From positions 1 to 52,991 of IMG/VR virus record IMGVR_UViG_3300009425_000021: a DNA stretch of 52,991 nucleotides. The stretch is one strand, 5' to 3'. Below the pieces are notes generated by a model. That model saw only the letters and a list, made by a program, of their open reading frames with translations. It was not told the DNA's origin and made no database searches. Both the position numbers and the translations under genes were made by a program. This DNA is from a virus (lineage: Duplodnaviria; Caudoviricetes). Positions 1 to 52,991 of this stretch are shown here, piece by piece (positions within the stretch are counted from its first letter, which is position 1; every line of letters begins with the position of its first letter).

Positions 1-1
1 A

Positions 2-1249
2 AGTGCTTTAAGTGAAGGAACTAACTTATACTTTACAGATGCTAGGGCTAGATCATCAATTAGTGCTTCAGGCGATATTAGTTACAACAACTCAACTGGT
101 GTTATTAGTTACACTGATCCATCACCTAGAACTGATGCTACAATTAGAGGATTATTTAGTGCTTCAGGCGATATTAGTTACAACAACTCAACTGGTGTTA
201 TTAGTTACACTGATCCATCACCTAGAACTGATGCTACAATTAGAGGATTATTTAGTAGCGGTGGAGACATTGCATACAACAGTTCAACTGGCTTCTTTTC
301 ATATACTATGCCAGACTTGGCAGTTAGCGACTTTGCAGGCGCATCAATACAAACTGGATCAGAGGCTTTTGCAGACAGCGACTCAGTATTAATGACAGCG
401 GCGGCAGTACAAGATAAAATTACAAGTTATGGTTACTCAACTACAACAGGTGATATTACATCAGTAGGCGCAGGTTCTGGTTTAGCAGGCGGCGGCACAA
501 GTGGTGCTGTTACTTTAAACATTGGCGCAGGTACAGGTATTACTGTAAATGCAAATGATGTTGCTGTAGACATAAGTGCATTTAGTACTAGTGATTTAAG
601 TGAAGGAACAAACGATTATTATACAGTAACAAGAGCAAACTCAGCCATCGATGCAAGAGTTACTAATTCTTTTGTTGATGCATTGAATGTGGATGCCGAT
701 ACAGTTGATACTTTACATGCTAGTTCTTTCTTAAGAAGTGATGCCGCAGATACGCATACTCATACTATTACACCAAGTGCAGATAACAGTATTGACTTAG
801 GATCAACTTCATTGAGATATAATGAAGTACATGCAGTTACTTTCAAAGGTACAGCAACACAGGCTCAATATGCTGACTTGGCAGAGAACTATGTAGCAGA
901 TGCAGATTATCCACCAGGCACAGTATTAGTACTAGGCGGAGAACAAGAAGTAACAGTAACCAGCGAATCCAACAGTCCTAACGTGGCCGGAGTTGTTAGT
1001 ACAGATCCAGCATACTTAATGAACTCAGCTTTAGCAGGACAATTTGTTAAAGCAGTAGCACTTAGAGGACGAGTTCCTGTAAGAGTGCTTGGCATAGTTG
1101 CTAAAGGCGACATACTTATTACTAGTTCAACACCGGGTGTTGCAACAGTAGGCACTAACCCTCACTTTATAAGTGCGGCATGCATTATTGGTAAAGCAAT
1201 ATCCAATAAAGAACATGCAGGCGAAGGCATTGTAGAAGTACTAGTTTAA
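2..1249 (+). CDS. Tail-fibre/virion fibre-like protein, C-terminal part (5' end outside window)
   Basis: Frame 2 is open from base 2 (SALSEGTNLYFTDARARSSISASGDISYNNSTG...) and continues into ORF 308..1249. It has the same repeat modules and YADLAE(N/K)Y C-terminal chaperone/peptidase-G2-like domain as the next gene. Confidence 0.75.
   Translation, partial: SALSEGTNLYFTDARARSSISASGDISYNNSTGVISYTDPSPRTDATIRGLFSASGDISYNNSTGVISYTDPSPRTDATIRGLFSSGGDIAYNSSTGFFSYTMPDLAVSDFAGASIQTGSEAFADSDSVLMTAAAVQDKITSYGYSTTTGDITSVGAGSGLAGGGTSGAVTLNIGAGTGITVNANDVAVDISAFSTSDLSEGTNDYYTVTRANSAIDARVTNSFVDALNVDADTVDTLHASSFLRSDAADTHTHTITPSADNSIDLGSTSLRYNEVHAVTFKGTATQAQYADLAENYVADADYPPGTVLVLGGEQEVTVTSESNSPNVAGVVSTDPAYLMNSALAGQFVKAVALRGRVPVRVLGIVAKGDILITSSTPGVATVGTNPHFISAACIIGKAISNKEHAGEGIVEVLV
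60..256 (+). repeat. Exact 96-bp in-frame tandem duplication (32-aa unit SASGDISYNNSTGVISYTDPSPRTDATIRGLF)
   Basis: 60-155 and 156-251 read identical. Confidence 0.9.
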
Positions 1250-1282
1250 TAACTTGTAAACCAGTCTAAACTCCAACAAAAC

Positions 1283-1290
1283 GATAAATA
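1283..1290 (+). promoter_or_regulatory. T4-like late promoter (GATAAATA)
   Basis: AAACGATAAATA, the same context as at 5413 and 11539; variant of the T4 late -10 element TATAAATA. Confidence 0.7.
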
Positions 1291-1367
1291 TGTGCAATAG
1301 GGAAAACCTTATTGACTGACTTCGCGAGTCAGACTATATAACATATAGACAACATAGGAATAATAAA

Positions 1368-4300
1368 ATGGCCACAGCAATTCAATGGAGACGAGGCACC
1401 ACTTCCCAACACAGTAGTTTTACTGGTTTGGCAGGTGAGATCACAGTCGATACAGATTTAAATACCGTTATTGTCCACGACGGTTCAACAGCAGGCGGAC
1501 ACAGAATAGCAAAATATACAGAAGTAACATCAGCGGCGGCGGGCGATATTAGCTCAGTTGTTGCAGGTGCAGGTTTAACTGGTGGAGCAACCACTGGTGA
1601 TGCAACAATTAACGTTATTGGTGGAAACGGTATTACTGTTTCAGCTGACGCAGTTATTACAGACGACACTTATATTAAAGCATTGTTTAGTGCTGGTGGA
1701 GACCTGTCATATAGTAACGGTGTATTCAGCTTTACTAATGACGCAGGTGATATTAGTAGTGTTGTTGCAGGTACTGGTTTAAGCGGCGGAGCAACAACCG
1801 GCGTGGCAACTTTAGCACTTGACACTTCTTCATCAACATTTACAACAGGTGTACAATCATTCTTAGCAGGTGGAACACTTGCAGGAAGCATTATACCATC
1901 AACAGACATTACTTACGATTTAGGTTCGAGCAGTAAGCAATGGCGTGATGTGTATGTTGGTCCAGGATCACTTTACATTAACGGACAACAAGTACTTCAA
2001 GACAATTCAGGTACAATCCAAGTTAGTGCTGATGCAAACCAAAACGTTGGGATAGTAACATCTGGTTCAGGTGATATCGAACTTAACGCATCTGGTTCAG
2101 GTGTAATTAATTTACAATCAGCAATTACTGTTGACTCAGGTCAAACATTAACTGGTACTGGCGGTTTAACAATGGCTAGTAACATTAACTTAAACAGTAA
2201 TTCAGTTAACAACTTACCAGCTCCTGCACAGGCAGGTGACGCTACCAACAAAACATACGTTGATGGTGCATCTTACCTAACAGGCGGAACTGGTATTACA
2301 AATAGTTCAGGTACATTGGCAATTGATGCTACAGTTGTTACAACTACTGGAACACAGACAATTGGGGGTGATAAAACATTCTCAGGAACAACTACAATTA
2401 GTGGTTCTTTAAATTCATCAGGCGGAACAGTACAATTTGCTGATAACCTATTAACATTAAACGCAGACGCAACTGGTACACCATCAGAAGACGTTGGTAT
2501 TATTGTTGAAAGAGGAGACTCAACTAACGTTCAGTTCAAATGGATTGAAGCCGCAGATGAGTGGTCATTCACAAACGACGGATCGGCTTACCAAGCTGTT
2601 ACTGGACATGCAGACTTTAGTGCTGTAACAAGTGGAGACGGAAGTCTTACTTATAACAGTTCAACAGGTGCTTATACATATACAGGTCCAAGTGCTACAG
2701 AAGTAAGAGCACATTTAACTGCTGGAACTGGAATGACAGTTAGTGGTGGTGTTTTTGCTACAACAATTACACAATACACTGATGCATTAGCCCAAGCGGC
2801 TATCACTGTTAATGATGCAGGCGGAGACGGAAGTTTAGCAATATCCAGCGGCGTAATTACTTATACAGGACCTAGTGCGGCTGAAGCCGAAGCACAAATT
2901 GATGCACATCTAAGCGGTGGAACAGGTATTAATTATTCAGGCGGTGTTATTACTACAGATGATACAGTAGTTAGCACATCTGGAACACAGTCAATTGGTG
3001 GTGCAAAAACATTCACTGATAACTTAATTCTAAGTGGTAATTTAACAGTTAACGGTACACAGACTATTGTTAATACTGAAACATTAACAATTGATGATAA
3101 CATGCTTGTTCTTAACAATAATGAAGCCGGCACTCCAAGTGAAGATTCAGGTATTGAAGTAGAACGTGGAACATCAACTAATGTTAAACTACAGTGGAAA
3201 GAATCTGCAGATGAGTGGCAAATATTTGATGGCACAAGTACATACACAATTGCTAGAACTACAGCAGACTTAACAGAACAAAGTAACCTTTACTATACAC
3301 AGGCTAGAGCAGACGCCAGAGTGGCGGCGGCAACAGGTGCCAACCTAGATTTAAGCAGTAAAGATACAGGTGATTTATCTGAAAGTGGTAACTTATACTA
3401 CACAGATGCAAGAGCAGATGCCAGAATAGCGGCGGCTGACACAGGCGATTTAAGTGAAGGATCAAACGAATACTTTACTACTGCAAGAGCTAGAGCATCG
3501 ATTAGTGAAGGATCAACTGAATTAGCATATAATAGTACAACAGGTGTATTAACATTTGCACAAGGTAGTACTTCAGGCGTAGCAGAAGGATCAAACCTTT
3601 ACTACACAGATGCTAGAGCAGATGCAAGAATTGCCAACGCAAGTACAAGTGATTTAAGTGAAGGAACTAACTTATACCACACAACTGAAAGAGTACAAGA
3701 TATTGCAGGCGCAATGTTTACAGCAAACACTGAATCAGGCATTACAGTAACATACGACGATGCTGACGGCACAATTGATTTAACAACAAGTATTGCAGGA
3801 TTTAGTACTAGTAATTTAAGTGAAGGATCAAATTTATACTTTACTACTGCTAGAGCAGACGCTAGAGTTGATTTACAAACTGGCGGCAACTTAGATTTAA
3901 GCAGTAAAGATACAGGTGATTTAACTGAAAGTGGTAACTTATACTACACTGATGCAAGAGCAAGAGCATCAATTAGTGCTTCAGGCGATATTAGTTACAA
4001 CAGTTCAACTGGTGTAATTAGTTTTACTAATGACGCAGGTGATATTGAAGGTGTTACAGCAGGTACTGGTTTAAGTGGAGGCGGCACTTCAGGTACTGTT
4101 ACACTTAATGTTAGTGGATTAACAGTTGCACAACTGGCTGGATCGGCATTACAATTAAGCTCAGAATCATTTGCTGATAACAATACTACATTGATGACAT
4201 CAGCGGCAGTACAAGATAAGATTGAATCTTATGGTTATTCAACAACAACAGGCGATATTACAGCCGTAACAGCAGGAGCAGGTTTAACTGGTGGCGCATC

Positions 4301-5036
4301 TAGCGGATCAGCTGACTTGGGTGTTGGAGCAGGTACTGGTATTACTGTAAATGCAAATGATGTTGCAGTTAACATGAGTGCATTTAGTACTAGTGATTTA
4401 AGTGAAGGCTCAAACCTTTACTATACTAGTGGTAGAGCAGATGCTAGAGTTAGTGCAGTAGCAACTAAGGCATTTATTGACGCACTAAACGTTGATTCAG
4501 ATACATTAGACGGCATTAGTAGTGCAAGTTTCATGAGAAGTGATGCTAACGATTCACACAGTGGAACGATTACTCCTTCCTCAAACAATGCGATTAACTT
4601 AGGATCAAGTGGACTTAAATATGCAAATGTTTACGCAACTACATTCCAAGGTAATGCAACTTCGGCACAGTATGCGGATTTGGCTGAGAAATACGAAAGT
4701 GATGCAGAACTAGAAGCAGGCACAGTTGTTATGTTTGGTGGTGATAAAGAAGTTACAGCATGTGATAGTGAAAACTGTCATGCAGTAGCAGGTGTTATCA
4801 GTACTGATCCAGCTTATATGATGAACGCAGGAGCAGAAGGTCAATTTGTAGCATTAACCGGAAGAGTACCTACTAAGGTTACTGGTCCAGTTGCTAAAGG
4901 TGACTTAATGGTTTCCGCAGGTAACGGTATGGCTAAGGCTAATAACGATGCACAGGCAGGAAGAATGATTGGTAAAGCAGTTGGTTCTTCAGAAGGCGGA
5001 GAAGCTGTTATAGAAGTACTTGTTAACTTGATGTAA
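1368..5036 (+). CDS. Long tail-fibre/virion fibre-like protein (1222 aa)
   Basis: N-terminal IQWRRGTT...GEITVDTD (Mtd-N-like) motif; Gly/Thr/Ser-rich; 8 copies of LxExxNLY(Y/F)TxARA; several GDI..V.AG.GL.GG repeats; C-terminal YADLAEKY chaperone-like domain. Confidence 0.8.
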   Translation: MATAIQWRRGTTSQHSSFTGLAGEITVDTDLNTVIVHDGSTAGGHRIAKYTEVTSAAAGDISSVVAGAGLTGGATTGDATINVIGGNGITVSADAVITDDTYIKALFSAGGDLSYSNGVFSFTNDAGDISSVVAGTGLSGGATTGVATLALDTSSSTFTTGVQSFLAGGTLAGSIIPSTDITYDLGSSSKQWRDVYVGPGSLYINGQQVLQDNSGTIQVSADANQNVGIVTSGSGDIELNASGSGVINLQSAITVDSGQTLTGTGGLTMASNINLNSNSVNNLPAPAQAGDATNKTYVDGASYLTGGTGITNSSGTLAIDATVVTTTGTQTIGGDKTFSGTTTISGSLNSSGGTVQFADNLLTLNADATGTPSEDVGIIVERGDSTNVQFKWIEAADEWSFTNDGSAYQAVTGHADFSAVTSGDGSLTYNSSTGAYTYTGPSATEVRAHLTAGTGMTVSGGVFATTITQYTDALAQAAITVNDAGGDGSLAISSGVITYTGPSAAEAEAQIDAHLSGGTGINYSGGVITTDDTVVSTSGTQSIGGAKTFTDNLILSGNLTVNGTQTIVNTETLTIDDNMLVLNNNEAGTPSEDSGIEVERGTSTNVKLQWKESADEWQIFDGTSTYTIARTTADLTEQSNLYYTQARADARVAAATGANLDLSSKDTGDLSESGNLYYTDARADARIAAADTGDLSEGSNEYFTTARARASISEGSTELAYNSTTGVLTFAQGSTSGVAEGSNLYYTDARADARIANASTSDLSEGTNLYHTTERVQDIAGAMFTANTESGITVTYDDADGTIDLTTSIAGFSTSNLSEGSNLYFTTARADARVDLQTGGNLDLSSKDTGDLTESGNLYYTDARARASISASGDISYNSSTGVISFTNDAGDIEGVTAGTGLSGGGTSGTVTLNVSGLTVAQLAGSALQLSSESFADNNTTLMTSAAVQDKIESYGYSTTTGDITAVTAGAGLTGGASSGSADLGVGAGTGITVNANDVAVNMSAFSTSDLSEGSNLYYTSGRADARVSAVATKAFIDALNVDSDTLDGISSASFMRSDANDSHSGTITPSSNNAINLGSSGLKYANVYATTFQGNATSAQYADLAEKYESDAELEAGTVVMFGGDKEVTACDSENCHAVAGVISTDPAYMMNAGAEGQFVALTGRVPTKVTGPVAKGDLMVSAGNGMAKANNDAQAGRMIGKAVGSSEGGEAVIEVLVNLM

Positions 5037-5051
5037 GAGTTTACAAACAAT

Positions 5052-5081
5052 AAAAAAGGGAGTTTTTAACTCCCTTTTTTT
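5052..5081. terminator. Bidirectional intrinsic terminator
   Basis: AAAAAAGGGAGTT-TTT-AACTCCCTTTTTTT between convergent genes. Confidence 0.85.
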
Positions 5082-5094
5082 GTGATTTAAAAAT

Positions 5095-5223
5095 CTAACA
5101 AACTTCACGCATGATATTCGAGGGGTGACCCGATTTCATGATGATGTCAAATTTTCTAGAAAGATTGGTAACCGATGTTCCGAACTTGGATAACATGGCT
5201 ACTATTCCTTTTGGATTCGCCAT
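5095..5223 (-). CDS. Small hypothetical protein, 42 aa (MANPKGIVAMLSKFGTSVTNLSRKFDIIMKSGHPSNIMREVC)
   Basis: Not in the ORF track. AGGAG SD just upstream, minus-strand TATAAATA at 5335-5342, and it ends at the bidirectional terminator. Confidence 0.6.
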   Translation of the reverse strand: MANPKGIVAMLSKFGTSVTNLSRKFDIIMKSGHPSNIMREVC

Positions 5224-5289
5224 ACTTTTCTCCTAAAATGTAATAACAAACTCTAACCCACTTGCTGTAACTTCATCCTTAATAGGAAC

Positions 5290-5333
5290 TGTTACAATCA
5301 ATCTACAAGTATGTTACAATTGTGTTACAGAAT
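5290..5333. promoter_or_regulatory. 11-bp-phased TGTTACA direct repeats (OmpR/PhoB-family box-like)
   Basis: TGTTACA at 5290, 5312 and 5323, with degenerate ATCTACA at 5301. Confidence 0.4.
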
Positions 5334-5412
5334 GTATTTATACAAACAAGTATTTTTACCAGGAAATATGTGATATTGCATAACAGATGTTACACAGAAA
5401 CTAAACCCAAAC

Positions 5413-5420
5413 GATAAATA
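5413..5420 (+). promoter_or_regulatory. Late promoter for the curli locus
   Basis: AAACGATAAATA upstream of 5484. Confidence 0.65.
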
Positions 5421-5483
5421 GTAACTGTAGACAGTAACACAGACACACTTAAAGAAGCAACCCTTAAAAGGTGTGTACATAAT

Positions 5484-5780
5484 ATGGAAGAAATATTTGG
5501 ATTAATTACCGAAGTCGGTGCCCCGATTGCTGGAAGTGTAGTAATGGGATTTTTTATATTTGTAGTAATAAAGCAAATACTAGAAGGAGTAGTCGAACAA
5601 GTTAAAACCTTGACGATGTTTTGCTCCAGTTTGGAAGCCAGAGCAAGTACTATGAGCAACGAGATGCTTAAAATAGACTTGCTGGTTAGTAGTGCCCTAG
5701 ACCTCAGACCCGATATAGATAGAGTTTCAAGAGCAGACAATTTTGTCGAAGATGGCAAAGTCGATGCTAGGAGAGACTAA
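5484..5780 (+). CDS. Small single-TM membrane protein (YvrJ/holin-like)
   Basis: EVGAPIAG motif, N-terminal hydrophobic helix, then coiled coil; stop/start overlap (TAATG) with the next gene. Confidence 0.6.
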   Translation: MEEIFGLITEVGAPIAGSVVMGFFIFVVIKQILEGVVEQVKTLTMFCSSLEARASTMSNEMLKIDLLVSSALDLRPDIDRVSRADNFVEDGKVDARRD

Positions 5781-6079
5781 TGGATATTGCACAGGCGATT
5801 AATGACTTTGGATTTCCAGTCGTGTTATGTGTTGGACTTGGTTATTTTATATATTATATATGGTGGTTTATTGGAGAAAAAATAGACCCCGCTCTTAGCG
5901 ATATGCATATAGCACTAATCAGAGTAATAGATAAAATGCGTAGATTAGACCAAGATTTAATTAGATTACAACAGAAAGTTGATGTTGTATTAGAATACAG
6001 AGCTAGACAACAAGTGCTAGACAATGCAGAACAAAAAACTGCATTAAAAACATTGAAACAAAAACAAACAGGAAAGTAG
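5780..6079 (+). CDS. Small single-TM membrane protein (YvrJ/holin-like)
   Basis: DFGFPVVLCVGLGYFIYYIWW TM segment followed by coiled coil. Confidence 0.6.
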   Translation: MDIAQAINDFGFPVVLCVGLGYFIYYIWWFIGEKIDPALSDMHIALIRVIDKMRRLDQDLIRLQQKVDVVLEYRARQQVLDNAEQKTALKTLKQKQTGK

Positions 6080-6080
6080 A

Positions 6081-6596
6081 ATGAAAATTACAGGTACACA
6101 TTTAGGTATCTTGGTTATAGTCGGATTTTTTATAATGTCGCTGACTAATAATAATCTTTATGCTGATGAACTAAAGTTTAAGTTCAAGTCTCCGTCATTT
6201 TCTGGTAACGGAACAGGAGCACATTATTTAACCATTGAGAACCAAGAGAAGTCACGAAAAGATAAGATTAAAGAAGACATAGAATCTGCGTTAGCACGAG
6301 CAGAGCGTGACAATGATAATTCGACAATTAATAAATTTATTAGAAATTTGGAGAGTAGAATTTATTCACAAATTTCTAAAGGATTAGTCGACAGTATGTT
6401 TTGTGATCCAGCAGTAGTTGTTGCATGTACAAATTCAGATTCGGGTAGTTTCGAAATTGAAGGAAATACTGTTACATACATTAAAACTACTAATGCTGAC
6501 GGGCTATCTGTTATTAGAATGACTATTGTTGACCCCGACGGAACAATAACAACTATCGAGATTCCAATTGGAATCGGCAATATTGGCGGCGGTTAA
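6081..6596 (+). CDS. csgF: Curli assembly protein CsgF-like
   Basis: Signal peptide, then ELKFKFKSPSFSGNG (CsgF N-terminal FxNPxFGG-type motif) and FIRNLESRIYSQIS; directly upstream of csgG. Confidence 0.8.
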   Translation: MKITGTHLGILVIVGFFIMSLTNNNLYADELKFKFKSPSFSGNGTGAHYLTIENQEKSRKDKIKEDIESALARAERDNDNSTINKFIRNLESRIYSQISKGLVDSMFCDPAVVVACTNSDSGSFEIEGNTVTYIKTTNADGLSVIRMTIVDPDGTITTIEIPIGIGNIGGG

Positions 6597-7606
6597 TGAA
6601 ACTGTCTAATTACATACTGTTCTTTATCGGCGCAATGTACTTAACTGGGTGTGCTAGTATATCTATACCTGGCGACACAGCATGTAATACGGACTTTCTC
6701 GAATGTGTAGAAGAGCCAAAGCAAATAGAATTACCCACATATCGAAAATTACGATATTTACCACCAAGCGAAACAATGCCAGTGGTAGCTGTTTATCAGT
6801 TTACTGATCAAACAGGACAACGAAAAAGTCAAGATGGTGTCGCTAGTTTTAGCACAGCGGTCACACAGGATCCGAAGAGCATATTGATTGACGCCTTGAA
6901 GGCGGCCGGTGCTCACGAAAACCCAAAAGGAACATGGTTCCGGGTTGTCGAACGGGGTCTTGGCTTAGATAACTTAGTGAGGGAAAGGCAGATAGTTCGT
7001 AGTACACGCGAACAATATCAAACTGAAGAAAAACCTCAACAAGCAGTACAACCATTGTTATTTGCTGGTATGATACTCGAAGGAGGTGTTGTAGGCTATG
7101 ACACTAACGTAGAGACCGGCGGTAATGGTGCAAGGTACTTAGGTATTGGCACTACAAACCAATACAGAAGAGATAGTGTTACTATATCACTTAGAGCAGT
7201 AAGTACGCTCACTGGTGAAGTAATACTGAATGTACAGACATACAAAACTATCCTTAGTACAGGAATGGCAGGAGACGTATTCAAATTTTTAGATATGGAT
7301 ACCCGATTGCTTGAATTAGAAAGTGGTATGACACAGAACGAAAGCGTAACCTATGCAGTACGGTCGGCAATTGAAGCCGCAGTATTGGCATTGATACAAC
7401 AAGGTGATGAAAGAGGATATTGGAAAATTGTGTATCCAGAGAATTGGGAAGAAACAGTAAACCAGCAAGAACGAGCTTACTGGATAAAAGTCAATAATCA
7501 GGAAATTCTGGATGCAGATGTAGACGACAAGCCTACGTCATCACAAAACACTTTTTGGAAAAAAATATTACTAAAAAGTGAACCCATTAATGGAGAAGAA
7601 AAATGA
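6596..7606 (+). CDS. csgG: Curli secretion outer-membrane lipoprotein CsgG
   Basis: Lipobox LTGC; VAVYQFTDQTGQRK, FSTAVTQ, WFRVVER.GLDNLVRERQIVR and GGNGARYLGIG are characteristic CsgG motifs. Confidence 0.92.
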   Translation: MKLSNYILFFIGAMYLTGCASISIPGDTACNTDFLECVEEPKQIELPTYRKLRYLPPSETMPVVAVYQFTDQTGQRKSQDGVASFSTAVTQDPKSILIDALKAAGAHENPKGTWFRVVERGLGLDNLVRERQIVRSTREQYQTEEKPQQAVQPLLFAGMILEGGVVGYDTNVETGGNGARYLGIGTTNQYRRDSVTISLRAVSTLTGEVILNVQTYKTILSTGMAGDVFKFLDMDTRLLELESGMTQNESVTYAVRSAIEAAVLALIQQGDERGYWKIVYPENWEETVNQQERAYWIKVNNQEILDADVDDKPTSSQNTFWKKILLKSEPINGEEK

Positions 7607-8433
7607 AGACAAACGTAATAAAGAAATTTACACTACAAGTCTTCGCTATAGTAAGTGTAATAATAGGAAGTCAGGCTCTAAGTGCAACGGATAACGAAGT
7701 ACTACTAGACCAGCAAGGTGACAACTTAGTATTAACAATATTACAAGCTGGTAACAGCAACAGAGTTTCTGGACAGGCCACAGGGTCAGGAGATTTAGTT
7801 GTAACTGGTAACAACTTGATAATTGATATCATACAAGACGGTAACACAAATAAGTTTTTTGGAGACTTAATATTTGACGGATCCGGTAGTTCAGTAATGG
7901 ACTTTTATCAATTAGGTGATAGTAACGTCTGGGATTTACAGATTGGTGCTAACTCTAATAGTGCAGATAATACAGACATGCTAGTAGACATACAGGGCGA
8001 CGGTAACATCTTTGATGTTAATATAGCTCATAATGCCGTAGCAGAAAGCACTAACTTTGATTTAGATATACTTGGCTCAAGGAACGATTTTACCACAAGT
8101 TTTTCAAACAATAAAGTTTGGGCAACCGCCTCTGGAACTAACAGTGTAGGTGGTATAATAAGTACTGGAACCGGAACTCAAACAATGAGTGGTATTACAA
8201 TTGATACGAGTAACGTTGTATGGAATATGGAGATTATAGGAGACGACAACGCATTTGCTACTAAGCAAAGTGGTAACGGTGGTCATTCCTTGACAGTAGT
8301 CCTAGACGGCAGTGATGGAGATTTTCAATTTATACAGGACATGACAGCAACATGTAGTCCAACGTGTGAAGGGATAATTAACATAAATCTAGATAGCGAA
8401 AATGCATCAGTTAGTATTAAACAGACTGATTAA
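7603..8433 (+). CDS. Curlin-repeat secreted protein (CsgA/CsgB-like)
   Basis: Signal peptide; repeated QxGxxN motifs (QAGNSN, QDGNTN, QLGDSN, QGDGN). Confidence 0.7.
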   Translation: MKTNVIKKFTLQVFAIVSVIIGSQALSATDNEVLLDQQGDNLVLTILQAGNSNRVSGQATGSGDLVVTGNNLIIDIIQDGNTNKFFGDLIFDGSGSSVMDFYQLGDSNVWDLQIGANSNSADNTDMLVDIQGDGNIFDVNIAHNAVAESTNFDLDILGSRNDFTTSFSNNKVWATASGTNSVGGIISTGTGTQTMSGITIDTSNVVWNMEIIGDDNAFATKQSGNGGHSLTVVLDGSDGDFQFIQDMTATCSPTCEGIININLDSENASVSIKQTD

Positions 8434-9574
8434 CATAACAGCAGTATTGGTACTGTTGCTTACACCAAATCTAAGTGCCGCTGAGAGCATCGGCGGCATT
8501 ATTGAACAAAGTGGAGCAACTGGAAGTATTGTGAGATTGTCAGGCGAAGAACTGGCGGCAAGTATTTCAGCTGATATTGTAAGTTATGATGAAGTGGAAA
8601 CAACAAATGGAAGACTAAAAATTGAGTTTCTTGACAAAACTCAGGTTAGTCTGACAGAACACACTTACATGGAAATAGACGAATATGTTTTCGATCCGGA
8701 TCCGAGTAAAAGTAAGATGGCATTAAATTTTGTACAAGGAACAGCCAGGTTTGCCACAGGCAGTTTAGGGCTTGTAGCAAAAGAGAACATAACAATCCAA
8801 ACTCCTACAGCAAGTATAGGGATTAGGGGAACAGATTTTACTACCACAGTCGATGAACTGGGTAGAAGTTTAGTAATATTATTACCAGACGAAGATTGCA
8901 CAGATAGAGTTGCATTAGAGGAAGGTTGTGCTCCAAGTGGCAGTATAACTGTAACTAATGAAGGCGGCACAGTAATATTAGATGAAGCCTACCAAGCAGT
9001 TATGGTAAGCACACTTGAAACAAGCCCAACTCAGCCTGTTGTACTACTAGATATAAATTTAAATATGATAGACAATATGTTTATTGTAGCAGAACCAAAA
9101 CAGATTACAGAAGCAAAAGAAGAACAAGTACAAGAATTAAAAGGCGACAACGGATTATTAGACTTTGATGGCTTAGATGCAAATGCAATTGAGCAAGATG
9201 TTTTAGCAGATACGACAGAAGATTTAGACTACACAGAATTAGATATAGATTTATTAAATGTAGACTTCCTAGTAGACTTGTTAGACATAGTAGAAAAAGC
9301 TAATTCTGGATTAGACGATGAAGGCGGAGACTCAGGCAGTGGCACAAATAAATTAATAGGTGCTGTATACGGAGTTAATCCTGGAAATCAATTTAATATT
9401 ATTCCAGATTTAGATGGCAAAGTATTTTTTCTTAGGCAAGTAAGCAATACAATTAGTATTAAATTACAAAAAGGATCCGTAGCACAGCTAGATATAAAAG
9501 ACGGCGATATAGGAGACACTATTATATGTTTAAGTAGTTGTGAAAACATATTAATAAGTATTACACAAGAATAA
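8402..9574 (+). CDS. FecR-domain periplasmic protein
   Basis: Signal peptide; FecR-type motifs (DEVETTNGRLKIEFLDKTQVSL, TIQTPTASIGIRGTDF); acidic linker; C-terminus CLSSCENILISITQE. Confidence 0.85.
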   Translation: MHQLVLNRLINITAVLVLLLTPNLSAAESIGGIIEQSGATGSIVRLSGEELAASISADIVSYDEVETTNGRLKIEFLDKTQVSLTEHTYMEIDEYVFDPDPSKSKMALNFVQGTARFATGSLGLVAKENITIQTPTASIGIRGTDFTTTVDELGRSLVILLPDEDCTDRVALEEGCAPSGSITVTNEGGTVILDEAYQAVMVSTLETSPTQPVVLLDINLNMIDNMFIVAEPKQITEAKEEQVQELKGDNGLLDFDGLDANAIEQDVLADTTEDLDYTELDIDLLNVDFLVDLLDIVEKANSGLDDEGGDSGSGTNKLIGAVYGVNPGNQFNIIPDLDGKVFFLRQVSNTISIKLQKGSVAQLDIKDGDIGDTIICLSSCENILISITQE

Positions 9575-9575
9575 T

Positions 9576-10499
9576 ATGAATATAGATGAAAAATTAAATA
9601 ATATGAAACCAAAAGATACTCCTTTACTTGTAATAGGATATATTATACTGGGTATGTTTTTATTAATGCCTTTAACAGCAACAGCCACAGATAACGAAGT
9701 ACAATTGGATCAAAACGGCGATGATGTTATTATTGGTATAGGTCAAGAAGGTTTAAATAATAGTGTTGATGTTGATTTAGGATTAACCCACAGTGATAAT
9801 AATATTTTAAGAGCACACCAAGACGGTGATAACAACGATATATTTTTTAGCACAGACGGTGATAGCAACGAAATATCAATATTGCAAACTGGACGACTTA
9901 ACGAAATTGGCTGGACCAATGCGTGGGGATCAGGCATAAACTGGGGCGGAGACTTAGACGGCGATAACAATACTTTAGCCTTTCAGCAACGTTGTTCCCG
10001 TGGTGCCGCATGTGGCAAATCAGATATAGGATTTCACATTAAAGGAGACTCCAACACAGTTCGATACGGACAAGGAGTTTATATGGCAAGCTCAACCAAT
10101 ACCGCATTTTTATACGATACCGACGAGGGCGGAAACCATACAACAACGTTAGACATTCACGGCGACAACAACACTCTTACTGGATACCAACGTAATGGAT
10201 CCATAAATGCTTACAGTGGTCATACCGCAAATTTATACCTGTACGGAGATAATCAAACACTCCATGCCGTTCAAGAAACCGACGGAGCAAAGACACTAAA
10301 TTATACCAGTAACGTGGATGGAACAGTTGGCAACATTAGACAAACTCATCACGGAGCCCACACAGCCACAGTAGTGCTAAACGGCACTTACCCAACTAAT
10401 ATAACTTTACTTCAAAATTCAACAACAGCACAGTCATACTCGATAACACAAAATTGTGTAACAGCAGGCGGCTGTACTATTTCGGTTACACAAGAATAA
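9576..10499 (+). CDS. Curlin-repeat secreted protein (CsgA/CsgB-like)
   Basis: Signal peptide; mature N-terminus ATDNEVQLDQNGD matches 7603; repeats QEGLNN, QDGDNN, QTGRLN, GDNN; ends CVTAGGCTISVTQE. Confidence 0.72.
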   Translation: MNIDEKLNNMKPKDTPLLVIGYIILGMFLLMPLTATATDNEVQLDQNGDDVIIGIGQEGLNNSVDVDLGLTHSDNNILRAHQDGDNNDIFFSTDGDSNEISILQTGRLNEIGWTNAWGSGINWGGDLDGDNNTLAFQQRCSRGAACGKSDIGFHIKGDSNTVRYGQGVYMASSTNTAFLYDTDEGGNHTTTLDIHGDNNTLTGYQRNGSINAYSGHTANLYLYGDNQTLHAVQETDGAKTLNYTSNVDGTVGNIRQTHHGAHTATVVLNGTYPTNITLLQNSTTAQSYSITQNCVTAGGCTISVTQE

Positions 10500-10503
10500 T
10501 CGG

Positions 10504-10532
10504 TTGACATAGTACGATTTCTGTACTATAAT
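10504..10532 (+). promoter_or_regulatory. Sigma70-type early promoter
   Basis: TTGACA-N17-TATAAT, perfect consensus. Confidence 0.85.
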
Positions 10533-10539
10533 ATAACTT

Positions 10540-10740
10540 ATGAAACACATGATCAAGTGGTTAAAAATATCTGCGGGTATAAATATATACCTTAGCTTCA
10601 TACTAACATTAGTCTTAGTAGCACTTATGGTGGATATTGGGCTAGATAGTTACTGGCACGGCGCAGACTTCAAGAATAGTATCATAGAAGAACTGCATAA
10701 CGCGGATGAACTAAAACGAAATGAGAACAACACAGGATAA
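10540..10740 (+). CDS. Small membrane protein
   Basis: One TM helix; ATG lies 7 nt after the -10 element (probably leaderless). Confidence 0.6.
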   Translation: MKHMIKWLKISAGINIYLSFILTLVLVALMVDIGLDSYWHGADFKNSIIEELHNADELKRNENNTG

Positions 10741-11038
10741 ACTTAATACTGCAATAGTTCAGTATAAGAGATCCATACAAGTGTTGTTGATACTTCCGCA
10801 TGGTGTACTATTCACAATACTTTTTCCCACTTTTGTATTTAATGTTATAGCCTGTACACTTATAATTATAATTTTCTGGATGTGGTGCGACTTAATTTAT
10901 TATATAGAAGAATCAAATAGAAATCAGATATTAGGCCTAATAGATACATGTACTAACGACCAAACCAAAGACATTTTGTGTTATGAATTATATTTGCATG
11001 ACCAAAATAGCATCTTTGGAGACCCACTAATTAGATAA
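10721..11038 (+). CDS. Hypothetical membrane protein (2 TM)
   Basis: Hydrophobic stretch at residues ~19-58; overlaps the previous gene. Confidence 0.6.
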   Translation: MRTTQDKLNTAIVQYKRSIQVLLILPHGVLFTILFPTFVFNVIACTLIIIIFWMWCDLIYYIEESNRNQILGLIDTCTNDQTKDILCYELYLHDQNSIFGDPLIR

Positions 11039-11094
11039 ATAATATATGTAATAATAGCAGATGGCTTTATTACCTTATATATAAGGAGACGGAT

Positions 11095-11373
11095 ATGAAC
11101 AATTTAGTATCTTTTTTCGGTTTAATTCTTTTATCAAGCATCGTAGGATGTGCCTCAGTTGGTGGCGCCTGGAATGCTGGTACAGAGATTGTCACAGGAA
11201 CAGTTGACTCTGTTGTGGGCGGAGCCGCCACAATGGCAGTAGCGATTACTGATGATGTTCGAAACATTGCAGACGTAACTATTGACACAGCACAAGGTGT
11301 TGTTAGAACAGTTGCAGAAAATGTTGATAAACAGACTGATGAATTACAAAAAGACAAAGAGCCGGGAAAGTAG
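11095..11373 (+). CDS. Small lipoprotein (short form, 92 aa)
   Basis: AAGGAG SD; lipobox IVGC; amphipathic V/T/A-rich helices; late promoter GATAAATA at 11034. Confidence 0.8.
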   Translation: MNNLVSFFGLILLSSIVGCASVGGAWNAGTEIVTGTVDSVVGGAATMAVAITDDVRNIADVTIDTAQGVVRTVAENVDKQTDELQKDKEPGK

Positions 11374-11498
11374 GTAACTTTTCTCTTTTCAGAAAAGAGA
11401 AGGAAAAGGAACTCACAGCACAGGAATTAGTTTTGCTTTTCAAACAGAACCAAGAAAAGTTAGAACAATACTGTACAGCTAACCCAACAGAATGTTAA
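11364..11498 (+). other. Programmed -1 frameshift site and extension (G GGA AAG plus hairpin), adding 42 aa
   Basis: Slippery GGGAAAG at 11364-11370 directly before TAG; hairpin at 11379-11402; the -1 frame stays open to TAA at 11496-11498, just before the terminator. Confidence 0.7.
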
Positions 11499-11502
11499 CA
11501 CT

Positions 11503-11527
11503 AAAGCACTCGCAAGAGTGCTTTTTT
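11503..11527 (+). terminator. Intrinsic terminator
   Basis: AAAGCACTC-GCAA-GAGTGCTTTTTT. Confidence 0.88.
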
Positions 11528-11636
11528 GTTTTTTAAACGATAAATACTTGTACATAATAACACAGGGTTTACTTATAACACCACACAAACACACCTAAGC
11601 GAACCAACAAAAGCACAGTACCCTAAAGGAGAAAAA

Positions 11637-13070
11637 ATGAAGATAAGAATCTTATCAGCATTAGCCTTGATTGGGTTAATGACGACAACGGGTACATTAC
11701 AAGCCCAAGCCACTGGCACATGTACAGCAGGCACCCAGTATTGTGAAGCAAGTACAACGGATACTACAAGTACCACCACAACTACTGCAACTAATAATAA
11801 TACGAATACTTCGACCAATACAAATAATTCGACGAACACGAATACCAACGCAAACACAAACACGAATACTTCGACTAATACAAATAATTCAACTAACACG
11901 AATACTTCGACAAATAATAACACCAACGCAAATACGAACACGAATACCAACGCGAACACAAACACGAATACCAACACGAATACCAACGCGAACACAAACA
12001 CGAATACCAACACCAACAATAACACCAACAATAACACCAACGCAAACACAAACACGAATAATTCGACCAATACGAATAATTCGACCAACAGCAACACCAA
12101 TAATAATACTTCGACGAATAATAATACCAATAATAACACCAACAATAATAATAATACGTCGACAAGTACAAATAATAACGTGTCAAGCGGTGGAACGAAT
12201 AACACAAATGCTAACACGAATAACAACACCAATACCAACAATAGTACTTCGAACAATACTAACACCAATAATAACACCAGTGATAGCACGGTAAACAGTA
12301 CAAGTAATAATACGAATACTAACAACAGTAATATTGATCAAAATGTTAACTCGAATAGTACTAGTAACAATACTAACACCAATAATAACAATAACAATTC
12401 GACCAGTGAAAATACCAATAACAATAATAACACGTCGACTAGTGACAGTAATGTAACAACTGACAACACGTCAGAAAGCAACAATACTAACACCAACAAT
12501 AATACTAACAAAAACGAAAACATCAATAAGACTGACCAGACTATTAAACAAGAAATAACAACTAAGGCTCCACCTGCTAGTGCTATAGCACCAAGTATAG
12601 GTTCAAGTTACTCACAAGACTTATGTACAACTGGTATATCAGGTGCTTTCCAAGGACAGGTATTTGGACTAAGTGGCGGTAAGAGTGTAAGAGACATGAA
12701 CTGTGAACGTATCAAGTTAAGTAAAACAATATACGATATGGGTATGAAAGTTGCGGCAGTTAGTTTAATGTGTCAAGACGAACGTGTATTTAAAGCAATG
12801 GAAATGGCTGGAACGCCTTGTCCTTATATGGGATCAATTGGCGATGCGGCTACTAAGCAATGGGCAGAGAATAGCGATGAACGAGCAGATGCTAAACGTG
12901 GATGGTTCGGCAAAAAGAAAAGTAACAGGTCATCAGCTGAAGTAGACTCGAGTGTACTTAACTCAGGCGAAGACTTTGAAAAGTTCATGAAAAAATGTCG
13001 TAAGAAATCAGGCAAAGGCAAGAAGAAAAGTAAAGGCCAATGTGAGGCAGAGTGGGAATCAAACACTTAA
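11637..13070 (+). CDS. Secreted Asn/Thr-rich low-complexity protein with Cys-rich C-terminal domain
   Basis: AAGGAG SD, late promoter at 11539, signal peptide, ~250-aa N/T/S tract (NTNTNANTNTN...), C-terminal APSIG...DLC...NCERIKL...MCQDERV...AGTPCP domain. Confidence 0.8.
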   Translation: MKIRILSALALIGLMTTTGTLQAQATGTCTAGTQYCEASTTDTTSTTTTTATNNNTNTSTNTNNSTNTNTNANTNTNTSTNTNNSTNTNTSTNNNTNANTNTNTNANTNTNTNTNTNANTNTNTNTNNNTNNNTNANTNTNNSTNTNNSTNSNTNNNTSTNNNTNNNTNNNNNTSTSTNNNVSSGGTNNTNANTNNNTNTNNSTSNNTNTNNNTSDSTVNSTSNNTNTNNSNIDQNVNSNSTSNNTNTNNNNNNSTSENTNNNNNTSTSDSNVTTDNTSESNNTNTNNNTNKNENINKTDQTIKQEITTKAPPASAIAPSIGSSYSQDLCTTGISGAFQGQVFGLSGGKSVRDMNCERIKLSKTIYDMGMKVAAVSLMCQDERVFKAMEMAGTPCPYMGSIGDAATKQWAENSDERADAKRGWFGKKKSNRSSAEVDSSVLNSGEDFEKFMKKCRKKSGKGKKKSKGQCEAEWESNT

Positions 13071-16000
13071 TAACAGCCCTTGCTGTAGGCATACTAACTT
13101 TATTTCCTACAGTATCTGAAGCCAACGGTGGATATACCAGTGGTGGGAATGATTATCCTCTGGTAAATCTTGTCGACAATTATTACAATGGTAATTCTAA
13201 CAACTCTATACTATGCCAAGGCGCCGCAGATGAAACAGGCTGTAATATCGCATTTGGTATTGGCTTTGACTTCGAATGGCACGGCGAAACATTTACCCAT
13301 GGATTAATGAGTACTAATGGTTGTTTAAAACTGTTGAAGTCAAGTGCGTTTAGCAGTAGTGATTACTGTAGTTATGATGTAAAGCATCTAAGTGCTTCTT
13401 CCGGAACAAACGATACACTATTCCCTTTCTGGAGTGACTTAGACTTAGGCACGATATACGATACTCAAGCACCTCATAACAGCACAATGCTCTTTAATAT
13501 TACAGGCAACTTTGCTACATTTGGTTGGTACTACATGCGTGAGTATGGTGTAACAGCAGATACAGATCAGTTTGATCCGCAGTATCCAAACGCACATAAT
13601 ACGTTTGAAGTAGTACTTTTAAATCAAAACTGTTCTGATTGCCCTGGTGATGAAACAGATGAAAATGATGACTATGCTTACATATACGGCAACTTAGAAA
13701 TAAACCATTCCAATGTTTTAATTGGAGAAAAGAAAAACGAGGACAACTTTAACGAAGCATACTTTTTCAGTGATAACAGTTATTGTGCTGATTGTGTTAA
13801 TCCAAATGATGGAACTTTAGGACGTTACTTGTTTATATGGGACGACTATGATAACGGAACATTAGAAGGTGGAGCCATATACAAAGATGGCAACGGAATA
13901 CAACCAACAGAATGCGAAAGCGACCCTCTTTATAGTACAGCATGTAGTTTATATAGTGTAACTTTTTTAGCACAACAATGCGGGTTCGATAGTTCATATA
14001 GTCCAGACTGTGTAGGATACTTTGTTGACTTAGAAGATATGTACGATGATCAAGAGGCATGTTATAACGATCCAAACTTACCACAATGTGCTGGATTAGG
14101 TATTTTTGATACTACCTCTCAATTTGATTATGCTACAGGAAACACAGGCCCTTATTATAATCCAAACGATTTTGGCAACATGGACGGTTACGATCCTAAC
14201 ACAGGATTAGTAACACAAAGCGATGGTTCACAAATTAGTATCCAAGGTGATTACTATTCAGACGGATACGATCCTAACGCGGATTACGACAGCATGAATT
14301 CAAATACTGGCGATGACTTTTATATGGACTCAACCGGTGTGTATACTCCTAATCAATATGACCCAATGGAAGATGATGATATACAGTACGAATATTTAAA
14401 TGAAGAACAAAAAATGTTAGTTGATCAAGGTTTAAGTCCGCAAGAAGCAACATTAATCACAATGGGTACGCAAGATATAATAGCACTAGGCCATGATCCG
14501 GACATACAGTTTAGCGGCAACAATCCAGGTGATTTCGTAATAGATAAACTGGGCGGATTAGAAAATTATGATTTAGAACTACATGATGACGCCATGCAGG
14601 CACAGGCAAACGCAAATGGATTTGAAGATAATTATATTGACAGTGATATCTGGGCAACAGAAGAATACATACTACAAGAAGAACAATGGGAAGCAGAGTT
14701 TGAAGCAGAGTTTGGTGTAGAAGCATACAGTTGGACATCAAAAGAATGGTATGATTATGATGTAAAAACTGCTGGGCAAGACCAAGTGGATGAGTGGTAC
14801 GGCAAAGATGTGGTATTTGACGAGCGTGGAGAAATGCAATGGGAATCATTTGATATGATGCTGGATGAAGATTATGCTTATGAAGTATATGAAGTTTATT
14901 CAGACGAAGAAGACCTAATGTATGAAAATATGTTAGCAGATGATATCCAACGAGAAAAATGCCCTACTTGTGAACTTGAAGAATTTTTTGACTTATCAGA
15001 AGATGAGTTAATAGCATTTGAGAACGAAAGAATGTATGAGGAAGAAGCATACTTTGACCTTGATCCAAAAGAGGCATTCGAAGCCTTTATTAAAGAAGAA
15101 GGATTAGAGGACATACTAAGTGTAGACGAATTAGACGAATTTAGAAATGAAGTGTATGCTGACATGGAACAACATGAAGAACAGCATACAGAACAGTATC
15201 AAGAAGGCCCGGGTGATTATCAGGTAGCAAACTCTTCCACACCAAAAGCACAAGAACAACGAAAAGAACAGCAACAAGAACAACAAAAAACAGACACGCA
15301 GTTTCTTAGTAATGCTGGTTCAGGTGTAATGAGTGTTAGTGTAGCAGAATTTAATTTAGACTTTAACAGTGGCGATGGCGGCAGTACACAGGAAGTAGTC
15401 GAAGAACTTATTGCTGATATTATAGATGATGGCTCGGGTAGTGTTGACGATGGCTCAGGTAGTGTTGACGATGGCTCCGGCAGTAGTGGCAACGACGGCA
15501 GTAGTAGTTATGCCCAAAGCAATGACGGTTCAGGCCAATCGCAAAATTCAGATGGTAGCCAAGACAGCGGACAAGGAATGTTAGCACAAGAAGATACAAG
15601 TGGTGATAGTTTCTTCCAAGAACAAATAGAGCAAAGCATGGGACAAGAAAGTTTTAGTGCTACAACAAGTGTAACAGAATCATTTGACACTGGTGCATTT
15701 TCAGTTGCTGAAAGTTCAGCAGATGCACAAACAGTACAACAAGAAGAGACACTACAGTTTGTAGAAAATTTCGACGATGGGACTAGTGGCATAAGTGGAG
15801 CAGACATACAGTTTGAAGATGAACTAACCACAGCATTAAGTAGTGGCACAGGATTAACAGAATTCCTAAGCCAGGCACCAGCAGATTACAGCAGGTTTGA
15901 AGTTGAAGCGCCTACGTTCCAAGAGCAAAGACAATCAGACGCAGTAGAAAGTTTAGCAGATACAATGGGAGCAACAGTTGCCGCGGCAAACCTACAAGCA

Positions 16001-16279
16001 GAATTAGACACAATACAAGCAGGCAATGAGGGCTCCAGTGAATATGGTGACCAAACTATTGCAGTTGCTTATATTGGTTATACAGCAGGCTTTAGTGAGT
16101 ACACTAGCCAAATACAATTAGCAGACCAACAAGCATGGTATGGTAGTTCGCAAGTGTACAAAGGACAAAAGAATGTTGATAACGTACAGAGTTTTTATAT
16201 GATGGCTGGAAATACTCAAGAAAAACTAAAAGCAATGATAATCAGCCAATACAAATTAAAAGAAAAACAGGAGAAATAA
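13052..16279 (+). CDS. Large acidic secreted protein with nidogen(NIDO)-like N-terminal region and Cys repeats
   Basis: Signal peptide; IGFDFEWHGETFT..MSTNG and LFPFWSDL resemble NIDO; CxxDPxYSxxC repeats; very D/E-rich. Confidence 0.7.
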   Translation: MGIKHLITALAVGILTLFPTVSEANGGYTSGGNDYPLVNLVDNYYNGNSNNSILCQGAADETGCNIAFGIGFDFEWHGETFTHGLMSTNGCLKLLKSSAFSSSDYCSYDVKHLSASSGTNDTLFPFWSDLDLGTIYDTQAPHNSTMLFNITGNFATFGWYYMREYGVTADTDQFDPQYPNAHNTFEVVLLNQNCSDCPGDETDENDDYAYIYGNLEINHSNVLIGEKKNEDNFNEAYFFSDNSYCADCVNPNDGTLGRYLFIWDDYDNGTLEGGAIYKDGNGIQPTECESDPLYSTACSLYSVTFLAQQCGFDSSYSPDCVGYFVDLEDMYDDQEACYNDPNLPQCAGLGIFDTTSQFDYATGNTGPYYNPNDFGNMDGYDPNTGLVTQSDGSQISIQGDYYSDGYDPNADYDSMNSNTGDDFYMDSTGVYTPNQYDPMEDDDIQYEYLNEEQKMLVDQGLSPQEATLITMGTQDIIALGHDPDIQFSGNNPGDFVIDKLGGLENYDLELHDDAMQAQANANGFEDNYIDSDIWATEEYILQEEQWEAEFEAEFGVEAYSWTSKEWYDYDVKTAGQDQVDEWYGKDVVFDERGEMQWESFDMMLDEDYAYEVYEVYSDEEDLMYENMLADDIQREKCPTCELEEFFDLSEDELIAFENERMYEEEAYFDLDPKEAFEAFIKEEGLEDILSVDELDEFRNEVYADMEQHEEQHTEQYQEGPGDYQVANSSTPKAQEQRKEQQQEQQKTDTQFLSNAGSGVMSVSVAEFNLDFNSGDGGSTQEVVEELIADIIDDGSGSVDDGSGSVDDGSGSSGNDGSSSYAQSNDGSGQSQNSDGSQDSGQGMLAQEDTSGDSFFQEQIEQSMGQESFSATTSVTESFDTGAFSVAESSADAQTVQQEETLQFVENFDDGTSGISGADIQFEDELTTALSSGTGLTEFLSQAPADYSRFEVEAPTFQEQRQSDAVESLADTMGATVAAANLQAELDTIQAGNEGSSEYGDQTIAVAYIGYTAGFSEYTSQIQLADQQAWYGSSQVYKGQKNVDNVQSFYMMAGNTQEKLKAMIISQYKLKEKQEK
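15425..15484 (+). repeat. 21-bp tandem repeat x3 (DDGSGSV)
   Basis: GAYGATGGCTCNGGYAGTGTT units with synonymous variation. Confidence 0.8.
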
Positions 16280-16280
16280 A

Positions 16281-16712
16281 ATGGCAGAAGTAGAATATGC
16301 AGGTGTAAAAATGAGTGGTTCAAAACTCATGATTATACTTCCTTTACTTGGTACTTTAATTGGTGGGCTATGGGGAGGCTTTGAACTCTACAGTAGACTA
16401 CTTGATGCTGAAGAAAAATTAGCAAACTTACAACCAGAAGCAATTCAGCAAGAGTTAGCAAATATTCGTGAACTTACTGATATTATCAAAACAGATTTAA
16501 GGGATGATATTACTATTGCAATGGATTTAGCAAGAGCAACAGATAAAACATCAGCTGAAACACAACGAGAAATTAGAAACGATGTGTATGCTATGGAACG
16601 TGACATGAATACACGTTTTAAAGACATGGATACAGAAACTAGAGAGCTAAGAAAAGAACTGGAAGAAAAGATAATGACTATACTTGAAAATCCACTCAAC
16701 GACACTGAATAA
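16281..16712 (+). CDS. Single-TM coiled-coil protein
   Basis: AGGAG SD; TM segment LMIILPLLGTLIGGLWGGF, then heptad-rich helix. Confidence 0.75.
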   Translation: MAEVEYAGVKMSGSKLMIILPLLGTLIGGLWGGFELYSRLLDAEEKLANLQPEAIQQELANIRELTDIIKTDLRDDITIAMDLARATDKTSAETQREIRNDVYAMERDMNTRFKDMDTETRELRKELEEKIMTILENPLNDTE

Positions 16713-16727
16713 CAGCTAAATACTGTT

Positions 16728-18824
16728 ATGAAATTTTTATATAGTGGTTATGCAGTACTGATATCTATTGTGTTGCTACTTGCATTGCGAGTAGCAGATC
16801 CAACGGCACTACAAAGTGTTAGAGGTCAAACATTTGATGCATATCAACAGTTAGATACAATTAAGCAAAGCCAGGATGTTGTACTATTAAACATCGGCGA
16901 AAAAAGTTTAGCAGTTAATGGTCAATACCCTTGGCCCAGACAATACTATGCACAAATGGTGATAGATGTTGCAGGCGCCGGAGGCGGTGTGCTAGGCTGG
17001 ACGATTATGTTTCCTGAAGCAGACAGGTTTTCTGGAGACGAAATATTTGCTAATTATTTGATGGAAAATAAGGTTAATGTGCAAGGAGCAAGACGTAATC
17101 CTATTAACTTTAATGTATTAAGTCAAGCAACTAGTACAAGAGGCATTAAAACATCAGGCCCACATATAGGAACAGGCACAATTGGCCCTGTGCCAGCAAA
17201 AGATTATTTACTAAAGTGGCCCAACTTAGTTACAAACATTCCGCTACTAGAAGCAGTAGCAAACGGCAAAGGCGTAACAGCGTCAGCACCACAGCCAGAT
17301 AACCAAACACGAACATACCCATTAGCAATTACAGTTGGCGATAGACTGTATCCTAGTTTTGCTATTGAAATGCTAAGGGTAAGTAAAGGTCAAAAAAGTT
17401 ATATGGTTAAGACTAGCGAATTGGGAATACAAGAAGTTGCTGTTAAAGGATACGACCCAATAGTAACGCAGTCAGACGGTACAGCATACATTCGCTTTAA
17501 CAACACATTCGAGGAAATTGAATACTTGGGAGCCGAAACTTTGGACCATCTTGCAGGCAAAATGGTTATAGTAGGTGTTACAGCAGAAGGTATTGCAAAT
17601 CCTGTGCCTACGCCAAGAGGTAATTTGTATCCACAGCAAATACATGCTCATATGCTACAGAACTTTATAGATAGCAGTAACATTACCAGGAATGAGTTAA
17701 GTGCTGTGTACGAGCTTCTGTGTGCGTTACTGGGCATGATATTAATAGGTTTAGCGATATATAAATCGCATATATGGGTAGGATTAGTAACTACAGTTAC
17801 TATTATAGGAGGAATTGTATACTACAGTATACATTCTTACACAGCAAACTTGGTATTATTTGATGCAACGTTTCCAGCAATAGCAAGTTTCTTAATATTT
17901 ACCCAGGCAAGTTTTAACAACTTCTGGATACAGTTTAAACTAAGAGCAGAGATACAAAAACAATTTGCCGGTTATGCCTCTCCTACTGTAGTGCGTATGT
18001 TACAAGAAAATCCAGAACTAATTAAGCAAGGTATGAAGAAAGAAGTAAGTATTTGCTTCTCAGATTTACGTGGATTTACACCTCTAGGTGAGAGCTTTGG
18101 GGACGATGTACAAGGTTTAACAAAGATAATGAATGGGTATATGGATGCTATTACACAACCTATACTTGATGCAGACGGCATGGTGATTAAATATATCGGC
18201 GATGCAAGTATGCACATACACAATGCTCCTATGGACGATCCAGACCATCCTAAGAGTGCGGTGCAAACAGGACTATTAATGCTTAGGGCAGTAGAGAAAT
18301 TCAATGATAAAATTGTTAAAGAAGGTAGACCACCCGTTGGTATGGGTGCTGGTATTAATACTGGGCTCGGTTATATTGGGGAAATGGGCTCCACTGCAAG
18401 ACACTCATATGACATACTCGGAGATGCAGTTAGTACCGCGGCAAGAATAGAAAGCAAATGTAAAGAGTACGGATGTTTACTCCTTGTGGGCGGTGATACA
18501 CATAAACATACTGCAAATGATTTCTTTTATTTAAAAGTAGATGACTTGGCAGTAAAAGGAAAAACAATTGGTATAGAAATATATACCGTACTTGATATTA
18601 AGAAAACTAAGTATGCTAAAGCAAAACAAATGCACGAAGACATGCACACACATTATCGCAATCAAGAATTTAAGAAAGCAATTAATCTATGTGAAAAGTT
18701 AGCAGATGCATTTGAAGGCAAGATGTCAAACTATTATACTATGTGGATTGAACGTTGTAAATTCCAAATGACTCAAACACTTCCTAAAGATTGGGACGGA
18801 GTATTTATTGCTACATCGAAGTAG
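16728..18824 (+). CDS. CHASE2-domain class III adenylate cyclase
   Basis: N-terminal TM; CHASE2 (GQYPWPRQYYA, PVPTP); 3 TMs; cyclase motifs FSDLRGFT, KYIGDA, GINTG, YDILGDAVSTAARIE, VKGK. Confidence 0.93.
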   Translation: MKFLYSGYAVLISIVLLLALRVADPTALQSVRGQTFDAYQQLDTIKQSQDVVLLNIGEKSLAVNGQYPWPRQYYAQMVIDVAGAGGGVLGWTIMFPEADRFSGDEIFANYLMENKVNVQGARRNPINFNVLSQATSTRGIKTSGPHIGTGTIGPVPAKDYLLKWPNLVTNIPLLEAVANGKGVTASAPQPDNQTRTYPLAITVGDRLYPSFAIEMLRVSKGQKSYMVKTSELGIQEVAVKGYDPIVTQSDGTAYIRFNNTFEEIEYLGAETLDHLAGKMVIVGVTAEGIANPVPTPRGNLYPQQIHAHMLQNFIDSSNITRNELSAVYELLCALLGMILIGLAIYKSHIWVGLVTTVTIIGGIVYYSIHSYTANLVLFDATFPAIASFLIFTQASFNNFWIQFKLRAEIQKQFAGYASPTVVRMLQENPELIKQGMKKEVSICFSDLRGFTPLGESFGDDVQGLTKIMNGYMDAITQPILDADGMVIKYIGDASMHIHNAPMDDPDHPKSAVQTGLLMLRAVEKFNDKIVKEGRPPVGMGAGINTGLGYIGEMGSTARHSYDILGDAVSTAARIESKCKEYGCLLLVGGDTHKHTANDFFYLKVDDLAVKGKTIGIEIYTVLDIKKTKYAKAKQMHEDMHTHYRNQEFKKAINLCEKLADAFEGKMSNYYTMWIERCKFQMTQTLPKDWDGVFIATSK

Positions 18825-19451
18825 TTAGTCATCCGGAGTCCATTGCTTGACAGCAGTAAATAGATTTGCATAGTCGAGCAAATCAGATCTCAGTGTTTTT
18901 AAATGTGTTAACTCAAGTGGAGCTTGTAGACCCGAAGCTTGGTATAGCGGAAGATAGAAGTTTATAATTTTATCAACACGTTGTCGGTCAGTTAAAATTG
19001 CTTTCATTACTCGTTGATGCCATTCGTTGCTAGACACAATATCAAATAGCCAACCATGATGTGGACTATGGCTGTTAAATTTCTTAACCATTTCTTTTGT
19101 TTCGTAGTACACTGCTCGAACAGGATTTATATTTACTCTGTATTTTTCCATCACGGCAGGGTACACCCACCAGTGTTCTCTACAACGTTGGTTTTTTAAG
19201 AATCCTCTATACTCGTTCACCATGCTCTTTTCTAAACCATCTGCACTTTCCCTAATTTGCACATCGTAAACGTCCATTAAATTGTCTGCTATTTTTTTAT
19301 GTTTAGCAGAAAAGTCTTCGTAGTTCTCCTTAAGGTCAAGAATCGAGAACGTACCGTCTAAAAATGTGTTGGGGATTGTATTGTGTAGTTTGAATTTATT
19401 GAGCTCAGTAGTCAAACGTATAGAGTCAAAATTTATAATATCCTTTGACAT
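18825..19451 (-). CDS. Hypothetical protein
   Basis: Start refined to ATG at 19451 (TAAGTA-N5-ATG pattern). Confidence 0.7.
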   Translation of the reverse strand: MSKDIINFDSIRLTTELNKFKLHNTIPNTFLDGTFSILDLKENYEDFSAKHKKIADNLMDVYDVQIRESADGLEKSMVNEYRGFLKNQRCREHWWVYPAVMEKYRVNINPVRAVYYETKEMVKKFNSHSPHHGWLFDIVSSNEWHQRVMKAILTDRQRVDKIINFYLPLYQASGLQAPLELTHLKTLRSDLLDYANLFTAVKQWTPDD

Positions 19452-19476
19452 GCTATTACTTATCACATATTGATGG

Positions 19477-20178
19477 TTAGGGAGTACCTAGCACAAATTC
19501 TACAAAAAGGATCTCACCCCAATCCTTCATCGCCGCACCTTTCCGATCTCTTGCATAATGATCCGGCCCGGACATCGCGAAGTGTTTATTTTTTACTGCA
19601 AACCCACATTCCTGTGCAACCTGAGCGATACTGTTAATGGAAGCAGAATTTTCTGTAAGCAAAATTACGCAATCTGGCGCCATCTTATTTTTTATATTTG
19701 TAAAAAACTCTCTATGTGCATTCCAGTTTTTATCTATGGCCAATCTTATCCAATCTTCTTTTGAGTTAAACTGGACGTCTCCGGTTGGTAAATAATGGTA
19801 TTGCCTGAATTGTGGAGGATTCCCAATTATTAAGTCGTAGTTGTCTTTTAAAATGGCTACGTTATCATTATGCACAGCAGTAGCATTATCGATATTATTG
19901 TCTTTAATGGTTTTGTGCATGAGATCGCATGCCGGCTCAAATTTTTCTAATAATGTTATATGATTGCATACATCACATGCTAACATTCCAAGCCCTAAAA
20001 AGCCTACACCTGAACACCAATCTAATGCATGATTAAAAGTTTTGTTTGGATGATATTTTTTAAAATAATCGAAGTAGGCCTGGATATATTGCGTCCCGCC
20101 ACCATTAGTTTCTTTCGACCAGTAAATATGTGTGTCGTTGACTTTGTATGTCCAATTTATATCTAAAAACTGTTTCAT
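19477..20178 (-). CDS. Class I SAM-dependent methyltransferase (NPP motif)
   Basis: LDWCSGVGFLG motif I; DLIIGNPPQF motif IV. Confidence 0.8.
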   Translation of the reverse strand: MKQFLDINWTYKVNDTHIYWSKETNGGGTQYIQAYFDYFKKYHPNKTFNHALDWCSGVGFLGLGMLACDVCNHITLLEKFEPACDLMHKTIKDNNIDNATAVHNDNVAILKDNYDLIIGNPPQFRQYHYLPTGDVQFNSKEDWIRLAIDKNWNAHREFFTNIKNKMAPDCVILLTENSASINSIAQVAQECGFAVKNKHFAMSGPDHYARDRKGAAMKDWGEILFVEFVLGTP

Positions 20179-20669
20179 ATTGTATTGATGCCAAGAATAG
20201 TGTGCAGTTTATCTGTGCCCTTATTTCTGCCTAAAGTAGATCTTGCACCATCGTGTAATGGCTTAGGCCACCTACCAATGTCGACCCATGCATAACCAGA
20301 ACTCTCGTCATTTAACGTAGGAATGAACTCACTTGGTACAACAGCAACGAAACTGTAATACATAAAGTTTTTGTTTCTACTTTGATAAACATCTATAGGA
20401 TTTAATTTTTGTAGTTCTGGAACGAACCCAATCTCTTCTTCTAACTCTCGTTGTATACATTCAAACGGAGTCTCACCACTATCAATCATACCACCCCAAA
20501 AACCCCAAGTATTTTTATGACGCTTGTCACTGTTCCTTAGTTGAAACAGGCATCGCCCAGTGTCTTTAGCAAGAAACAAAACTCCTGCCCCGGCAATCCC
20601 TTCGAATGTTTTTACAGGTTCAGTTTCCAATATCCTGGGTTGTACTGGCCTTCGTGTGTGCTTGTCCAT
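20175..20669 (-). CDS. NUDIX hydrolase
   Basis: Nudix box GGMIDSGETPFECIQRELEEEIG; start uncertain. Confidence 0.9.
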   Translation of the reverse strand: MDKHTRRPVQPRILETEPVKTFEGIAGAGVLFLAKDTGRCLFQLRNSDKRHKNTWGFWGGMIDSGETPFECIQRELEEEIGFVPELQKLNPIDVYQSRNKNFMYYSFVAVVPSEFIPTLNDESSGYAWVDIGRWPKPLHDGARSTLGRNKGTDKLHTILGINTI

Positions 20670-22048
20670 GCGGCGTTCTCGTATTTGTATTGTTTGTTTG
20701 TGTATAAGTTTTTAATGTATTGTACGGTAGTTTGAGTACTAGCATCAAGCGATACAATCCATTTAGCACCATCATATTCTATTATATCGTGAACATCTGC
20801 GTTAAAGATGCCCCAGTTGTCTCCAACAATTTCGTTAGTAAGTAAGTATCGTTGTCCAGTTGCAACTGCACTTAATGTGCCGTCTCCTGGATAATTTTCT
20901 AGAGGATTTACAATTCTTGTTATATCAGTTTGTGTTGTACTAGGTAATGTATCATTGTCTAATGTGAACACTAACTTAGCAGTATCAGTTACCGACCTAA
21001 CAATAGTTCCTGTAATTAACGAGGCATATTCAATGTCGTTATTGATATTTAATTGTAGTGTACTTCCAGCTGTTAACGGAATGTCTGCAATGTTTACAGC
21101 ATTTGAGCCAGCAGATCCACTGCTAGTTTGAGGTGCTAACACTTCTAATAAGTCATTCCAATTTGCTTTAACTGTAGTTCCATCATCGTAAACACTTTGT
21201 GCCGGTGTACCAGTCGGAGCACTCTTAAATAGTGTTGCTTCAGCACCATCTATACTTACCCAATAGTTATTTGGTGTGATAGTTTGAATTTCCATGTTAC
21301 CGTCTATAGTTCTAAAGAAGTCGTAAATATCTGAATCGTACCCTAAATCACCAGTGCTGTCTGTCTTGTATACATTAGCAGTAATAGAGTTAATAATTTT
21401 TTGACGTTTAACTGCCGCCGGCGGACTTAGCCATATAGGCATAACAAATGTCAGTGTAGCAACATCAAGGGTTTCATCGACACCAGCTGGAATACTTCTA
21501 TTGCTCCATTGTATGTCAGTTAATTCGACTTCGAATATATTAGCCCAATCTAACGGATTTGAGTTTTGTTGTAACTGTAAACTTGGATTGAATAATATTA
21601 AAATTTGTTCTAACAACTGTAGTTTCTGGTCAGTATTACTACTCCATACATCTACTTGCATTGTTAAGTTATAAGGTACAGGCATTATTCTATCTGTACT
21701 GTATAAGTTTCCTTTACCAGTGCCGTATGTTGAAGTATTGGAATTGTATGCCCTTTCAGCCACTTGCACTTTAGAAACTAGTGTTGGATCTTGTGTTCTG
21801 TCTCTAGCAATTAATAAACTTTGTATACTACATGCAATAAATGGAGTGCTGTTAATCATGTTCTCACCGCCTTTAGTAAGGATGTGAGCAACCATTCGAC
21901 TCATGTCTGAATATCTAACAGGAGCCTTGTTGTAATATGTAACACCGCCACGTTTACCTTCTGAAACTTTAAATTCACCAAAGATCCGCATGAACTGTAG
22001 TAAGTATCTTCTTACCTGTGCGTCATAAAAATAATCCATATTTGCCAT
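20612..22048 (-). CDS. Tail terminator / sheath stabiliser (T4 gp15-like) with C-terminal extension
   Basis: N-terminal YFYDAQVRRYLLQFMRIF and PVPYNL...QLLEQILILFNP resemble gp15. Confidence 0.75.
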   Translation of the reverse strand: MANMDYFYDAQVRRYLLQFMRIFGEFKVSEGKRGGVTYYNKAPVRYSDMSRMVAHILTKGGENMINSTPFIACSIQSLLIARDRTQDPTLVSKVQVAERAYNSNTSTYGTGKGNLYSTDRIMPVPYNLTMQVDVWSSNTDQKLQLLEQILILFNPSLQLQQNSNPLDWANIFEVELTDIQWSNRSIPAGVDETLDVATLTFVMPIWLSPPAAVKRQKIINSITANVYKTDSTGDLGYDSDIYDFFRTIDGNMEIQTITPNNYWVSIDGAEATLFKSAPTGTPAQSVYDDGTTVKANWNDLLEVLAPQTSSGSAGSNAVNIADIPLTAGSTLQLNINNDIEYASLITGTIVRSVTDTAKLVFTLDNDTLPSTTQTDITRIVNPLENYPGDGTLSAVATGQRYLLTNEIVGDNWGIFNADVHDIIEYDGAKWIVSLDASTQTTVQYIKNLYTNKQYKYENAAWTSTHEGQYNPGYWKLNL

Positions 22049-22049
22049 A

Positions 22050-23072
22050 CTAGTCTGCCTTCGGTTTCACTATTTTACTGAGATTAGTTTTAACTGCATC
22101 AGTTGTACCATCAGTATTAATTCTTTGGTCATCGTTGTTAACAAACGAAGTAAGTATCTTATTAGCCGCTGACCATGCCGCTGTCTTATCATCACTAACC
22201 TTACGCCAAACACTCAAGTTCTTTAAGAATAATCTGTGTGGAGCAAAGTCTGTTCTTAGGAAGTAATCGCCTTCGTTTGCATCTACCGGGAATGTTGTGC
22301 CACTACCAACTATAGTTGCTCCGTTCGGAGGAGTACCATCGACATTAGGAAGATAAACTCCAGGCGTGTCACCTTCTACATACAAATGACCACCAGCTAC
22401 ATAGTCTGCATCATACGGTGTTTCTGACGCCGCCAATGCTTGAACTTTATCTGATATAGCAATCTCTGTGCTGTAAGTACTTAATATATTTCTTAAATCA
22501 TCAGCACTTTCACCAGTGCCAAGTATGTCTCTGTACTCTGGACTATCTGTTATGTTAGTTAGTTTAACTCTCCACAAGTGGGGCCACCATCTTGCATCGT
22601 AGCCTTCTGCTGGTCTGCCTGCATCACTAACAACAAAATATCTGTTAACGGCTTCACCGCCACCAAGTAACAAGTCATCTCGTAAATGAGGTAGCTCAAC
22701 GACATCACCTGCCATTAAACGTCTACCTAATAAACTAGCACATGTATTCATATGGAAAGTCATAAACAATGAGTCATTGTTAACAAACATACCAAATTGT
22801 GTTAAGTCAAAGTCTGGATCTCCGGGAGTATAACTGCCACGTAATTCGTAAATATCAGTATCATACTTCCTGTCTCGGTTTTCTAAAAACAGTACATCTT
22901 GTATATACAAGTCACCTGTTCCAGTACTTGCAGTGGTGTCATCAGTGTATGTTCCTATGTATTTGTGTACATAGACTCCTGTTCCACCCGCATTGATATT
23001 CTCGGCAATGATTCTATCTTGAAAATCATAGTCGTTTGTTTTGTTCTTGTTCCATAAACTTAATCTAGGCAT
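22050..23072 (-). CDS. Neck/head-closure protein (T4 gp14-like)
   Basis: Adjacent to the gp15-like gene; FDLTQFGMF..D..FMTFH...GDVVELPH pattern; start refined to MPRLSLW. Confidence 0.6.
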   Translation of the reverse strand: MPRLSLWNKNKTNDYDFQDRIIAENINAGGTGVYVHKYIGTYTDDTTASTGTGDLYIQDVLFLENRDRKYDTDIYELRGSYTPGDPDFDLTQFGMFVNNDSLFMTFHMNTCASLLGRRLMAGDVVELPHLRDDLLLGGGEAVNRYFVVSDAGRPAEGYDARWWPHLWRVKLTNITDSPEYRDILGTGESADDLRNILSTYSTEIAISDKVQALAASETPYDADYVAGGHLYVEGDTPGVYLPNVDGTPPNGATIVGSGTTFPVDANEGDYFLRTDFAPHRLFLKNLSVWRKVSDDKTAAWSAANKILTSFVNNDDQRINTDGTTDAVKTNLSKIVKPKAD

Positions 23073-23099
23073 AGCAGTATTTATCACTTTCTAAAGTTC

Positions 23100-23128
23100 T
23101 TGACACAAGACGTGATAACTACTATAAT
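23100..23128 (+). promoter_or_regulatory. Sigma70-type promoter for tRNA-Ser
   Basis: TTGACA-N17-TATAAT. Confidence 0.85.
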
Positions 23129-23138
23129 GTGTACATAC

Positions 23139-23228
23139 GGAGAGTTGGCTGAGTGGTCGAAAGCGCCTCCCTGCTAAGGAGGTATATGGGTAACTGTATC
23201 GAGGGTTCGAATCCCTCACTCTCCGCCA
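23139..23228 (+). tRNA. tRNA-Ser(GCU)
   Basis: Acceptor GGAGAGT/ACTCTCC; anticodon arm CCTCC-CTGCTAA-GGAGG; long variable arm; GGTTCGAATCC; encoded CCA. Confidence 0.95.
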
Positions 23229-23248
23229 CAATTACTGACAAAAAAAGG

Positions 23249-23276
23249 TTGACTTACCCGTAAAATACTGTATAAT
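23249..23276 (+). promoter_or_regulatory. Sigma70-type early promoter
   Basis: AAAAGG-TTGACT-N16-TATAAT. Confidence 0.75.
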
Positions 23277-23310
23277 AGTACACATATTAACGCAAAGAGG
23301 CAGTAGTAAC

Positions 23311-23589
23311 ATGGCATATTACACTCATACAGCAGATCCAATAGGCGTTTTCACTGAAAAAGAACACGGAAATTACTTTGAATTTAGTAATAATCCAGAT
23401 AATTTTGCATTTTGCGAAGACCACCCACATGTTATATGGGTAGGATCTCATGGCGTTGCCGGAGACAGCGGACGCCGTTATGCAACTGTTAAGAAAACAG
23501 TTGCGTATGTGGTAGTTGATGAAGACGAGTTTGGACTTCCTGTTGTTGAAAAGTGGAATATCAAACAGCGTAAAGATTACTTCGTATAA
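23311..23589 (+). CDS. Hypothetical phage protein
   Basis: GAGG SD; downstream of an early promoter. Confidence 0.75.
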   Translation: MAYYTHTADPIGVFTEKEHGNYFEFSNNPDNFAFCEDHPHVIWVGSHGVAGDSGRRYATVKKTVAYVVVDEDEFGLPVVEKWNIKQRKDYFV

Positions 23590-23596
23590 CAGACAA

Positions 23597-23766
23597 GCAC
23601 ATTAACCTTGTGCTAGTAGTAAGTTGTTCCTTCTATGATAGAACTTAGGGTAGTTCCTGAGAATTGGAACACGATGACAGTAGTCCGTACACTTGGGTAC
23701 GATAGTTTGAAACGGTGGAGAACTGAAGATCTCGGTTCTGAGAAGCTGTTAAGACACCAATACTAT
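23597..23766 (+). ncRNA. Candidate structured non-coding RNA
   Basis: Several hairpins (AGCACA/TGTGCT, TTCTA/TAGAA, GTTCC/GGAAC, CGTAC/GTACG, AGAACTGA/TCGGTTCT) and closing pairs GGTG/CACC and TAGTA/TACTA. Confidence 0.35.
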
Positions 23767-23771
23767 TTAAA

Positions 23772-23846
23772 GAGTTAGTGTTCTAATGGTAAGATGCAGG
23801 TCTCCAACACCTTGCGATTGGGGTTCGAATCCTTACTAGCTCGCCA
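23772..23846 (+). tRNA. tRNA-Trp(CCA)
   Basis: Acceptor GAGTTAG/CTAGCTC, G73, CCA end; anticodon loop CT-CCA-AC; TTCGAAT T-loop. Confidence 0.88.
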
Positions 23847-23868
23847 AATAACCAGAAGGAATCAGACA

Positions 23869-24252
23869 GTGGCAGATACTAATTATAGTATGATATGCAA
23901 TGCACTACGAACACCAGACGGCACAATACTACAGAGCCGGCATAGACATGATTTTAAAACTTATAAAGATGCTAATGGCAAAGAGTATATGATTGATGGT
24001 GGACTAGACTATGTTCGTGCTAGTGCTAATGGTGACGAAGAAATGATCGTAGTCACACTTGCAGAACCGCATGAACAAGTTAGAGAAGCATGTGATTGGG
24101 GAACATACGGTATTAACGGAGACCAACCACTGTCATATATTACATTGAGTAATATGACTACTGATCACATTGAAGCAGTCCTAAAAAATGTGTCGTCAAT
24201 CAATCCAGCAATTAAAATTGCAATGCAAAACGAGTTGGAGCATCGCAAATGA
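23869..24252 (+). CDS. Hypothetical phage protein
   Basis: GTG start with AAGGA SD after the tRNA; SRHRHDF...IDGGLDY motif. Confidence 0.75.
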   Translation: MADTNYSMICNALRTPDGTILQSRHRHDFKTYKDANGKEYMIDGGLDYVRASANGDEEMIVVTLAEPHEQVREACDWGTYGINGDQPLSYITLSNMTTDHIEAVLKNVSSINPAIKIAMQNELEHRK

Positions 24253-24262
24253 GTAAACTAGT

Positions 24263-24511
24263 ATGACAATGCCTAATGAAAGAAGGAATGCTGTTAACTT
24301 TACTCGGCAGTTCCTAGTAGACTTAATGAATCCTAAGAAGACACCCAGGGTTCCGAGTGCTATAAGGAAAGAAGCATATCGTTGCCTAAAGCATTACCCA
24401 GGTGAATACTACATGGAAGAAGCCGCTGAACAGGCACCAAGTATATTCGGTGAGTGGGACTCAACTAAACCAGTTGATTCTAGTCCATATGAACATAACC
24501 GAGGAAGATAA
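24263..24511 (+). CDS. Hypothetical phage protein
   Basis: MTMPNER...TPRVP..IRKEA..CLKHYP small-protein pattern. Confidence 0.75.
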   Translation: MTMPNERRNAVNFTRQFLVDLMNPKKTPRVPSAIRKEAYRCLKHYPGEYYMEEAAEQAPSIFGEWDSTKPVDSSPYEHNRGR

Positions 24512-24513
24512 CA

Positions 24514-25062
24514 ATGAGAGTAAATATTGGCCCGTATCCAGCACATCGTTGGTACCATAATTTTTTATACCGTTTAGGAATTAAAAACGAACCTAAAATA
24601 TCTGTGCATATAGATGACTTTGATACTTGGAGTATGGATCATACGTTAGTGTATATCATTGAGCCAATGCTCAAGCAACTCAAACTTACCAAGCATGGTG
24701 CTCCTTATGTGTACCCTGAAGATGTCCCGGCAGAGTTGCGTCCTACTAAGAAAGAACTAACGGCATACACTAAAAATGGTGAGACTGATAGCAAGTTCTT
24801 TGAGAGGTGGGACTGGGTGATGGACGAAATGATCTTTGCCTTTGAGAGCAAACATACAGATTGGGAAGAACAGTTTCAATCAGGCGAACATGACATCCAT
24901 TGGATCAAACTAACTGAAGGTGAGCATAAAGGCATGAGCGAAATGGTCAAAGGTCCTAACGACACGTATGAAGTTGATTGGGAAGGGCGTAAGGCATACC
25001 AAGAGCGTATCACAAACGGATTTACAATGTTTGGCAAGTACTACGAAAATTTATGGGACTAA
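24514..25062 (+). CDS. Hypothetical phage protein
   Basis: GAGG SD; DTWSMDHTL...WDWVMDEMIFAF...FGKYYENLWD. Confidence 0.8.
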   Translation: MRVNIGPYPAHRWYHNFLYRLGIKNEPKISVHIDDFDTWSMDHTLVYIIEPMLKQLKLTKHGAPYVYPEDVPAELRPTKKELTAYTKNGETDSKFFERWDWVMDEMIFAFESKHTDWEEQFQSGEHDIHWIKLTEGEHKGMSEMVKGPNDTYEVDWEGRKAYQERITNGFTMFGKYYENLWD

Positions 25063-25153
25063 TCAGTATGTAAAGGTAAATAACAGTGCTGTAATACAAA
25101 ACATATATTGATAATAATATATTACACATACACAAGTATTGCACGGAGAAAAA

Positions 25154-25378
25154 ATGACAAAAGCAAAAGCAGTCGAGTCAATTAATAAATTTGGCCCGCA
25201 AAAAGATTCAAAAGGACACTACTGGTTCGAATATGTTGGTAAAAACGTACAAGCGAATGCAGAACAAATTAGTAAAAACATTAGAAAAAATGCAGAGCAA
25301 ATCAGTGCTAATATCCAAGCAAACGCTCAAAGCGTTGGCGACAACATGAAAGCATACTTAAATAGAAAACTTAAATAA
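25154..25378 (+). CDS. Small protein with 11-aa amphipathic repeats
   Basis: GGAG SD before ATG 25154; repeats NVQANAEQISK / NIRKNAEQISA / NIQANAQSVGD. Confidence 0.7.
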   Translation: MTKAKAVESINKFGPQKDSKGHYWFEYVGKNVQANAEQISKNIRKNAEQISANIQANAQSVGDNMKAYLNRKLK

Positions 25379-25406
25379 GAATCTATATAAGTAATTAAAT
25401 ATTTAC

Positions 25407-25432
25407 AAAGAGCTCATTGTATGGGCTCTTTT
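25407..25432 (+). terminator. Intrinsic terminator
   Basis: AAAGAGCTCAT-TGT-ATGGGCTCTTTT. Confidence 0.7.
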
Positions 25433-25439
25433 AATTTCT

Positions 25440-25515
25440 GGGGATGTAGCTCAGTTGGGAGAGCGGTTCCCTTGCACGGAACAGGTCGTAGGTTCGATCC
25501 CTATCATCTCCACCA
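25440..25515 (+). tRNA. tRNA-Ala(UGC)
   Basis: GGGGATG/CATCTCC with the G3:U70 Ala identity pair; GTTCC-CTTGCAC-GGAAC; ACCA end. Confidence 0.96.
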
Positions 25516-25526
25516 GGATTGTATTA

Positions 25527-26825
25527 ATGAAAAACAAGTTTACTGACAACCAAAAAATTATCCATTTAGATGCATGGGCAGACGCCCCACTTACTATGCC
25601 TAGCATATTTGATATTTGTTTAAAGAACACAGACACACATATTATAGTTGACTGCTGTAAAGAAAGTGAACTAATTTCTGGATTTCACCATGCCCGGAAC
25701 TCGACACTAGGGGTTAATGAAGACGCATTAATGCAAAAGAAAACAAAGTTGTGGAACGCAGAACACAACAATCGATTAAGTCTAATACATGGCAACTATA
25801 AACTTATACCAGAAGATCCCATTAATGTTTATGACATATTGTGCTTTACCGGTGACACCGGTGAACGAATAGATAATTCTGCTTTTAATTTTACATCCGG
25901 AATATCTTCTGCAATAACTACTGGCTTTTTTGATGATGTTGAAGTATGGCCCACATACTTTATAGTATGGCACGGTGCAAAGATTGCCATAACAGCATTA
26001 CAGAACACTGTAAAATGGAAAGACACAAGAAGCATTGATACAATGTTTATGATTAAAAACAGAGTACCTAAGCCCCATAGAATGCTATTGCTTGATGAGT
26101 TATCAAAACGAGATGTCTTAGAAGATAATATGTACAGCCAGTACGAACAATTCCCCGGAGAAATTGCTTCTACAATGAAAGAAATAGGTGCAACACACTA
26201 TCATGGAAAGACTCGCTCAATTGACGCTACACCATTACAAGATCACGAAGATTGGTATGCTACTCCGCCGGCGGCGCAAGATAACGCATTAATTGAAGTT
26301 GTTTCTGAAACCCATATTGACCGACCATTCTATACTGAAAAAACAGTTTGGCCTTTAGTATACATGAAACCGTTTATGATACTAGGTTCTCATTTAACGA
26401 ACCATAATTTAACAAAGTATGGATTTAAATTATATGACGAGTTTATTGATTACAGTTTTGATAAAATAGAAAGTCCTAAAGAACGTATAATAGCAATGGC
26501 AGACGAATTAGCGAGACTGAGCAATCTTAAATTAAGTAACAAAGAGTACCATGAACTAAATGAAAAACTAAGACCTAAGATAGAGCATAACTTAGCAGTA
26601 TACTTAGAAATGGTATTCGACGACCCGTACTTACCTAAAATAATTAGAGATCTAGGAAATAACGAAAAATTAATATCACAACAGGCGGATGACCGCAGGG
26701 CTTTAATCCATCATATGAACGGCACATGGAAAACATACACAGATAGAAGAGGCGGCAACGGAGTGCTAATGGATATAGTTAGATGTAATCCGTACTTGCA
26801 GAAATTAATGGGTCGAGTACTATAA
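25527..26825 (+). CDS. Hypothetical protein, possibly glycosyltransferase-like
   Basis: Start refined to after the tRNA; IEVVSET..FYTEKT..P...KPF motif resembles the GT10/fucosyltransferase-type C-terminal motif. Confidence 0.55.
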   Translation: MKNKFTDNQKIIHLDAWADAPLTMPSIFDICLKNTDTHIIVDCCKESELISGFHHARNSTLGVNEDALMQKKTKLWNAEHNNRLSLIHGNYKLIPEDPINVYDILCFTGDTGERIDNSAFNFTSGISSAITTGFFDDVEVWPTYFIVWHGAKIAITALQNTVKWKDTRSIDTMFMIKNRVPKPHRMLLLDELSKRDVLEDNMYSQYEQFPGEIASTMKEIGATHYHGKTRSIDATPLQDHEDWYATPPAAQDNALIEVVSETHIDRPFYTEKTVWPLVYMKPFMILGSHLTNHNLTKYGFKLYDEFIDYSFDKIESPKERIIAMADELARLSNLKLSNKEYHELNEKLRPKIEHNLAVYLEMVFDDPYLPKIIRDLGNNEKLISQQADDRRALIHHMNGTWKTYTDRRGGNGVLMDIVRCNPYLQKLMGRVL

Positions 26826-26851
26826 ATATACATAATGAGGACGACTAAACA

Positions 26852-27577
26852 TTGAACATAGAAACAGTAACATGGGTTCATCACTGGACAGACAAGACTT
26901 TTAGTTTTAAGACCACAAGAAGTCAAACTTTTCGTTTTATAAACGGCGAGTTTGCTATGATTGGATTAAAAGGAGAAGAGGAAGGATCACGACCTTTAAT
27001 TAGAGCATACAGTATTGCAAGTGCAAACTATGAAGACGAGTTAGAGTTCCTTAGTATTAAGGTGCCAGACGGACCTCTTACAAGCCGTCTACAGCATTTA
27101 AAAGTTGGAGACGAAATAGTAGTAATGCCTAAGACAACCGGCACACTAACGATTGATAACATAACTAAAGCAAAGAATTTAATTTTACTTTCAACTGGAA
27201 CAGGAATTGCACCGTTCCTAAGTATAATTAGAGACCCTGATACATATGATAAGTTTGAAAATGTTACATTGGTACATACCACACGAACACATTCAGAGCA
27301 TACTTATACTGACTTAATGAAAGAATTAGCAGAAACATTTCCACTTAAATACTACGACACTTGTACGCAAGAAGAATATGTACGTTCAGGACGCTTTTGG
27401 GAACATGTAGATAATTTTACAGACGGTGGATTTAATAAAGACACTGACAGAGTTATGGTATGCGGCGGTCCAGAAATGAATTACGAATGTAGGGACTTTC
27501 TCGAAGAGCATAATTTTCAAGAAGGAAATTTAGGCGAGCCAGGCGACTTTGTTCTAGAACGTGCATTCGTAGACTGA
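26852..27577 (+). CDS. fpr: Ferredoxin/flavodoxin-NADP+ reductase
   Basis: RAYSIAS, GPLTSRL, TGTGIAPF, VMVCGGPEM and C-terminal ERAFVD (bacterial subclass I FPR); TTG start with GAGG SD. Confidence 0.93.
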   Translation: MNIETVTWVHHWTDKTFSFKTTRSQTFRFINGEFAMIGLKGEEEGSRPLIRAYSIASANYEDELEFLSIKVPDGPLTSRLQHLKVGDEIVVMPKTTGTLTIDNITKAKNLILLSTGTGIAPFLSIIRDPDTYDKFENVTLVHTTRTHSEHTYTDLMKELAETFPLKYYDTCTQEEYVRSGRFWEHVDNFTDGGFNKDTDRVMVCGGPEMNYECRDFLEEHNFQEGNLGEPGDFVLERAFVD

Positions 27578-27588
27578 TAAATATACAT

Positions 27589-29562
27589 ATGACACTTTCC
27601 TACCAATCAGCACAGTTTATAAATAGTAGTATGCCAAAAGCACAAGAACATGTACCGGATCTAACTTATAAAGATTTTACATTAGAGTTGTATAAGCAAT
27701 TCCATAAACAGTCTAGTTTAGTGAATCCTTTTAAAAACATTGAAGTAACACATACACCTGTACAGGTTTTATTATTCACAGACTCACCCGGCTGGGGAAA
27801 TCAACATCCATTATCCGCGATGGGCGAAACTACAGTAGACCATCACGGTATAAAACGTGATAGTTTAACTCAAGCAACAGGTGTAAATGATGTAGACAAA
27901 TGGAAAGACGGTAGGTATGACCGAACAAATTTTAATACAAGTAGAGCAATGGGTGTGTATAAACTAGCACACGAATGCAGAGAGCATGGCTTTACAGTTC
28001 AAGTTATAGATAACATGTTTCATTTAGACATTGAAACAACAAAACGAATTATAGACAAGTTTGTAGGTAAAGAAACATTAATGCTTGGAGTTAGTAGCAC
28101 CTTTAGAAGTTTTCAATTACTATCACAACGACCATCCATATCAAACTTTGATCCGTTTGAAGGATTTGACCAAGAAGAAAAAAACGAATGGATAGCTGAT
28201 TTAACAGTTACTCGCAAACATTTCTTTTCAACCGGTAAAAAGGGCGATGAGGTGTTAGGCAAGTACATACATGATATAAATCCTAATGTAAAATACATAA
28301 TCGGCGGAGCAAATGTTACTGCACAATATTCGCATCCGGATCCTGACGAAAAAGGGTTAATGGACTATGTGAATTTAGGATTTGGCGATGTAACGTTCCC
28401 ACAAATATTACAACATCTTAAAGATGGCGGCAAAGCAGACCATCTTCCCACAAATAAACATAAGGTAATGGTAACGTCTGACGGCGAAAGTAAGTTAGAC
28501 ATAAAACATTCAACTCAAGTGTGGCAACCAGAAGATTTAGTCCAACGTGGCGAAATATTACCCTTGGAAGTTGCTCGAGGTTGTATATTTAGGTGTAGTT
28601 TTTGTTCCTTTCCATTGAACGGAAAAGGAAAAGGTGAAGCAGTAAGAGATTTTAGTTATATTAGAGAAGAACTAATAGAGAATTACGAAAAGTATGGCAT
28701 AGAAGATTATTGGTTAACAGATGACACGTTTAATGATGACCATCAAAAAATGATTGACTGGCATGCAATGACGCAGACACTTCCATTTAAATTAAAGTGG
28801 AGTTCGTACATTAGATTGGATTTAGTATACATAAACCGTAAACAGAATCCGCCACAAGCACAATTAATTGCAGAAAGTGGTTGCAGACTAACAAACTTAG
28901 GCATTGAAACAACTGACCCTGAATGTGCTAAAGATATTGGCAAAGGACTCCATCCTGATATACAATTTTCATATTTAAGAGAATTAGCAGACGGGTATTG
29001 GAAAGGCATGACATTTATGAGCGGTATGATAGCCGGTCTACCGAGTGATACTAGAAAAACTCTTAACAAGATGAGTAAGTTTTTGCTTTCAAAGGAGAAT
29101 CCTTTGCATACTATTAACATGAATCCGTTATATATTAGAAAAACTGATGACGATGCTCATTATTTTACTGAACTTAGTATAAGTGAATTTAGTGCTAACT
29201 GGAAAGAGCATGGATATGAATTTACCGAGTTTGATAAAAACGGTGAAGAAATACCAGTGGATGCTAGAGGCACACTAATGAAAAGTAACGTGTCCTGGAA
29301 AAACAGAAATGGTTTAACATTTTACGATATAGTAAAGTATGCTTTGAAGTTTAACACTAGGCTAGCAGAATCTAACAAGCATGTAGCAAGTCCATTATTT
29401 CTTGCACACGGATTACCGTATCACGATGAAAGATTAGCCGCCCCAGGCGAGCTATACGATGAAAGAAACAACTTTTATTTCAATTATAAAGAGTATTGCA
29501 AAGTAAACGACTACTTTTACAAATTATTTACGGAAAATCACACTCACTACTCTAGGAAATAG
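27589..29562 (+). CDS. B12-binding-type radical SAM protein
   Basis: LEVARGCIFRCSFC (CxxxCxxC), DDTFND, N-terminal cobalamin-binding-like IIGGA; alternative in-frame start at 27631. Confidence 0.88.
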   Translation: MTLSYQSAQFINSSMPKAQEHVPDLTYKDFTLELYKQFHKQSSLVNPFKNIEVTHTPVQVLLFTDSPGWGNQHPLSAMGETTVDHHGIKRDSLTQATGVNDVDKWKDGRYDRTNFNTSRAMGVYKLAHECREHGFTVQVIDNMFHLDIETTKRIIDKFVGKETLMLGVSSTFRSFQLLSQRPSISNFDPFEGFDQEEKNEWIADLTVTRKHFFSTGKKGDEVLGKYIHDINPNVKYIIGGANVTAQYSHPDPDEKGLMDYVNLGFGDVTFPQILQHLKDGGKADHLPTNKHKVMVTSDGESKLDIKHSTQVWQPEDLVQRGEILPLEVARGCIFRCSFCSFPLNGKGKGEAVRDFSYIREELIENYEKYGIEDYWLTDDTFNDDHQKMIDWHAMTQTLPFKLKWSSYIRLDLVYINRKQNPPQAQLIAESGCRLTNLGIETTDPECAKDIGKGLHPDIQFSYLRELADGYWKGMTFMSGMIAGLPSDTRKTLNKMSKFLLSKENPLHTINMNPLYIRKTDDDAHYFTELSISEFSANWKEHGYEFTEFDKNGEEIPVDARGTLMKSNVSWKNRNGLTFYDIVKYALKFNTRLAESNKHVASPLFLAHGLPYHDERLAAPGELYDERNNFYFNYKEYCKVNDYFYKLFTENHTHYSRK

Positions 29563-29574
29563 TTAAATACTGGT

Positions 29575-29997
29575 ATGGAACTACCACATAGACACCCAAT
29601 AGCATTAATAGACTCGCATGATGTACTAGATGACGAGAATATTGTTGCAACATATACTATCCAAGCAGACCATCCGGTTCTAGAAGGACACTTCCCCCAC
29701 ATTAAAATATGGCCCGGGGTATATCTCATTGAAGGCATGAACCAATGTGCCGGATTACATGCATTACATTTAGCAAAAGACAAAATTAGCGAAGTTGGAC
29801 ATAGTGGATATGTTACTTTTGTTACCAGTGTAGATAGAGCAAAATTTAGAACTCCAGTATTCCCCGGAGACCAATTAACACTTACTGCCAAACTTATTAA
29901 ACGTAGAAGAGATCATATTTTCTACTCTTGTGAGGTCTGGAAAAACGATAAAGTGTGTGCAAGTGCCACGATTGGGCTCACAGCCAAGCAACTTTAG
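29575..29997 (+). CDS. fabZ: 3-hydroxyacyl-ACP dehydratase FabZ-like (hotdog fold)
   Basis: LPHRHPIALID; GHFP..IWPGVYLIEGMNQ (catalytic His/Glu); KFRTPVFPGD. Confidence 0.88.
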   Translation: MELPHRHPIALIDSHDVLDDENIVATYTIQADHPVLEGHFPHIKIWPGVYLIEGMNQCAGLHALHLAKDKISEVGHSGYVTFVTSVDRAKFRTPVFPGDQLTLTAKLIKRRRDHIFYSCEVWKNDKVCASATIGLTAKQL

Positions 29998-30019
29998 TAA
30001 ATGACGTCAAAATAACCTA

Positions 30020-30048
30020 TTGACATTCCTTTTTTGTGGTGCTATACT
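30020..30048 (+). promoter_or_regulatory. Sigma70-type promoter
   Basis: TTGACA-N17-TATACT. Confidence 0.75.
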
Positions 30049-30074
30049 AACTACCAATTAAGAAGGAGATAAAA

Positions 30075-30308
30075 ATGTCAACAGAAATGATGATTATAAT
30101 TGGGTTGTTTATTGTAGCAAATTCATATTTTAGTTATAAAGCAGGATTTAAAGAAGGTCAATTCATAGGAATTGCCGGACTTGCAATTACACTAAAAACT
30201 CACAATATTCTAAAAGACAAATCTACTATACATAACTATGAACTGTTACCGACAGCTATTAAGCAAGTGTTGGAAAATCCAGAAGCAGTATTAACAGAGA
30301 GTAAATAA
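30075..30308 (+). CDS. Small membrane protein
   Basis: AAGGAG SD; N-terminal hydrophobic segment. Confidence 0.75.
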   Translation: MSTEMMIIIGLFIVANSYFSYKAGFKEGQFIGIAGLAITLKTHNILKDKSTIHNYELLPTAIKQVLENPEAVLTESK

Positions 30309-30310
30309 TT

Positions 30311-31474
30311 TTGGCAAAGAGAAAAGCAAAAAACGTATACTTTACACCTGAACCCGATTGGAAGAAATATGCTGGCACAGTCAGTCCCGAAGAACAATTA
30401 AAATGTTTTAGAGACTGCGAGTATTTTGCTAGGACTGAAATCGCAGACAAGAAAAAAGTAGAGCTAACTCGACTTTGGATTAAAGAACAATCCGATTGGG
30501 CCGAGGCAGATATTAAAGCAATCCTTAAAAACCCAGATTGGGTATTTGGAGCTTCTGCAACTAACTTTTATATTGCCCATAAGATAGGGTTTATGCCAGA
30601 AGCCGTGTTAGTGCATATTAATACGAGACGAGTTGATTGGATAGAAGCCGGCAACAAGATTATTGAAGAGAAAAAAGAAGCAACTGCTGAAGCAAAGCTA
30701 AAGCCTGTTATTTCTATACAACAACGAATGAGAGAGCAAGTAGAAAACTTGCAAGGTGATTGGGAAGGTAAATTAGATGACTTTATAGCCGGTACCCAAA
30801 CACTACCAGACTTTGACCCTTATCAAGATATGCTAGTGTATGCTGGAGGAGTAGTTAAGCCAGCTCATGCAAAAATTATTAGAGATAGTGTTGAGCCCCA
30901 AATAGCTGAAGCACATGAAATCATTGCTTGGGATTGTGAACAAATTAAAGAAGGCTATTCATTTATGACACCTAAGTTTCGTAAAGAATACCTCAAATGG
31001 TTTCAAAAGATTCAAACAGCATGTGATACATTAATCGAAACAGGCAAAACAACTCGCAAGCCTAGAAAGAAACGTTCAGTAAGCAAAGAAAAAATGGTTA
31101 CTAAACTAAAGTTTCAGGTAAACGAAAGCACATTAGGAATTGCAAGTATATCTGCAGAAGAAGTAGTGTATGCTAATGAAGTTTGGGTATATAATACTAA
31201 GTCTAGAAAGATAGGAGTATACAAAGCAAGTCATCCGGATCCTAAAAATATGAAAAGAGAAGGCGCTGGCTTAAAAGTTAAAGGTACTACGATCATTGAC
31301 TTTGATGTAAAGACTAGCGTACAAAAAACATTACGCAAACCAGCAGACCAAATGCCTATATTTAAATCGAGTGCGAAGACTAAATGTCAAAAGTTCTTTG
31401 AGGAAATTAAAGCAGTGGAAACATCACTAACCGGACGCCTAAACGATACTACAATCATTCTTAAAGCCTTTTAA
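30311..31474 (+). CDS. Hypothetical protein (basic)
   Basis: 387-aa ORF, TTG start; VWVYNTKSRK and GLKVKGTT...KTLRKP motifs. Confidence 0.75.
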   Translation: MAKRKAKNVYFTPEPDWKKYAGTVSPEEQLKCFRDCEYFARTEIADKKKVELTRLWIKEQSDWAEADIKAILKNPDWVFGASATNFYIAHKIGFMPEAVLVHINTRRVDWIEAGNKIIEEKKEATAEAKLKPVISIQQRMREQVENLQGDWEGKLDDFIAGTQTLPDFDPYQDMLVYAGGVVKPAHAKIIRDSVEPQIAEAHEIIAWDCEQIKEGYSFMTPKFRKEYLKWFQKIQTACDTLIETGKTTRKPRKKRSVSKEKMVTKLKFQVNESTLGIASISAEEVVYANEVWVYNTKSRKIGVYKASHPDPKNMKREGAGLKVKGTTIIDFDVKTSVQKTLRKPADQMPIFKSSAKTKCQKFFEEIKAVETSLTGRLNDTTIILKAF

Positions 31475-31498
31475 TAGTAAAAAGTGATAAATAGTTGT

Positions 31499-32266
31499 AT
31501 GGCAACTAGAATCGATCAAATAGGTTACAACGACAGACAAGAAATTATTGAAGAGATATCTTTAAGACTTGCTGACGGCATGGTGGACGTTGAATTAGAC
31601 AGAGCCCATTACGACATAGCAATTAATAAAGCACTTCAAAAATATCGTCAACTGAGCAGTGGTAGTGTAGAAGAAGCAGTTATTTTTATACAAACTACAG
31701 CAGGTGTAGTAGAATACACTCTTCCAGATGAAGTAATTGACGTCAAACGATTATACAGACGTGGTATAGGTACAAACAGCGGAGGCGGAACAAACTTTGA
31801 TCCGTTTGATGTTGCGTTTAATAACATGTACATGCTACAAGCAGGACAAATAGGCGGACTAGCAGTGTTTGATGCCTTTGCACAGTATAAAGAAACAATT
31901 GGACGAATCTTTGGTAGCGAATATAACTTTACCTTTAATAGAAATAGTAAGCAACTTACTATATTACGAAATGTTAACCATGCAGAAGATATTGCAGTAG
32001 GTGTAAATAATTTTATACCTGAAAGTGTGCTAATCAAAGATGTATATGCAAGTGATTGGTTAAGCAACTATGCACTAGCACAATCTAAACTAATGTTAGG
32101 TGAAGCTAGAAGTAAGTTTACAGGCGGACTACCAGGCCCAGGCGGAGCAATACAGTTGAACGGTGATGCTCTTAAAAACGAAGCACTTTCAGAACTAGAG
32201 CAATTAGTAGCCGGCATCCATAATATGGAAGAAGGAAATTCTCCTCTAGGTTTTGTAATGGGCTAA
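31499..32266 (+). CDS. Neck protein (T4 gp13-like head-tail adaptor)
   Basis: DVELD..HY..AI..AL and WL.NYALA..K..LGEARSKF..LPGPGG...LNGD motifs; start refined to 31499. Confidence 0.8.
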   Translation: MATRIDQIGYNDRQEIIEEISLRLADGMVDVELDRAHYDIAINKALQKYRQLSSGSVEEAVIFIQTTAGVVEYTLPDEVIDVKRLYRRGIGTNSGGGTNFDPFDVAFNNMYMLQAGQIGGLAVFDAFAQYKETIGRIFGSEYNFTFNRNSKQLTILRNVNHAEDIAVGVNNFIPESVLIKDVYASDWLSNYALAQSKLMLGEARSKFTGGLPGPGGAIQLNGDALKNEALSELEQLVAGIHNMEEGNSPLGFVMG

Positions 32267-32297
32267 GCCACAGCCGCACACCATACAGGAGGACTCC

Positions 32298-33161
32298 ATG
32301 AGCGACCACCACATTCAATTACCTTCTACAGAATTAGATCAAATTTTTACATTTGCCAAAGAATGTTTTCTTCGCAGTATGGAGCGTTTCACCGGTGATG
32401 TAACTGCATTCAATCGAAATGGAAATAACGATTTCTTTATAACCGAACATACTATGGGCTACATATATTTGTGGAAAACTGGCGTAGTAAATAAGATGAT
32501 TAAAGACATTCAACAGAAGGTGACAATCCCGGTAGACGAATTCATTATTTTAAATACACCAGCACACGGACAATATCCGTGGCATAACGAAGGAATGGAA
32601 CATACAGAACATACAACAGAGCAATATAGAAAAGCTGTCCGAGAAACAAGAAGATCAGTTGCAATTAACTACCCAATCGATAATGCAGATTTAACTAAGA
32701 GCAGACTTCAATGGGCCCAAGGCAGTGACAAAGTTACAGAATTATTAATAGACGGATACAGTAAAATAGCAAATAAAGAATTAAATCCTCTACAATCAAT
32801 GGTAGAAAGTCGTGTACCACAGGCGACGATAGAAAGCCACATAAGATTACGTTCTGCCACAATGCCAGATTCTGAGGTGGCTGACATGGCTGAAATGTTA
32901 TACATATCGTACGATAGTGGTGAAGGAGTAAAAATTAAATCAGGTCACAGCATCGTATATGATAAACATGATGAATTACTTACTAAAGTAGATGAATATT
33001 ACGGAATGCCAGTACCTACACTAATAAGAACCAACCAATGGCACATGATAGATAACACCCAAGTAGAGGAAGACAGAAACATGGGATCAATAAGTTTTGA
33101 TCCAGCATATTCTTACTTCGATATTAAGAAGTTAATTATGAACAACGAGTTTATAAAATGA
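32298..33161 (+). CDS. Tandem paralogue 1, putative 2-His-1-carboxylate (2OG-Fe(II)/cupin-like) oxygenase
   Basis: WHNEG ... LIRTNQWH..N...R pattern. Confidence 0.55.
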   Translation: MSDHHIQLPSTELDQIFTFAKECFLRSMERFTGDVTAFNRNGNNDFFITEHTMGYIYLWKTGVVNKMIKDIQQKVTIPVDEFIILNTPAHGQYPWHNEGMEHTEHTTEQYRKAVRETRRSVAINYPIDNADLTKSRLQWAQGSDKVTELLIDGYSKIANKELNPLQSMVESRVPQATIESHIRLRSATMPDSEVADMAEMLYISYDSGEGVKIKSGHSIVYDKHDELLTKVDEYYGMPVPTLIRTNQWHMIDNTQVEEDRNMGSISFDPAYSYFDIKKLIMNNEFIK

Positions 33162-34090
33162 GTGATAGCTACTTACAACTGCATAGCCCGGAACTAACGC
33201 CTATATTTCAATTTGCTAAAGATTGCTTTGTTCGTAGCATAGAACGTTTTACCGGAGACATCGACGAGTTTAATCGAAATGGGCACAATGATCTGTTTAT
33301 AGCTAAAAGAGATTTATATAACAACACCGCCAGTGTTGGTTACATGTATGTGTGGAAAACTGGTGTAATAAACAAGATGATTAGAGATCTTGAACACAAG
33401 TTGACAGTCCCAGTACACGATATTGCAATTTTAAGTACGCCAGCACATGAACAATATCCGTGGCATTTTGAAGGAATGGAATACACCGAACATGCCCCGA
33501 AGAACTTCGGCAGAGTCATTAGACATCTCAGAAGATCAGTTGGACTTAATTACCCAGTTGATAATGCAGACCTGTCTAAAAGTAAAATTGAATGGGCAAC
33601 ACCTAGTAACAAACTCACAGAATTATTAATAGACGGATACAGTGATATAATGCATGGTCACGGGAAGATTTCAGAAAATAATGCACAAACAGACGCTCAT
33701 GTAAAATTACATGCACTGGCAGATAATAGTCATCATGCAGGATACCTAGCATTTAATGAGAGCCATGCCGGAACAAACATTCCCGGTACAGCTAATTATA
33801 TCGGCCCTGAAGAAATTGCTGATTTAGTAAGTATTACACATGACGGTGGAGAAGGTGTAAGAATTATGCCCGGACACAATATGGTATACGATAAACATGA
33901 TGAATTACTTACTAAAGTAGACGAGTATTATGGAATGCCTGTGCCTACATTAATAAGAACCAACCAATGGCATAGCATTATTAATATTGATACCCAAGAA
34001 GACAGAAACATGGGATCAATAAGTTTTGATCCAGCATATTCATACGATGATATTAAGAAACTGATTATGAACAACGAGTTTATAAAATGA
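33158..34090 (+). CDS. Tandem paralogue 2, putative oxygenase
   Basis: WHFEG ... LIRTNQWH; ATGA overlap with the previous gene. Confidence 0.55.
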   Translation: MSDSYLQLHSPELTPIFQFAKDCFVRSIERFTGDIDEFNRNGHNDLFIAKRDLYNNTASVGYMYVWKTGVINKMIRDLEHKLTVPVHDIAILSTPAHEQYPWHFEGMEYTEHAPKNFGRVIRHLRRSVGLNYPVDNADLSKSKIEWATPSNKLTELLIDGYSDIMHGHGKISENNAQTDAHVKLHALADNSHHAGYLAFNESHAGTNIPGTANYIGPEEIADLVSITHDGGEGVRIMPGHNMVYDKHDELLTKVDEYYGMPVPTLIRTNQWHSIINIDTQEDRNMGSISFDPAYSYDDIKKLIMNNEFIK

Positions 34091-34926
34091 GTGATAATCA
34101 TTACCAATTAGTATCTTCGGAACTAACGCCTATATTTCAATTTGCTAAAGATTGCTTTGTTCGTAGCATAGAACGTTTTACCGGAGACATCGACGAGTTT
34201 AATCGAAATGGGCATAATGACTTATACATAAATAAGACTAATCTAGGTTACATATATTTGTGGAAAACAGGTGTAATAAATAAGTTTAGAAACGATTTCC
34301 AAAAAAAGTTGACAATACCTATACATGACGTTATAATTTTACATACACCAGCACACGGACAATACCAGTGGCATAACGAAGGAATGGAATATACAGAACA
34401 TGCAACAGAGCAATATAGAAAAGTGGTTAGATTAACAAGAAGATCAGTTGCACTTAATTATCCAGTTGATAATGCAGACCTATCTAACAGTAAAATCGAA
34501 TGGGCCCAAGGCAGTAACAGAGTGAATGAGTTGTTAATAGACGGATACAGCAATGTAATGAGTAGTGTAGGAAAGAATCCACCACAAGCAATGGTAGAAA
34601 GCCATATAAAATTACGTTCTGCCACAATGCCAGATACTATAATACCTGGCATGACGGATATACTATATACTACACATGACAGTGGAGAAGGTGTAAGAAT
34701 AAAATCAGGACACAATATGGTATATGATAAACATGATGAATTACTTACTAAAGTAGATGAATATTACGGAATGCCAGTACCTACATTAATAAGAACTAGT
34801 CAGTGGCATAGGATAGATAACACCCAAGTAGAGGAAGATAGGAATATGGGGTCAATAAGTTTTGATCCAGATTATTCTTACTTCGATATTAAAAAATTAA
34901 TTATGAATAACGAGTTTATAAAATGA
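34087..34926 (+). CDS. Tandem paralogue 3, putative oxygenase
   Basis: WHNEG ... LIRTSQWH; ATGA overlap with the previous gene. Confidence 0.55.
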   Translation: MSDNHYQLVSSELTPIFQFAKDCFVRSIERFTGDIDEFNRNGHNDLYINKTNLGYIYLWKTGVINKFRNDFQKKLTIPIHDVIILHTPAHGQYQWHNEGMEYTEHATEQYRKVVRLTRRSVALNYPVDNADLSNSKIEWAQGSNRVNELLIDGYSNVMSSVGKNPPQAMVESHIKLRSATMPDTIIPGMTDILYTTHDSGEGVRIKSGHNMVYDKHDELLTKVDEYYGMPVPTLIRTSQWHRIDNTQVEEDRNMGSISFDPDYSYFDIKKLIMNNEFIK

Positions 34927-35576
34927 TAATCGGAATAACAGGACTAATAGGATCTGGTAAAGATACTGTTGCAAGTTGTTTTGTTAACAGAGGTTGTTTA
35001 CAGGATAGTTTTGCGGCACCACTTAAAGATGTGTGTGCGTCTATATTCGGATGGAAAAGATCAGACCTAGAAGGAGACACAACCGATAGTAGAGACTTCA
35101 GGGAAACAGCTGATATGTTTTGGACTCGAAAACTAGGCATAGATAATTTTACTCCTAGATTAGCATTACAATTAATGGGAACAGAAGTACTTCGTACTCA
35201 TTTCCATAAAGATATATGGATCGATAGTTTAGAGTACAGAATGCGTAGAGCAGAAATAGACCACCCATGTGTTGTTATTAGTGATACTAGATTTACAAAC
35301 GAGCTAGATTTAATTAAACGTCTAGGCGGAGTTGTAATTAATGTTGAACGTGGTGACAAACCCGAGTGGTATGAAACGGCAACCAAAGCCAACAATGGGC
35401 ATGTACCATCTCAGCACACAATGAACACAAAATTTAAACAGGTACACCTCAGCGAATGGAATTGGATAGGGTATGACTTTGACCATGTGCTTACAAACAA
35501 CGATACGTTAGATGCGTTACAAACAGGTGTAGATTCCTTGCACGAACTAATCACAGAAAACGATTTAAAAAAATAA
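34923..35576 (+). CDS. Deoxynucleoside monophosphate kinase (T4 gp1-like)
   Basis: IIGITGLIGSGKDT, FAAPLKD, TPRLALQLMGTE, VVISDTRFTNE. Confidence 0.92.
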   Translation: MIIGITGLIGSGKDTVASCFVNRGCLQDSFAAPLKDVCASIFGWKRSDLEGDTTDSRDFRETADMFWTRKLGIDNFTPRLALQLMGTEVLRTHFHKDIWIDSLEYRMRRAEIDHPCVVISDTRFTNELDLIKRLGGVVINVERGDKPEWYETATKANNGHVPSQHTMNTKFKQVHLSEWNWIGYDFDHVLTNNDTLDALQTGVDSLHELITENDLKK

Positions 35577-35693
35577 ATCGTATTTATCAAAACCTTCCAG
35601 ATTCCTTGCACCCCACTCCGTAATAATACCTTTTCTACGCTTTTTTGATAAATATTCGTATAATTAGATTCATATACCAAAGGAGAATATAAT

Positions 35694-38474
35694 ATGGCTA
35701 CATTAGTATCACCAGGTGTTTCCATTAGTGTATCAGACGAATCGTTCTATGCCGCGGCAGGAACAGGATCAGTACCGTTAATAATTATAGCGACTGCACA
35801 GGACAAAAAAACTCCTGACGGTTTAAGTACTGCGTCAAATACTACTAAGTTAGGAGCTGGAAAATTAAAACTTATTACTAGTCAACGAGAATTGCTACAA
35901 ACATATGGTAACCCATTGTTTCATACAAGTGGTTCAGTTGCACTAAACGGATATGATCTCAACGAATACGGATTATTAGCCGCACACAGTTTCTTAGGAC
36001 TTGCCAACAGAGCATACGTTTTAAGAGCTGACATTGACTTAGGCGACCTTAAAGCAGACAGCAAGGCACCAACTGGCGCAATCGCAGACGGTACTTACTG
36101 GCTTGACACTACAAGTTCTTTATTAGGACTTAGAGAATGGTCAGGTACAGCATGGGTTAAGAAATCAGTATCAGTTGTAGATTCAACACAAATAGATTCC
36201 GGAACAGCAGGACCTAAAAGGTCATATGGCTTAAATGGCGATTATGCCGTTGTAGCTAATACAGCCGCTGGCGGAACAGCAACAGACGTAAAATATTACG
36301 AAAAATACAGTAATGACTGGTACCAAGTTGGTACTGCAAGTTGGGTTTCTAGTACATCTAGTGACTTCCAATTTAAGAGTCATTTAGCTGTGCCTACATT
36401 ACAGTCAGACGGAGTTACATCTCTTTCTACTGGCGATGTTTTCATTCAAACTACTACACCAAACACTGGTGCAAGTTTAAGTGTTAAGAGCTACAGCACA
36501 TCAACTAAAACTTTCAGTACAGTAAGTGCTCCATTGTACGCTTCAACAGACGCGGCATATACCGATATTGGTATGGCTAACGTTGCTGTTGGAAGTCTTA
36601 TAGGTATTACAGGCGGAACTGAAGCAGAAGTTGAATTAAAAAGACATAACGGAACTAAAACTGTTACTGCAACCTCAACAGCCATAGCGGCTTTAGACGT
36701 TTCAGGTAACTCTAGCTTTGATATTGTTTACAACGGCACAACTGTTGTTGTAACATTAGCTGGTACTATTTCAGGAACTCCTGCAACTTCAACAGCCGAT
36801 GATGCTATTTTTGACATCAACGCGGCATTGGCGGCGGCAAGTGTATCTGAGGTAATAGCAAGTTCAGGTACAGTTGCTAATACAGTTGTACTAACTTCAA
36901 GCACAGGTAGAGACATTGTATTAAATAGTAACCATTCAGACTTTGGACCAAGTTCAGTAGGATTTGGATCAGCGGCTGTTACTGTAAGTGCTAAATACTC
37001 AAACTTTGCGGTACTAAGTTATCAAGCAAGTAAAACTACATTAACTGGTACATTAGCAGACGGTACATATTGGTACAATGCTACAGTTTCTAACACTTCA
37101 ATTGACATGTTAGAGCATAACGGCTCAACTTGGGTAACTTTAACAAAAGACTTCCAAGCTAAAGCAACTGCTCCAACATTGCAATCAGACGCAACAGCAC
37201 TAGTGGCTGGTGATGTATGGTTAGATTCAGATGATACTGAAAACTTCCCTTCCCTGAACAAATGGTCAGGAACAGCTTGGGTGGCAATAGATGGATCAGA
37301 TCAAGTAACAGCAGATGGTGTTATATTTGGTGACTTCAGACAGTCAACAGCAGGTTCTTTAGATGCAGACGCTCCGGCGGCTAGCAAATACCCAAGCGGA
37401 ATTTTAGCTTGGAACAAAAGAGCTTCAGCTGGTAACGTAAAAGAGTACAAACTCAATTACACACCTGCTTCAACAAACATTGGTAATGTTTGGGTTGATG
37501 CTTCTGGAAACAAAGCAGACGGTAACATGTTAGGACTAAGAAAAGCAGTACATAACTTAGTTAAAACTAAAATGCAAGGCGCAATAGCATCTAATGATGA
37601 TATTAGATCAGAAGTTAATGCGTTTAATATTATAGCGGCTCCAGGTTATCCTGAAATGCTAGACGAGATGATTACACTAAGCACAGACAGAAGAAATACT
37701 GCCTTTGTAATTGGTGATAGTCCTTTCAGACTTAAAGCAGACGCAACTAGTACTACTAACTGGGCAACCAACGTTGGTAAGGCAAGTGAAAACGGCGAAG
37801 ACGGACTTGTTTCAAGTTCACCTTACGCGGCTATTTACTACCCTAGTGCATTAACAACTAATCTAGACGGAACTAACGTAGTTGTTCCTTCAAGTCATGT
37901 TGCTTTAAGAACTATTGCATATAACGATAACGTTTCTTATCCTTGGTTTGCACCAGCTGGCTTCCAAAGAGGACTAGTAAATAACGCAACTAGCGTTGGT
38001 TATGTAGATCCTACTTCAGGCGAGTATGTTAGTGTAACACTTAATGAAGGGCAAAGAGATACTTTATATCAAAACAAAATTAACCCTATTGCTTCTTTCC
38101 CAGGAAGAGGACTTGCAGTATTTGGTCAGAAAACTCTGAACCCAAGTGCTAGTGCATTAGATAGAGTTAACGTTGCTAGACTTATGGTTTACATCAGAGA
38201 AAGACTTGATGATATCGTTAAACCTTTCTTGTTTGAACCGAATGATTCAGTTGTAAGAGCAAATGCTAAAAATACTGTTGATAGACTATTATCACAGTTA
38301 ATCACACAGCGTGGTTTAGTTGACTTTATCACAGTTTGTGATAGCTCAAACAATACAGCGGCTAGAATAGACAGAAACGAACTTTACATTGACATTGCAG
38401 TACAGCCAATGAAAGCAGTTGAGTTTATTTACATTCCGATTAGAATCCAGAACACTTTGGGATCTACAGCGTAA
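35694..38474 (+). CDS. Contractile tail sheath protein (gp18-like)
   Basis: LVSPGVS N-terminus; YPWFAPAG..RG; LYQNKINPI; FGQKTL; FLFEPND; late promoter at 35647. Confidence 0.95.
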   Translation: MATLVSPGVSISVSDESFYAAAGTGSVPLIIIATAQDKKTPDGLSTASNTTKLGAGKLKLITSQRELLQTYGNPLFHTSGSVALNGYDLNEYGLLAAHSFLGLANRAYVLRADIDLGDLKADSKAPTGAIADGTYWLDTTSSLLGLREWSGTAWVKKSVSVVDSTQIDSGTAGPKRSYGLNGDYAVVANTAAGGTATDVKYYEKYSNDWYQVGTASWVSSTSSDFQFKSHLAVPTLQSDGVTSLSTGDVFIQTTTPNTGASLSVKSYSTSTKTFSTVSAPLYASTDAAYTDIGMANVAVGSLIGITGGTEAEVELKRHNGTKTVTATSTAIAALDVSGNSSFDIVYNGTTVVVTLAGTISGTPATSTADDAIFDINAALAAASVSEVIASSGTVANTVVLTSSTGRDIVLNSNHSDFGPSSVGFGSAAVTVSAKYSNFAVLSYQASKTTLTGTLADGTYWYNATVSNTSIDMLEHNGSTWVTLTKDFQAKATAPTLQSDATALVAGDVWLDSDDTENFPSLNKWSGTAWVAIDGSDQVTADGVIFGDFRQSTAGSLDADAPAASKYPSGILAWNKRASAGNVKEYKLNYTPASTNIGNVWVDASGNKADGNMLGLRKAVHNLVKTKMQGAIASNDDIRSEVNAFNIIAAPGYPEMLDEMITLSTDRRNTAFVIGDSPFRLKADATSTTNWATNVGKASENGEDGLVSSSPYAAIYYPSALTTNLDGTNVVVPSSHVALRTIAYNDNVSYPWFAPAGFQRGLVNNATSVGYVDPTSGEYVSVTLNEGQRDTLYQNKINPIASFPGRGLAVFGQKTLNPSASALDRVNVARLMVYIRERLDDIVKPFLFEPNDSVVRANAKNTVDRLLSQLITQRGLVDFITVCDSSNNTAARIDRNELYIDIAVQPMKAVEFIYIPIRIQNTLGSTA

Positions 38475-38489
38475 GACATTAGAAATACT

Positions 38490-38519
38490 AAAGAAAGGGC
38501 TTAATTGCCCTTTCTTTTT
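38490..38519 (+). terminator. Intrinsic terminator
   Basis: AAAGAAAGGGC-TTAATT-GCCCTTTCTTTTT. Confidence 0.88.
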
Positions 38520-38627
38520 GGGCATATTAAACTACTGTTTAATATTTTTGGAACGAATATGATAAATAAGTATTAACAATAATCCTATTAATTATATTTA
38601 GGATATATGGTTTAGGAGAATAAACAA

Positions 38628-39266
38628 ATGGCAATACAAAACAAAACACTAGATAAATTTGGTGTACCAACAACTGGATCAACCGGCACCGGCATTTTGA
38701 TGCCTAAACTCAAGTTTAGATTTAGGGTGATGTTCCGTGCAGGATTTGGTAATGGCGCAGATACATTATCCATTACACAAAATGTGCAAAACGTTACTAG
38801 ACCTAAAGTTGCGTATGAGGAAGTAATGATCGATAGTTACAATTCAAAAGTATATGTTCAAGGCAAACATGCTTGGGAACCTATTACTCTTGTAATTAGA
38901 GATGACATTAGAAATACAGTAGCTAAGGCAGTCGGCGAGCAAAACAACAGACAGTTAAATCACTTTAATCAAGCGGCGGCGGTTTCCGGTGCAGATTATA
39001 AATTTGATATGGAAATCCAAGTGCTAGACGGTCAGTCAGCTGACGAAACAGAATCTTGGTCACTAGAAGGATGCTTTATTACTCAAACAGATTACAGTGA
39101 TTCAGACTACTCAACTAATGAGCCAGTACAGATTACTATGACAATCAGATTTGATAATGCAATTCATCAAGATGGTTCAGCAAATACTATTACTGATAAC
39201 AGTCAGGGTATTGGCGGACTAAGTAGCGACTCGACTACATATACCAACGCTACAACTGGTATTTAA
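38628..39266 (+). CDS. Tail tube protein (gp19-like)
   Basis: Follows the sheath gene; PKLKFRFRV, GKHAWEPITL..RDD, W.LEGCF, ITMTIRFDNA. Confidence 0.88.
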   Translation: MAIQNKTLDKFGVPTTGSTGTGILMPKLKFRFRVMFRAGFGNGADTLSITQNVQNVTRPKVAYEEVMIDSYNSKVYVQGKHAWEPITLVIRDDIRNTVAKAVGEQNNRQLNHFNQAAAVSGADYKFDMEIQVLDGQSADETESWSLEGCFITQTDYSDSDYSTNEPVQITMTIRFDNAIHQDGSANTITDNSQGIGGLSSDSTTYTNATTGI

Positions 39267-39278
39267 AATATTTAATTT

Positions 39279-39304
39279 TGTGAGGTTAGGCAACTAGCCT
39301 CACA
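39279..39304 (+). other. Stable stem-loop after the tube gene (no U-tract)
   Basis: TGTGAGGTTAG-GCAA-CTAGCCTCACA. Confidence 0.6.
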
Positions 39305-39338
39305 CATTATTTAAATACTAGACTCAAAAGAGGATTTC

Positions 39339-40415
39339 ATGCCAACAATTAATGATTTCATAAAAGACACTCTCGGTAACAGAGTTACCGATATTGCCCG
39401 CGACTCTCTCGGCATGAGCCAAATGTTTAATGGGTATGCAGGATTCAAAGGTTATGACCAAGATGACTCGAGACCATCACAATACTTTTTAAAAGCACCA
39501 CAAGAAGCTGACCAATTTAAACCGTCGAACACTCCAGTGAGACAAAAGTTTAATGGCTATGTTAACTTTGTTTTTAACGATGCATTATATAATAAAACTG
39601 GTATAACCCAGACTTCAGATTTTACAAATAAATTAAGTAGTTTAGTAAGAACGGCTACTATGCCTACAGCAGAATTTGCCACAGCAGTACAAAACCAATA
39701 TAATAGAAAACGTATAACAGTTTCAGCTGTTGACTTCAAGCCTGTACAGGTTGCCGTTTTTGACACAGTAGATAGTATGTGGGTTACTATGTTAATGAGA
39801 ATGTATGCACATTTATTCACTAACCCTACTAATATGTATAACAATGATACAAAAACACCTATCAAGAATGATATTGTTCCGGAATCAGTTGCCTCAGGTA
39901 GCACAGCAGGAACATCGGGTAGTTTTAATAGACCATTTAACAGTAACACCGCAGGTTTAAATTTACAGCCAGCAGACGAACGTAACTTTATTACTAGTAT
40001 TGACATTGTACAGTATCATGGACAACGAGCAATTAAGTACACATTATTTAATCCTATAATAACATCATTTGAAATCGACGGGATAGATTATAGCGAATCA
40101 TCTGCTAACCAGATTAATTTAAATATTGAATATGAAAATTTCACTATAGATCCTAATGTAAATGCATTTATAGATCAAGACGATTTAAAGAGATTTTCAG
40201 ATTTTAATAAGAACGAATGGCAAGCAGTAAGAGATGGGAATGCTCAATCATTACCTTCAGTTGGTAATAACTATGTGTATCCATTAGATTTACAAGAACG
40301 AAAAGCTGAGTTTTTAAATGGAGCAACTAGAAGAGAACAAGTAACATTTTTAGATTCGTTTGCATCCGGTGACGATGCAAACAATACTACAGCTGGCACT
40401 GGCGGCGCAGGATAA
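39339..40415 (+). CDS. Tail-tube-like / baseplate tube initiator protein
   Basis: Tube-fold pattern (NQYNRKR...F.PV.V...D; YTLFNP.I.SF....DY; L.IEYE) next to gp19. Confidence 0.6.
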   Translation: MPTINDFIKDTLGNRVTDIARDSLGMSQMFNGYAGFKGYDQDDSRPSQYFLKAPQEADQFKPSNTPVRQKFNGYVNFVFNDALYNKTGITQTSDFTNKLSSLVRTATMPTAEFATAVQNQYNRKRITVSAVDFKPVQVAVFDTVDSMWVTMLMRMYAHLFTNPTNMYNNDTKTPIKNDIVPESVASGSTAGTSGSFNRPFNSNTAGLNLQPADERNFITSIDIVQYHGQRAIKYTLFNPIITSFEIDGIDYSESSANQINLNIEYENFTIDPNVNAFIDQDDLKRFSDFNKNEWQAVRDGNAQSLPSVGNNYVYPLDLQERKAEFLNGATRREQVTFLDSFASGDDANNTTAGTGGAG

Positions 40416-40849
40416 TGTCGACTAGTTTATATGAAACATTTGGTAACGAAGTAAATTACGAAGTTCGTAAAGATAAACTTGTTAAGTTTTTAGAAAACTC
40501 TACTATAGCATTTCCAATACCAGAAGCAAGTGTGGAAATACTAACAACGATGTTAGGACAACAAACCCCTGGAATGAATGGCGATGAAATCGACTTAGTG
40601 TATAACAGACTTACTAGCATTGGCTTTAACGAAGCAACAGGTAAAACACTTGCAGTTGCACTAATACAAATTGCTAAACAGCAAGGTGTACATCCAATGG
40701 AGTACTTTGAAATAAATGAATCTTCTATTAAGTTAGCAGAATCTACATACAAAGCCATAAATAAAATTAGACCAAAAGGCAATCTTATTGGTTTAACAGT
40801 TTCTAAATCAAACAGACAGAGTAAACTAGCAAACGTAATCAGGCCTTAA
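40415..40849 (+). CDS. Hypothetical protein (virion morphogenesis cluster)
   Basis: Stop/start overlap with the previous gene; 144 aa. Confidence 0.7.
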   Translation: MSTSLYETFGNEVNYEVRKDKLVKFLENSTIAFPIPEASVEILTTMLGQQTPGMNGDEIDLVYNRLTSIGFNEATGKTLAVALIQIAKQQGVHPMEYFEINESSIKLAESTYKAINKIRPKGNLIGLTVSKSNRQSKLANVIRP

Positions 40850-40851
40850 CA

Positions 40852-41319
40852 ATGACATCTCGTTATTCCCAAGGGCTATACACACCCCAGAATCCAGAAA
40901 AATATATAGGACCTAAAAAGCCTTTTGCACGAAGTAGTTGGGAAACTGCTTTTATGAGATTTTGTGATGGACATCCTAACATATTAAAATGGGCTAGTGA
41001 GAATGTAAAAATTCCTTACAGGCATCCTTTAACAGGAAAGATAACAAACTATGTACCTGACTTTATGGTGCAGTACCAAGACAAGAACGGAAAAACATTA
41101 GTAGAACTTATAGAAATCAAGCCTAAGAGCCAAACAGTGATAGAAAATGCTAAAGGCAGAGGCGATAAAATGGCGACTATAATAAATGCCGCCAAGTGGA
41201 CAGCCGCACAGCAATGGTCAGAAGCAAAGGGTATACGATTTAAAGTAATAACAGAAGATCAGATATTTAGAAATAATCCTAAGAAACGAACTACTCCAAA
41301 ACGCCAGCGTAGAAAATAA
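40852..41319 (+). CDS. Head completion nuclease (T4 gp4, TnsA-like)
   Basis: PQNPEKYIG, RSSWE, WASE...IPY, YVPDF, IEIKP, N.AKW.AA. Confidence 0.9.
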   Translation: MTSRYSQGLYTPQNPEKYIGPKKPFARSSWETAFMRFCDGHPNILKWASENVKIPYRHPLTGKITNYVPDFMVQYQDKNGKTLVELIEIKPKSQTVIENAKGRGDKMATIINAAKWTAAQQWSEAKGIRFKVITEDQIFRNNPKKRTTPKRQRRK

Positions 41320-41339
41320 CACAGCAGGTAAATAGTGTT

Positions 41340-41858
41340 ATGACAAAGAAATTAGAAGAAGAATTTAACTTACCACCCATAGACGACAATTATAAAAGTA
41401 TACCAGAGTCTCAACCTCAAAAAGAGATAAATGACCAGCAAATAACAGAATTTGAAACTATTGATGTGGAAGATATTCAAACAGCATTAACTACAGCAGA
41501 AAAAATTGATAACGCTTTACAAAATGTAAAGGGTCTTGAGGAGCATGATTTAGAAATGGATAGTATTGCTCAACAGGCAGTTGACAGTTACACGCAGTTA
41601 ATGAACTTGGGTATGAATGTTGGAGATAGGGAAGCTGGCAGTATATTTGATAGTGCCGCAAAAATGTTAAAGACTGCCTTAGAAGCAAAAGACAGCAAAG
41701 TTAATTCAAAACTAAAACAAATCGATATGATGATTAAGAAAGCAAGACTTGATAGTAATGCTGGTAATTATGATGATGGGTCACCGGCTACTGCTGTAAT
41801 GGATCGTAACGAACTATTAAAAATAATTAATACTAAAGCAGATGACGTTATTGACTAG
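41340..41858 (+). CDS. Putative terminase small subunit
   Basis: Helical 172-aa protein upstream of TerL in the packaging cluster; inferred from position and size. Confidence 0.45.
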   Translation: MTKKLEEEFNLPPIDDNYKSIPESQPQKEINDQQITEFETIDVEDIQTALTTAEKIDNALQNVKGLEEHDLEMDSIAQQAVDSYTQLMNLGMNVGDREAGSIFDSAAKMLKTALEAKDSKVNSKLKQIDMMIKKARLDSNAGNYDDGSPATAVMDRNELLKIINTKADDVID

Positions 41859-41961
41859 GAATAGTCCACTCGCCATTTTTAAAAACTACCACAGTACCAT
41901 CGTTTGCCAATGAATATTCGCCTTCTTCAGGATTTTGAGGTTCTTTAACTTTAATGGTCAT
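41848..41961 (-). CDS. Small hypothetical protein, 37 aa (MTIKVKEPQNPEEGEYSLANDGTVVVFKNGEWTIPSQ)
   Basis: Not in the ORF track; minus-strand TATAAATA-N5-ATG late leaderless signature; fills the intergenic gap. Confidence 0.6.
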   Translation of the reverse strand: MTIKVKEPQNPEEGEYSLANDGTVVVFKNGEWTIPSQ

Positions 41962-42021
41962 GCTTATATTTATAAAAAATTGATAAATATGATAAATAAG
42001 TGTAACAGGAGTTTATAATAA

Positions 42022-42723
42022 ATGAAAAACTTAAAAGAACTAATTAACGAATCTTTTAGCAAAGAGTACGGCTATAGAATTAAGTTAGCGAGAGATTGTA
42101 GCCCAGATGACTTATCTAAACTGGAAGGTGTCCTTGCAAAGTATAACTTAGTTAGTGCTACTCCTTGGAAAAGATTACCAATTCAAGAAAATCCAATGGA
42201 ATTTCAAAGACTAAAAGGTGTAAATGTTACATCAGAAGTATGTAGTACAGATGTTGTACTTAAATACCCAGTCAACCAAAGAATACTAGAGGTATTAATT
42301 TGTGTTGAAATGAATATGGATCACGACCATGTATTATGTTACGGTGTTAACGATCCAAGAAAAGTAGAATCAGAACAGGCAGAGCAAAGACTTGCTGATG
42401 ACCTAGACAGAAGTGTTGAGACACCAGAAGCACAATTAGACGAAGTTGATTCAACTGAAGAACAAGACCATTACACTGCACAGAACGAAGATTTAGACTT
42501 AGCAGTATTTGGTGAAGAGTATAACAGTAAGTTCTTAGCAGAGCTAGAAAGAATTAAAGCAGAGAAAGGTGCAGATTACTTTAAGAATTACCCCACAAAA
42601 GATGAACTAATGGGCGACAACTTAAGAGCAATGCACGATTCCATAACTGGATTAGCACATGGCGGACTAGCACCTGAATCTAAGATGGCAGACGTTATAT
42701 CACAAAGCTCAAGAAGAAACTAA
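42022..42723 (+). CDS. Hypothetical late protein
   Basis: Tandem GATAAATA at 41982 and 41991; AGGAG SD. Confidence 0.75.
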   Translation: MKNLKELINESFSKEYGYRIKLARDCSPDDLSKLEGVLAKYNLVSATPWKRLPIQENPMEFQRLKGVNVTSEVCSTDVVLKYPVNQRILEVLICVEMNMDHDHVLCYGVNDPRKVESEQAEQRLADDLDRSVETPEAQLDEVDSTEEQDHYTAQNEDLDLAVFGEEYNSKFLAELERIKAEKGADYFKNYPTKDELMGDNLRAMHDSITGLAHGGLAPESKMADVISQSSRRN

Positions 42724-42724
42724 A

Positions 42725-43333
42725 ATGATAAATGACCACGACCTAAACAAAAGATTAATGGAACTGTTTGCAGAAGTAGAAGAAGCTCCAGCACAGGAAT
42801 CTTATTCACCTGGTGATGAGTACGAAGAAGGCATGGTAAGCAATTGTTGTGGCGCTCCTATTATTGGCGTTGTCGACGGCACCGGCAGATGTAGTGAATG
42901 TAAAGAAATGGCATCAGCTGAAGTTGAAACAGATGAAGCAATTGAAATAGAACCAGAAACAAGTGAAGCGCCATGTGGAATGGAGCCAGAACTTGAACTT
43001 GCTCCAGATACAGAACAAACTGGTGGTTCAGTTACATTTAGACAAGAAAAGAACACTGATAAAGGTTCAGTAAGCATAGAAGCAAGTGCTGACGATATGC
43101 AAGAACTAGCAAAAGTATTAAAACTTGCAGGAATAACACTTCCGCAAGGTATAAACCCAGAACAACCAGAACAACCAGAAGCAGAAGTTGAAGTAGACGC
43201 TGATGACGGTAGTCACCCAACTATGAACTTCCCACATACAAACGTTGATGCTAATATGTCCACCGACAAAGCAGTATTAACTAGTGTTATTAGAGATAAA
43301 CTTAGAGATTATCTTAAAAACAGCCGTTCCTAG
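42725..43333 (+). CDS. Acidic hypothetical protein with CCGAP...CSEC zinc-ribbon-like motif
   Basis: SNCCGAPII...GRCSECKE; very Glu-rich. Confidence 0.7.
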   Translation: MINDHDLNKRLMELFAEVEEAPAQESYSPGDEYEEGMVSNCCGAPIIGVVDGTGRCSECKEMASAEVETDEAIEIEPETSEAPCGMEPELELAPDTEQTGGSVTFRQEKNTDKGSVSIEASADDMQELAKVLKLAGITLPQGINPEQPEQPEAEVEVDADDGSHPTMNFPHTNVDANMSTDKAVLTSVIRDKLRDYLKNSRS

Positions 43334-43368
43334 TAAACAATCCCTCAAAACTCACATAAATACTTACT

Positions 43369-44964
43369 ATGCCTAAAGGAACAGTAAACACCGAGCTGGT
43401 TAAACCAGCATATCAAAAACTACAGTATGACCAAGAGATGCTCAGAGAGTTTCAATTGTGTTGTGACCCGGTTGACGGGGCATTATACTTCATGGAAAAA
43501 TTTGTTAAGATTCAGCATCCTACTAAGGGCGGAATTGACTTTGTTCCGTTTGATTACCAGAAAGATTTAATAGCAAACTACAACAAATTTAGATATAGTA
43601 TTAACATGCTGGGCAGACAGATGGGTAAAACTACTGTAGCGGCGGCATACTTATTATGGTTTGCTATGTTTAAGCCAGATAGCACGATACTTGTAGCGGC
43701 CCACAAAGCGGCAGGCTCACAAGAAATTATGCAACGTATTAGATATGCATACGAAGGTATTCCAGATCATATTAGAGCCGGAGTTTCAGAATATAACAAG
43801 ACTAGTTTAACATTTGACAATGGATCACGTATAGTAAGTAGTACAACTACCGAGAATACTGGTCGTGGTATGTCGTTAACACTAGTTTACTTAGATGAGT
43901 TTGCATTTGTTCCACCTAGAATAGCCGCAGAATTTTGGACAGCATTGTCTCCCACATTAAGTACGGGCGGTAAGTGTATTATGACCTCAACACCTAACAG
44001 TGATGAAGACACTTTCGCTAGTATTTGGAATCAAGCAACTAAAACTGTCGACGAATACGGTAATCCAAGTGTCACCGGGGTTAACGGCTTTAAAGGTTAC
44101 ATGGCAAAGTGGGATCAACATCCAGATAGAACGGCAGAGTGGGCAGATGAAGAACGCAGTAGAATTGGTGAAGAGAGATTTAGACGAGAACATGAATGTG
44201 AATTTATTATTTACAATGAAACACTCATTGACCCTTTAAAACTTGCCACTATGCATGCCACAGACGCCCTGTACAAGATGGGACAAGTACGTTGGTATAA
44301 GAGGCCCAGTGCAGATAAGATGTATGTAGTGAGTTTAGACCCAAGTGCAGGTACCGGAGGCGACAATGCCGCACTACAAGTAATAGAACTACCTAGCATG
44401 AATCAAGTTGCAGAATGGTGTCATAACAAAACTCCTATTGAGGGGCAAGTTAGGACTATGATGGAAATTCTAGAAGAAATACAAAACTATGGTGCTAAAG
44501 AAATTTACTGGTCTGTTGAAAACAACAGTATTGGTGAAGCGGCACTAGTTGTAATTAGAGATACCGGTGAAGAAGCTTTCCCTGGAACGTTCTTACATGA
44601 TCCTGTTAAAGTACAAGGGCGTAAAGGACGTAAAGGATTCCACACTAGCAGTAAAACAAAAATTGAAGGCTGTATCCAAATTAAACGATACATAGAACAA
44701 GATAAGTTAGGTATATGTAGTAAAGCATTAATTGGAGAGCTAAAAACATTTGTAGCAAGAGGCAATAGCTTTGCTGGACAACCAGGTGAGAGTGATGATT
44801 TGGTTATGGCTATGGTTGTCGCTTGTAGAATGGTTTCATATATTGCTACATTTGAAGATGATGTTTTCACTGTAGTAAATTCTACAATAGGAATAGAAAA
44901 ATCAGATAGAGATTCCGGCCCATATGATGAATATGATGAGCCTATGCCAATTGGATTCTTGTAA
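43369..44964 (+). CDS. terL: Terminase large subunit (T4 gp17-like)
   Basis: Walker A RQMGKTT, Walker B VYLDEFAFV, TSTPN, nuclease LDPS and DDLVMA. Confidence 0.96.
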   Translation: MPKGTVNTELVKPAYQKLQYDQEMLREFQLCCDPVDGALYFMEKFVKIQHPTKGGIDFVPFDYQKDLIANYNKFRYSINMLGRQMGKTTVAAAYLLWFAMFKPDSTILVAAHKAAGSQEIMQRIRYAYEGIPDHIRAGVSEYNKTSLTFDNGSRIVSSTTTENTGRGMSLTLVYLDEFAFVPPRIAAEFWTALSPTLSTGGKCIMTSTPNSDEDTFASIWNQATKTVDEYGNPSVTGVNGFKGYMAKWDQHPDRTAEWADEERSRIGEERFRREHECEFIIYNETLIDPLKLATMHATDALYKMGQVRWYKRPSADKMYVVSLDPSAGTGGDNAALQVIELPSMNQVAEWCHNKTPIEGQVRTMMEILEEIQNYGAKEIYWSVENNSIGEAALVVIRDTGEEAFPGTFLHDPVKVQGRKGRKGFHTSSKTKIEGCIQIKRYIEQDKLGICSKALIGELKTFVARGNSFAGQPGESDDLVMAMVVACRMVSYIATFEDDVFTVVNSTIGIEKSDRDSGPYDEYDEPMPIGFL

Positions 44965-45764
44965 TGTCTAAAGAATTATTGTTGTGTGTCGGGCCAGCTC
45001 GAACAGGCACTACATGGCTTTGGGAAAACTTAAAAAAAACGCATAATTCATACGATTTAAAAGAAACATACATATGGTGTGAAAAGCCATTCCCCGATTT
45101 TCCATTACGATATAAAGGCAAGCCTTTTGAAAAAACATTAAATGAATACTACACTACTATAGAACAATCTGAAAAACCTTGGATGGACTTTTCATTAGGA
45201 TGGTACCAACCTCAGCGAAGTGTATTGCCTATCAATGAATTAAACAAGCGTTTTGACTTAACTGTTTACTTGTGGATTAGAGACCCATACGAAACATGGA
45301 TTAGTATGATTAACCATACTAGTTGGTGGACACATGTTAGAACTACAATGGGCGAAGTGTTTGATAGAGAAGCAAAATTATTTAATACGCCACAAGGTGT
45401 TGACATACTTAAACGTAAAGTACAGCAACATGCAACTAGAAAAATAGAGACAGCTGATAAATTAATGTATGCACAGAACAAATATAGCGATATAATACCA
45501 AGTTGGCAAGACACAGGTGTTAACTTAGTACTACTAGACTTTAACAAAATAGGCGATTCAGCGTACTTTAATCGTAAATTAGGCATAGAGTGTGAATGGG
45601 ACCACACAACACGTTATGCTATGGGAGGATTAGATTATGCAGAGCAAAAAAAGAATGTTATAGTTACAGATGAAACCGTTGACCCGGGCGTAAGAGACAT
45701 GATTAAAGAAATGTATAAAAACGATTATGAATACTTAAACGACATAAAAGATAAATACAAGTAG
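44964..45764 (+). CDS. Sulfotransferase-like protein
   Basis: 5'-PSB loop VGPARTGTTWL, KET, and 3'-PB motif IRDPYE..IS. Confidence 0.7.
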   Translation: MSKELLLCVGPARTGTTWLWENLKKTHNSYDLKETYIWCEKPFPDFPLRYKGKPFEKTLNEYYTTIEQSEKPWMDFSLGWYQPQRSVLPINELNKRFDLTVYLWIRDPYETWISMINHTSWWTHVRTTMGEVFDREAKLFNTPQGVDILKRKVQQHATRKIETADKLMYAQNKYSDIIPSWQDTGVNLVLLDFNKIGDSAYFNRKLGIECEWDHTTRYAMGGLDYAEQKKNVIVTDETVDPGVRDMIKEMYKNDYEYLNDIKDKYK

Positions 45765-45776
45765 GAGATATATTAA

Positions 45777-47060
45777 ATGGCGATTTCAGTTAAAACAGTA
45801 GCAGACAAAGTATTCAACTTATTAAAAGGATATGGTTTTGCTGTTGACACTTACGATAAAGAAGGCGTTACAGTAGGCGATCCTGCAGATGCAGTACGTT
45901 TTTACGTTGAAGATCCAGACTTACTAGTTACACTTAATGTACCTCAAGAAGAAATTAAGTTTAGTGTTAGTGCAAATACAGAAGAAACTGACATTTTACG
46001 ACAGCAACTCAAACAGTTATCCCAAAGTTACTTGATGAACTTAGACTTCAGAGTATTTGGGAAAACACTTAAACCAATAAGCGATGCAATAAGTGTTGCA
46101 AAAGCATCTAAAGAGACAGGTATGGAATCAGTAACAGAAGCAAATTTAGGACCGGTAAGCGGTTCAGTAAAAACTAGTTATCAACCACTAGACAACGTTA
46201 AGATTATTGTTAAGCACAGTAAAGACGTTAATGAAGAAGTACGTGGTTCGAGAAGCAGAAACATTAATAAGATTTTTATTCAAGCGAACGAAGAACGTCA
46301 TTTGTTCCCAAGTAAAAACTTACATGGTGCAAGAGCAATGGCTAGGCACATACACAATGGTGGCACAATGCACGACACAGTCGCTGAAAGCATTATTGGA
46401 ATGTGTAAAGACTTTGGTTCTATCAAAGAGTTTGTTGGGTATGTTACTAAGAAAGGGTTGGTTAATGAGACTAATGGCGAGTATGTCTCACTTGCTAAAG
46501 AACATATTGAAAACATTAGAACTACATTTAAGAAACTTAGCGGTGTAAAAACTTATGCAAATGCTGTTGAAAGTTTAGCAGAATTTAATAACGTTGAAAT
46601 AGTTAATGAAGTAAACTTAGAAGATCACTTCACTGAAACACATTTTGACGAAAAAGTAGGAAATGCACATAATACATTAAGTAGATTAGTTAATAAGCAG
46701 TCCGCTTTTGAAAGTTACATAATGGATACTATCCAAACTGAAGCATTTAAGAATGCTAAAACACTTATGCAAGAAAGTGATGTAATGCAGTTTGATACAC
46801 CTAATGCACAATTAGGATATAGAGTATCACAACTAGGGCAATCTGCAACTAGCGAGAAGTTAGGCGGATACTTAAATGGTATAGGTAGCAAGTTATCTGG
46901 AGGAGGCAATATGTCTCAGTTTGAATACAGAGCGGTTAAGGCATCATTGCTTTCAGCACAGAATTCAGCACCAGTTATGGCAGAAAGTACAGACGATTTA
47001 GGTAAGTATGAATCCTTCCTAGACACGTTTACTAGTACTGATAAGCCTTTTGCTCAATAA
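45777..47060 (+). CDS. Hypothetical late protein
   Basis: GATAAATA at 45750 plus AGGAG SD; RSRNI..IFI..NEER..FP..L.GARAMARH motif. Confidence 0.75.
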   Translation: MAISVKTVADKVFNLLKGYGFAVDTYDKEGVTVGDPADAVRFYVEDPDLLVTLNVPQEEIKFSVSANTEETDILRQQLKQLSQSYLMNLDFRVFGKTLKPISDAISVAKASKETGMESVTEANLGPVSGSVKTSYQPLDNVKIIVKHSKDVNEEVRGSRSRNINKIFIQANEERHLFPSKNLHGARAMARHIHNGGTMHDTVAESIIGMCKDFGSIKEFVGYVTKKGLVNETNGEYVSLAKEHIENIRTTFKKLSGVKTYANAVESLAEFNNVEIVNEVNLEDHFTETHFDEKVGNAHNTLSRLVNKQSAFESYIMDTIQTEAFKNAKTLMQESDVMQFDTPNAQLGYRVSQLGQSATSEKLGGYLNGIGSKLSGGGNMSQFEYRAVKASLLSAQNSAPVMAESTDDLGKYESFLDTFTSTDKPFAQ

Positions 47061-47117
47061 AAAGACGGTTTAAAGTGCCGTAAGGCATAAATACTATTAC
47101 AATAAAGACAACGATTG

Positions 47118-47167
47118 CTATCACGTGATAGAAAAAGGTTGACAACATGGCAAAGATATATTATAAT
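47118..47167 (+). promoter_or_regulatory. Sigma70 promoter for gp32 with upstream perfect palindrome
   Basis: Palindrome CTATCACGTGATAG at 47118-47131; AAAAGG-TTGACA-N17-TATAAT at 47139-47167; late CATAAATA at 47086. Confidence 0.8.
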
Positions 47168-47228
47168 AACCCAAGTTAGGACACAAACACAGAAGTCCTG
47201 ACACACATGGCACATATGGAGAAATAAC

Positions 47229-48269
47229 ATGGCATCTTTACAAGAAATTAGAGCTAAACTGGCCTCTATGGAATCTAATTCCAAACCAAACAGTTCATCA
47301 AACGGCGGCGACAACGCCATTTACCCCCACTGGAATATCGACGAGAACACTAGTACAACACTAAGGTTTTTGCCTGATAGCGATCCCGACAACACTTTTT
47401 TCTGGGTAGAAAGACAAATGATTCGTCTTACTTTCCCTGGAGTAAAAGGTGGAGACATGAAACCAGTAACAGTACAAGTACCTTGTGCAGAAATGTACGG
47501 CGACACTTGTCCAGTATTAACTGAAGTACGTCCTTGGTTTAAGGATGCATCTTTAGAAGACCTAGGTCGTAAATATTGGAAAAAACGTAGTTACATCTTT
47601 AACGGATTTGTAACTGAAAATCCACTAAGCGAAACAGCACCTGAAAATCCAGTAAGGCGTTTTGTAATCTCACCACAAATCTTTAACATTATTAAATCAG
47701 CACTAATGGACCCAGATATGGAAAACATTCCAACTGACTATACTGCTGGAACAGATTTTAGAGTTACTAAAACAACTAAAGGACAGTATGCTGATTACAG
47801 TACTTCAAAATGGGCTCGTAAAGAGCGTGGCTTGGATGAAACTGAACTAGCGGCGATTGACGCAAATGGCTTATTTACACTTTCAGACTTTTTACCTAAA
47901 AGACCTGGACAAGACGAACTTAACGCAATTAGCGAAATGTTCCAAGCATCGGTTGACGGTGAGTTGTATGATCCAGAGCGTTGGGCAATGTTCTACAAGC
48001 CTTATGGCGTAGAAACACCTAAGTCAGCAACACAACCTACTACAGCACCTGTGCAAACAGCGGCACCGGTAGCGGCTCCAGTAGCGGCTCCAGTTGCAGA
48101 AGCGACAGCAGACATTCCGTTTGATGTTACGCCAACAGCGGCACCAGTAGTAGCAACTGCACCAGCACCAGCACCAGTGGCACCAGTTGCCCCGGCGGCT
48201 CCTGCGGCAGAAAGTGATGCAAAACCTAGTGCAGATGACATTCTGAACATGATTAGAAACCGTTCTTAA
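47229..48269 (+). CDS. Single-stranded DNA-binding protein (T4 gp32-like)
   Basis: LRFLPD, CPV, YWKKRSY, KGQYADYSTS; Ala/Pro-rich linker; upstream of UvsX. Confidence 0.9.
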   Translation: MASLQEIRAKLASMESNSKPNSSSNGGDNAIYPHWNIDENTSTTLRFLPDSDPDNTFFWVERQMIRLTFPGVKGGDMKPVTVQVPCAEMYGDTCPVLTEVRPWFKDASLEDLGRKYWKKRSYIFNGFVTENPLSETAPENPVRRFVISPQIFNIIKSALMDPDMENIPTDYTAGTDFRVTKTTKGQYADYSTSKWARKERGLDETELAAIDANGLFTLSDFLPKRPGQDELNAISEMFQASVDGELYDPERWAMFYKPYGVETPKSATQPTTAPVQTAAPVAAPVAAPVAEATADIPFDVTPTAAPVVATAPAPAPVAPVAPAAPAAESDAKPSADDILNMIRNRS

Positions 48270-48279
48270 GGAGTACAAC

Positions 48280-49398
48280 ATGCAGAAACCATTTGACTTA
48301 ACAAAGTTCCGAACAGGAATCACGAAAAGTATCGCTGGCATCAGTGCTGGCTTTCATGATCCACAGGATTGGATATCAACTGGTAACTACACTCTTAACT
48401 ACCTAATTAGTGGGGACTTCCAAAAGGGAGTTCCTCTAGGTAAAGTAAGTGTATTTGCAGGAGAGTCTGGTTCAGGTAAATCGTTTATCTGTTCAGGTAA
48501 CTTAGTGCGTAATGCACAACAACAAGGCTGTCAAGTAGTATTATTTGATAGTGAGAATGCACTAGATGAAGATTGGCTACAAGCATTAGGCGTTGATACA
48601 ACACCTGAGAAATTATTGAAGATTGGCGTCTCAATGATTGATGATGTAGCAAAAACAATTAGTGACTTTGTAAAAGACTATAAGTCTAACTATGGTGACC
48701 TACCATATGCAGAGCAACCTAAATTACTATTCGTAGTGGATAGTTTAGGAATGTTGCTTACACCTACCGATGTTGCACAGTTTGAAAAAGGCGACATGAA
48801 AGGTGATATGGGTAGAAAGCCTAAGGCATTAACAGCCCTAGTTAGAAATACAGTTAACCAACTAGCACCACATCCAATCGGACTTGTTGCAACTAACCAT
48901 ACATACGCATCGCAAGATATGTTTGACCCTGATGATAAGATATCAGGTGGACAAGGATTTGTATATGCTTCAAGTATTGTAGTAGCAATGAAGAAGTTGA
49001 AACTTAAAGAAGACGAAGACGGAAATAAAGTATCGACAGTACAAGGTATTAGAGCGGCATGTAAAGTAGTGAAAACACGTTACAGCAAACCGTTTGAAAG
49101 TGTACAGATTAAAATTCCGTATGAATCAGGCATGAATCCTTACTCAGGTATTTTAGAATTACTTGAGCAAAAAGGAATCGTTGTAAAAACTGGTAATAAA
49201 CTAGAATATACATCACCTGTTACAGGCGAAGTTATTAAAGAGTTTAGAAAGCAGTGGACTGAAGAGAGACTTCAAATAGTAATGGATGAATGGAATCAAA
49301 TACCTGATGCAAACTATCATGATGATTTTAGTGATTTAGTTGACGATGAGACTTTAGTAGATGAACCTACTGTAGAGGAGTTGGCAAATGAATCCTGA
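48280..49398 (+). CDS. uvsX: RecA-like recombinase UvsX
   Basis: AGESGSGKS Walker A, FDSENA, VVDSLG, TNHTY, SGGQG..YASS. Confidence 0.93.
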   Translation: MQKPFDLTKFRTGITKSIAGISAGFHDPQDWISTGNYTLNYLISGDFQKGVPLGKVSVFAGESGSGKSFICSGNLVRNAQQQGCQVVLFDSENALDEDWLQALGVDTTPEKLLKIGVSMIDDVAKTISDFVKDYKSNYGDLPYAEQPKLLFVVDSLGMLLTPTDVAQFEKGDMKGDMGRKPKALTALVRNTVNQLAPHPIGLVATNHTYASQDMFDPDDKISGGQGFVYASSIVVAMKKLKLKEDEDGNKVSTVQGIRAACKVVKTRYSKPFESVQIKIPYESGMNPYSGILELLEQKGIVVKTGNKLEYTSPVTGEVIKEFRKQWTEERLQIVMDEWNQIPDANYHDDFSDLVDDETLVDEPTVEELANES

Positions 49399-49618
49399 TT
49401 TAGATTTTCTAGTAGAAATTTGGGACGGTATGAAAAATTACATTACCAAGAAAGACAGGCTACAGGCGGCAGAACAAATCATTACTATTTTTGATGAGAA
49501 TGCCGACCTTGCTGATATTCAAGCAAATATCAACATGTTTGACTCGGCTATGAAAAATGCAATTATTGGGCATTTTGGTCTAGACGAAGATGAAGATGAC
49601 GCAGACTGGGAAGAATAG
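49388..49618 (+). CDS. Small acidic hypothetical protein
   Basis: GAGGAG SD; lies between uvsX and uvsY. Confidence 0.75.
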   Translation: MNPDLDFLVEIWDGMKNYITKKDRLQAAEQIITIFDENADLADIQANINMFDSAMKNAIIGHFGLDEDEDDADWEE

Positions 49619-49620
49619 AC

Positions 49621-50082
49621 ATGGCAGGGTGGTTTAATTCAGTTGTCGAGGATCTAAGCAAAATTGTAGGATCCATAGACTATTTTGAGAAAGAACTCCA
49701 AGAAGCAAAATACGAATGTACCATTAAAGGGAGCCTCGAGAAATTGAGTGCCTCCCTCCCTGGTATTACTGAGCATCGCTTTAATCAGTTACAAGAGATT
49801 GAAGCAATTCTCGAACACTTAAATATAGAACTTCGTAGAGAACGTTCTAAAGTATTCCGCAAGTACTTTGAAAGTTATAACAGAACACTTACTAGTAGAG
49901 ATGCTGAAAAGTTTGTTGATGGTGAGGAAAGTGTAATTAACTTACAGCACCTTTGCAACCAATACAGTCTTTTACGCAATAAGTACCTAGGCATTATGAA
50001 AGGCTTAGATACAAAGCAATGGCAAATCGGACATATTACACGGTTAAGAACTGCTGGTATGGAAGATATTTCAATAGGTTAG
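49621..50082 (+). CDS. uvsY: Recombination mediator UvsY-like
   Basis: Helical; Y.RTLTSRDAEKFVDG, KGLD.KQWQI; downstream of uvsX. Confidence 0.8.
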   Translation: MAGWFNSVVEDLSKIVGSIDYFEKELQEAKYECTIKGSLEKLSASLPGITEHRFNQLQEIEAILEHLNIELRRERSKVFRKYFESYNRTLTSRDAEKFVDGEESVINLQHLCNQYSLLRNKYLGIMKGLDTKQWQIGHITRLRTAGMEDISIG

Positions 50083-50086
50083 CGAA

Positions 50087-50548
50087 ATGCAAGATGCTGG
50101 ATGTAGGAACCAGGATATGATCCACGTCCAAGTTATAGGACAAATCAGAAACAAACAATTAATAGAACGAGTCAGTGAATTATTACTCGAGAATATTATC
50201 ACTACAAAATTAAGACGCCCAATAGATATTACAGTCAATATATTAACCGTTTGCGATGAACAAGCTGGCGGCTATTGTTGGGGCGATAGATCAACAGTTG
50301 AAATAGAAATAGCTAGAACGTCAAACGAACATAATTACTCACGTGAAAAAATGCTAACTAATTTAACACACGAATTAATCCATGCAAAACAGTTTATAAT
50401 GGGAGAGATTACTCCTACTATGAACATGTGGAAACAGCAGGAAATAAATCGTGCTAAAGTTCCTTACAGTCATCAACCCTGGGAGCGAGAAGCATATCGT
50501 TGGGAAAAACGTTTATATGAAAATTACTTCCAAAAATTAAGGGTATAA
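50087..50548 (+). CDS. Zincin-like metallopeptidase-domain protein
   Basis: HELIH (HExxH), then QPWEREAY; start may be ATG 50117. Confidence 0.75.
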   Translation: MQDAGCRNQDMIHVQVIGQIRNKQLIERVSELLLENIITTKLRRPIDITVNILTVCDEQAGGYCWGDRSTVEIEIARTSNEHNYSREKMLTNLTHELIHAKQFIMGEITPTMNMWKQQEINRAKVPYSHQPWEREAYRWEKRLYENYFQKLRV

Positions 50549-50554
50549 AAAAGG

Positions 50555-50583
50555 TTGACATAAGGTACCCTTTTTAGTATAAT
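50555..50583 (+). promoter_or_regulatory. Sigma70-type early promoter
   Basis: AAAAGG-TTGACA-N17-TATAAT. Confidence 0.85.
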
Positions 50584-50614
50584 AGTTAGTACAAAGCAAA
50601 ACTAGGTGCATAAT

Positions 50615-50809
50615 ATGAGTAATGAAAAAGTAACTATCCAGACTGAATCGGGATTTGAGTTTAAATATGACAGGGAATTAAGTTACCTGCAAAACTACCA
50701 AAAGTGGCGTGTTCTTAATCAACAAGAACGTAGTGCGTATAATGAGACACATTTGTCCGCTGAAGAAGCCGAGCAATCATTTTCACAACAATATGGAAAC
50801 TTTAAATAA
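50615..50809 (+). CDS. Hypothetical protein
   Basis: AGGT SD before ATG 50615; downstream of an early promoter. Confidence 0.7.
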   Translation: MSNEKVTIQTESGFEFKYDRELSYLQNYQKWRVLNQQERSAYNETHLSAEEAEQSFSQQYGNFK

Positions 50810-51358
50810 ATGACAACTCATGCAATGATTGATATTGAAACATTGGCTACTAAGCCTAATGCTGTAGTATTAACTGTTGGCGGAGTTAAGTTTAATCCGT
50901 ATAGTGCAGAAGAGCCACATACCCCATTTAGTGTAAGATTAGACATCGATGAACAAACTGCTAAAGGCAGAGTTATTGATCCTAATACTATTGACTGGTG
51001 GGGAAAGCAAGATAAAGCAATCCAGGCTGAAGCGTTCTCAGATGAGGACAGAGTTTCAGTAACGGACTTTATTGCAGACCTTAACAAATGGCTAAATGGC
51101 ACTGAACTTAAATGGGCTCAAGGATCTAGGTTTGATTATGGTATCCTTGAAGACCTAATTGAGAATAGTTTTGAACAACACAAAAATTGGTTCTTTTGGC
51201 AAGAAGCTGATAGTAGAACACTAGGACAACTGGTTCCAAAGGATCTGCGTAAAGACGATTCGGGCAATCAAAAAGACCTTCACTCAGCACTCGCTGACGC
51301 ATACAACCAAGCAAAAGCAGTACAGAAAGCATATTTGCACTTAAATATCACTGAATAA
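50810..51358 (+). CDS. DEDDh 3'-5' exonuclease (DexA-like)
   Basis: MIDIETL, FDYGIL, HSALADA. Confidence 0.88.
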   Translation: MTTHAMIDIETLATKPNAVVLTVGGVKFNPYSAEEPHTPFSVRLDIDEQTAKGRVIDPNTIDWWGKQDKAIQAEAFSDEDRVSVTDFIADLNKWLNGTELKWAQGSRFDYGILEDLIENSFEQHKNWFFWQEADSRTLGQLVPKDLRKDDSGNQKDLHSALADAYNQAKAVQKAYLHLNITE

Positions 51359-51382
51359 TTTACCACTATTTGTGGTAAAAGG

Positions 51383-51497
51383 TTGACATCACCCCTAAAA
51401 GGTAGTATAATATATACTTATTAGACAATAAAGGAAAGGAAGAAAAAGCCAATAAAAGCGGTAAAAGGTTGACATTGGTCCTAGAATTTAGTATAAT
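51383..51497 (+). promoter_or_regulatory. Two tandem consensus sigma70 promoters
   Basis: GGTAAAAGG-TTGACA-N17-TATAAT at 51383-51411 and again at 51469-51497. Confidence 0.88.
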
Positions 51498-51538
51498 ATA
51501 CATAAGTTAATAAGAAGGGCTTATTAATAATAATCATA

Positions 51539-52606
51539 ATGTCGGGGATGACTAATATGACAAACATGAAGAAAAATAAACTAAACTATGTAAAGATTAA
51601 GGCTGGTACTTACCGTAAAAACGATATCGTTGATACAGTATTTCCGATTATTAAGCCACTTAACATAGGTAAGAAAGGTGCGTTTATTACTGTAGACGGT
51701 AGTGAAGTAATGGGAGACCTGTTCGCTAGTATTAGAGTACTTATAGAAGATCCAACACAGGATCTAGAATATGTAACTCCTAGCGTTTATGCAGAGCAAC
51801 CAAAAATTGACCTGAAGCCTAAGAAAGAAGAGAATGACGAAGAAGCTATTGAGCGTATCAGAGAACGTTTTGATATCCTTGATAGAATGACACATGCTGT
51901 AGCAGAAGGTACAGTACGTGGTATGATTGTTAGTGGTCCTCCAGGAGTTGGTAAATCTTATGGTGTAGAAACTGTACTAGAAGATTACGATATGCTTACT
52001 GAGGTTGCTGGCAAGCCTGCAAGAACTGAAGTTGTAAAAGGTTCAGTTACCCCAATTGGTTTATTCCAAACACTATATAACAATTCAGAAGCAGGTAACA
52101 TACTTGTATTTGATGACTGTGATAGTGTGTTGTTTGATGAAGTATGTTTGAACATGCTTAAAGCAACTTTGGACTCAGGTAAGAAAAGAACTATTACTTG
52201 GAAGTCAGAATCACAAGCACTTCGTAGAGAAGGTATCCCAGATAGATTTGAATTCAAAGGTGGTTGTATCTTTATTACTAACGTAGACTTTGAAAACGTT
52301 CGTTCTAAAAAGATTAAGGATCACTTAGCGGCACTTATGTCAAGATGTCACTACTTGGATCTTACAATGAACTCTATTAGAGATAAGTTCCTTAGGATTA
52401 ACCAGATTGTTAAAGATGGTATGCTTGAAGAATACAAGTTTGGTGTAGATGGTGACCAAGAAATAATTAACTTTATGACCACTAACCAAGAAGCTCTTAG
52501 AGAGATATCGTTGAGAATGGTTTTGAAGATATCGGATCTTAGAAAAATGGATCCTGCTAATTGGGAAAAACTTGCAAGAACTACTTGCATGAAAGGAACA
52601 ATTTAA
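51539..52606 (+). CDS. P-loop (AAA+-like) ATPase
   Basis: GPPGVGKS Walker A, LVFDDCD Walker B, IFITN sensor; start could be a downstream Met. Confidence 0.85.
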   Translation: MSGMTNMTNMKKNKLNYVKIKAGTYRKNDIVDTVFPIIKPLNIGKKGAFITVDGSEVMGDLFASIRVLIEDPTQDLEYVTPSVYAEQPKIDLKPKKEENDEEAIERIRERFDILDRMTHAVAEGTVRGMIVSGPPGVGKSYGVETVLEDYDMLTEVAGKPARTEVVKGSVTPIGLFQTLYNNSEAGNILVFDDCDSVLFDEVCLNMLKATLDSGKKRTITWKSESQALRREGIPDRFEFKGGCIFITNVDFENVRSKKIKDHLAALMSRCHYLDLTMNSIRDKFLRINQIVKDGMLEEYKFGVDGDQEIINFMTTNQEALREISLRMVLKISDLRKMDPANWEKLARTTCMKGTI

Positions 52607-52614
52607 TAAGAAAA

Positions 52615-52699
52615 GAACTAACAGTTCCCCCGGTGCTCGATTGTTAGTCATCCCCTAAATGGAGCACCACGAAGCCCGGATCCCCTCCGGGCTTCACCT
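52615..52699 (+). ncRNA. Candidate small RNA / hairpin cluster with UCCCC motifs; the last hairpin may be a terminator
   Basis: GGTGCTC/GAGCACC stem with ATCCCCT in the loop; GAAGCCCGGA-TCCCC-TCCGGGCTTC. Confidence 0.35.
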
Positions 52700-52726
52700 T
52701 ATGTGTAATTAAGTACTAGAAATTAC

Positions 52727-52754
52727 TTGACTTTGGCACAGTAAAGTGTATAAT
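52727..52754 (+). promoter_or_regulatory. Sigma70-type promoter
   Basis: TTGACT-N16-TATAAT. Confidence 0.7.
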
Positions 52755-52802
52755 TACTTATTGTTGAAAGACAAAAATAATAACATTTAAAAAAGGAGAA
52801 GT

Positions 52803-52991
52803 ATGAACAAGATGTTTACTTTTGCCGCCATAATGCTATTTGCATTCCAGGCCCAGGCAGAGAATATAGAAGAAGTCGTAGTATATGCCCAAGAGGTTAA
52901 AACTACAAAAGCAAGTCCATTAACAAGTACAACTTTATTTGAGGCAATAATGCCTGAGAAGACTTGGATGGCAGGTGGTTACGGAGCAAGT
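52803..52991 (+). CDS. TonB-dependent receptor-like protein, N-terminus (truncated by window)
   Basis: AAGGAG SD; MNKMFTFAAIMLFAFQAQA signal peptide, then ENIEEVVVYAQ TonB-box-like motif; open to the window end. Confidence 0.55.
   Translation, partial: MNKMFTFAAIMLFAFQAQAENIEEVVVYAQEVKTTKASPLTSTTLFEAIMPEKTWMAGGYGAS

Follow-up and report, generated by a model that had tools for sequence, protein, structure and literature searches.

A putative programmed −1 ribosomal frameshift appends a Cys-pair tail to an exported lipoprotein of uncultured marine phages

The lipoprotein gene and its surroundings

The stretch of DNA analysed here, called the window throughout, corresponds to a virus record of IMG/VR that spans 52,991 b and for which CheckV gives a completeness of 15%. 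It encodes a T4-type tail-sheath stabiliser, a tail sheath, a T4-type large terminase and a gp32-like protein, and its terminase shares 57% identity with that of the Pseudomonas jumbo phage PA5oct. The window represents part of the genome of a marine jumbo phage. It harbours a curli-like cluster coding for CsgF, CsgG, two curlin-repeat proteins, a FecR-like protein and a CHASE2 cyclase, and its CsgG is 48% identical to the CsgG of the Pelagibacter phage HTVC008M. Curli clusters of phages have been reported in PMC7029224 and PMC9004378; in the main text of both papers, the terms lipoprotein and frameshift do not occur.

We focused on a small gene of this region that codes for a predicted lipoprotein, with the genes of two small membrane proteins, which we call tm66 and tm105, ahead of it (Table 1). 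The three genes form a module that is syntenic across the close loci described below.

Table 1. Features of the three-gene module and of the −1-frame extension in the window
Feature	Position	Strand	Remarks
tm66, 66-aa single-pass membrane protein, module gene 1	10540..10740	+	ORF; no Pfam/PHROG match
tm105, 105 aa, two hydrophobic segments, module gene 2	10721..11038	+	ORF; no family match
Ribosome-binding site AAGGAG	11083..11088	+	6 nt upstream of the ATG; read directly from the sequence
92-aa lipoprotein precursor, 0-frame ORF (short isoform)	11095..11373	+	ATG 11095, stop TAG 11371–11373
Predicted signal peptide with lipobox I-V-G-C	11095..11151	+	Cys19 codon 11149–11151; pattern-based
Slippery heptamer G_GGA_AAG in the X_XXY_YYZ phase	11364..11370	+	0-frame stop directly 3'; in phase in relatives
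−1-frame extension, 42 codons (VGNFSLF...YCTANPTEC) plus TAA 11496–11498	11371..11498	+	ORF reading, pN/pS
Predicted stimulatory hairpin, 12 pairs, one bulge	11378..11408	+	ViennaRNA; 7 nt past the heptamer
Intrinsic terminator-like stem-loop (11503–11524) and T-run	11503..11534	+	4 nt past the −1 stop

The N-terminus of the precursor has the pattern of a lipobox, with MNNLVSFFGLILLSSIVG directly followed by the Cys residue (IVG/C). This Cys is invariant in an alignment of ten sequences (A1), and a lipobox-like xxxC followed by an ASVGG-type sequence was found in 88 of 90 family proteins. These features point to a bacterial-type lipoprotein that would be a substrate of signal peptidase II and would presumably be lipidated. 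The mature protein is rich in Gly, Ala, Val and Thr. It has no match in Pfam and just two marginal matches in PHROGs (E about 0.002), both to families of unknown function, and the tail encoded in the −1 frame, searched alone against Pfam and PHROGs, gave a chance-level match to CP12 (E 0.041). Searches of the ESM Atlas returned viral hypothetical clusters only, plus a sub-threshold Gly-zipper lead at 0.84.

Of 141 related loci, 78 have a tm66 homologue encoded immediately before the lipoprotein. Its N-terminus (MKHMIKWLKI) and transmembrane segment are conserved, and its C-terminus is short and variable. A tm66-type protein also accompanies the tail-less subfamily of the lipoprotein. As for tm105, it is syntenic in close relatives, and counterparts of 80–91 aa are present in the distant loci L108 and L091.

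An earlier note on this DNA had placed the lipoprotein gene inside the curli locus. This is the case in the window; in other phages, the module sits between DNA polymerase and recA-like genes. In L108, it is found between the genes of a family-B DNA polymerase and those of SNase/RecA-like proteins, outside any curli cluster. L091 has the same polymerase-adjacent layout according to its ORF listing, in which only a NifU-like neighbour was family-tested. Furthermore, the curli cluster of HTVC008M is devoid of the trio. Because other phages carry the module next to polymerase and recA-like genes, the lipoprotein is not an intrinsic curli component; we rejected CsgC, CsgE, CsgF, CsgG and curlin as identities on account of the missing Pfam match, the absence of the gene from HTVC008M and the position of the module in L108. 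The o-spanin of a two-component spanin was also considered and rejected, as the upstream single-pass protein has only ~10–35 residues after its transmembrane segment, in contrast to the long periplasmic coiled-coil domain of an i-spanin.

Conservation of the slippery heptamer and of the −1 frame

In the 0 frame, the lipoprotein ORF ends with CCG (11362–11364), GGA, AAG (11368–11370) and TAG (11371–11373). The reading of G GGA AAG in the X XXY YYZ phase, on which the earlier note had built a programmed −1 frameshift, agrees with the coordinates 11364–11370. Read from 11364, the −1 frame gives GKVGNFSLFRKEKEKELTAQELVLLFKQNQEKLEQYCTANPTEC and terminates at the TAA codon at 11496–11498, and the stem of the terminator-like structure starts at 11503; the 4-nt spacing described previously is thus accurate. 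From the heptamer onwards, 44 codons are open in the −1 frame, corresponding to GK and 42 new residues. The two predicted isoforms have 92 and 134 aa and the trans-frame junction peptide is EPGKVGNFSLFR, as had been deduced before.

We estimated how often such an arrangement might arise by chance in the window. Among its 130 ORFs of at least 60 aa, 3 have an in-phase heptamer at most two codons from the stop, and 28 are followed by a −1 extension of at least 40 codons. For one sequence alone, the probability that the combination of a heptamer and an open −1 frame is fortuitous is therefore not negligible. The finding exceeds chance because it is conserved in relatives.

A scan of viral contigs with the 92-aa protein as query yielded 30 loci, which together with the window make up 31 close loci with 17 unique junctions. 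The earlier note had proposed to look in homologues for the heptamer, the open −1 frame and the hairpin; the first two are kept in the window and its 30 closest loci, all of which combine a slippery heptamer in the correct phase with a −1 ORF that stays open for 38–60 codons. The heptamer is located at the stop codon or one codon upstream in all 31 loci, in the forms G_GGA_AAG-TAR, A_AAA_AAG-TAA, A_AAA_AAG-GAY-TAA and C_CCA_AAA-GAG-TAA. All 31 of the −1 ORFs finish in a (Y/F)C...C motif, which is (Y/F)CxxNPxEC in 29 of them. As in the window, the −1 stop is closely followed by a GC-rich hairpin and a T-run in most relatives. In 13 of the 31 loci, a TGA codon of the −1 frame is found immediately 5' of the heptamer, and frame exchange is therefore possible only within the two heptamer codons. 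We also collected 89 database relatives of the lipoprotein, mostly of 92–95 aa, and 83 of these have GK, KK or KKD as their C-terminus.

To cover more distant members, we performed a profile search against 1.84 billion representative proteins, which gave 38 clusters at E ≤ 0.001, and used five distant members as queries, which added the loci L033 to L206. In total, 204 loci (205 minus one that runs off its contig) were analysed, corresponding to 122 unique junction-plus-tail sequences. All counts refer to unique sequences; a few contigs are present twice under different ids.

The heptamer and the tail occur together. Both a Cys-pair tail and a canonical in-phase heptamer at most two codons from the stop were found in 69 of the 122 unique junctions, and 49 have neither. 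Three more (L123, L130 and L131) have the tail and a degenerate G_GAA_AAG abutting TAA, and a single one, L157, is a false motif match, in which the loose Cys regular expression was satisfied by an unrelated Cys-rich string. None of the 122 has a heptamer without a tail. The slip site is thus kept in the homologues and lost along with the extension, as is typical of a programmed −1 cassette, and the canonical in-phase heptamer is present in 69 of the 72 unique tail-bearing junctions. A_AAA_AAG is located at the stop in 24 of these 69 and one codon before it in 20; the others have G_GGA_AAG (15), C_CCA_AAA (7), C_CCA_AAC (1), G_GGA_AAC (1) or a double site (1). By comparison, the background of in-phase heptamers within the gene bodies of the family is 35 in 10487 codon positions. 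As the sequences are related, a Fisher test of the association between heptamer and tail is descriptive only. In the G_GAA_AAG cases, only the A-site Lys tRNA could re-pair, which fits slippage on A_AAG before the stop. Finally, the tail-less sequences are also Lys/Glu-rich at their C-terminus, and none of the 49 has an in-phase heptamer. Composition does not, therefore, create the heptamer.

A predicted RNA hairpin downstream of the heptamer

The hairpin that ViennaRNA predicts downstream of the heptamer in the window has a free energy of −14.5 kcal/mol and a z score of −3.53, and none of 200 dinucleotide shuffles was as stable. Three outer pairs join positions 11373–11375 with 11411–11413. 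The earlier note had described a hairpin about 8 nt past the heptamer. Its arms, TTCTCTTTT at 11381–11389 and AAAAGAGAA at 11393–11401, do form a perfect 9-bp inverted repeat around the loop CAG, which begins 10 nt, not 8, past the heptamer. ViennaRNA favours the register 11378–11408, which overlaps 11381–11401, and based on this folding the stimulatory hairpin is more likely to be the one that starts at +7 nt.

In the 50 nt that follow the heptamer, z is ≤ −2 in 13 of the 17 unique close sequences, the exceptions being L003, L006, L025 and L028, and a stem starts 5–8 nt past the heptamer in 14 of the 17. The sequences of the arms vary by lineage with pairing kept (CG/GC at column 7, UA/GC/CG at column 10 and CG/AU/UA at column 13), these pair types being canonical by construction as they come from per-sequence MFE folds. 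Across the wider set, z has a median of −2.21 and is ≤ −2 in 35 of 57 unique segments, compared with a median of 0.07 and 1 of 57 in the 50-nt control segments taken upstream in the same genes (Wilcoxon p 6e-10). A structure ~5–9 nt downstream of the slip site, another trait of programmed −1 cassettes, is thus predicted in the window and in much of the family.

Nevertheless, 22 of the 57 unique segments lack a significant hairpin, among them all of the C_CCA_AAA clade and, of the lineages with A_AAA_AAG, L003 and L006. In such lineages, any acting structure would be different or absent. The hairpin also shares nucleotides with coding sequence (for F-S-L-F and for a stretch rich in K/E), and part of its conservation could be driven by the peptide. 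A covariance model built on three sequences (R1) detected a hairpin at the same place clearly in L027 only (E 4e-4) and weakly in L022, L015 and L019 (E 0.3–0.8), and it missed the hairpin of the window. In the MAFFT alignments A2 and A3 of the hairpin region, the 3' arms fail to align, and a comparison of positions 10900–11700 with Rfam gave nothing near a gathering score.

Access to the −1 frame and coding signal of the tail

We looked for the region in public sequencing runs. At least 0.99 of the sampled words of positions 10500–11600 were present, near-identical, in 14 seawater DNA runs from 13 studies. As these 14 DNA runs hold the same stretch, the frame break is not a sequencing error. 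Any of those seawater runs may be the source of the record. Four RNA-library runs, each from a different study, gave contigs that extend over 11154–11418, 11044–11488, 11190–11412 and 11268–11439 and span positions 11364–11373 with 0 differences and 0 indels. They are assembled contigs, from which rare variants are dropped and in which DNA carry-over is possible; they argue only mildly against a change at the mRNA level.

Such a change could come from transcriptional slippage, in which RNA polymerase would add an A in an A-run and thereby bring a subset of mRNAs in frame. We deem this explanation highly improbable. It would suit the A_AAA_AAG heptamers, with their 6–7 A, of 45 of the 72 unique tail-bearing junctions, and passages of PMC3711429 describe long A-runs as supporting realignment; the runs implicated there are of more than 7 A, however. 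Furthermore, G_GGA_AAG, the heptamer of the window and of 14 further unique junctions, offers 3 A only, and nine more junctions have C_CCA_AAA/C or G_GGA_AAC. The X_XXY_YYZ phase is not required for slippage of the polymerase, yet 69 of the 72 heptamers are in phase, nor is there any need for a hairpin 7 nt downstream. No inserted base is present in the RNA contigs of the 4 runs, which can hide minor variants. Transcriptional slippage could contribute on the A6–A7 variants.

The −1 ORF was next considered for start codons of its own, which the earlier note had reported to be lacking. This is true of 13 of the 31 close loci, whose −1 ORFs are devoid of any ATG, GTG or TTG. The −1 ORF of the window, in contrast, has a single one, a TTG at codon 30 of 51, and where start codons are present in the close loci they are scattered at internal positions (codons 15–50). 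In the wider family, 63 of 69 unique tail ORFs have no start codon upstream of the last ~15 residues that precede the Cys motif. These observations bear on the possibility that the tail is encoded by a small gene in its own right, whose translation would start independently or by reinitiation once ribosomes have terminated at the lipoprotein stop. The overlap of the 0-frame stop with the start of the tail ORF is reminiscent of coupled genes, and in some relatives an in-frame ATG, GTG or TTG does occur within the tail ORF. Nevertheless, the loci without any start codon, the scatter of start codons in the others and their absence from the upstream part of most tail ORFs make a separate gene highly improbable. 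Reinitiation would also leave unexplained a phase-locked heptamer that is gone whenever the tail is absent. In addition, a peptide of 25–40 aa without a signal would stay in the cytoplasm, and its conserved Cys pair would be less easily explained.

We then computed pN/pS ratios from Nei-Gojobori counts on the ungapped stretches ahead of the −1 stop in four clades (Table 2). The −1 frame has the lowest ratio in each of them. In the window clade, the variable columns are distributed over the first, second and third codon positions of the −1 frame as 14/7/22 of 27, with the third position the most variable. Purifying selection is confined to the −1 frame in the four clades. The frame-specific pN/pS ratios together with the third-position variation imply, therefore, that the tail is translated in the −1 frame. 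Thus, as in a programmed −1 cassette, the −1 ORF has no conserved start of its own and evolves as coding sequence.

Table 2. pN/pS of the tail region in the three reading frames
Clade	Unique sequences	−1 frame	Other frames
Window clade	10	0.29	0.81, 2.36
Clade B	16	0.24	1.04, 1.77
Clade C	10	0.12	1.01, 2.18
C_CCA_AAA clade	6	0.55	1.14, 1.14

It is just as hard to believe that the downstream region is untranslated, being a conserved RNA (3' UTR or terminator context) or what is left of a formerly longer, decaying gene, with the heptamer a by-product of a Lys-rich end. In favour of this view, Lys/Glu-rich C-termini are found throughout the family, and the AlphaFold2 model of the fused form P0080 is poor (41 rows; mean pLDDT of 45), with a helix modelled in the tail only (residues 110–130, at 58–66). 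Against it, the −1 frame alone shows the codon-position pattern and the pN/pS values of 0.12–0.55, and does so in four clades; that frame is open for 31–68 codons beyond the junction in 72 unique sequences, of which many have diverged strongly in nucleotides; and the 49 tail-less Lys/Glu-rich ends are devoid of the heptamer.

Proposed mechanism

Programmed −1 frameshifting, the reading put forward in the earlier note, is strongly supported by sequence comparison across relatives. We consider it very likely that one mRNA gives rise in this way to two forms of an exported, lipid-anchored small protein. Most ribosomes would presumably stop at the TAG at 11371 and produce the 92-aa precursor. A fraction would slip one base back on G_GGA_AAG, with the P-site tRNA-Gly moving from GGA to GGG and the A-site tRNA-Lys from AAG to AAA. 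The slip would be aided by the hairpin ~7 nt downstream, and probably also by the adjacent, slowly decoded stop codon. The shifted ribosomes would then add the 42 codons of the −1 frame to generate the 134-aa form, whose tail is predicted to comprise a short linker, an amphipathic helix and a C-x6-C loop. The tail cysteines would most likely be joined by a disulfide once in the oxidising periplasm. The slippage itself, its efficiency, the lipidation, the disulfide and the biological role are inferred, and the same applies to the 'fixed ratio' at which the two isoforms had been proposed to be made.

Comparison with known frameshift systems

Conserved programmed frameshifts of phages are documented mainly in tail chaperones, with some in capsid genes and in transposases of mobile elements. 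The tail assembly chaperone genes G/GT of phage lambda reportedly use G_GGA_AAG, the very heptamer of the window. In both cases, a −1 slip near the end of the short ORF would generate a C-terminally extended minor form with a shared N-terminus, and the site and the two-ORF layout are conserved while the sequences drift. In contrast with G/GT, the protein described here is a signal-peptide lipoprotein encoded beside small membrane proteins, with no homology to tail assembly chaperones; a prominent hairpin is predicted downstream, and the 0-frame stop abuts the heptamer. A tail assembly chaperone of the G/GT type was considered as an identity and rejected. The neighbours of the gene code for curlin-repeat, FecR-like and small membrane proteins and a CHASE2 cyclase, the sheath gene is 24 kb away, the gene is not located between tail tube and tape-measure genes, and its product has no Pfam match.

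The capsid gene 10A/10B of phage T7 is also said to be frameshifted. As proposed for our case, the −1 shift takes place near the 0-frame stop and lengthens a fraction of the molecules at their C-terminus by a few dozen residues. Nevertheless, the T7 product is a structural capsid protein and its slip site and stimulator are different, whereas here the predicted product is an exported lipoprotein. In Escherichia coli, copA reportedly yields CopA(Z) by frameshifting on C_CCA_AAG. One clade of our family has the near-identical C_CCA_AAA or C_CCA_AAC (8 unique junctions), and its C_CCA_AAA members show no significant hairpin within 50 nt. The outcomes differ, as in copA the shift yields a small chaperone in place of a large transporter and the shift proposed here would extend a small protein.

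Cassettes of the IS911/IS3 type combine A_AAA_AAG with a downstream stem-loop. Their heptamer, which is also that of dnaX (tau/gamma), is the commonest one in our set (45/72), with a stem-loop a few nt downstream as well. For dnaX, passages of PMC3711429 describe A_AAA_AAG, a downstream stem-loop and a conserved Shine-Dalgarno-like stimulator upstream. Unlike the long form proposed here, the shifted product of dnaX, as presented in the same passages, is the shorter one. By inspection of the 30 nt upstream in the 17 unique sequences, AAGGA or AGGGGA is present at 9–14 nt in some, the window and L015 not among them. As far as inspection of those 30 nt goes, no conserved Shine-Dalgarno-like element stands out.

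Taken together, the conservation among relatives provides good support for a canonical −1 programmed frameshift as the likely mechanism, here in an unusual kind of gene, which codes for a predicted exported lipoprotein. The comparative support for this lipoprotein case is unusually clean, with five interchangeable canonical slip sites, an exchange of frames confined to two codons in many sequences, and joint loss of site and tail. Our search of the literature on frameshifting in phage lipoproteins or in jumbo phages found nothing on this gene.

Distribution and possible role

No cultured phage with the gene was found by tblastn searches of 50,697 GenBank phage records with P0001, P0093 and P0112 as queries, which gave no match. 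When GTDB genomes were scanned once with alignment A1, none of the 77 pattern matches was confirmed, and this is weak evidence of absence. In the sequence collections searched, the family appears to be restricted to uncultured marine phage contigs.

Judging from the types of genes involved, the lipoprotein and the two upstream membrane proteins might possibly have an envelope function, for example in superinfection exclusion or in the control of lysis; this is a guess. A more elaborate scenario, which we regard as unlikely though worth stating, is that the slip sets the ratio of the two lipoprotein forms, and that these are the effector of a mobile three-gene module that remodels the envelope of the infected cell. 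The long form alone would carry a docking domain looped by a disulfide. Remodelling might serve, for example, superinfection exclusion, or the timing of lysis or of secretion through the phage CsgG-like pore. If this were true, the slip rate would tune the number of active anchors in very abundant, uncultured ocean phages. The system also offers a handle on the unexplained curli-like cluster of phages and on the membrane module that adjoins it.

Gene callers annotate the short form only, and the long isoform is therefore missing from protein databases. A search for longer proteins with the tail of the window (P0002) yielded no in-frame fusion of lipoprotein and tail. One natural fusion, P0080, a protein of 136 aa encoded on a single 1195-b contig, is present among the 89 database relatives, and P0078, which is 98% identical to it, has the ordinary split layout.

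Apparent loss of the slip site and tail

Among the homologues of the lipoprotein gene, one lineage of four loci (typified by the marine phage contig L067) has the junction CCT AAA CAG GAC TGA in place of CCA AAA AAG GAC TAA. The Cys tail has disappeared from the -1 frame of these four loci. The tail and the slip site appear to have been lost together.

Genetic environment of the lipoprotein gene

Features of the window and of related marine phage contigs
Feature	Position	Description
1222-aa protein	window 1368-5036	Mtd_N domain, BppL_N baseplate domain repeats
Curli-like cluster, phage-borne	window 6081-10499 and 16728-18824	CsgF, CsgG, curlin-repeat, FecR-like and CHASE2 cyclase genes
Two small membrane-protein genes	window 10540-11038; L108 2014-2437; L091 2052-2448	consistently upstream of lipoprotein gene
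477-aa secreted protein	window 11637-13070	Asn/Thr/Ser repeats, C-terminal domain matching PHROG 20531
tRNA-Ser (GCT) gene	window 23139-23228
tRNA-Trp (CCA) gene	window 23772-23846
tRNA-Ala (TGC) gene	window 25440-25515
217-aa ORF	window 34923-35576	just upstream of tail sheath gene; in-phase A_AAA_AAA at end
L067 lineage (4 loci)	L067 2501-2773	inside heptamer-bearing clade

The first of the two small membrane proteins, whose N-terminus MKHMIKWLKI is strongly conserved, also accompanies the relatives of the lipoprotein that have neither heptamer nor Cys tail. In L108 the trio formed by these two genes and the lipoprotein gene adjoins a DNA polymerase gene and is not within a curli cluster; the same arrangement is found in L091, judged by ORF layout. 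Only some relatives have the gene for the 477-aa secreted protein, located between the lipoprotein and cyclase genes. Approximately 250 residues of this protein are near-pure repeats, and its C-terminal domain, whose PHROG match is of unknown function, contains Cys.

The two curlin-repeat proteins of the cluster have borderline Pfam matches (E ~9e-4), and its cyclase is of the adenylate/guanylate type. Phage curli clusters are described from pelagi- and methylophages of ~140-150 kb (PMC7029224, PMC9004378). The present cluster is carried by a fragment of a jumbo phage; the terminase encoded there shares 57% identity with its counterpart in Pseudomonas phage PA5oct.

Other features of the phage

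Mtd_N is the N-terminal domain of the major tropism determinant, and the 1222-aa protein probably serves as a receptor-binding or fibre protein. The three tRNA genes in the window include no tRNA-Lys or tRNA-Gly relevant to the slip site. The terminal heptamer of the 217-aa ORF is followed by a -1 extension of 18 codons, which could represent chance or a second recoding site.
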